Shown: positions 1-39,434, numbered from the stretch's first letter. The stretch is 39,434 nucleotides of DNA from Verrucomicrobiota bacterium (GCA_045046875.1 JASFYY010000092.1:1-39434), one strand, 5' to 3'. Numbers and translations: made by a program. The notes: generated from the sequence alone by a model not told the origin.

Positions 1-1
1 G

Positions 2-190
2 ATTTTCTCGACAGTGGAAGATGGCGAAGCTTGGAGCAGTTTTGGAGTGTTTGGAAACGGTAGCCATCCATCAGCTGGATATGGTCGTGGTTTTGACGGG
101 ATCAACAACGCACCGGAGATGGATGACGAATTGCGCCGGATGCTGGAGAATCTCGAGGCTGAATTGGCTGAGTTGCGTGGCGGGCAGTGA
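2..190 (+). CDS. 3' end of an unknown protein (partial, runs off the window)
   Basis: Frame 2 is open from the window edge to TGA at 188-190 (...NNAPEMDDELRRMLENLEAELAELRGGQ*). Confidence 0.6.
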   Translation: MFSTVEDGEAWSSFGVFGNGSHPSAGYGRGFDGINNAPEMDDELRRMLENLEAELAELRGGQ

Positions 191-304
191 GTGAAAAATG
201 ACTTTATGAGTCGTTTTTTGATAGGTGCTTTGCAGTAAAATTTCAAATAGCTTTTGGGTCGTTGATTTAGCGCTTCGAGGGTATATGTTTATACATCTAG
301 AAAG

Positions 305-3300
305 ATGAAAACCTCGAAAGCTATTTTATCAATATGGGCAGTGTGTTGTGTTTATCACGGCACGTTATTTGCCGAAGATGACTTACTCAAAGCATTTCCT
401 CTGAAGCCTGCCTCGGCAGAATTCAAGGGCACGCGTTTTGAGTTGCTCCCTGCTGAAAAAACCGGGGTGTCCCATGTTAATTTGATCGATATCAAACATC
501 CGATGAAACGGGTTTATCACTCGAGTTCAGCTTGTGGTGGGGTGGCTATCGGGGATGTGGATTTGGATGGAAAAACTGATTTTTTTGCATCCAACGGACC
601 TCGTTCCAATTCATTGTATTTACAGACGGGGGAGATGGTGTTCGATAATGTGGCGGAGGCCCAGGGGGTGTCGGGTGGAGACGATGCCTGGGGGGTGGGG
701 GTATCGATGATCGATATCGATAATGATGGGGATCTCGATATTTACGTGGTTAACTACGATCATCCGAATCAACTGTTTATCAATCAGTTGATAGGTAAAG
801 ATGGCAAACGCTCGAAGGAGGGTTTGAGTTTTATTGAACAGGCCAAGGAGTTTGGTTTGGATGCGGTGGATGGTAGCATTGAGGGAGCTTTTTGTGATTT
901 TGATCGTGACGGGGATTTGGATATGTATCTTCTGACTCATCAGGTGTATCGCGACGGGGGGCGTCCGAAGGATCCAGTGCCGTTGATTAAATTGCCAAAC
1001 GGCAAACCTGAGGTGACTAAAAAATGGCAGCGTTGGTTCCGGGTGGATCATCAGGAGAAAGGGCCGAATGATGAAGTGATGTACACCGAGCGGGGGCGAC
1101 CTGACCGCTTGTATCGCAATGACGGTGGTAAGTTTGTGGAGATCACAGAAGAGGCGGGCATTTCTACCGGCCCGCGTTGGGGGAACTCGGTAACATGGTG
1201 GGACTACAATCAGGATGGCTGGCCGGATATTTATGTGGGCAACGATTTTTCAGACCCGGATTACCTTTATAGAAATAATGGTGATGGCACGTTTACGGAA
1301 AGTGCCCGTCCTACACTGCGGCACACCACTTGGTTCAGCATGGGGGCGGCTCAAACGGATTTGAACAATGATGGGTTGATCGATTTTTTGGTGGCCGATA
1401 TGATGCCCTCCACCCATTTCATGCAGAAGGCTTCGATGGCTTCGATGGGGTCTCGTTTGAAAAGGTTATTGGCGGTGCCGGGGGCTCGGCAGTTGATGCG
1501 CAATGCGCTGCATTTGAATACCGGAACGGATTATATGATGGAGGCGGGTTATTTGTCCGGAGTGGCGCAAACGGAATGGACCTGGGCGATTCGCAGCGCG
1601 GATTTTGATAATGACGGGGATGCTGATTTGTTTTTCACCAACGGGATTCCCCGACAGTTCAATCACTCGGATGTCGCACCGTCGTTTAATCATGCGATGC
1701 TGGTGGGTAAGAACAAGTGGGATTATTACGAAAAAACCTCGGAGCGACGGGAGCAGAATATGGCCTACCAGAATGAGGGAGGTTTGCAGTTTACCAATGT
1801 GAGCAAGCAGTGGGGGTTGGATCATGTGAGCATGAGTTATGGCGCGTCCATTGGTGATTTGAATGGGGATGGTTGGCAGGATTTGATTGTTGCCAATTTG
1901 GAAGACCCTTTGAGCTTGTATTTGAACAGAGGCGGTAAAGGTCATCGAATTGCGATTGATTTGCAGGGACGTGAAAGCAATCGCCAAGGCATAGGTTCAC
2001 TGGTGACGATAGAAACAGCAGGAGGAAAAAAACAGGTTCGTCATTTGCTGCCGACCGGAGGGTTTATGGATGGTGATGAAGCGCGGGTGCATTTTGGTTT
2101 GGGCACGGAAAAAAATATCATCCGTTTGAAGATAGAGTGGCCGAGTGGACGGGTGCAGGAGTTTAAAGATTTGGCAGCTGATCAGCGATATGTGATCCAA
2201 GAGCCCACTACAGGCGAAGCCAAGAAGAAGCCTGCGATTGAGAAACGAGGCTTGGAGTCGCCGATGTTTGTCGAATCAAGTGCCTTGAAGGGATTTGGAG
2301 TAGAGGAAAAACCCTTTGATGATTATGAGAGCCAATCGCTGTTGCCTCTGGGGTTGTCACAGTTGGGGCCAGGACAGGCCTGGGCGGATGTGGACGGTGA
2401 TGGTGATGATGATTTTTATCTCGGAGGTTCCACGGATCAGGCTGGGCGTTTATTTATCAATCAAACGGAGTCGGGATCCGATCAGCCCTTGTTGGTGCCT
2501 AGTCCAGTGATTGTGTTTGGAGAAGACGCTGCTTATGAAGATATGGGGATGCTGTTTTTTGATGCGGACAGCGATGGGGATTTGGATCTGTATGTGGTGA
2601 GCGGCAGTATTGAATGTGAGCCTGGAGATAAAATTCTGCAGGATCGTTTGTATTTGAATGATGGGAAGGGGGATTTCTCCAGAGCTCCAGTGGGGACGTT
2701 GCCAGCGATTCGGGAAAGCGGTAGTGTGGTGGTGGGAGCTGATGTCGATCGGGATGGTGACGTGGATCTATTTGTGGGAAGTCGGTCCGTTCCTGGAACT
2801 TATCCGGTGATCCCTACTAGCACTTTATTGATCAATGAAGGAGGAAAGTTTGTGGATGCCACGACTAAGATTTCGCCAGAGTTGGCAAAAACCGGCTTGG
2901 TGACTGGAGCTTTGTGGTCGGATGTGGACTCCGACGGATGGATCGATCTGGTGGTGACTCACGATTGGGGTTTGATCAAAATATACCGGAACCGGCAAGG
3001 GGTTTTAAAAGACGAGACGGCACAGAGTGGAATAGGTAAGGAGTTTGGCTGGTGGAATGGGATCGCTGCCCGGGATATTGATAATGATGGTGATGTGGAT
3101 TTTGTGGCGACCAATTACGGTCTGAACACACAGTATAAAGCCTCGTTGACTTCCCCTGAGCTGATTTTTTATGGTGACTTTGATAAAACAGGTAAATCAC
3201 ATATTCTGGAAGCTAGTTTTGAGGGCGAGGTGTGTTTCCCCCGTCGGGGTTTCAGTTGCACCAGCTTGGCGATGCCGATGATTGGCGACAAAATGCAGAC

Positions 3301-4054
3301 CTACAGCAATTTTGCCAGTGCTTCCTTGTCACAGATTATCCCCATTGACCGGCTTTCCGGAGGAATCCGGCATCGTGCCAATATTCTTGAATCAAGTGTG
3401 TTGATGAATGATGGGGAAGGGCATTTTACCGTGGTGAAATTGCCTCATTTGACCCAGGCTTCACCGGGATTCGGAGTGGTGCTCAGTGATGTGGATTTGG
3501 ATGGGAAGGTGGACTGTTATATCGTGCAGAACTTTTTTAATCCGCAGGTTGAGACAGGGCCTTTTGACAGTGGTTTGAGTTTGTTACTGCGCGGAACGGG
3601 AGACCCAAAAAAACCGTTCGAAGCTGTGTGGCCGGCCAAGAGTGGTTTGTTGGTGCCGGGCGATGCCAAGAGCCTGGCTGCCGTTGATTTGAACAGAGAT
3701 GGTCGTGAAGATTTTGTTGTGGGAGTGAATAACGCGGATCCTCAGGTTTTCATTAATGCGATTCCTTTGAAGGGGGTGCATCCGTTACGCATTCAGTTGA
3801 CTGGAGCAAAAGGGAATCCGCAGGCTCTGGGCGCGCGAGTGACGGTGCGCGCACCGGGGATGAAGCCGCAAACGGCGGAGATCTATGGTGGCGGCAGTTA
3901 TCTGACCCAATCGAGTGCTGACCTGATCTTTTCAGTTCCTCAAACAGGAAAAGAAAAAAAGGATGTCTTGCTTGAAATCCGCTGGCCGGATGGTGGCATC
4001 ACTTCGACCAAATGTGATTCAACCGCCCAGTCACTGTCGATTAAGAGGAAATAG
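305..4054 (+). CDS. Secreted FG-GAP/VCBS repeat protein with two ASPIC/UnbV domains (CRTAC1-like)
   Basis: Signal peptide; many DxDxDGxxD repeats (DIDNDGDLD, DFDRDGDLD, DVDGDGDDD); two ASPIC-like segments (NRQGIGSLV...VHFGLG...WPSG and NPQALGARV...WPDG). Confidence 0.9.
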   Translation: MKTSKAILSIWAVCCVYHGTLFAEDDLLKAFPLKPASAEFKGTRFELLPAEKTGVSHVNLIDIKHPMKRVYHSSSACGGVAIGDVDLDGKTDFFASNGPRSNSLYLQTGEMVFDNVAEAQGVSGGDDAWGVGVSMIDIDNDGDLDIYVVNYDHPNQLFINQLIGKDGKRSKEGLSFIEQAKEFGLDAVDGSIEGAFCDFDRDGDLDMYLLTHQVYRDGGRPKDPVPLIKLPNGKPEVTKKWQRWFRVDHQEKGPNDEVMYTERGRPDRLYRNDGGKFVEITEEAGISTGPRWGNSVTWWDYNQDGWPDIYVGNDFSDPDYLYRNNGDGTFTESARPTLRHTTWFSMGAAQTDLNNDGLIDFLVADMMPSTHFMQKASMASMGSRLKRLLAVPGARQLMRNALHLNTGTDYMMEAGYLSGVAQTEWTWAIRSADFDNDGDADLFFTNGIPRQFNHSDVAPSFNHAMLVGKNKWDYYEKTSERREQNMAYQNEGGLQFTNVSKQWGLDHVSMSYGASIGDLNGDGWQDLIVANLEDPLSLYLNRGGKGHRIAIDLQGRESNRQGIGSLVTIETAGGKKQVRHLLPTGGFMDGDEARVHFGLGTEKNIIRLKIEWPSGRVQEFKDLAADQRYVIQEPTTGEAKKKPAIEKRGLESPMFVESSALKGFGVEEKPFDDYESQSLLPLGLSQLGPGQAWADVDGDGDDDFYLGGSTDQAGRLFINQTESGSDQPLLVPSPVIVFGEDAAYEDMGMLFFDADSDGDLDLYVVSGSIECEPGDKILQDRLYLNDGKGDFSRAPVGTLPAIRESGSVVVGADVDRDGDVDLFVGSRSVPGTYPVIPTSTLLINEGGKFVDATTKISPELAKTGLVTGALWSDVDSDGWIDLVVTHDWGLIKIYRNRQGVLKDETAQSGIGKEFGWWNGIAARDIDNDGDVDFVATNYGLNTQYKASLTSPELIFYGDFDKTGKSHILEASFEGEVCFPRRGFSCTSLAMPMIGDKMQTYSNFASASLSQIIPIDRLSGGIRHRANILESSVLMNDGEGHFTVVKLPHLTQASPGFGVVLSDVDLDGKVDCYIVQNFFNPQVETGPFDSGLSLLLRGTGDPKKPFEAVWPAKSGLLVPGDAKSLAAVDLNRDGREDFVVGVNNADPQVFINAIPLKGVHPLRIQLTGAKGNPQALGARVTVRAPGMKPQTAEIYGGGSYLTQSSADLIFSVPQTGKEKKDVLLEIRWPDGGITSTKCDSTAQSLSIKRK

Positions 4055-4078
4055 GAGCACGGGCGGGAGCTTGAGTTT

Positions 4079-4654
4079 CTAAAATTCAAGCATGCCGTTT
4101 TCTGTGACGATGGCGTCGACCCGTTGGTCGTGGTTTTGTTCGGGCACGTGATTTAACTGACAGTCGAAGCAAACGCCAATCGTGATGAGTGGATGGCGGG
4201 AGCTCTTAAGCTGATGAAGAAGACGGTCATAAAAGCCTTTGCCTTTTCCTAGGCGGGCGCCGTTTGATGGGTCGAAGGCGAGTCCGGGCAAGAGGATGAT
4301 TCCCAAATCCTGCTGAGGAAAAAGCGGGCAGAGTTGTGGCGATGGTTCGTTGATATCAGCGTAACCCGGGATGAATTGTGAAGGGCTTGTGACTTGTCGG
4401 ATCTCCAATTGATCGCCAATGACTCTAGGGAAACAAAAACTTTGCCGGGCCACTCTTTTTTCGAACAAAGGCATCAGGTCGGGCTCGTTGGCAAGCGCGG
4501 CGAAACTGAGCGTGGCATGGGTTGAGCTAGAAAAAAAAGAGCGGTATAAATGACCGCAAATTTTTGCTGACAGGTCTTTTATAGTTTTGGAAGACAGCAG
4601 ACGTAATTGTTCGCGGGTAACGGATCTAAGCTTGGATTTCGCCCCAGCTTTCAT
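4079..4654 (-). CDS. ygfA: 5-formyltetrahydrofolate cyclo-ligase
   Basis: Motifs PGLAFD, RLGKGKGFYDRLL, HDQRVDAIVTE. Confidence 0.92.
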   Translation of the reverse strand: MKAGAKSKLRSVTREQLRLLSSKTIKDLSAKICGHLYRSFFSSSTHATLSFAALANEPDLMPLFEKRVARQSFCFPRVIGDQLEIRQVTSPSQFIPGYADINEPSPQLCPLFPQQDLGIILLPGLAFDPSNGARLGKGKGFYDRLLHQLKSSRHPLITIGVCFDCQLNHVPEQNHDQRVDAIVTENGMLEF

Positions 4655-5115
4655 TTTTGTGATCGAACCACAATTTTGGAGCCGTTTGCTTCAACCACGG
4701 TGATAGCGGTGGCTTGGTCGATGAATCCCGATTCGGCGATCACATCGAATTTTTTACCGTCGATCAGTGCTTTGCCTGACGGCCCGAGATCAGTGAGGGT
4801 TTGGCCCTTTTTGTTGAGTAACAGAGATTCATCTTCCGTAGGTTGTGGGCGTTCTGCTGTTTGGGTGAGAATAAAGTGTTTCATTCCCGGGAGTTTCTCA
4901 AAATTTTCCATCCAAAAATATAGAGCTACGCAGGCCATCACAAGGATGGCTAGAGTGGTCAGGATGCCGGCATTAAATCCGTATTCGGTGAAAGTGGTGA
5001 CGATTGCCCCGAGTAGGCACAATGCCCCTAGAAACCCTACGATGCCTCCGGGAATAAAGAGTTCGAGTAACAGGGCCGCAGTGCCAATTAAAATGAGAGT
5101 GATAATAAGAGTCAC
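4651..5115 (-). CDS. Short NfeD family membrane protein
   Basis: ELFIPGG plus three hydrophobic helices; C-terminal OB-fold TLTDLGPSGKA...DVIAESGFI; GTG start; 4-bp overlap with ygfA. Confidence 0.85.
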   Translation of the reverse strand: MTLIITLILIGTAALLLELFIPGGIVGFLGALCLLGAIVTTFTEYGFNAGILTTLAILVMACVALYFWMENFEKLPGMKHFILTQTAERPQPTEDESLLLNKKGQTLTDLGPSGKALIDGKKFDVIAESGFIDQATAITVVEANGSKIVVRSQK

Positions 5116-5178
5116 GAGATAAAGAGAGTGATTTCAGATAGTATAGACGGAATAGTCTCCCGGGGTAAGGATAAAATG

Positions 5179-5946
5179 TCAGTTACTTTTCGGATTTTTA
5201 GCTAGGTTGCTTTTCCATCCCAGAGACCGGGCGGCTTGTTGGGCATGTTGAGTAGCGGATAGTCCGAGGCGTTTGATGTCAGATTTTTTTAATCGTGAGG
5301 AAGGGCCGCCGACCATCAGGGCTATGGAAATAGGGCGATGATGACAAGGGACGGGGGCTGCAATCACGCAGCGCTCATCGGTTTTTTCCAGAGCATAACC
5401 TCTTTTGCGGATTTCCCCCAATTCAGCTAACAGCTCACTTGGAGAAGGAATGGATGGGGTTCCTGCTTGCTGGTCGTGTTTGAGGCATTCCAGCACATAG
5501 TCTTCATTGCAAAAGGCAAGAATGGCTTTGCCACAAACATCATGCCAGGGAAGACAGCGCAAGCCGACTCGCCCTCCCAAACGGATTTCCTTGCCGGAAA
5601 TGCAATCATGTAGGTATGAAACCTGACCAAGGTGATAATGGGCGGCGGATGCGGTTTCTCCAGTTTCTCGGCCAAGCGCTTCGACGTGGGGGATAACCGT
5701 TTGTCGAACAGGCATACGGGCTTGCAAAATATGACCGAGCTCGAACAGTCGTAAGCCGAGGTCGTGACGCCCGTCTGAGAGCACGCGAACATATTCGCGG
5801 GACTTCAAAGTGCTTAATAGACGGGATACGCCGCTTTTATCCATCTTCAGCATGCGGCTTAATTCCATCACGCCAAGAGGGCCTGTATTTCCCAACGCAT
5901 CGAGCACGTCCATTGCTTTTACCAGAGTACCTACCTGACCTTTCAT
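5179..5946 (-). CDS. IclR family transcriptional regulator
   Basis: N-terminal HTH (KAMDVLD...KSGVSRLLSTL...LGLRLFELG); effector domain ETGETA, GKAILAF, IRKRGYA, IAAPV. Confidence 0.92.
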   Translation of the reverse strand: MKGQVGTLVKAMDVLDALGNTGPLGVMELSRMLKMDKSGVSRLLSTLKSREYVRVLSDGRHDLGLRLFELGHILQARMPVRQTVIPHVEALGRETGETASAAHYHLGQVSYLHDCISGKEIRLGGRVGLRCLPWHDVCGKAILAFCNEDYVLECLKHDQQAGTPSIPSPSELLAELGEIRKRGYALEKTDERCVIAAPVPCHHRPISIALMVGGPSSRLKKSDIKRLGLSATQHAQQAARSLGWKSNLAKNPKSN

Positions 5947-5954
5947 GAAAAAAG

Positions 5955-6004
5955 TTTACAATTTACAGTTGCGAAATGCAAGACTCTATTGTAAATAATG
6001 CAAC
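5955..6004. promoter_or_regulatory. Candidate IclR operator region in a divergent promoter
   Basis: Dyads TTGC-gaaat-GCAA (5969-5981) and TTTACAAT (5955-5962) / ATTGTAAA (5988-5995) in the 82-bp gap. Confidence 0.45.
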
Positions 6005-6028
6005 GCCATAAAGGTTTGGTGCCCCCCT

Positions 6029-7423
6029 ATGAAAACCTCCATTGTTAAAACAGCCGTCGTTTTTCTTTCTATTTCGTCTCCCTTGTTCGCCGCCGAACCG
6101 CTCAAGGTGGCTGATCACCTTGAGTTGTTTGTTGATGATTATCTTGTTGAGAAGACGACAGGAGATGTGAAGCAGCAACTGATGAAACCTGTGGCGAAGG
6201 AGGTGGTTCTGGTGACGGATTCACCTTGGGAGGGCAATACCAGTGGTTATTACAGTTTTTTCAAAGATGGCGATATGTTTCGTGTCGTTTACCGTGGTTG
6301 GCAGCATGACGCTAAAATGAAAGCCGAGCATAAGGAGGTCACTTGTTATGCTGAAAGCAAAGACGGCATTCATTGGAGCAAGCCGAATCTGGGTTTGTTT
6401 GAGTGGAAGGGATCGAAGGAGAATAACATTGTTTGGCTGGGGCTCGGCACGCACAATTTTACGGCCTTTCGCGATGACAATCCCGGTGCATCACCAGAGG
6501 GGCGTTATAAGGCTCTAGGTGGTTTGGCCGGAGGTTTGGCGATGTTCCAGTCTCCTGATTGTAAAAATTGGAAGCTGGTTCAGGACAAACCGGTGATCAC
6601 CGATGGAGCCTTCGATTCACAGAATCTGGCTTTCTGGGATACTGACCGTAATGAATACCGGGCGTACTGGAGAATATTCACCAAAGGCGTTACGACGAAA
6701 AAGAATTGGAAACCCGAAGGTTTTCGAGCCATTCGCACGGCGACTTCCAAGGACTTTAAGGCTTGGGAAAACCAAGCTGATTTGACCTATGGCGAGGAGA
6801 CGCCTGCTCAACATCTCTATACCAACGCTATCCAGAAATACTTCAGGGCACCTCAGATTTTTATCGGTTTTCCTACGCGTTATCTGCCTAAAGAAGGCCA
6901 GCGGGTTGAACCGGTTCTGATGTCGAGTCGCGATGGGGTGAAATTTAATCGATGGGCGGAAGAGGTGATCAGTGAGGATGCTCCGAAAGACCGGAAGGGC
7001 AATCGTTCCAATTACATGACCTGGGGAATGTTTCAACTACCGGGCAAACCCAAGGAGCTTTCGGTGTATGCCACGGAAAATTATTATGAGCGGACCCCGG
7101 GCCGGGTGAGACGCTTTGCTTATCGGGTTGATGGTTTTGTAGCTATGCGGGGAGGGGCGCAGGGGGGCGAAGTTTTGACCAAGCCTTTGCAATATATGGG
7201 AAAAAACCTGTTGATGAATTATGTGGTTCGCGAGGGCGGGGTACTGAGGGTTGAGGTGCTTGATCAAAGCGGCAAGGTGATTGGGAAATCGAAAGCCTTG
7301 CAGGGGAATGCTGTTGATGGCGTGGTTGAATGGGAGAAAAACCCTGAACTCAAAAACGGGGTGGTGAGCTTGCGAATTTCACTCAAAAATGCAGACGTCT
7401 TTTCGTTGAAGTTTTCTAACTGA
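6029..7423 (+). CDS. Secreted beta-propeller glycoside hydrolase-like protein (GH32/43/130-like fold) with C-terminal beta-sandwich
   Basis: Signal peptide; ELFVDD, PWEG, AESKDGIHW, FDSQN, SRDGVKF, DGFV...LTKP motifs. Confidence 0.65.
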   Translation: MKTSIVKTAVVFLSISSPLFAAEPLKVADHLELFVDDYLVEKTTGDVKQQLMKPVAKEVVLVTDSPWEGNTSGYYSFFKDGDMFRVVYRGWQHDAKMKAEHKEVTCYAESKDGIHWSKPNLGLFEWKGSKENNIVWLGLGTHNFTAFRDDNPGASPEGRYKALGGLAGGLAMFQSPDCKNWKLVQDKPVITDGAFDSQNLAFWDTDRNEYRAYWRIFTKGVTTKKNWKPEGFRAIRTATSKDFKAWENQADLTYGEETPAQHLYTNAIQKYFRAPQIFIGFPTRYLPKEGQRVEPVLMSSRDGVKFNRWAEEVISEDAPKDRKGNRSNYMTWGMFQLPGKPKELSVYATENYYERTPGRVRRFAYRVDGFVAMRGGAQGGEVLTKPLQYMGKNLLMNYVVREGGVLRVEVLDQSGKVIGKSKALQGNAVDGVVEWEKNPELKNGVVSLRISLKNADVFSLKFSN

Positions 7424-7454
7424 GCTTGTTTTTAATCAAATCCCTAAAATTGAG

Positions 7455-8939
7455 ATGAAAATTCAATCGGCATTTATTATTTTTTTCGTATTTTCGTTCA
7501 GCTTCGCTTCTGCGGGAGAGAAGGGGAATCCGGTCGGCAATCCGAGCGTCTTAAAAGGGAAGGTCAATGAAGTGGTGGACATCGCGTCACGACGGGAGTT
7601 GTTTGTGGATCACTTCCTGATTGATCAAATGAAAGGTGCCCAATTGGTGATGAATCGTCCCCACGATGCAGGGGTGGTTCTAAAGTTCGACCAAGCCTGG
7701 GAAGGGCCTTTTTGTGGTTATTGCACGGTTATCAAAACGGAATCCGGATATCGAGTTTATTATCGAGGCAAGTTTGGCGCGGGTACAGACGGGGATACTG
7801 GCGAAGTGACATGTGTTGCGGATTCCAAAGACGGTATCACTTGGTTGCGGCCAAAGTTGAATCTGTATGAGGTGGGTGGTCACCGTGATAATAACATAGT
7901 GCTGGCGGGCAAGGCTCCTTACAGTCATAATTTTTCACCTTGGCTGGATACTCGGCCAGGAGTGCCGAAAGATCAGCGTTACAAAGCTCTTGCGGGTATT
8001 CACTCATCGGGGGTTGCTTTGTTTGTTTCCCCGGATGGGTTGAGCTGGAAGATTTTGAAAGAGAAGATTCTCACCAGTAAGGAATTTGCTTTCGACAGTC
8101 AGGCTTGTGCCTTCTGGTCCGAGTCCGAAAAACAGTATGTCTGTTATTTCCGTACCTGGAAAAACAAGGTGCGTTGGGTTTCGCGTTCCACTAGCAAGGA
8201 TGCGCTCACTTGGACGGATCCCGTAGAAATGACTTTTGGCGATGCTCCTGCAGAGCATCTGTATACCAATCAAACGCAGCCCTATTTTCGTGCGCCTCAC
8301 TTATACTTGTCAACGGCAGCCCGTTTCATGCCTGGTCGCCAGGTGGTGACTGATGAACAGGCTCGTGAGATCAATGTGAATCCGAAGTATTTCAAAGACA
8401 CCTCTGATGCGGTGTTAATCACTTCCCGTGGAGGCAGTGTTTATGACCGGACTTTCCTGACCAGTTTTATCCGTCCGGGGATCGGAGCGAAAAACTGGGT
8501 TTCGCGTACCAATTATCCGGCTTTGAATGTGGTGCAGACCGGGAGCGCTGAGATGTCGGTTTACGTCAACCAGGATTACGCACAACCGACAGCGCATCTG
8601 CGCCGTTATTCAATGCGCTTGGACGGATTGGCCTCGGTGCGGGCGGAGTATAGCGGAGGGGAATTGCTCACTCGGCCATTCACCTTTACTGGCAAAATGC
8701 TCTCGATCAATTTTGCTACCTCGGCGGCAGGCTCTGTTCGTGTAGAAATCCAGACCGCGGAAGGTAAGCCGGTTCCTGGTTTTTCTGCGATGGAATGTCG
8801 TGAGCAAATTGGCAATGAAATCGACCGGACAGTGACGTGGAATGCAGGAAGTGATGTGTCTGCACTCGCAGGTAAACCCGTGCGCTTGCGTTTTGTGATG
8901 AAAGACTCGGATATTTTTGCGCTGAAGTTTTCGAAATGA
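7455..8939 (+). CDS. Paralogous secreted beta-propeller glycoside hydrolase-like protein
   Basis: Same motif series as the upstream gene (ELFVDH, AWEG, ADSKDGITW, HNF, FDSQ, HLYTN, YFRAP, LTRP). Confidence 0.65.
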   Translation: MKIQSAFIIFFVFSFSFASAGEKGNPVGNPSVLKGKVNEVVDIASRRELFVDHFLIDQMKGAQLVMNRPHDAGVVLKFDQAWEGPFCGYCTVIKTESGYRVYYRGKFGAGTDGDTGEVTCVADSKDGITWLRPKLNLYEVGGHRDNNIVLAGKAPYSHNFSPWLDTRPGVPKDQRYKALAGIHSSGVALFVSPDGLSWKILKEKILTSKEFAFDSQACAFWSESEKQYVCYFRTWKNKVRWVSRSTSKDALTWTDPVEMTFGDAPAEHLYTNQTQPYFRAPHLYLSTAARFMPGRQVVTDEQAREINVNPKYFKDTSDAVLITSRGGSVYDRTFLTSFIRPGIGAKNWVSRTNYPALNVVQTGSAEMSVYVNQDYAQPTAHLRRYSMRLDGLASVRAEYSGGELLTRPFTFTGKMLSINFATSAAGSVRVEIQTAEGKPVPGFSAMECREQIGNEIDRTVTWNAGSDVSALAGKPVRLRFVMKDSDIFALKFSK

Positions 8940-10168
8940 ATTCAATCTCTAACTCAACCCCCAAAGACAAAATGAAAAACACACCCATGAAAAACCCTCT
9001 TATTCAAAACATTCCTGCACTTACCCGTCGTCGTTGGTTGGGACAGTCCGCAGTGCTTGGTTCCGGATGGTTGTTTGGTATTCAATCAGGGAAGGCTGCT
9101 GCTCCGAAGGCAAGTATCCTAGAGATCAAAACGATCTCCAAGCAGCCGGAATTTTATAATGGCTGGCCGACGGTGGCCCGGCGAAAAAACGGACAACTGG
9201 TGGTGACCTGGTCGGGTGGTCGGGTGGGCCATGTTTGTCCTTTTGGTAGGGTGGAGATGATGACATCCCATGATGATGGCAAAACTTGGAATTGGCCGAG
9301 AGTATTGCTGGATACTGACATTGATGACCGGGATTCGGGAGTGATGGAGACGGCAACGGGAACCATGATTGTCACGACGTTCACCTCATTGGCATATTTG
9401 AGAGGGGATGCTTATAAGAAAAAACCATCCTGGATGGCAGCTCATGCGCGGATTCAAGATGATAAAGTTCGCGAAGCGCAGCTCGGGGAGTGGGCGATTC
9501 GATCGACTGACGGAGGGCTGTCGTGGTCCAAGCCTATTGATACGATTGTGAATTCGCCTCACGGTCCTACCCAGCTAGCAGACGGACGTTTGCTCTATGT
9601 AGGTAAGCAGTTGTGGAAAGGGCCAGTGGATTCCTGGTCGGAGAAGAAAAAAATCGGTGTGGCGGAATCTAGCGATGACGGTAAAACCTGGAAGTGGTTG
9701 GCAGATATTCCAAGTCGCCCCGGTGACAAGGTGAATGCTGCGTATCATGAATTGCACGCGGTCGAGGCGGCGGATGGCACCATTGTTGCCCAGATCCGCA
9801 ATCACAATAAAAACGGAGCTGGGGAAACTTTGCAGACGGAGTCTAAAGACGGGGGCAAAACCTGGTCGGTGCCGCATTCAATTGGAGTGTGGGGGTTGCC
9901 TTCATTTTTGACCCGCCTGAAGGATGATCGTTTGTTGATGACTTATGGTTATCGCCGTAAGCCTTTTGGCAATCAAGCACGGGTGAGCGATGATAATGGC
10001 AAAACCTGGTCGGATCCGATCACCATTTCTGATGATGGGGCTTCGGGAGATTTGGGTTATCCCTCAACGGTGCAGCTGGACGATGGAAGTCTAGTGACCG
10101 TTTGGTATGAAAAGATGAAGGAATCGCCCAATGCGGTGTTGCGTCAGGCTCACTGGAAGCTGGAGTGA
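8936..10168 (+). CDS. Tat-exported BNR/Asp-box sialidase-fold protein
   Basis: TRRRWL twin-arginine signal; five Asp boxes (SHDDGKTW, STDGGLSW, SSDDGKTW, SKDGGKTW, SDDNGKTW); DLGYP. True start may be a later ATG. Confidence 0.8.
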   Translation: MNSISNSTPKDKMKNTPMKNPLIQNIPALTRRRWLGQSAVLGSGWLFGIQSGKAAAPKASILEIKTISKQPEFYNGWPTVARRKNGQLVVTWSGGRVGHVCPFGRVEMMTSHDDGKTWNWPRVLLDTDIDDRDSGVMETATGTMIVTTFTSLAYLRGDAYKKKPSWMAAHARIQDDKVREAQLGEWAIRSTDGGLSWSKPIDTIVNSPHGPTQLADGRLLYVGKQLWKGPVDSWSEKKKIGVAESSDDGKTWKWLADIPSRPGDKVNAAYHELHAVEAADGTIVAQIRNHNKNGAGETLQTESKDGGKTWSVPHSIGVWGLPSFLTRLKDDRLLMTYGYRRKPFGNQARVSDDNGKTWSDPITISDDGASGDLGYPSTVQLDDGSLVTVWYEKMKESPNAVLRQAHWKLE

Positions 10169-10250
10169 AGCGCTTGAGTTGAGCGTGATGCAAAGGGGAG
10201 CAGGCGGAGTTTGTCAAGAATTGTTGCCTGACCCCATTTGGGGGTGGGGG

Positions 10251-11570
10251 TTATTTTTTGGGCAGATGGCGGTCTGCGAAGTCGAGGTATTGGGCCCAGT
10301 CGAAATCGGTGACGTCGTGTTTTCCGCTGCGGACGTGGTAGCGGATGAAGTCGCCGGTGGGCTGGTCGATGGGGGGGTGTTGCTCGGTGCCGAGGCCTTT
10401 TTTGCCGAACAGGGCGTAAACGGGTTCGGCGTATTTGCCGGATAGAAATTCGCCTTTGGGGTCAGCCCATTGGTCTTCGGCGGCACTGGCGATGTAAACG
10501 GGACGTGGAGCGATCAGGGTGATGAGCTCGTGTTGATCGACCGGCAGGGCGTTTTCGTTGTCATTGTAATCGTTAAAGCGGTCATTGAACCAATGCGGGA
10601 AGGAGGTGTTGATGCGTTTCACTTTTTCGCCAAAACGACGGCGACTGAGGGCGGCCCCGCCGCAACCGGAGTCGTTGGATATGATGATGGCAAAACGTTG
10701 ATCCTGGGCTCCGGCCCAGAGTGAGGTTTTGCCGAGGCGGGAGTGGCCGATCACGGCGATTTTTCTGGCGTCGATGTCCTGATCCGTCTCGAAGTAGTCA
10801 AGCGCGCGGCTCAAGCCCCAGGACCAGGCTCCGATCGATCCCCATTCGTTGGGCGCGGGTTTTGTCTGTCCGTCGCGGTAAAAGAGTGGTTGGATGCCGT
10901 TTTTGAAATCGTCGTCAAAATCTGGATCGATGTCGCCGTAGTAGACGGTGGCCAGAGCGTAACCGCGATCAATGATGGTTTCCACCGGCCAGCGGCTGGA
11001 ACTGCTGCCGCGTGATTTTTCTGTGGCTTGATGATCTACCACCAGGCCGTCTTTTTTGGGGCGCATCCATGATCGGGAAAGGGTGATGCGGGGATCCGCG
11101 AGGATGGTGTGATTGCCACCAAAATTGAGTCCGATGAAAGCTGGCACAGGTTTGTTTTTTGTTTTGGGGACGATCAGCAGGATGTCCATCTTGGGGCCGT
11201 TTTTTTTGCCATTGAACAGCACACGGATTTCTTTCATGCTGGCTTTGCCATTGAGAAAGTCGGGCACGGTTTTCAGAACCTGGTAAGTCAATTCTTTGGG
11301 CAAGCCGTCCGGGGCGTGGCCGTAAACGTGTTCTCTGAATAGGTTGAGGATCTCGCCGCGACGCCGAGCGCTCCACTGATGGGAGGAGGTCACGGGGGTG
11401 CCGTCGCTCATTACGAGTGGGTTGGGTAGGGTGAATTTGGGCACTTTCGTTTCGTCGATGTTGGCGTCTTTGGGAATGGCGAAGAGGGGATTTGCATGCA
11501 ATAATGACAGTAAAAATAGGGTGCAAGTATTTAGTAGAGAGCGGGTAAGGATTTTTTGTGGTATTTTCAT
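10251..11570 (-). CDS. CE15 carbohydrate esterase (glucuronoyl esterase-like)
   Basis: GHSRLGK nucleophile motif, SGCGG, LPVDQH, IAPRP, WADPKGE, GKHDV; signal peptide. Confidence 0.88.
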   Translation of the reverse strand: MKIPQKILTRSLLNTCTLFLLSLLHANPLFAIPKDANIDETKVPKFTLPNPLVMSDGTPVTSSHQWSARRRGEILNLFREHVYGHAPDGLPKELTYQVLKTVPDFLNGKASMKEIRVLFNGKKNGPKMDILLIVPKTKNKPVPAFIGLNFGGNHTILADPRITLSRSWMRPKKDGLVVDHQATEKSRGSSSSRWPVETIIDRGYALATVYYGDIDPDFDDDFKNGIQPLFYRDGQTKPAPNEWGSIGAWSWGLSRALDYFETDQDIDARKIAVIGHSRLGKTSLWAGAQDQRFAIIISNDSGCGGAALSRRRFGEKVKRINTSFPHWFNDRFNDYNDNENALPVDQHELITLIAPRPVYIASAAEDQWADPKGEFLSGKYAEPVYALFGKKGLGTEQHPPIDQPTGDFIRYHVRSGKHDVTDFDWAQYLDFADRHLPKK

Positions 11571-11591
11571 AGAGTGGTGTGCGTGACTTGC

Positions 11592-12200
11592 TTAATAATT
11601 ACCATCAGCATTGGTGCCGGGCAAGGGTTTGCCGTGTTCTTTGATCTGGCGTACGCCTTCGAGGATGTAGTGCAGGGCTGAGAGCGCGGTGAAAAATCCG
11701 GCGAGGTAGAGCAGGATCATCGGCGGGTCGCTGTCGCTACGGAAGTCGAGCATCAACCAGACGATGGCGGTCAATTGCAATACGGTGCAGGATTTGCTGA
11801 TCCAGTGCGGTTTGATCGGGACTTTGCCGTTGATGCGATGAAGGATGGCGATGCCGTTGAGAATGATGAACTCGCGGATGAATACAAAGACTGTGAACCA
11901 GATGGGGAAACTGACCGGCCAGCGAGCAAAGCTCAAGGTGAACACGGCGGCGAGCATCAGGGCTTTGTCGGCGAGAGGGTCGAGCAGGATGCCTAGTCGG
12001 CTGACTTGATTATAGTGACGGGCGACATAACCATCGAGTCCGTCGCTGAGGGCTGCGATAGCAAAAGCGAGCAGGGCGGCGTAGCGCCAGTTGATATTAG
12101 GGTTCCCAGATTGCACGCTTGTACCATACAAAAAGGCAAAAGTCACAAACACCGGAATCAGGGAGATCCGGCTGATGGTGATTTTGTTGGCGGTGGTCAT
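11592..12200 (-). CDS. pgsA: CDP-alcohol phosphatidyltransferase (PgsA-like)
   Basis: ANKITISR and DGLDGYVAR...G..LDPLADK signature; multiple TM helices. Confidence 0.85.
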   Translation of the reverse strand: MTTANKITISRISLIPVFVTFAFLYGTSVQSGNPNINWRYAALLAFAIAALSDGLDGYVARHYNQVSRLGILLDPLADKALMLAAVFTLSFARWPVSFPIWFTVFVFIREFIILNGIAILHRINGKVPIKPHWISKSCTVLQLTAIVWLMLDFRSDSDPPMILLYLAGFFTALSALHYILEGVRQIKEHGKPLPGTNADGNY

Positions 12201-12287
12201 GTGGGTGAAGAATTCAGGAGAAAGGATTCAGGCTACAGAATGTATTTTATTGCTGAAGCCTTGCAATATAAGAGTAAGGTGAATGAA

Positions 12288-12764
12288 ATGTCTGAGCAAG
12301 CTAAAGTGGGCGATGCCGCCCCGAATTTCACGGCGCCTGTAGTGGGTGGAGAATATGGGGATGATGCGCAAATTTCTCTACAGGATTTGCGTGGTCAGAA
12401 GGTGGTATTGTATTTTTATCCCAAGGACGATACGCCGGGCTGCACCAAGCAGGCATGTGCTTTGCGAGATTCCTGGGACGAGGTGTCAAAGTTGGCACGG
12501 GTATTCGGAGTGAGCATCGATTCGGTGAAGCGTCATCGTAAATTTATCGATAAATACGAACTGCCGTTTCCTTTGATCAGTGATGAAAACAAGGAAGTGG
12601 TGGAGGCCTATGGGGTGTGGGTGCAGAAAAAGCTCTACGGTAGGGAATACATGGGCACTGAGCGCACGACTTTTGTGATCGACGAAAAGGGCGTGGTGGT
12701 GGAAGTTTTTCGGAAAGTGAAACCGCTTGAGCATCTGGACCAGTTATTGAGTGCATTGTCATGA
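12288..12764 (+). CDS. bcp: Thioredoxin-dependent peroxiredoxin Bcp
   Basis: YFYPKDDTPGCTKQAC and ERTTFVID; start moved to ATG 12288 (MSEQAKVG) because the longer ORF overlaps pgsA. Confidence 0.92.
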   Translation: MSEQAKVGDAAPNFTAPVVGGEYGDDAQISLQDLRGQKVVLYFYPKDDTPGCTKQACALRDSWDEVSKLARVFGVSIDSVKRHRKFIDKYELPFPLISDENKEVVEAYGVWVQKKLYGREYMGTERTTFVIDEKGVVVEVFRKVKPLEHLDQLLSALS

Positions 12765-14131
12765 GCGAAGGGGGGATAAAAAAACTGCTGTCCGGTATTG
12801 AGGTGGTTCCGAGTCGGGAGTTGGGGCAGAATTTTTTGATCGATGTCACGTTTTCCAAATGGATCGTGGATCAATTGGATCCACAACCGGAGGATGTGAT
12901 CGTCGAGGTGGGGCCGGGCACCGGGGCTCTTAGCCGCCACTTGGTCGGTAGCTGCCGCAAGTTGATTTTGATTGAGAAAGATCCACGCTTGGCGAGGTAT
13001 TTGCGCAAAGAGTTTGCTGAGGGCATTGCTGCGGGTGAGGTGGATGTTCGCAATGAAGATGCGATCCATTTTGATAAACGCCCTTTGTTCATCGAGGGAC
13101 CGATCAAGTGGATTGGAAATTTGCCCTATTCGGCAGCGACACCGATCATGCGCAATTTTCTGGAGCAGCCAACGCCAGTAAGCCGGGCAGTGCTGATGTT
13201 GCAAAAAGAAGTGGCGCAGAGGATTGTTGCCGTGCCTAGCACCAAGGCTTATGGCAAACTCGGGTTGCGGGTACAGGCGGAATGGGAAGCAGAGTTGGTG
13301 AGGACAGCTGGCCCCGAACTTTTTCATCCTCAGCCAAAAGTGGATTCGTCGATCATTGTATTGAATGTGCGGCCGCCGGGAACTTTGCCTTATTTCAGCA
13401 AACGCATGTTCGATGAGTTGACCAACCGGGGGTTTGCCCAGCGGCGGAAGCTGTTGAAAAAGAATTTGGGGTTGAAGACGGATCAGTGGGCGGAGCTGGC
13501 AGCTGCATTGCAGGTCAGTGAAAGCGCACGAGCGGAGGAGTTGACTTTGAAGCAGTGGGTTGATTTGACCAATGACTTGGATGATCATCCGGTTTTGGAT
13601 CTGCCGGAGGATAGCAGTGGTGAGATGTTTGATGTGGTGGATGAGCAAGACAAGGTGGTGAAGCAGGCCGCTCGCGCGGAGGTGCATGAAAAAAATTGGC
13701 GTCACCGGGCCGTGCATATTTTTGTCAGCAACAAGTCGGGCGATCTGTATTTGCAGAAACGCTCCGCCTTAAAAGACCGTCATGCCGGGCAGTGGGATTC
13801 GAGTGCTGCGGGGCATTTGGATGCCGGGGAGGACTATGAAGCTGCCGCCAGAAGGGAATTGTTCGAGGAGTTGAACGTCAAAGCGCGAGCGGTTGACGGG
13901 GTGGAGGAGTTGAGCGAGGTGGCGAGGATAGAGGCGTGCGAAGAAACGGGTTGGGAGTTTGTGCGATTGTACCAGTGTCAGATAAGTGGAAAGATCCGCA
14001 CCCATGGCAGGGAGATAGAGTGCGGGGCTTATTTTCCGATGGACTTGTTGCGCTTATGGATCGAACGACGACCACAGGATTTTGCCCCGGGGTTCATCGA
14101 GTGTTTTCGGCAATACGAGGCGGTGGTGTGA
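12761..14131 (+). CDS. rsmA: 16S rRNA dimethyladenosine transferase RsmA/KsgA fused to a C-terminal Nudix (IDI/YfcD-like) domain
   Basis: LGQNFL, EVGPGTG, GNLPY, MLQKEVA, PKVDS, QRRK, RAEEL; then HRAVHIF and Nudix box GHLDAGEDYEAAARRELFEEL; ATGA overlap with bcp. Confidence 0.92.
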   Translation: MSEGGIKKLLSGIEVVPSRELGQNFLIDVTFSKWIVDQLDPQPEDVIVEVGPGTGALSRHLVGSCRKLILIEKDPRLARYLRKEFAEGIAAGEVDVRNEDAIHFDKRPLFIEGPIKWIGNLPYSAATPIMRNFLEQPTPVSRAVLMLQKEVAQRIVAVPSTKAYGKLGLRVQAEWEAELVRTAGPELFHPQPKVDSSIIVLNVRPPGTLPYFSKRMFDELTNRGFAQRRKLLKKNLGLKTDQWAELAAALQVSESARAEELTLKQWVDLTNDLDDHPVLDLPEDSSGEMFDVVDEQDKVVKQAARAEVHEKNWRHRAVHIFVSNKSGDLYLQKRSALKDRHAGQWDSSAAGHLDAGEDYEAAARRELFEELNVKARAVDGVEELSEVARIEACEETGWEFVRLYQCQISGKIRTHGREIECGAYFPMDLLRLWIERRPQDFAPGFIECFRQYEAVV

Positions 14132-14166
14132 AAGCTCAAGGGGGCTATCGCAGTGAGGGAAATTTC

Positions 14167-15867
14167 ATGAAGAAGATCATCTTAAATAGTCTTATTTTTG
14201 GGGCTACCTTTTTTCTAGCTATCTTTTCTTCAGCTGTGGAGATATCTCTTGAGGGAGACAACTGGCAGGTGGAGGCAAAGGCCTACCGTATCCGTTCGCA
14301 GAAAGGTTATTTGAACAGCCTGGAGGTAGACGGAGTCGAGTTTTTGGCACAGGAGAAAGTTCCGGCAGGTAGTTATTTGGCGCAAGGGGGGATGCCTGCT
14401 TTGACGGGACTGAAAAAGGTCGGAGAGGCGGCTTTGGCGGGCAGTAATGAATTGGGAAAGGTGAATTATCAATTCAGTGAGCAGGAGATAGTTTGCACCT
14501 ATCATAACACCTCTGATAAGTCGGCGGTGTATTATTTTATCATAAATCAAGCAGTGAGCACTGTTATTGCCAATAACGCTGAGATGCTGGAGTTGCCGGC
14601 TAAAACGGATGGACGCACATTCAAGTGGATCCAAGGGGATCGCTCGCTTGAATTCCAAGCCGAATCGAGTATCTGGGGGCCGTGGAAAGAGCATCAGGTT
14701 TTTCAAATCAGAATTGCTGCTGGCGAAAGTGGAGAAATAAAGATAGTGCCGGGGGCGGTGCTGGATACCGATAGTTTCAATCGGCTTAAGGGGGTAAGCA
14801 GGGAGAAGGTCACGCAGTTTGACTACCGCGCCAGCGAGCAGAGCAAGCAGATTCCACTTTGCATGATCGGTGACAGTATCACTTGGGCGGGCAAGGGGGA
14901 TCATTGGCGAAAGTCCTTGTTAGAGCTTTTACCTAATCTGGCCTTCATTGGTAATCACAGCGCGGTGTTGGGTTACAGTCATGCCGGGGAGGGAGGGGAT
15001 GGAACGAGAAGTGTATTGGCGAGGATCACAAGCCTGCCGGATTGTCCTAATTATAGTTTATTGATCGGCACGAATAATAACGGAGTTAAAGAAGCTGGTG
15101 AGCTTCAGATGCGGGCAAAACAGACGGCGGAGGATATCATTAAGATCGTCAAACAGTTGCTGCAGAAGGAAAAGACGGAGAAAGTGTTTTTATCTTCGAT
15201 CTTGCCTTGTTTCACCAAAAATCCGCTGAGGGATCAATGCAATAGTGAAAGTAATCGCATACTGCGTGAGCAATTCAAAACCGCTTTTCCTTCGGGTAAG
15301 GTGATCTGGGTGGAGTATGAAAAGCCGATCCGGGAGATCGATGGCTGGGAGGAAAAAATCAAACTGCATCCTACTCCGGAAGGTTATGGTATCATGGCTG
15401 GAATACTGGCAAAAACAATCAAGGTAGAATTGCCAGACAAAGGTAAGCAGCAAGTTGAGGTTGATAACTCAGGGGTGCAGGTGCTTAATCTGATTGATAA
15501 AGATCGGAACACTGATGGAGATCTTGTAGCTGGTTGGTACACGCTTTCATTCAAAGTGGATTCGGTTCAAGGGGCGGGAGCGAAGGTTGTATTGCGAGGT
15601 AATCGAGAGCAGGCTCAATTTCCTTTCGAGCTGAGCGTCGATGTGTCTGTCGCTGATAAAAAGGTCAGTCATAATTTTTTTACTCAATATGAAAGATACA
15701 ATTACACTCGCACGGCAATGTTACTAGAAGCCCTAGGCTGTGAGATATCAGAGGTGTTGTTGGAAAAAACCGGGCCTTCGATGAAAGCGTCGCTTTATGG
15801 CGAAGGCAGTTATATTGACAGCCATTCTGCCATCATGCCTGGGGAGTTGATCGAATACAAAAAGTAA
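14167..15867 (+). CDS. Secreted multidomain SGNH/GDSL hydrolase
   Basis: Start at ATG 14167 (MKKIILN, signal peptide); blocks IGDSIT, GEGG, IGTNN, LHP; beta-rich flanking domains. Confidence 0.75.
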   Translation: MKKIILNSLIFGATFFLAIFSSAVEISLEGDNWQVEAKAYRIRSQKGYLNSLEVDGVEFLAQEKVPAGSYLAQGGMPALTGLKKVGEAALAGSNELGKVNYQFSEQEIVCTYHNTSDKSAVYYFIINQAVSTVIANNAEMLELPAKTDGRTFKWIQGDRSLEFQAESSIWGPWKEHQVFQIRIAAGESGEIKIVPGAVLDTDSFNRLKGVSREKVTQFDYRASEQSKQIPLCMIGDSITWAGKGDHWRKSLLELLPNLAFIGNHSAVLGYSHAGEGGDGTRSVLARITSLPDCPNYSLLIGTNNNGVKEAGELQMRAKQTAEDIIKIVKQLLQKEKTEKVFLSSILPCFTKNPLRDQCNSESNRILREQFKTAFPSGKVIWVEYEKPIREIDGWEEKIKLHPTPEGYGIMAGILAKTIKVELPDKGKQQVEVDNSGVQVLNLIDKDRNTDGDLVAGWYTLSFKVDSVQGAGAKVVLRGNREQAQFPFELSVDVSVADKKVSHNFFTQYERYNYTRTAMLLEALGCEISEVLLEKTGPSMKASLYGEGSYIDSHSAIMPGELIEYKK

Positions 15868-15869
15868 AA

Positions 15870-17261
15870 TTATTGATCCGAAGCAAGAGCGTCGCGATCA
15901 CTGGCAGCAAGTGAAACGAGTTTTTTGCGTAGTTCAGTAAGCTTGCTGGGTTCTGAGTCAGCGAGATTGTTTTTTTCGTTGGGGTCAGTGGCGATATTAA
16001 AGAGTTCGACTTTGTTTTCGCTGCCGTTTTTGGCGAGAAACAGGATCAATTTCCAGTCACCGTCGCGCAGGGCTTGGGAGCGGAAGCTGGTGCCGGCGGA
16101 GTAGAGGCTGCGTGCAGGTAAGCTGCCTTTGCCAGACAGCAGTGGCCAGAGATTGGTGCCGTCCCACTTTAGTTTGGACTGGTCGGCAGGGTAACCTGCC
16201 AGTGCGCAGAAAGTCGGCATCCAGTCGACGATGTGAACGGGTGTTTCGCTGGAGCTGCCGGCGGCAATTTTTCCGGGCCAACGAACAATCGTGGGAACGC
16301 GGGTGCCGCCTTCGTAGAGGTCACCCTTTTTACCGCGCAGGGGCAGGTTGTTGCCGGTTAGAGCTCCATTGGGGCAGTCGTCTTTGATGTTGGGATATTT
16401 GGTGTCGTTGTTTTCAGCCGTGGAGCCTCCGTTGTCACTGGTGAAGATGATGAGAGTGTTGTCCTTTTTACCGGATTTTTCGACTGCTGCCATAATTTGC
16501 CCCACCGCGTCGTCGAGGTGGAGAATGCAGGCGGCGTAGTGACGCGCCACTTCTCCGGTGATTTCCTTTGGCACCCGATCGAGCAGGGTTTGAGGTTCGC
16601 GGATCGGAAGGTGGACGGCGGTGAGGGGGACGTAGAGGAAAAAGGGGGTATCATCTTTTTGTTTTCCAATCCAAGTGACGGCTTCTTTTGCGAGCAAGTC
16701 AGTGACGTGTCCTTGTTCGCTGAAGAGTTTTTCATTGCGATGCCAAGTGGTCGAGTAGGGGCCTTTTTTGTAAAAATGTGACCAGGGAGTGACCCCGCCC
16801 GCCATCGATCCGTAACTGTGGTCAAAACCAAAATGATTGGGACCCCATTCAGCCTTGGAGCCGAGATGCCACTTGCCGGTGATGCAGGTGTTATAAGCTG
16901 ATTTTTTGAGAGCTTTGGCGACCGTGACGGTGTCGAATGGTAGGGCTAGAGAATTGGTCGGGGTGGTGATGCCAAAGCGACTCCAGTAGCGACCGGTCAT
17001 GAAACCTGCCCGGGTAGGGCTGCAAACGGGAGCCACGTAATGTTGTCGCAGTTCCATGCCCTCGTCGAGTAACTGTTTGAGGTTGGGGGTGGGAACATTG
17101 CCACCGTGGAAATCGACATCCGCCCAGCCAAGGTCATCGGCGATGATGAAAACGATGTTGGGGCGTGCTGGGGTTGTGACTGTATCTTGACCTTGCGATT
17201 GGCTGTTGAGGAGAAAAAAGCCAGCTAACAGGGTGTAAAATAAATAGGATTGGAGTTTCAT
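15870..17261 (-). CDS. Arylsulfatase (S1 formylglycine-dependent)
   Basis: PNIVFIIADDLG, CSPTRAGFMTG, GKWHLG, SDNG, KGDLYEGG, DPNEKNNL; signal peptide. Confidence 0.95.
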   Translation of the reverse strand: MKLQSYLFYTLLAGFFLLNSQSQGQDTVTTPARPNIVFIIADDLGWADVDFHGGNVPTPNLKQLLDEGMELRQHYVAPVCSPTRAGFMTGRYWSRFGITTPTNSLALPFDTVTVAKALKKSAYNTCITGKWHLGSKAEWGPNHFGFDHSYGSMAGGVTPWSHFYKKGPYSTTWHRNEKLFSEQGHVTDLLAKEAVTWIGKQKDDTPFFLYVPLTAVHLPIREPQTLLDRVPKEITGEVARHYAACILHLDDAVGQIMAAVEKSGKKDNTLIIFTSDNGGSTAENNDTKYPNIKDDCPNGALTGNNLPLRGKKGDLYEGGTRVPTIVRWPGKIAAGSSSETPVHIVDWMPTFCALAGYPADQSKLKWDGTNLWPLLSGKGSLPARSLYSAGTSFRSQALRDGDWKLILFLAKNGSENKVELFNIATDPNEKNNLADSEPSKLTELRKKLVSLAASDRDALASDQ

Positions 17262-17284
17262 AGTATTGGGGAAATTGGGAGGAT

Positions 17285-18133
17285 TTAGTTTTTCAAGGTG
17301 GCTCGAACTTTGTCCGATGCTTTGTTTCTAGCGGCGTTGAGTGCTACTTTTTGCCATTGACCTTTAAAATCGGCTTCGAAACGCTCGATGGAATCTTCGG
17401 TGATTCGAAATAAGGTGCGAAGAGGTTGTGCTTTTGCAAAAGCAGATATTTCATAGGAACCGCCGGCTAGGATGATGATTTGAACCTTTGACGATTTCAT
17501 TCGCAACGGAGTGCTGATTGCCCAGGGGGTTTTCATCTTTGGGCTGAATTTCTGAATGTGTGGCAATGGTAGAATCAAATCCAAAGGGCGGATTTTTTTG
17601 GAGTTTTGAAAATCAGCATTGAGTAGGTAGGGATCTTGGGTGAAACCCGGATAGCGGGAGTGAGGGAGACCGAATAAATTCAATTGCACGCTTTCCCAAT
17701 CTTCATTATAGCGCGGACCGATGGCTGCGAGTTTGAAATCAAAGTCGCGGTTATAAACAAAAACAGGGAAATAATCTTCTTCGGCGGGTGACGGGGTGTT
17801 GTAACTATCGATATCAAGTTTGAACTTCTTAAAAAGAATGGCGGCGGTTTTTATGTAGTTATTTTTAAGCTTGGAGTTGTCGGTCTCGAATTTGAGTGTG
17901 AGGAAACCTGCGTGACCACAAAACATGGTGTGACCTGCAATGACGTAGTAGTTGAACTGTAATCCTGCTTCGGTTTTGATTTGTTTTAAGGAGCGTTGAC
18001 TCAAATCAGTGGTGAAATGGCTGTCGCCGGGAAAAAAATCGGTGGTAAAGGCGCTGGTTCGAATCGGTGATAATGTAAGGTAGGTGCAAAGCAGAATGAG
18101 ATAGAAGGAAATAGGGAGCATTGCTTGAGACAT
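17285..18133 (-). CDS. Secreted hypothetical protein
   Basis: 282-aa ORF with an N-terminal hydrophobic signal; no family recognised. Confidence 0.7.
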   Translation of the reverse strand: MSQAMLPISFYLILLCTYLTLSPIRTSAFTTDFFPGDSHFTTDLSQRSLKQIKTEAGLQFNYYVIAGHTMFCGHAGFLTLKFETDNSKLKNNYIKTAAILFKKFKLDIDSYNTPSPAEEDYFPVFVYNRDFDFKLAAIGPRYNEDWESVQLNLFGLPHSRYPGFTQDPYLLNADFQNSKKIRPLDLILPLPHIQKFSPKMKTPWAISTPLRMKSSKVQIIILAGGSYEISAFAKAQPLRTLFRITEDSIERFEADFKGQWQKVALNAARNKASDKVRATLKN

Positions 18134-18199
18134 TGATAAATTTCTTAGGAAAAGGCAATCACATAAAAGCCTTGCCAGCAGTGTGAATAGCTTGATTTT

Positions 18200-19828
18200 T
18201 CAAGGTTGAACATGGCTATGGGCTTCTTCCAGTTCTTTGCGTGCATCGATGATCCACTGTTGGATTTTCTGTTCCATCGCTGCTGCTTTTAACTGGAAAA
18301 TGATTCGTTCTTTGACTTCTTCAAGCGGGGTGGGGGCGCCGGTTTTTCTTTCGATCACGGTGAGGATCCGGTAGTGGTCCAAGTCTTCCAGCACCGGGCT
18401 GATTATACCGACCTTCAAAGAGAAGATAATGTCAGCCAGACCTTTGCGCAAATCACTTCGTTTCATCCATCCCCGATCTCCTCCATTAGTCGCCGCCGAG
18501 TCGTCTGAATGTTCTTTAGCCAGAGCGGTAAAGTCTCCGCCGTTTGCCAATTGTTTGCGTAACTTCTCCATGGCTTGCATGGTTTTGGTGGCCATGGGAA
18601 CGGATATCATTTTCAGATGAACCTGGTCGTTATTGTAGCGATCCTTGTGTTTTTTGTAATAATTCTGAATTGCTGAGGGTGAGGGTGTTTCCAGTGGTAC
18701 TTCGACTTGCAGGACTTTCAGACCTTTGGCCATTTCCAGTATCAGAGGTTTGTCATCGTTAGTTTTAGCTGCATTCGATTGAGCTAGCAGCCATCGCGCC
18801 ATCAATGTGCCCACACGATCGGGGTGTTTTAACTGGCCGTTGGCTTTAATCAAAATGCCCAGAGCGGCGATGTTTTTGGGATCGAGTTCGATGGCTTTGC
18901 GAGCAGCTTTGATCGCTCCTTCATATTCTCCACGAATCAGCAGCGTCTCTCCGAGTTTGATCCAGCTATTGACATGAAGCGGGTTCACTTCACACGCCTT
19001 ACGGATGGCGTTGATCCCTTCTTCGGCTTTGCCTTGTTTGAGCAAAATCACGCCCAAATTACTCCAGGCTTCCGCATCTGCCGGATTGATATCAAGGGCT
19101 TTTTTTATGGTAGTAACGGCTTCTGCAATTTTGCCTTGTTCGAGCAAGGCTCCGGCGAGATTGTTCCATGCGATGCTTTCTTGCGGGTTCAGTTGGGTCG
19201 CCTTCTCAGATGCGGTGATGGATTCATCTACTTTGCCTTGTTTGAGCAGTGCTGCGCCAAGATTAGCCCAACTCAGGGCGTTTTTCGGATCGAGTTTGAT
19301 GGCTCGTTGTGAGGCTTCAACGGATTCATTCAGTTTTTCCAAATAGAGCAATACAGCTCCGTGGTTGTTCCATGCAGTGGCATCAGCCGGGCCTAGTCCG
19401 GTTGCTTTGTGGGTGGCTTCGAAGGCTTCGTTCATTTTGCCCTGTTTGAGCAAACATCCGCCAAGATTAGCCCAGGCGGCGGCACTTTCGGGGTTGATTT
19501 CAATGGCTTGATGTAAAGCCGCAATGGCTTTATCCAGTTGTCCTGAGTCGAGCAAGGCTTTTCCCATATTGGACAACAAAGAGGCGTTTTTGGGATTGAG
19601 TTGGATGGCTTTTTGAAAAGCCGCGAGCCCTTCAGATGTTTGGCCCAGGAATATCAAGGCGGTGCTTAGACCGTTCCAGGCAACGATATCGTTCGGGTTT
19701 TTTTTGGTAGCAGAGCTGTAGCGCTCGATCGCCTCTTTGGCAGATTTCTTAGGATCTGCTGCGTTAGTAGGCGTGACGGTTCCGGCTACAAGCAAAAATA
19801 AGATCAAGATTTTTAAAAACCTGTTCAT
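18200..19828 (-). CDS. Secreted TPR-repeat protein with a C-terminal PpiC/parvulin PPIase domain
   Basis: About nine 34-aa TPRs (AWxNLG...QG...A...P); C-terminal FTALAKEHSDD..NGGDRGW..VGIISPV. Confidence 0.88.
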   Translation of the reverse strand: MNRFLKILILFLLVAGTVTPTNAADPKKSAKEAIERYSSATKKNPNDIVAWNGLSTALIFLGQTSEGLAAFQKAIQLNPKNASLLSNMGKALLDSGQLDKAIAALHQAIEINPESAAAWANLGGCLLKQGKMNEAFEATHKATGLGPADATAWNNHGAVLLYLEKLNESVEASQRAIKLDPKNALSWANLGAALLKQGKVDESITASEKATQLNPQESIAWNNLAGALLEQGKIAEAVTTIKKALDINPADAEAWSNLGVILLKQGKAEEGINAIRKACEVNPLHVNSWIKLGETLLIRGEYEGAIKAARKAIELDPKNIAALGILIKANGQLKHPDRVGTLMARWLLAQSNAAKTNDDKPLILEMAKGLKVLQVEVPLETPSPSAIQNYYKKHKDRYNNDQVHLKMISVPMATKTMQAMEKLRKQLANGGDFTALAKEHSDDSAATNGGDRGWMKRSDLRKGLADIIFSLKVGIISPVLEDLDHYRILTVIERKTGAPTPLEEVKERIIFQLKAAAMEQKIQQWIIDARKELEEAHSHVQP

Positions 19829-19942
19829 GGAGGCAAATTATCACCTATTAGCGCTCGATGACTAGCTCCTTTTTCCCTTGGCTTTGAAAATACTTGCGTT
19901 CGACACTGAGCCTTGTCGTGTTTAGGGTGCTGCACCAAAAAA

Positions 19943-21190
19943 ATGAATACCAGACTTCTCAAACGCGGATTCCTCAGCCTCACGGTGGCGCAGTTTTTCG
20001 GGGCGGCGAATGACAATTTGCTCAAGACGATCCTGGTCTTTTGTGTGGCAAGCGGAGGTGTGTGGCATGGGCCTCTCGGGGACGGTGGGCCGGCTTATGT
20101 GGGTTTGTGTCTGACGATCCCTTTTATTTTACTATCGGGTTATGCCGGGCAACTGGCGGATCGCTTCAGTAAGCAGAAGATATCGCGGTGGGTCAAGGTG
20201 GTGGAAATTGGAATTGCCTTGATTGCTTTTTTGGGATTTTTTCTTGGCAATATGTGGTTGGCTTTGAGTGCGATGTTGATGCTGGCGATTCAGAGCGCTT
20301 TTTTTGGGCCGGCCAAGTATGGCATGATTCCTGAATTGGTCACCGATGAGGATTTGTGTCAGGCAAACGGATTCATCAATATGTCTACCAATATCGCGGT
20401 GATTGTCGGCACCTTGTTGGCTGGGCCTATTTACGACGCTTTCCAAGGCAGCGCACCGAGTTCTGCACGCGCTGCGGTGCCGGGCATGGCTTTGCTGGGA
20501 CTTGCGGTGTTGGGGTGGGTGGCGATCATGTTCATGCCAGCTTTGAAAGCGATGAATCCTGCGCTTAAATTCTGTTGGAACCCTTTCAGCATTTATTTCG
20601 GTGCATTAAAAGATATGCGCAAAACACGTTTGCTAACGGTGGCCATCGCCTGGGCTTCTTTTTATATGATTGGCATGATGGCTTTGTTGATCCTTCCCGA
20701 GTATCGAACTTTACTGGATATTTCAGCAACCAAAGCAGGGTATTTGCTGGGGGTCATGGGGCTTGCCATTGGCATTGGCAGTGTGCTGGCCGGATTCATA
20801 TCGAGGCACAAAATCCAGCCTAAATTGATACCTTTGGGCGCGGCGGGTATGACCGTGTTTTTTGCTTTGTTAGGACTGGTGAAGCCTGAATTCAAAATGG
20901 TGGCGTTTTTTATCGCCGGGGCAGGGGTATTTGCCGGATTTTATATCATCCCGCTGCAAGCTCTGTTGCAAAAGTTATCACCGGATGACGAGCGTGGGCG
21001 CTTTCTGGGTACAGCCAATGCTTTGTCTTTCATGGCCAGCACGGTGGGCTCGCTGATTTATTTGTCGGCTCGCTCGCAATTGGGACTGGCACCCAATCGG
21101 GTATTTTTGATCTGTGCCAGTTTGGCATTATTGGGCACGACCCTGCTACTTTGGATGCTGCTCAAATTGATTCGTGAGAAGGTGATTTGA
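19943..21190 (+). CDS. MFS transporter, LplT/Aas-like (lysophospholipid transporter family)
   Basis: QFFGAANDN, AGQLADRFSK, QSAFFGPAKYG, PLQALLQ...ERGR; start taken at ATG 19943. Confidence 0.85.
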   Translation: MNTRLLKRGFLSLTVAQFFGAANDNLLKTILVFCVASGGVWHGPLGDGGPAYVGLCLTIPFILLSGYAGQLADRFSKQKISRWVKVVEIGIALIAFLGFFLGNMWLALSAMLMLAIQSAFFGPAKYGMIPELVTDEDLCQANGFINMSTNIAVIVGTLLAGPIYDAFQGSAPSSARAAVPGMALLGLAVLGWVAIMFMPALKAMNPALKFCWNPFSIYFGALKDMRKTRLLTVAIAWASFYMIGMMALLILPEYRTLLDISATKAGYLLGVMGLAIGIGSVLAGFISRHKIQPKLIPLGAAGMTVFFALLGLVKPEFKMVAFFIAGAGVFAGFYIIPLQALLQKLSPDDERGRFLGTANALSFMASTVGSLIYLSARSQLGLAPNRVFLICASLALLGTTLLLWMLLKLIREKVI

Positions 21191-21220
21191 TTGCGTCTTG
21201 AATTCAGTTAAAGTGTCATC

Positions 21221-22159
21221 ATGAATGAATCTGACAGCACTTTTTCCCGGCGTAATTTCTTTCAACAATCGGCGGGTCTTTCTTTGGGGCTTGGTGCAGC
21301 GGCGACGGGCTTGGGTGCTTTGCCGGGGCGATTGCAAGCAGCGGAGAAGTCGCTGGGTTCAGCCGGATTAAAGGGGCGGATCAAGCATTCGGCGTGTAAG
21401 TGGTGTTACAGTAAAATCCCCTTGGATGATTTGTGCCGGGCGGGCAAAAAATTTGGTTTGGCTTCGGTCGAACTGTTGTTGCCCGAGGATTTTGCGACTT
21501 TGAAAAAACACGGTATGCACTGTGCCATGGTGAGTTTTCCCCAAGGGGAAACCAGTCAGGGGGTGAAGGTAGGAGGTATCACCAAGGCTTTTAATCGTTT
21601 GGAGCATCACGATACTTTGGTGGAGATTTATGAGCCTTTGATCAAAGCTTCCGCTGCAGCGGGATTTAAGAATGTGATTTGTTTTTCAGGTAATCGTGAT
21701 GGTTTGGATGACGAGCAGGGGATCAAAAACTGTGCAATTGGATTAAAGCGTCTGATGCCGTTGGCTGAAAAGCTGGGGGTGACCTTGAGCATGGAGCTGT
21801 TGAATAGCAAAGTGAACCACAAGGATTATCAGTGTGATCATACCCAGTGGGGGGTGGATCTCTGCAAGGAAATCGGATCGCCGAATTTTAAACTGTTATA
21901 CGACATTTATCACATGCAGATCATGGAAGGAGACGTGATCGCGACGATCAAAAAACATCATTCCTATATTTCCCATTATCACACCGGCGGGGTGCCGGGG
22001 CGGCATGAGATTGATGACAGTCAGGAGCTTTTTTACCCGGCGATTATGAAGGCCGTCGTTGACACGGGTTATCAAGGCTGGGTGGCTCAGGAGTTTATTC
22101 CTGCCAGGGAAGATAAGTTGGCATCTTTGAAACAAGGCGTGGAGATCTGTGATGTGTGA
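21221..22159 (+). CDS. Tat-exported hydroxypyruvate isomerase-like TIM barrel
   Basis: SRRNFF Tat signal; ELLN, LLYDIYHMQIMEG, HYHTG.VPGRHE motifs. Confidence 0.88.
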   Translation: MNESDSTFSRRNFFQQSAGLSLGLGAAATGLGALPGRLQAAEKSLGSAGLKGRIKHSACKWCYSKIPLDDLCRAGKKFGLASVELLLPEDFATLKKHGMHCAMVSFPQGETSQGVKVGGITKAFNRLEHHDTLVEIYEPLIKASAAAGFKNVICFSGNRDGLDDEQGIKNCAIGLKRLMPLAEKLGVTLSMELLNSKVNHKDYQCDHTQWGVDLCKEIGSPNFKLLYDIYHMQIMEGDVIATIKKHHSYISHYHTGGVPGRHEIDDSQELFYPAIMKAVVDTGYQGWVAQEFIPAREDKLASLKQGVEICDV

Positions 22160-22269
22160 ACTGTGAAGTATAGCGCCACCAGTGTTCTATCATGTGATGA
22201 ACAATAGTATTACTTGATCTCGGTGGAGCTAGTAGGCTTTAAATCCCAAGGGGCTAATACTTTTAAGTA

Positions 22270-22299
22270 AAACAGGCCGCCTTTAAGGGCGGCCTGTTT
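22270..22299. terminator. Bidirectional intrinsic terminator
   Basis: Perfect 12-bp stem AAACAGGCCGCC / GGCGGCCTGTTT with a 6-nt loop, between convergent genes. Confidence 0.85.
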
Positions 22300-22320
22300 G
22301 ATCTTCGTTTGGAAGAAGTT

Positions 22321-22635
22321 CTAGTTGCTGCTTTGTAAGAAGTCCCGGATGGCACGGTAGTCTGAGCCGGTGAGGTTGGCGCGAATTCTCATGTGCATGC
22401 TGGCAACTTCCCATTGCGCATCGGAGTATGATCCCGGGTCGCGGTAGTTGTGACAGCTGGAGCAATTGTTAGCCCAAAGCTCGGCACCGCTTGGTTGCAT
22501 AGCGGCACCGTCATCATCCCCAGAGGATAAGGTGGAGCAAGCACTTAGGGTCAATGCCAGTGCAGTGAGACTAAGGAAAGCGATGACGTAACGCGGTGTG
22601 CGTTGTTCAGAAGTGTGAGTTGGTTTCGCATTCAT
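22321..22635 (-). CDS. Small monoheme cytochrome c lipoprotein
   Basis: Lipobox LSAC; heme motif CSSCH; distal W..ASMHMR supplies a candidate axial ligand. Confidence 0.82.
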   Translation of the reverse strand: MNAKPTHTSEQRTPRYVIAFLSLTALALTLSACSTLSSGDDDGAAMQPSGAELWANNCSSCHNYRDPGSYSDAQWEVASMHMRIRANLTGSDYRAIRDFLQSSN

Positions 22636-22682
22636 GTTGGTAAAAAAATATAGTGGTTTGATCTCGATAGGTCTAATGGGTT

Positions 22683-24044
22683 TTAGAATCCGATGGCTGC
22701 CTGAACGCGAACGCCGGTGAAGTCGGTGCTTTCGCCGCCTTCTCGTTCGTTTCCAAATTCGTAGGAGGCTTTAAGGGCGGTGCTGGCATTGATCCAGTAG
22801 TTGATGCCGAAGCTCATCCGGTCGATTTTAGAATCGCCCGGTCGGTTGACCCAATCGTATCGGGCAACTGGTTCGAGCGATTTGATGAAGTTATTGTCGA
22901 TTTCCATCGGGCGATAGGCCAGTTGGCCGTAACCACCACGACTGCCGTTACCAAAATCGAGCGGGGAAATTCCGGGGTTGTCGATGTCGAGCCAGACTAG
23001 TTGGGCTCTAGCATCAATGACTCCCATTAGTAGGGATGAATTTTTGACGTAGTTGGCGTCGATGGATTGAGTGACGGCGTCAACATTACGGAATGCGCTG
23101 CCTGAAGGTGCCACGCTGGCAAATTCGAATCCATAACCAATGTCAAGTGAGGGGATGGGCTTGAACCCGATGCGTCCACCGACAGCCTTGTTGTTATTGA
23201 GGTCGCTGAAATTGTTAAAATCAAGACTGCCTGCCTCAGGGCTGTGATCGCCGCCTTCACCCTCGACATTCAAAGAGGGGCCGTTGGAGAGATATGCAGC
23301 GTAGGTCAAACGAGTGGTGCCAATGGGAAGCCCCCCACGAGCCTGGATGCCGAGCTGAGTTCCTGCCATCAAGCCGCCGTGGCCGAAGGGCAGGGGTGCT
23401 GAAGCAAATTTATTGATCCACGCCGGGTGAAGGCGTTCGCTGAAGTAGTTGCTTGGGTTGAGGAACTTTCCGACACCGATAGTGATGTAATCGCTGACGA
23501 TGTAAGAGATTTGTGCATATTCCAAGCCGACTTCGGTTTCATTGTCTTCGACAGATAATTCTAGTTCGCCTTCAAATAAAATTTCATCACTCATTTTCCA
23601 GAGAAAAATCGGGTTAAAGCTCGCATTAAACGAAGAGTCTTCGTTGCTGAGATTATTGAAGCCAGCAAAGGCAAACCCCGTTAGCAAGAAGTTGGTGGAT
23701 CCAGGGCTGATGTAATCTGATGATTCTTCAAGAGCGGTTAGTCGTTCTTCGAGCGCGGTGTCAATAGCCGGAGCGCTTACTTCGACTACCGCTTTGCCTC
23801 TACCACCTGCCGGGGCTGGGGCTGCCGCAGCGGGCGCTTGCGCTTTTGCCGCTAGCACTTGCTGCATCTGGGCTTTGAGTGTGTCCAGTTCTTGTTTAAG
23901 TTTGTCGTATTCGGCGCGGGAAACAGGTGTCTCTGCTTTAGCTGCGTCAGTTTTTTTACTGGCTTCCTGAGCGGAAAGGCTCCCGCTGAGTGTCGTTGCT
24001 GACAAGGCCAGCAGAATGAGTAGGCTTCGTTTCATCGTTTTCAT
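22683..24044 (-). CDS. Outer-membrane beta-barrel porin with N-terminal coiled coil
   Basis: Signal peptide, coiled coil (EYDKLKQELDTLKAQMQQ), Ala/Pro linker, alternating amphipathic strands, DLNNNKAVGGRIG, C-terminal Phe (QAAIGF). Confidence 0.85.
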   Translation of the reverse strand: MKTMKRSLLILLALSATTLSGSLSAQEASKKTDAAKAETPVSRAEYDKLKQELDTLKAQMQQVLAAKAQAPAAAAPAPAGGRGKAVVEVSAPAIDTALEERLTALEESSDYISPGSTNFLLTGFAFAGFNNLSNEDSSFNASFNPIFLWKMSDEILFEGELELSVEDNETEVGLEYAQISYIVSDYITIGVGKFLNPSNYFSERLHPAWINKFASAPLPFGHGGLMAGTQLGIQARGGLPIGTTRLTYAAYLSNGPSLNVEGEGGDHSPEAGSLDFNNFSDLNNNKAVGGRIGFKPIPSLDIGYGFEFASVAPSGSAFRNVDAVTQSIDANYVKNSSLLMGVIDARAQLVWLDIDNPGISPLDFGNGSRGGYGQLAYRPMEIDNNFIKSLEPVARYDWVNRPGDSKIDRMSFGINYWINASTALKASYEFGNEREGGESTDFTGVRVQAAIGF

Positions 24045-24075
24045 GGATAATTAGAGCGTGTGAGGTGAAAATGGC

Positions 24076-24513
24076 TTATTTAGCCAGAGTTCGAATGTAG
24101 TTGAGAATGTTCCAACGATCAGTGTCGCTGAACGCAGCTTTGAAGGGGGGCATAGGTCCACGACCTTCGGACATTTTCCAGAAAATTGCTCCATCACTTT
24201 GACCTTTCATTCGTTTGGAATCAGTGAGGTTGCCGGGATGGATGGGCAGGGCGACTGCAGCAGCACCATTACCTTTACCTCTAGCTCCATGGCAAGGCAG
24301 GCAGGCTGCTTTGTAGAGTTTTTTGCCTTTTCGGACAGATGCCTTGTCAGCACTCACTGGATTCTTTTTCGAGGACGCTGAACTGGGAGCGTTCCAAGGG
24401 GCACCCATCGGTTTGTCGGCGGCGTAGGTGGTTGCGGCAAAGGCTGCGGAGAGGGTGAGTGCGGCAACGATAGAAGCGGGGGACTTACGGTTTGTTTTAG
24501 GTTGGTCTTGCAT
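24076..24513 (-). CDS. Periplasmic class I monoheme cytochrome c
   Basis: Signal peptide; GKKLY..ACLPCHG..G.G; distal GPMPPF methionine. Confidence 0.9.
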   Translation of the reverse strand: MQDQPKTNRKSPASIVAALTLSAAFAATTYAADKPMGAPWNAPSSASSKKNPVSADKASVRKGKKLYKAACLPCHGARGKGNGAAAVALPIHPGNLTDSKRMKGQSDGAIFWKMSEGRGPMPPFKAAFSDTDRWNILNYIRTLAK

Positions 24514-24523
24514 CTTAGTTGTT

Positions 24524-24551
24524 AATACGTCGGAAAGATGCTGACCCCTTT
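24524..24551 (-). promoter_or_regulatory. Putative ECF-sigma promoter of the cytochrome-porin operon
   Basis: Minus strand reads AAAGGG-N16-CGTATT, ending 10 nt before the ATG at 24513; resembles the motifs at 24576 and 27785. Confidence 0.55.
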
Positions 24552-24575
24552 AAAAAACATTTTTTTAAAAAAACA

Positions 24576-24604
24576 TGAGGGATTTTTCGAGCTTATGTCG
24601 TTAT
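24576..24604 (+). promoter_or_regulatory. Putative autoregulatory ECF-sigma promoter of the cnrYXH-like operon
   Basis: TGAGGG-N17-CGTTAT ending 10 nt before the ATG at 24615. Confidence 0.6.
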
Positions 24605-24614
24605 ATTAGCCAGT

Positions 24615-24953
24615 ATGATGCAGGATGAAGAACTAGAAGAGGAACTGATGCAGCTGCGAAACCGTCAGGTTCCGGATTTGCCGGGCAATATGTCGTCACG
24701 GGTTTGGCGATCCATCCAGCGACGTGAGGAAAGTGCGCCGCCGGTCTTTTTTTCCTGGCCGTTATGGCTGGCGCAACCGGTGATGGCCTTGCTTTTTCTA
24801 GGGATGACAACAGGCTTTGGTTTTGTTTATGGCTCGAATTTCGAGGGAGCTTCGAACTCTGAGCCTACTAGCGGCGATTTAGCTTGGGCGGATGCATTTG
24901 ATGTCAATTCGCTCTATTTGCCATTGCCAAGTTCACACGGGAGAGGGCGATGA
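24615..24953 (+). CDS. CnrY/NccY-like single-pass anti-sigma factor
   Basis: 112 aa; short cytoplasmic N-terminus (P.NMSSRVWRSI), one TM helix, short periplasmic tail; first gene of a Y-X-H order; ATGA overlap with the next gene. Confidence 0.7.
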   Translation: MMQDEELEEELMQLRNRQVPDLPGNMSSRVWRSIQRREESAPPVFFSWPLWLAQPVMALLFLGMTTGFGFVYGSNFEGASNSEPTSGDLAWADAFDVNSLYLPLPSSHGRGR

Positions 24954-25408
24954 AAAAACAGGGTGCAGTGGGTTTGTTGACGGTGGCGGCGGTGGTATTT
25001 GTCGCTTGTCTGGGTGGCTGTTATCTGGGTATTGGTTTGAGCCGCGGGCATTCTTCTGAGTCTGCCAAGCACAGCGGTGGAGCGACTCATGCGGAGCTTC
25101 ATCAAGCTCTTGTTTTGACTTCCCAGCAAGAGGAGAAATTGATTCCTCTTGAGGCCAAGGCAAAAAAAAGAGAGGATGAGTTGCGAGGCGCTCTCAATGC
25201 AGCCAACGCGGACCTTGCCAGAGTTTTGGTTAGTGAACGTTCGTATTCGCCGGAAGTTGAAAAATCTGTTGAGAAGATACACAAAGCGATGGCAAAATTG
25301 CAAAAGGCTACTTTGGAGCATTTGTTCGAGATGGAGGAAATCCTTACCCCGGAGCAATATGACCAGTTGTTGCAACTTGCCGGCGAGTCTCTGCCTCATT
25401 CCCATTGA
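24950..25408 (+). CDS. CnrX/NccX-like membrane-anchored periplasmic heavy-metal sensor
   Basis: N-terminal TM; HAELH, E68, AANADLA, SPEVE, LQKATLEHLFEM match CnrX motifs as recalled (HEILH, AANGKLA, SPEVE, LQRATLVHVFEM). Confidence 0.88.
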   Translation: MKKQGAVGLLTVAAVVFVACLGGCYLGIGLSRGHSSESAKHSGGATHAELHQALVLTSQQEEKLIPLEAKAKKREDELRGALNAANADLARVLVSERSYSPEVEKSVEKIHKAMAKLQKATLEHLFEMEEILTPEQYDQLLQLAGESLPHSH

Positions 25409-25424
25409 AGCGCTTCTGGCATAG

Positions 25425-26045
25425 ATGATGGAGGCAGATTCAACGCTCGATACGAACGGCGAAGTTGATCGTGATGAAGTCGATCAAGCGCTGATCCTAC
25501 GTTTGCAGCAGGGAGATGATCTGGCTCTGAACGAGATCATGTTGCGTTATCAGCAGGCATTGCATAGTTACGCGTATCGTTTTGTGAACGATACCGATGA
25601 AGCTGCAGATCTGGTTCAGGAGGCTTTTGTGCGGGTGTATCTGAAACGTTCCAAGTATAAACCCAAGGGGAAGTTCCGAACCTGGCTTTATACCATCACT
25701 GGTAATTTGTGTCGCGACTGGATCCGCTCACGCAAACGGCGTCCGTTGCATTATGTGGAGCAAATATTTGATAGCCAGCTTTCGGGCAATGTGGATCTGG
25801 ATCAAATGCGCAAACCTAGTCCTGATCCAGCACAGCTGGTGATGGCTGAAGAAAAAAACACGCGAATCATGCGGGCGATAGACACCTTGCCGGTCGATTT
25901 GAAACAAGCTTTGATACTTTTTTCCCTGGAGGGCAATACGCAGGAGGAGGTAGGGATTTTGTTGGGATGCAGTGTCAAGGCGGTGGAGACGCGTGTGTAT
26001 AGGGCTAAAAAGCAGCTAAAAAAATATCTGCAAAATTTGGATTAG
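25425..26045 (+). CDS. ECF RNA polymerase sigma factor (CnrH-like)
   Basis: Region 2 DLVQEAFVR...[13 protein letters not shown]; region 4 [22 protein letters not shown]. Confidence 0.92.
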
Positions 26046-27727
26046 AATGAAGTCCGGCGGTAGGCGCGGTATTCGGGGAACCACATACTGCGCTTGATAG
26101 ATTCTTTTAATACCGATTCATCGACCCGGGTGGCTACCCCTTCTTCCATCGCTTGTTTACCTATTTCAAAAGCAATGTGGGCACTCAATTCACGAATGTT
26201 GTCGAGCTCGGGCAGCAGAAAATCTCCCTCACCTCTAACTAAAGGAGAGAATTCGGCAAGAGCTTCACTAGCGGTGATAAACATTTCTTCGCTCACCCGT
26301 CTGGCCCCGCTGGCTATGATGCCCAAGCCAATGCCGGGGAAGATGTAACTGTTGTTGCACTGGGCGATGGGATAGGTCTTCCCTTTGTATTCAACGGGGT
26401 CAAAAGGGCTGCCAGTGGCGACGATGGCCTGTCCGTCGGTCCAGCGAATGACATCTTCGGGCAGAGCTTCTACTTGTGAGGTTGGGTTTGAAAGCGGGAG
26501 TATGATGGGTTGCGGGCAGTGGCTGTGCATATTTTTAACCACTTCTTCATTGATCAGGCCGGGCTGCCCGGATACTCCGATGATGATAGTGGGCTGCGCT
26601 TGCTTGATCACTTCCAGCAAGCGGACGGCTCCGTCGTGGTGGCTCCAATCGGCGACTTCGTTTTTAGTTTTGGTGAAGCGTTTTTGGAAATCCATCAAGA
26701 AATCCATGTCTTCAGTTAGTAGGCCCTCTTTCCCAATCAGGTGGACTTGATCGATGGCTTGCCGTTCCGTCAGCCCTTCTTTCATCATGTGGGCTACGAT
26801 TTGTGTCGCTATGCCGCAGCCTGCCGAACCAGCGCCGACAAAAACCACACGGTGATCTCTCAGCTTGGATTTCTGAGCATGGCAAGCGGCCAATAAGGTG
26901 CCGACGGTGACCGCGGCGGTGCCTTGGATGTCATCGTTAAAACAACACACTTGATCCTGATATTTTTTCAACAGGGGTGTGGCATTTTGTTGGGCAAAGT
27001 CTTCAAATTGGATCAATACATGAGGCCAGCGGCGTTTGACCGCTGAGATGAATCGATCAACAAAATCAAAATATTCATCACCGGTGATGCGCGGGTTTCT
27101 CCAGCCCATGTACATCGGGTCATCGAGCAATTCTTGATTATTGGTCCCTACATCAAGTGTGACCGGCAGGGTGTAAGCGGGACTGATGCCGCCACAAGCA
27201 GAATAAATGGCCAATTTACCAATAGGAATTCCCATGCCTCCAATGCCCTGGTCGCCGAGCCCGAGAATGCGCCCGCTATCGGTCATCACGATCACCTTGA
27301 CATTTTGTTTGGTGGCATTTTGCAGCATGTCATCCATGCGGTCACGGTCTGGGTAGGAGATGAAAAGACCGCGTTTGCGGCGGTAGATCTGAGAGAATAG
27401 CTGGCACGCTTTGCCTACGGTGGGGGTGTAGATGATGGGTAGCATTTCCTCTAAGTAGTTATTGACCAGCCTCAAGTAGAGGGTCTCGTTGGCGTCCTGG
27501 ATGTTGCGCAGGTAAATGTGCTTGTCGAGGTCGTTGTCAAACTGGGAGAACTGCTGGTAGGATCGTTCGACTTGTTGTTCGATGCTTTCTATTTGGAAGG
27601 GCAGCAGACCTTCGAGATTGAAGGCACGTCGTTCCTGCAGGGTGAAAGCGCTGCCTTTGTTTAATAGGGGCGTTTCCAGCAGGACGGGGCCGGCGTAACG
27701 AATGTAGAGTGGTCTTTTATCTGTCAT
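26042..27727 (-). CDS. maeA: NAD-dependent malic enzyme
   Basis: [56 protein letters not shown]. Confidence 0.96.
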
Positions 27728-27784
27728 GGATGAGTTGTAGCGCCGTGGATGGAAATATCGAAATGCAGGAACTTACTAAAATAT

Positions 27785-27811
27785 TGAGGGGTGTTGCATG
27801 GTAGTGGCGTT
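27785..27811 (+). promoter_or_regulatory. Putative ECF-sigma promoter upstream of the DUF3347-type gene
   Basis: TGAGGG-N17-CGTT, identical in boxes and spacing to the motif at 24576. Confidence 0.55.
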
Positions 27812-27917
27812 TGATAAAATAGTAACACACCTCACCCAAGGTCAACGTGCACTACGGGAATGCAATAACAATGCTGATACGAGGCAATAATCAAATAGCC
27901 AAATCAAAATATAGAAT

Positions 27918-28391
27918 ATGAAAAAAACATTAATCACTTTATTATTAGTATCGCTTGCCAGTGTTTCTTCACTGAGAGCGGAGAAAAAAGAACATGATCA
28001 CGGTAAGCATGAGCATGCTAGCCATGAAGCTCATGAAGCTCATGCAGGTCACATGCTGGAGGCTTATATAAAAATTTCTACCGCCTTGAGCAAAGATGAT
28101 TTGGCGGCGGCTAAAAAGGCGGCTGCTACGATTCCGGAGCATGACGAAGACAGCTCGCTGGCCAAATCTGCCACTGCTTTGTCCAAAGCAAAAAATATCA
28201 AAGCGGCGCGTAAAGAGTTTCAGACTTTGAGCAAAAATGCGATCAAGATTTCCGCAGGCCGCAAAGGTTTTTACGTGATGCATTGTCCGATGGTGAAAGG
28301 TGGCGCAGGAGACTGGTTGCAGACCAGCAAGGAAGTTGCCAACCCTTACATGGGATCAGCAATGCTGACCTGTGGTGGTGTTAAGAGATAA
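27918..28391 (+). CDS. Secreted His-rich DUF3347-type metal-binding protein
   Basis: Signal peptide; EHDHGKHEHASHEAHEAHAGH; YVMHCPM, WLQ, NPYMGSAMLTCG motifs. Confidence 0.82.
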   Translation: MKKTLITLLLVSLASVSSLRAEKKEHDHGKHEHASHEAHEAHAGHMLEAYIKISTALSKDDLAAAKKAAATIPEHDEDSSLAKSATALSKAKNIKAARKEFQTLSKNAIKISAGRKGFYVMHCPMVKGGAGDWLQTSKEVANPYMGSAMLTCGGVKR

Positions 28392-28418
28392 GTAAGCTCA
28401 CAAATCACCCATTTAAAA

Positions 28419-28457
28419 GCAATGGCCCGGGTTTACGCCTGGGCCATTGTTGTTGTT
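28419..28457 (+). terminator. Intrinsic terminator
   Basis: Stem GCAATGGCCCGGGT / GCCTGGGCCATTGT followed by TGTTGTT. Confidence 0.75.
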
Positions 28458-28522
28458 GGGGGACGCGGGTGATGAGTAAAGTATAAGTTGCCGCAGGCGG
28501 GGGCTTGCCTTTAGCTTGTCTG

Positions 28523-30976
28523 ATGAATTGGAAAACCCCGATCACAATTTTACTGGGATTAGTCTGCGCTTGCTTATCTGAACACGATCTGAGGGGGGGG
28601 GATTCAGGCAGCGTGAAGAAGTCAAAAACTCCGGTGCCCCAACTGGAGGCCTACGAAAGTTGGAAAATGGCAGGCAGGGATCAGGAGGGATCGTTGACGA
28701 GTGCGGCGACGATTTTTGCTCCACAAGGTTTCAAGGTGGAGCTGTTGCACGCAGCGACGGAAGAGGAGGATTCCTGGGTGGGGATGACGTTTGATGGCAA
28801 GGGACGACTGATCGTGGCGATGGAGGACAAAGGGCTGCTGCGGATGACCTTGGGCAAGCATAAGGTGGATGAAGTAGAAGTGATCAATCAAGAGCTGGAA
28901 GAATGCCGCGGGCTGTTGTGGGCTTACGATGCGCTGTATGCCAATGCCAATGATTCGAAGGGCTTTTATCGCCTGCGTGATACAACGGGGGATGATCACT
29001 TGGATGAAGTGAAGTTGTTATTGAAAACCGGAGGTGGGGTAGGGCATGGGCGCAATCATTTGCGCCTGGGGCCGGATGGCCTGATCTATCTGGTGCATGG
29101 CAATAGTGTGGAATTGCCAGACCAGATGAAGTTGGTATCTCCGTATCGAAATCAGGCGGAGGATCAATTGATCCCCAACCCGTGGGACAAGGAATGGCAT
29201 CGGCGGGAGGGAAGGGTTCCCACCGGGCATATTCTGCGCACGGACAAGGACGGCAGTTTTTTTGAACTGGTTGCGGCTGGAATGCGTAATCAATTGGATA
29301 TTGATTTCAATCAGGATGGTGAGGCATTTGTGTATGAGGCGGATATGGAATGGGAGACTGGCACGGCTTGGTATAAACCTACAAGGGTCTTGCATATCGT
29401 GCCGGGAGGGGAATACGGCTGGCGACGGGCAACAGGTAAGTGGCCGGCCTATTATGAGGACAGTTTACCTGCGGTGCATGATGTGGGGCTGGGGTCACCG
29501 ACGGGAGTGGCTTTTGGTCATCGCAGTAATTTTCCAGGCAAGTACCGCGATGCTTTTTATGTTGGGGAATGGTCATACGGCCGGATTTTGGCGATTCATA
29601 TGACGGAGCAGGGGGCAAGTTATGTAGGGGAAGAAGAGACTTTTATTCTTGGCCGTCCCTTGAATGTGACGGATTTTGAGTTCGGCCCGGATGGGGCGAT
29701 GTACTTTGTGACCGGAGGGAGGAAAACCCAGTCGGCGTTGTATCGTGTGTCCTATGTGGGGGATGGTAAAGAGGGAGCGGCAGAAAATAGTGAAGTAGAT
29801 GTAAAAGCACTAGAGCAGGAAAAAATAGGGAGGAAAAAATCGGTTAAATTACGTAAATTGCGGCATGAGCTCGAAGAGCTGCAAAAATTGGTAGGAAAAC
29901 GTCCTCTTGAGCGAGCTTTGGCGAACATCGATCATGAGGATCGTTGGATTCGTTTTGCCGCACGAGTGGTCTTGGAGAATCAAGCGGTGGAGGATTGGCA
30001 GGAACAGGTAGTGGAATCGGGAGCGTTAACCGGATTACTCGCTCTTGCCCGCGTGGGTGATTCTTCGCAGCGTGAGAAAATCATCGCTCAGCTTAATTCT
30101 TTGAGTTTAGGTGAGATGGAAGCGGGGCAGTTGTTGAGAGTCCTACGCGTGTATGAGTTGGCATTTACGCGGATGGGGGAACCTGGAGATCAAGAGCGCT
30201 TGCGCTGTATCGCAAAACTTGCTCCATTGTTTCCTCATGCTCATACTTCGGTGAACCATGAGTTGTGTGAGCTGTTGGTTTATCTGCAAGCACCGCAGGT
30301 TTTGGATAAAACGTTGGCCTTGTTGGATGCGGCGCAAGACTCACGCGATTTGTCCCAGTATTTGCTTTATGCGCGTTATGTGAAAACGGGTTGGGATTTG
30401 GAAAAACGCCGTCGTTATTTAAGCGGCCTGCGAAAGTTTGAAAAAATCCCAGGAGGCCGGTGGTCGGTTAGGGCGGCGGATTCGCTACGCAAAGAGATCG
30501 TAGCGACCATGAATCAAAATGAGCTCAAAGTGCTGGAGGAAGAAATAAAAAAAGCGGTGCCTGAGCTGCCTCTTCCCCTGGTAAATGCCGAGCCCGCTAA
30601 ATTTGTCCAAGCTTGGGCGATGGACGATTTTTCCAAGGACCTGGCCGGGCCATTGGTGAATCGATCCTTTGAACGAGGCAAGCAGGCTTATTTGAAAACG
30701 CAGTGCGCGATGTGTCATCGCATGGCTTCGGTGCAAGCGACGGCTTCATCGGTCCTGGGGCCGGATTTGACGGGTGTGGGTAATCGTTTTTCGGTGAGGG
30801 ATTTGTTGCAGTCGATCATTCACCCTTCACGGGTGATCGGGGATAAATACCGCAACCCGGCCGGTCCGAACGTCTCGCTGATGCCTGCCGGATTGATTAA
30901 TAGTTTGGATAAAACCGAGGTGTTGGATTTGTTGATGTATTTGCAATTAGGAGGGGATCTTAAAAATGATAAATAA
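28523..30976 (+). CDS. PVC-type heme-binding protein (sorbosone dehydrogenase-like propeller, HEAT-like repeats, cytochrome c)
   Basis: GFKVEL, GPDGLIY, GMRN, GSPTG, GPDGAMYF; CAMCH, GPDLT, SLMP; start taken at ATG 28523. Confidence 0.85.
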   Translation: MNWKTPITILLGLVCACLSEHDLRGGDSGSVKKSKTPVPQLEAYESWKMAGRDQEGSLTSAATIFAPQGFKVELLHAATEEEDSWVGMTFDGKGRLIVAMEDKGLLRMTLGKHKVDEVEVINQELEECRGLLWAYDALYANANDSKGFYRLRDTTGDDHLDEVKLLLKTGGGVGHGRNHLRLGPDGLIYLVHGNSVELPDQMKLVSPYRNQAEDQLIPNPWDKEWHRREGRVPTGHILRTDKDGSFFELVAAGMRNQLDIDFNQDGEAFVYEADMEWETGTAWYKPTRVLHIVPGGEYGWRRATGKWPAYYEDSLPAVHDVGLGSPTGVAFGHRSNFPGKYRDAFYVGEWSYGRILAIHMTEQGASYVGEEETFILGRPLNVTDFEFGPDGAMYFVTGGRKTQSALYRVSYVGDGKEGAAENSEVDVKALEQEKIGRKKSVKLRKLRHELEELQKLVGKRPLERALANIDHEDRWIRFAARVVLENQAVEDWQEQVVESGALTGLLALARVGDSSQREKIIAQLNSLSLGEMEAGQLLRVLRVYELAFTRMGEPGDQERLRCIAKLAPLFPHAHTSVNHELCELLVYLQAPQVLDKTLALLDAAQDSRDLSQYLLYARYVKTGWDLEKRRRYLSGLRKFEKIPGGRWSVRAADSLRKEIVATMNQNELKVLEEEIKKAVPELPLPLVNAEPAKFVQAWAMDDFSKDLAGPLVNRSFERGKQAYLKTQCAMCHRMASVQATASSVLGPDLTGVGNRFSVRDLLQSIIHPSRVIGDKYRNPAGPNVSLMPAGLINSLDKTEVLDLLMYLQLGGDLKNDK

Positions 30977-30977
30977 T

Positions 30978-31781
30978 ATGAGGAGTTTGACTTTGGGTCT
31001 GTTGGTGGGGATGGGCTTAGGTTTCGCGGCTTGTTCATCGACATCGGGTGTTTCTGGTTCTTTGTCCAATACCACGACTTTCCCGAACTTTTCGCATTGG
31101 GACGACATCCCGTCGATTGCCACCTTTCCTGCCGACAAAGCCCCGGCTGTGATTCACCGGGCATCGAGGGGATTGGAAGCTGATGAAAAATACCGTAAGC
31201 GGGTGGCGCAGGCGCGGCGACGACCGGACATATCCTGGGGAGCGTATCATTTTTGCACCGGGGGAGATGTGCAGAGGCAGCTCGATTTTGCGATGAGACA
31301 AATCGCTTACGATCCGGCAGGCCCTTATCGGACCTTGATGGTTTTTGATTTTGAGCACAATGTGGTGGGGAGGGGTAATCATATGTCTGTCGCCCAACTG
31401 GCAGAGTTGATCCGCCGTTTTCATTCCAAGACCGGAGTGTATCCGGTGATTTATGTGAACCCGAATTGGTTCAATAAACGGGCGCACTCAGATCGTCACA
31501 GCGCTGACGACGAGCGGGTGATCCGACGTTGCCCGTTGTGGACTTCGGCTTACAAAGGCAAACCTAACCCGACCAACATTTTCCGCAATTGGACGGTGTG
31601 GCAGTATTCGGGAGATACCACCAATGCGGGTTACGGAGACTATGCGGGAACTTTTGAAAAGGCCAAACACCCGCGCGGGGTGAAGGGGGTGGGCAAGAAG
31701 CTGGAGATGAATCTTTTCCGCGGCAACAAGTCGAGTTTGAAGAACTTCTGGGCGAGGCATTCGATCCCCACACGGTATTGA
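30978..31781 (+). CDS. GH25 muramidase-like lipoprotein
   Basis: Lipobox FAAC; SHW, WGAYHF, DFE, PVIY, PLW, WTVWQYS; alternative start at 30966. Confidence 0.82.
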   Translation: MRSLTLGLLVGMGLGFAACSSTSGVSGSLSNTTTFPNFSHWDDIPSIATFPADKAPAVIHRASRGLEADEKYRKRVAQARRRPDISWGAYHFCTGGDVQRQLDFAMRQIAYDPAGPYRTLMVFDFEHNVVGRGNHMSVAQLAELIRRFHSKTGVYPVIYVNPNWFNKRAHSDRHSADDERVIRRCPLWTSAYKGKPNPTNIFRNWTVWQYSGDTTNAGYGDYAGTFEKAKHPRGVKGVGKKLEMNLFRGNKSSLKNFWARHSIPTRY

Positions 31782-31906
31782 ATGCTGCGGGTTATGTTGG
31801 TTAGCGCATTGCTACCCCATGCCGAGCATTTTGGAGGAATGATCGTGAGATGAAATAATAGAAGCGGAGCCGTGGAGCAACGAAGCTCGCTGGAGCTAAT
31901 ACTATC

Positions 31907-34513
31907 CTACGAAGCTTTTTTCTTTGCTGCTTTCTTTTTGGGAGCGGCTTTTTTAGCGGCCACTTTTTTGGCGGGCACCTTCTTTTTCCTGGGTGGAAAC
32001 TGCCAACTGAGGATGCGGCGGCCTTTGGCGTTGCAACCGAGTTTGGCAGAGAAGGGGCGGCCTTTTTTGGAGATGAAGGTTTCGATCAGGTCGGTTTCGC
32101 CTTCGGCGAAAAACTTGAGTGCCTGTTCTCTGGTCAGCACCACTTTGCACATTTCTTTGCTTAAGCGGCCTTTACAGCCGTCACCGAGCACTCGCTCGCT
32201 ACAGGCATAGGAGGTCGGGGTTTCGTAGATGTTACCTTTTTCACAAACCGGGCAAAGGCACAGGGAGTCGCCTTTTTCCATTGCTTCTTTGATCGAGACT
32301 TCTTCAGCTTCTTCAGCTTCGGATTTTTCAAAAACAAAACCAGCTTTGAGGCCGTTCTTTTTGTCTTCGTTTAATACGATGGCGGCATCAAAAGGTTTTT
32401 TGAATCGACTGAGGAACCCGGTTAGTGGGCCGACGTGTTTGGTGGTGAGCAGTTGTTTGGCTTCGTCTTCGCTCAAGCCACGGCTGGCGACCACTTTGGA
32501 AAGATTGAAATTGCATTCGGGTTCGATGCACTTGTAACGTCCGGCGTCCTGTCCCAGTTCGGCAGCTCCACAGACAGGGCAGGGCACGGGGAAGGTGGGG
32601 TATTCGCGGTTGAGTTCTTCTTCGGCGTAAGCTTTAGCCGTAGAGACAACATTACTGGTCAGGCTACGGATTTCCTCCATGAATACCGGGCGGGTCAGTT
32701 CGCCTTGTTCCATCAACTTGAGTTTGTGCTCCCATTCGCCGGTCATCTCGGGAGAGGCAAGGATGTCGATTTTCATCTCGCGCAATTGATCGATGACGCG
32801 CACACCACGATTGCTGACAAAGATCTCGCGCCCTTCGCGGGAGATGTATTTGTCCATGATGAGTCCCTCGATGATGGAGGCGCGGGTGGCGGGAGTGCCG
32901 AGGCCGCGTTCGCTCATGGCGTCGCGCAGCTCTTCGTCTTCGACGCGTTTGCCTGCGGTCTCCATGGCGGAGAGCAGGGTGGCTTCGTTGTAACGTGCCG
33001 GAGGTTTGGTCTCTTTTTCCTTGAGAGTGATTTCTTCCGCTTTGGCGCTCTCGCCGTCGGCGACTGGGACGATGTTTTTGTCGCCGCCTTTGCCTTCGCT
33101 GTCAGATGCTGCGGCGTTTTTACCGTAAACTTCGAGCCAGCCGGGCACGGTCAGAACCTTGCCGTCGGATTTGAAGGCGTCTTCACCGATGCGTGAAATA
33201 CGGGTGGTGATTTGAAATTCTGCGGTGGGGTAGAATACCGATACAAATCGACGCGATACCATGTCGAAAAGTTTCTGCTCAAATTCATTGAGATTCTTGG
33301 GCACCTGGCCGGTCGGAATGATCGCAAAGTGATCGCTTACCTTGGCGCCATTAAAAATCCGCTTGCTGGGTTTGACCCATTGCTGGTTGACCACATGATC
33401 GGCAAATCCGGGCAGGTCGGTGAACGCAGAATTTTTGGCATCGGCGATTTTTTTCAGCGTGCCGATGGTGGTCGGGATGTAATCGTCGGGCAGAAAGCGG
33501 GCATCGGTTCGCGGATAGGTGAGGGCTTTGTGGCGCTCGTAGAGAGCTTGGGCAATCTGCAGGGTGCGCTTTGCACTGAAACCAAAACGTCCGTTGGCTT
33601 CGCGTTGCAAACTGGTCAGATCGTAGAGCAGAGGCGGGGCTTGTTTGGTGGGCCTTTTTTTCTCACTGACGATGGCGGTCTGGCCGCTGCAACGGGAGAC
33701 GATGGTTTGTGCTTGTTCTTTGTCCCAGATGCGTTCGGCGCGTTGGTGGGCGTCGTTTTCATCTTTCTTGAAGGTTTCATTAAACCAGCGGCCAGGGTAG
33801 TTGCCGGCGGCGACGGAGAAATCCCCATGAATTTCAAAATAGGGGCGCGAAGTGAATTCGGCGATTTGCTGTTCACGTTCGGACAACAGGGCGAGGGTGG
33901 GGGTCTGAACCCGGCCAACGGGGGTTTTGTTGAAACCACCGTATTTGGAGTTGAAAGCGGTCATCGCGCGGGTGGAGTTGATACCGACCAGCCAGTCACT
34001 TTCCGAGCGGCACACGGCGGCGTCGGCCAGTGGCTGCATTTGCTCGGCAGTGCGCAAATTGCCAAAAGCGTCGAGGATGGCCTGATTGGTCATCGATTGA
34101 AACCACAGCCGTTTGGTCGGTTTGGTGATACCTGAGAGTTTGATGATATAAAAAAAGATCAGCTCACCTTCACGCCCGGCATCACAGGCGTTGATGATTT
34201 CATCCACGTCCTTGCGTTTCATCAGACGCTTCAACAGATTGTAACGGGCTTTGTTGCCGTCGATCGGTTGCAGATCGAACTCGTCGGGCATCACAGGCAG
34301 GCAGTCGAATTTCCATGGCAGCGCTTTGCCATTGGGGCCGAGCGGTAGTTTTTGTTCTACCAGGTGACCGACGGCAGACGAGATGATGTATCGATCGTTC
34401 TCGAAAAAGTCTTTTTCCTTTTTAAATTTCTCAATGCTAGGAGAGCCGCCAAGAACTCGGGCCAGATCGGTAGCGACACTGGGTTTTTCGGCGATGATGA
34501 GCGATTTGGACAT
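31907..34513 (-). CDS. topB: Type IA DNA topoisomerase III
   Basis: [47 protein letters not shown]-terminal Cys-rich modules and Lys/Ala tail. Confidence 0.93.
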
Positions 34514-34518
34514 AAGAT

Positions 34519-35649
34519 TTAGATCAGCTTGACGAATTGTTTGCCTGGCAGTTGTTTGACGAGCCTTTTCATTTCAAGGCGCAGCAGGGTAGCGGAGACG
34601 GTGGCACTTGGCAATTTTGTTCTTTGGGTGATAATGTCGATCTGGGTTTCAGATGATTCGAGTGCCTCGTAAACTGTTTTTTCCGTGTCGTCAAGTTTCG
34701 CGGTCAGAGAATGGGATTCTGTTTCGTCTGAAAAAAGGGAGCCGGTGCTTGCATTGCCGGCATTATTTTCTACGGGGAAGAGCATTTCACGCTCTTCGAG
34801 GATGTCATTGGCATCCGTCACCAGTGTCGCTCCCTGTTGGATCAGGCGATTGCAGCCGACGGAGGTTGGGCGATCGATGGGGCCGGGCACGGCGTAAACA
34901 TTGCGCCCCTGGTCGAGCGCTTGATTAGCGGTGATCAGCGATCCGCTACGGGCGGGGGCTTCGGCGACGAGGATGCCAAAACTCATGCCGCTGACAATGC
35001 GGTTGCGTAGGGGGAAGGATTGTTTGTCTGGCACGTAGAGCACGGGGAACTCGGAGATCACTGCGCCGGATTGGGCGATTTTTTCTGCTAGGGCAGCATT
35101 TTCAGGCGGGTAGATATTGCCAATGCCACTGCCGAGCACGGCGATGGTGCGGCCTTTGGCGGCGAGAGCGGCTTCGTGGGCGGCGGTATCGATGCCCCGG
35201 GCGAGGCCGGAGATGATGGTGAGTCCGGAGTAGGCGAGTTGGAAACTGATCTTGCGGGCGGCTTCGGTGCCGTAGTGGGTGCAGCGCCGCGCGCCGACTA
35301 CAGCGACGGCGTGGCGGTCGGTTTCGAGCAGCTTGCCTTTGACAAATAGCAGGAAGGGCGGGTCGTGGATCTCCCGTAAGCTGGGTGGGTAGTCTTCGGA
35401 ATCGAGGGTGATGAGGTCGATGCCGTGGTCGGCGATGCGGCGGTGTTCCTCGGCGAGGTCGATGTGATCCTGCCAGTGGGTGATGAGATTGGCCATTTCA
35501 CTGCCAAAACCGCTAACGCTGGTGAGGTCACGCGCAGAGGCGGTGAGGATGTCCTGGGGCTGTTTGAAGCGTTTGAGTAAACGCTGAACACGAATGGGAC
35601 CGATGCCTGGTAGTAGCGTGAGGGCTAGGTAGGCGTCGGTGGAGGTCAT
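34519..35649 (-). CDS. dprA: DNA-processing protein DprA
   Basis: [35 protein letters not shown]-terminal winged helix LLRLEM. Confidence 0.95.
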
Positions 35650-35682
35650 GGAGAAGGATTCAGGAGGTGGGGCAGATTGTTT

Positions 35683-36786
35683 TTATGGATAGAGGTCGTT
35701 GAGGGCGGTTTCGATGTCGGTGAAGCTTACTTCTTTGCTGACAAAAGCGTTACCTAATGACTTAAGTAACACAAAACGAATTTGTCCGTCTACAAATTTT
35801 TTGTCCAGGCGCAGGGTTTGCAGGATGGTATTGCGGTCGATGGCGGGGTCGAGTTGGGTGGGTAGGTGGAGCAGTTCGAGGGCGGCGATGAGCCGTTGGG
35901 CTTCGGTATCGCTGAGGCCGCTGTATTTTTGGGACAGACGGATGGCGGCGACCAGGCCGAGGCTGATGGCTTCGCCGTGTAGCATTTTGCCATAACCAGC
36001 GGCGGCTTCGATGCCGTGACCGATGGTGTGGCCGAAGTTCAACAGCGCACGGGTACCGGTGGTTTCACGTTCGTCTTCTTCGACGATGGCCGCTTTGATG
36101 GCGACGTTGCGGGTGATGAGTTCAGTGAGTTGGGTTTTCTCGCGGCCGATTTTTTCGACCAGATCGAGCAGGCTGGCGTCGCGGATGGCAGCGTGTTTGA
36201 TGATCTCGGCAAAACCTTCGTTGTATTCGCGCTCGGGCAGGGTGTTTAGAGTGGATACGTCGGCGAAGACCAGGTCGGGTTGGTGGAAAGCGCCGATCAG
36301 GTTTTTGCCTTCCGGAGTGTTGACGCCTGTTTTGCCGCCGACCGAGCTGTCCACTTGAGCGACCACGGTGGTGGGGATCTGGACCACCGGGATGCCGCGT
36401 TGGAAAATGGCAGCGGCGAATCCAGCTGCATCACCAACCACTCCACCACCGAGGGCGATGAGGAAACTGTGTCGGTCGAGTTCGGCTTGTAACATCCGAC
36501 GGCAGATGTCGGTGATCTGCTGCATATTCTTTGAGGCTTCGCCAGCCGGGATGACTACGCGGGTTATGCTGTATCCTTGTTGGTCAAGCGAAGCGATCAC
36601 TTGATCGCCGTAGAGTGGATCGACATTGCTGTCGGTGACCAGAATGCCGCGTTTGCCGATGCGGGCTTGATCGTTCAGCGATTGGGGGAGTTGACTGAGG
36701 ATATTCTCGCCGATGACGACTTCACTGGAGCGTGAGGCGAGTTCGAGAGTGATGCGGGTGGGATCTCCTGTTTGGATGTTAGGCAT
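35683..36786 (-). CDS. aroB: 3-dehydroquinate synthase
   Basis: GGGVVGD, PTT..AQVDSSVGGKTG, KNLIGAFHQP, LNFGHTIGH, HGEA. Confidence 0.96.
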   Translation of the reverse strand: MPNIQTGDPTRITLELASRSSEVVIGENILSQLPQSLNDQARIGKRGILVTDSNVDPLYGDQVIASLDQQGYSITRVVIPAGEASKNMQQITDICRRMLQAELDRHSFLIALGGGVVGDAAGFAAAIFQRGIPVVQIPTTVVAQVDSSVGGKTGVNTPEGKNLIGAFHQPDLVFADVSTLNTLPEREYNEGFAEIIKHAAIRDASLLDLVEKIGREKTQLTELITRNVAIKAAIVEEDERETTGTRALLNFGHTIGHGIEAAAGYGKMLHGEAISLGLVAAIRLSQKYSGLSDTEAQRLIAALELLHLPTQLDPAIDRNTILQTLRLDKKFVDGQIRFVLLKSLGNAFVSKEVSFTDIETALNDLYP

Positions 36787-37711
36787 GGTGATGAGTGAGA
36801 TGAAGGAAGGTGGTCAGGATTTTCTCGACAAGTGAGTCTGTGCTTTCGTTTGGCTCGGCGCAAATGGTTTGAAAGCCTTTTTCGCGGCGGAACCAGGTGC
36901 TTTGGCGTTTGGCAAAGCGGCGGGTGTTTTGCTGGATTTGGTTGATGGTCTCTTCGCGGGTGGTTTGTCCGTCGAGTAAGAGGCGGATCTCGCGTAGGCC
37001 GATGGCTTTTTCTGCGGTGCTAGAGCAGGGGCCGAGTTGTTCTACTTGTTCGACCACTCCTTGTTCGAACATCTGCAGGGTGCGTTGGTTGATGCGTTGG
37101 TAAAGCTGTTCGCGTTCACGGGTTAAGACGATGCCATGGAAGGTGGGTGGGGGATTTTGTTGCCAGTCTTTTTTCAAAGCGGAGGAAGGGCGTCCGGAAA
37201 GCAGGGTGATTTCGATCGCTCGAGTGATGTAACGACGGTTTTTCAGATTGATGGTGGCGGCAGCTTCGGGGTCGATGAGTTGCAACCACTGGATCAGATC
37301 ACCGAGGGGCAGTTTGTCGCATTTTGCCCGCAAGGGAGCATCGGCAGGCGGGGTGGGCGACAGGCCGTGGGTGAGGGCTTTGATATACAAACCACTGCCA
37401 CCGGTGATGATGGGCAGGCGATCCCTGGCGAGGATGTCGGTGACTACGGATTGAACCCGATCAGCGTAATGAGCGACATCGAAGTCTTCTTGCGGCGAGA
37501 TGGCGCCAAAAAGATGGTGGGGGACTTGCGCTCTCTCCTCAGTGGAGGGCATGGCCACCAAGGTGTCCATGTCACGATAAATTTGGAAAGCGTCGGCGTT
37601 GACAATTTCCCCCTGGCATCGTTGTGCCAGCTTGAGAGCGAGCGTTGTTTTTCCACAGCCGGTGGGGCCGGCTAGGAAAAACAGACGTTCAAGTGGAAGG
37701 GCTCGTTTCAC
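36779..37711 (-). CDS. miaA: tRNA dimethylallyltransferase
   Basis: GPTGCGKT, ADAFQIY, GGSGLY, AIG, TRRFAKRQSTWF; GTG start. Confidence 0.95.
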   Translation of the reverse strand: MKRALPLERLFFLAGPTGCGKTTLALKLAQRCQGEIVNADAFQIYRDMDTLVAMPSTEERAQVPHHLFGAISPQEDFDVAHYADRVQSVVTDILARDRLPIITGGSGLYIKALTHGLSPTPPADAPLRAKCDKLPLGDLIQWLQLIDPEAAATINLKNRRYITRAIEITLLSGRPSSALKKDWQQNPPPTFHGIVLTREREQLYQRINQRTLQMFEQGVVEQVEQLGPCSSTAEKAIGLREIRLLLDGQTTREETINQIQQNTRRFAKRQSTWFRREKGFQTICAEPNESTDSLVEKILTTFLHLTHHHA

Positions 37712-37728
37712 GTGCCATTCCCCAAGGT

Positions 37729-38940
37729 TCAGCTCTCGACTGCGGGTGCAGCCTTTTCCTGATTGTCTTCAGCCGTTTCACTAGAAGCTTCCGGACTGGT
37801 CGCCGTTTCTGCCACTTCAGTGGTTTCGGGAGCTTCAGAGACTTCTGAGGCCTCAGAGGCTTCAGGAGTTTTGTTTTCAGCTCCGCTGATGTTAAGTTTG
37901 CGACCCATGAAATCTTTGTTGTTCAAGATTTCGACGGCACGTTGAGCTTCGTCGATGTGGCTCATTTCAACAAAACCGTAACCTTTGGATTGATGGGTGT
38001 CGGGATTGGCGATCACCTCGGTGCTGACCACCACGCCGATGCCCTTGAACAATTCTTCGAGCTCTTCTTCGCCCACTTCGTAGTCGAGGTTGTCGAGTTT
38101 GAGGCGACTGGAAGTGACGATCACAGGTGTTTCCACTTTAGGGGTGCGACGGGGTTCTTCCCGACGTTCGGAGCGACCGCCACGGTTATTACGTTCGCTT
38201 CCGCGTTCACCTCCACGCTCGTTGCGGCGGTTGCGATCATTGCCTGAGCCGTCACGTTCTTCACTGCGACAGTTGTTGTCACGGCGTTCTCCGCCTTCAC
38301 CACCTGCGCCCTGGCTTTTGGCTCCGTTGACCAACATGCGACGACCCATGAAGTCTTCATTGTGGTAAGTGCTGACCGCTTTGCGAGCTTCTTCGATGCT
38401 GCTCATTTCAACAAAAGCAAAACCCTTGGATTGCTGGGTGCGGCGATTGATGACGATTTCCGCAGACTTGACTGTGCCGATTTGGGAAAAGTGTTTTTCC
38501 AAATCAGAACCGGTGGTTTTGTAGTCAAGATTGCCGACGTAGAGGCGTTCGGATGTCACTTCGACCTTTTCAGCCGGGCGTTTGTTGTCACGGCTTTTAG
38601 AAGATGGGTCGCTAGATCGCTTGCGATCATTAGTGGGCGCGGGGCTTTTGGTGTCACCTCCTAATCCCAGGAAGGACAAGATTTTTTGCAGGAAAGTCTG
38701 CTTTTTGACTACTTGGCGGCCACGATTGGAGGGGCGGTATTCCCGTTTGCCTCCGTTATTGTCTCCATTACGAGGGCGGCGATTGGAATTACCTCCACTG
38801 CCACCGCTATTGCGGCTGTTTCCACGGTTGTTCTGACGACGGCGTCCGCCGCGTTGACCTTGACGATTTTGACCTGAGCGATCCTGACGATCGCCTGATG
38901 ATGAATTTTCCATTTTGATTCGAATTTTTGAGGGATCCAC
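37729..38940 (-). CDS. Two-RRM RNA-binding protein with low-complexity regions
   Basis: RNP2 LYVGNL / LKLDNL and RNP1 KGFAFVEM / KGYGFVEM; R/N/G-rich linkers; acidic tail. Start may be ATG 38913. Confidence 0.9.
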   Translation of the reverse strand: MDPSKIRIKMENSSSGDRQDRSGQNRQGQRGGRRRQNNRGNSRNSGGSGGNSNRRPRNGDNNGGKREYRPSNRGRQVVKKQTFLQKILSFLGLGGDTKSPAPTNDRKRSSDPSSKSRDNKRPAEKVEVTSERLYVGNLDYKTTGSDLEKHFSQIGTVKSAEIVINRRTQQSKGFAFVEMSSIEEARKAVSTYHNEDFMGRRMLVNGAKSQGAGGEGGERRDNNCRSEERDGSGNDRNRRNERGGERGSERNNRGGRSERREEPRRTPKVETPVIVTSSRLKLDNLDYEVGEEELEELFKGIGVVVSTEVIANPDTHQSKGYGFVEMSHIDEAQRAVEILNNKDFMGRKLNISGAENKTPEASEASEVSEAPETTEVAETATSPEASSETAEDNQEKAAPAVES

Positions 38941-39434
38941 CTGGGATCCGGTTATTTGTAATGAATTCGGAGTTATTCGCGGTTGCTAATGAGGGGGAAG
39001 TAGCCAATTCAAGAAAGTTGGCGCTTCCACTTTGTCCCAAAAACAAGCCCGATTGGCAGTTGCTGAAAAAAGTGACCAGCCATTCTGTAAAAAAGCCTGT
39101 CAGAACTGCCCATAAACTCCGATGAGTCGATGTGCTGCAGGTAGATGTCTCTTGAGTGCCACGAACACGAATCGCCATCCTTGGATGGGGCTCTGCCATG
39201 AAATGATGAACACTAAAGAACATTGATAGGTCTGCAGTAATTAATAATAAAGCCGGGTGTTCGCAAAGAAAAGACTGCGCGAACAAAGCCCAGCACATAA
39301 ATACTATAATTCAAAAAAGAGCTTGAGCAAGTGCTGATTTGTGCGGCGTGGATTATTGCCCTGAAATGATAGCATCGGAATAGCAATGCAGAGAAGATCT
39401 CCAGAGGTAATTTTATCCTGTGGGAAGGGTGGGA

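What the first reader, a model, noticed from the sequence alone, without database searches (positions are those of the whole stretch)
22321..28391. Candidate new metal-response regulon: CnrYXH-like sensor wired to a porin-cytochrome operon instead of an efflux pump
Seen: anti-sigma, periplasmic sensor and ECF sigma in cnrY-cnrX-cnrH order, back-to-back (101-bp gap) with cytochrome c, porin and lipoprotein cytochrome c. A His-rich DUF3347-type gene lies 1.9 kb further on, and all three units share a promoter-like motif. No RND, CDF or P-type ATPase gene is in the window. Known: in Cupriavidus, cnrYXH controls the adjacent cnrCBA Ni/Co efflux pump. Inference: this cascade drives an envelope redox/sequestration response (changing metal oxidation state, or capturing metal at the outer membrane). 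I do not know of such an output being described.
Basis: partly seen in the sequence, partly recalled or inferred. Interest (0 to 1): 0.88.

Follow-up and report, generated by a model that had tools for sequence, protein, structure and literature searches.

The report
Copper regulon with porin-cytochrome add-on
A known type of metal-sensing switch appears to turn on this bacterium's ordinary copper pumps and also an unstudied outer-membrane pore with two small cytochromes, which may change the charge of metal ions as they cross the cell surface.

Summary
The genes, their order, the 101-bp gap and the shared motif are all real. "Instead of an efflux pump" is wrong. I built a promoter matrix (TGAGGG-N15/16-CGTT) without any efflux sites and scored the upstream regions of 3,751 ORFs in the same genome. 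It ranks the Cu-ATPase copA first and a CusCBA-type pump third. Both sites recur in relatives, and the motif matches the CnrH promoters. CnrYXH-like sigmas next to copper oxidase and CopB are already described (ECF291).

The new part is the output module. The pore is a predicted 16-strand OprP-like porin. Its small cytochrome is found in 61 of 69 loci across four phyla. The model docks that cytochrome in the porin's periplasmic mouth (0.91 against 0.01 for the best control). The other cytochrome is fused to the porin in 17 of 150 relatives. This resembles the iron oxidase Cyc2 in split form.

Copper genes flank 31 of 69 loci against 2.8% background, but only 3 of 22 PVC loci. The link to Y-X-H is confined to one genus. 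My best guess is a copper regulon with an accessory metal-redox pore; substrate and direction are untested.

The parts
22270..22299 (.). 13-bp hairpin with T-runs on both strands: likely bidirectional terminator closing the porin operon
   Evidence: listed on the + strand; the - strand T-run is read from the sequence
22321..22635 (-). Small monoheme cytochrome c lipoprotein (lipobox Cys36; CxxCH 58-62; invariant W75, H81, M82); predicted to dock in the porin's periplasmic mouth
   Evidence: (weak SorB match, E 1.2e-4)
22683..24044 (-). 16-strand OprP-like outer-membrane porin with N-terminal helices
   Evidence: pLDDT 89.9; OprP Z 27.1, rmsd 2.6, 292 aligned; PF07396 in 55 of 108 relatives
24076..24513 (-). 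Periplasmic class I monoheme cytochrome c; fused to the porin in some relatives
24523..24551 (-). Putative ECF promoter of the cytochrome-porin operon (AAAGGGG-N15-CGTATT), about 10 nt before the ATG
   Evidence: counterparts in L001 and L002
24576..24605 (+). Putative autoregulatory ECF promoter of Y-X-H (TGAGGGA-N16-CGTTAT)
   Evidence: counterparts in L001, L002, L101
24615..24953 (+). CnrY-like putative anti-sigma factor (one hydrophobic stretch)
   Evidence: position -2 and a weak NCBIfam anti-sigma match, E 0.043; function inferred
24950..25408 (+). CnrX/NccX-like periplasmic metal sensor; H47, H51, E68, H124, M128 align with the CnrX metal site
   Evidence: (NccX E 6.4e-15, CnrX E 1.8e-13); the only PF13801 match in the genome
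25425..26045 (+). ECF sigma factor, CnrH-like by context and promoter
27785..27814 (+). Putative ECF promoter of DUF3347 (TGAGGGG-N16-CGTTTG)
   Evidence: counterparts in G094 and G093
27918..28391 (+). His-rich periplasmic DUF3347 protein; the same domain occurs twice in the CusB-like subunit on C93, so it is probably a pump accessory or chaperone
   Evidence: directly behind cusA in G095

Best explanation
This is the master regulator of a dispersed copper-stress regulon, with an accessory outer-membrane redox module attached. Step 1 (inferred from CnrYXH, about 0.85): metal binds the periplasmic sensor X, the anti-sigma Y releases the sigma, and the sigma reads TGAGGG-N15/16-CGTT promoters. 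Step 2 (promoter evidence shown, regulation inferred, about 0.85): targets are Y-X-H itself, the Cu-ATPase copA (C49), the CusCBA-type pump (C93), DUF3347 and the cytochrome-porin-cytochrome operon. Step 3 (inferred from the targets, about 0.75): the inducer is copper. Step 4 (modelled, about 0.75): the small cytochrome binds the periplasmic mouth of the 16-strand porin, with its heme-ligating His62 next to the near-invariant Trp of constriction loop L3. Step 5 (inferred, about 0.6): the docked heme exchanges electrons with a solute in the pore, and the soluble cytochrome relays them to or from the respiratory chain. Step 6 (speculative, about 0.3): the reaction is Cu(I) oxidation that needs no O2-binding multicopper oxidase. 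The overall confidence covers steps 1-4 plus some redox role.
For: A matrix trained on 7 non-efflux sites ranks copA first (22.6 bits) and cusC third (18.8) among 3,751 ORF upstream regions; the four other metal-pump-like RND operons (C3, C38, C45, C91) score 6.3 or less. The copA site recurs in G093, G094 and G096, and the cusC site in G092, G093 and weakly G094. G095, which has no sensor match (96% complete), had no site above 13 bits in the copA and cusC loci fetched. cnrYp and cnrCp of pMOL28 read AGGGG-N16-CGTA, and sphingomonad copA promoters TGAGGGG-N15-CGTAT. The C49 ATPase passes the Cu-ATPase cut-off TIGR01511 and carries CPC, YN and MxxSS motifs. The C93 RND is closest to CusA (E 7e-184, against ZneA 7e-115) and keeps its three Met positions. 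For the module: the small cytochrome is in 61 of 69 porin loci, and 7 of the 8 misses end at the locus edge; CxxCH fusions occur in 17 of 150 porin representatives. The complex scored 0.91 against 0.01 for the best of 3 controls; that mark was reached by 116 of 157 solved and 2 of 215 mismatched pairs, runs agreed in at least 94% of contacts and partner pLDDT was at least 86. Strict copper genes flank 31 of 69 loci against 80 of 2,879 control windows. A 4Fe-4S/NrfD pair sits directly upstream of the trio in 5 of 69 loci. G094 adds a cytochrome c-heavy-metal-domain fusion behind the same motif. This genome's only PF07732 match is a nitrite reductase, and it has no CopB match.
Against: There are no expression, binding or activity data. 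Copper genes flank only 3 of 22 PVC loci (3 of 15 at 10 kb or more); other loci sit among haem-synthesis, multiheme, Usp and Crp-type genes. The porin is absent from 131 of 134 family genomes, and in G093 the operon is broken by an IS200 transposase, so it is dispensable. G094 has both the module and copAB, so the module does not simply replace the oxidase. The cusC site score alone is within the shuffle background (4 hits above 19 bits and 22 above 17 per shuffled genome). G096 cusC had no site above 13 bits. The matrix does not score the cnr promoters above 11 bits. The sensor keeps the Ni/Co ligand set. The complex run used my own alignments and a heme ligand, unlike the tool's calibration. 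The genome is 94.7% complete, so absences are provisional.
Confidence: 0.6

Rival explanations
1. One reading: the cascade drives a redox or sequestration response in place of efflux.
For: No transporter lies in the window; the divergent operon and DUF3347 carry the promoter.
Against: The same promoter precedes copA and cusCBA here and in relatives. In G093 cusCBA lies next to the porin operon. The closest family sensors sit beside CusA, P-type ATPases or copper oxidases.
Confidence: 0.05
2. The regulon is as described, but the trio is a general low-oxygen electron-transfer module for a non-copper solute (Fe(II), Mn(II), a sulfur or selenium oxyanion, a nitrogen oxide). It rides on copper islands and was captured by this promoter in one genus.
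For: 38 of 69 loci lack strict copper genes. Neighbours include NrfD/4Fe-4S, multiheme cytochromes, haem synthesis and Usp/Crp-type genes. Distant porin relatives precede a hydrogenase cluster. The fold is closest to the anion porin OprP, with weak matches to ExtI and SorB.
Against: Copper genes flank 13 of 15 proteobacterial and 11 of 20 Bacteroidota loci of 10 kb or more, often in the same-strand gene run. The promoter is kept before the cytochrome in L001 with a fully diverged spacer.
Confidence: 0.25
3. The module reduces Cu(II) to Cu(I) with electrons from quinol, priming copper for the Cu(I)-specific Cus pump or precipitating metal at the surface.
For: A 4Fe-4S/NrfD pair lies directly upstream in 5 of 69 loci, one of them followed by cusCBA (L033). 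Reductive metal precipitation via porin-cytochrome complexes is proposed in Geobacter (PMC7726332, passages).
Against: No outward-facing heme: the model places the cytochrome on the periplasmic side, and several proteobacterial copies lack a lipobox. His/Met monoheme cytochromes are usually high-potential (recalled).
Confidence: 0.12
4. The sensor responds to Ni/Co like CnrX, and the regulon is a nickel/cobalt one.
For: The CnrX ligand set is intact; some family relatives sit beside RcnA/RcnR or Zn/Cd-type transporters.
Against: In this genome only Cu(I)-type exporters carry the site; the four other metal-pump-like RND operons do not. The region upstream of the ZntA-like ATPase on C96 is cut by the contig end and could not be tested.
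Confidence: 0.1

Closest known systems
CnrYXH of Cupriavidus metallidurans / ECF291 group (PMC6851896 passages; PMC7826278 passages and supplement passages; PMC13492112 passages and section 15)
   Same: Gene order Y-X-H, PF13801 sensor with the same five ligand positions, promoter core AGGG-N15/16-CGT, autoregulation, RND efflux among the targets. The group is reported beside multicopper oxidase, CopB, CopCD, a P-type ATPase and a TonB receptor.
   Different: Verrucomicrobial host (the group is reported as 98.45% Proteobacteria and 1.55% Cyanobacteria). Targets are scattered over three contigs and are Cu(I)-type. A porin-cytochrome operon is added. The sigma does not fall inside the well-supported CnrH plus sphingomonad clade.
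Cyc2 / Cyt572 fused cytochrome-porin Fe(II) oxidases (PMC8406198 passages; PMC13741234 section 19)
   Same: 16-strand OprO/OprP-like barrel with one c-type heme on the periplasmic side facing the pore.
   Different: The docking cytochrome is a separate downstream gene, probably His/Met-ligated. A second cytochrome is separate or joined by a long linker. The context is copper stress, not Fe(II) lithotrophy. Sequence homology to Cyc2 was not tested.
CopAB/PcoAB (multicopper oxidase plus outer-membrane barrel; PMC5566968 passages)
   Same: A periplasmic redox partner paired with an outer-membrane barrel in copper-resistance clusters, hypothesised to act together.
   Different: Here the redox centres are hemes and the barrel is OprP-like; the two systems co-occur in L001, L049 and L059-L062.
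Porin-cytochrome conduits MtrAB/MtoAB, PCC3, PCC4 (PMC5566968 passages) and Geobacter ExtI
   Same: A porin gene flanked by c-type cytochromes, sometimes with a quinone-linked inner-membrane partner.
   Different: Only monoheme cytochromes, no extracellular heme and a small barrel; the ExtI model is matched weakly by 2 of 108 relatives.

Membership tests
CnrYXH-like / ECF291 | PF13801 sensor at position -1 with CnrX metal ligands | tested here: met
   ligand list from PMC6851896 (the Met position was read from the alignment and recalled)
CnrYXH-like / ECF291 | Single-TM CnrY-like anti-sigma at position -2 | tested here: inconclusive
   Right place and size, one hydrophobic stretch by eye; no Pfam match, NCBIfam anti-sigma E 0.043
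CnrYXH-like / ECF291 | Sigma clusters with CnrH by sequence | tested here: inconclusive
   It falls in a 20-row group of sensor-linked sigmas with CnrH at only 80/89 support, outside the 97/98 CnrH clade; CnrH E 4.9e-19, RpoE scores higher; no ECF291 HMM was available
CnrYXH-like / ECF291 | Promoter of the CnrH type | tested here: met
   cnrYp and cnrCp read AGGGG-N16-CGTA; the ECF291 consensus in PMC13492112 Table 4 is the reverse complement of TGAGGG...GCGTAT
CnrYXH-like / ECF291 | Efflux or copAB genes at +1 to +4 | tested here: not met
   A convergent malic enzyme follows the sigma; copAB follows it in L001 and cusA in L101; efflux genes carry the promoter elsewhere
CnrYXH-like / ECF291 | Metal-dependent sigma release | not testable with these tools
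   needs experiment
Cyc2 | 16-strand OprO/OprP-like barrel | tested here: met
Cyc2 | Monoheme cytochrome fused at the N-terminus of the barrel | tested here: not met
   Separate genes in the window; 17 of 150 relatives carry a CxxCH, and the 11 of these that I read have a class I cytochrome joined by a long linker
Cyc2 | Sequence homology to Cyc2 | not tested
   The attempt to fetch a Cyc2 gene by motif found none in 5 genomes, so no comparison was made
Cyc2 | Fe(II) oxidase activity | not testable with these tools
   needs experiment
MtrAB/PCC3/PCC4 conduits | Multiheme cytochromes | tested here: not met
   one CxxCH in each cytochrome
CusCBA (target on C93) | HME-RND above cut-off with the CusA Met triad | tested here: met
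   TIGR00914 773 against cut-off 701; the three Met positions align (their role is recalled)

The most novel reading that the evidence does not exclude
The cytochrome-porin-cytochrome trio is an undescribed, widespread 'split Cyc2': an OprP-like porin plugged from the periplasm by a minimal monoheme cytochrome that oxidises Cu(I) in the pore and passes the electron through a second cytochrome to the respiratory chain. That would give copper detoxification that works without oxygen, recruited independently under CusRS, MerR-type and here CnrH-type control.
Probability: 0.3. Interest if true: 0.82.

Novelty: new variant of a known kind. Interest (0 to 1): 0.55.

Why it matters
The regulator is a new member of a known class, but it yields a predicted copper regulon for a verrucomicrobium and supports reading the ECF291 promoter as TGAGGG-N15/16-CGT. 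The larger prize is the three-gene module. It occurs across PVC bacteria, Bacteroidota and beta/gamma-Proteobacteria (69 loci; 678 porin clusters at E 1e-10 or better), has no family model of its own, and has a confident, testable docking model. If it is a heme-based metal oxidoreductase at a porin, it would bear on how Gram-negative cells handle periplasmic Cu(I) when multicopper oxidases lack oxygen. It would also offer a separable, two-piece analogue of Cyc2, whose structure is reported as unsolved (PMC13741234).

Tried and rejected
'No efflux partner' was rejected. A conserved Y-X-H plus porin system was rejected: Y and X in 2 of 69 loci, porin in 3 of 134 genomes. An extracellular multiheme wire was rejected: single hemes and periplasmic docking. 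The raw motif count was rejected as evidence, 11 against 8 control. The fold search of the small cytochrome was uninformative (best Z 4.7; chlorobial cytochromes at Z 3.8-4.1). The motif search for Cyc2 genes found none in 5 genomes. The RNA run search listed no RNA holder, which is no evidence either way. Earlier scan findings gave nothing relevant. Literature searches found no description of the trio or of a copper-sensing CnrX relative, and DUF3347 with copper gave 0 papers. The library lacks most subscription papers, bioRxiv supplements were not available, and the PMC7826278 supplement was cut when stored, so prior mention cannot be excluded. My first copper count (40 of 69) used loose thresholds that let in non-copper ATPases; it was replaced by the strict 31 of 69. 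Rubrivivax CopJ, which I had recalled as a cytochrome, is described only as a CxxC protein (PMC4600104 passages) and was dropped. Pore selectivity could not be called: 12 conserved acidic and 13 conserved basic columns.
Full report
OBSERVATION. The sensor matches PF13801 and the solved NccX and CnrX proteins; H47, H51, E68, H124 and M128 align with the CnrX metal site. It is the only PF13801 match in the genome. The anti-sigma is identified by position and a weak match only. The motif precedes all three units. None of the 33 window proteins scanned is an RND, CDF or P-type ATPase. The closest relatives are verrucomicrobial.

THE MOTIF IS A CnrH-TYPE PROMOTER. On pMOL28 the DNA before cnrY and cnrC reads AGGGG-N16-CGTA, and sphingomonad plasmids have TGAGGGG-N15-CGTAT before copA and before Y or copC. 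PMC13492112 (passages and section 15) gives CCGTATA as the verified -10 element, and lists an ECF291 consensus that is the reverse complement of this motif. Orthologous sites with diverged spacers stand before Y and before the divergent gene in L001 and L002. These two loci are the same DNA as G094 and G093 and are counted once.

THE REGULON INCLUDES EFFLUX. I trained a matrix on 7 sites from the window, L001 and L002, none of them at an efflux gene. Among the 200-bp upstream regions of 3,751 ORFs of 150 aa or more, the top three are the C49 ATPase (22.6 bits), DUF3347 (20.2, a training site) and the first gene of the C93 RND operon (18.8). The ATPase is Cu-type. The RND is CusA-like and keeps the Met positions, and its adaptor carries two heavy-metal domains and two DUF3347 domains. 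The four other metal-pump-like RND operons score 6.3 or less. The copA site was found in 3 of 4 genus relatives with a copA match, and the cusC site in 3 of 5, one of them weak. G095, which lacks a sensor match, had neither site in the loci fetched. Against this, the raw pattern count is at chance and 18.8 bits alone is within shuffle background, so the argument rests on position and conservation.

A NON-EFFLUX OUTPUT FOR THIS REGULATOR TYPE IS ALREADY IN PRINT. The supplement of PMC7826278 (passages) reports multicopper oxidase, CopB, CopCD, a P-type ATPase and a TonB receptor beside ECF291 sigmas. L001 has copAB right behind the sigma. Of 20 family regions fetched around sensor matches (from 72 match rows), the closer ones lie beside CusA, P-type ATPases or oxidases, and the more distant ones mostly beside TonB-receptor-like genes (part of the output was cut). 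Membership of ECF291 by sigma sequence is unresolved. The link to the porin operon is local: Y and X occur in 2 of 69 porin loci, and the porin in 3 of 134 family genomes against 60 of 134 for the sensor.

THE OUTPUT MODULE. The 453-aa protein folds as a 16-strand barrel with N-terminal helices (pLDDT 89.9). Its best structural match is OprP (Z 27.1, rmsd 2.6, 292 aligned; next 24.4), and 55 of 108 relatives match PF07396 weakly. It has 678 clusters at E 1e-10 or better. In 69 genomic loci from PVC bacteria, Bacteroidota, Proteobacteria and a few other phyla, the small cytochrome was found in 61, and 7 of the 8 misses end at the locus edge; a relative of the larger cytochrome was found in 60. 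Seventeen of 150 porin representatives carry a CxxCH. Of 12 long ones that I read, 11 have an N-terminal class I cytochrome on a linker. The small cytochrome keeps W75, H81 and M82 in 25 of 25 aligned copies, and several proteobacterial copies lack a lipobox.

THE PREDICTED COMPLEX. Porin plus small cytochrome plus heme scored 0.91 against 0.01 for the best of 3 controls. That mark was reached by 116 of 157 solved and 2 of 215 mismatched pairs; runs agreed in at least 94% of contacts and partner pLDDT was at least 86; the job differed from the calibration in using my alignments and a ligand. By strand order (my reading), the contact residues are periplasmic turns and loop L3. His62 touches porin W209/I210 (W in 94% of relatives). 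M82 is not in the interface list, which fits a role as distal heme ligand, while H81 faces the porin. This is a model, not a measurement. It is the arrangement predicted for Cyc2, a 16-strand OprO/P-like porin with one periplasm-side heme and no solved structure (PMC8406198 passages; PMC13741234 passages and section 19). Homology to Cyc2 was not tested.

WHAT IT ACTS ON. Strict copper genes flank 31 of 69 loci against 80 of 2,879 21-kb windows of this genome. For loci of 10 kb or more the split is 13 of 15 Proteobacteria, 11 of 20 Bacteroidota, 3 of 15 PVC and 1 of 2 others; related genomes are not independent. Other contexts are respiratory or low-oxygen: 4Fe-4S/NrfD in 5 loci, haem synthesis, multiheme cytochromes, Usp and Crp-type genes (61 of 82 selected neighbours were scanned). 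A redox role is thus better supported than a specifically copper one. This genome shows no CopA-type oxidase or CopB (94.7% complete), but G094 has both systems. A precedent for cytochromes in a metal-stress response exists in Geobacter (PMC7726332 passages), and porin-oxidase pairing has been hypothesised for PcoAB (PMC5566968 passages). I favour Cu(I) oxidation (about 0.3) over a non-copper solute (0.25) and Cu(II) reduction (0.12); the rest covers non-redox roles such as gating.

VERDICT. The regulator is a copper-type CnrYXH-like cascade whose core targets are ordinary pumps. The porin-cytochrome trio is a real, widespread module for which my searches found no description (listings only, in an incomplete library). 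It is the part worth experiments. Novelty: new variant of a known kind. Interest 0.55.

Noticed in passing
L109-L111, L113, L115, L118-L120 (family relatives): A second, more distant set of Y-X-H-like loci has a 720-755 aa gene right behind the sigma; TonB-receptor or plug matches were found for 6 of the 8 tested. This suggests metal uptake rather than export. ECF291s4 is reported with a TonB receptor.
   Followed up: partly
L142 (G094:C276): A 232-aa His-rich lipoprotein with a CxxCH cytochrome domain and a C-terminal CPMHP heavy-metal motif has its own promoter site and lies upstream of DUF3347.
   Followed up: partly
L002:9230-10810: In this relative the promoter now precedes a short His-rich lipoprotein ORF; an IS200 transposase has removed the first cytochrome and the 5' part of the porin.
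   Followed up: partly
L010, L024, L026, L029, L033: A 4Fe-4S protein, an NrfD-like membrane protein and an Ig-like protein lie directly upstream of the trio: a possible uncharacterised quinone-to-porin chain.
   Followed up: partly
window 24514-24522 and 24606-24614: Both divergent -10 elements end about 10 nt before the ATG, as in L001, implying nearly leaderless mRNAs.
   Followed up: no
G000:C48:61863 (L125): A 20.5-bit site lies 244 bp upstream of a 346-aa ORF that looks patatin-like by eye, with a similar site in G093:C96. It overlaps the start of a divergent gene, so it may be coding conservation.
   Followed up: no
L127, L128, L129: Distant porin relatives (about 26% identity): a 758-aa cytochrome-porin fusion followed by two cytochromes on one plasmid, and porin-containing operons in front of NiFe-hydrogenase clusters, near copCD, on two marine plasmids.
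   Followed up: no
PMC13492112 Table 4 against L152: The ECF291 consensus is printed as -35 ATACGC / -10 CCCTCA, which is the reverse complement of the motif actually upstream of cnrY and cnrC.
   Followed up: yes
L130 (G094:C255): The copA orthologue is 99% identical but has one TAG inside the match.
   Followed up: no
window 37729-38940 and 28505-30976: A 403-aa protein with two RNA-recognition motifs, and an 823-aa DUF7133/cytochrome c dehydrogenase-like protein right after DUF3347.
   Followed up: no
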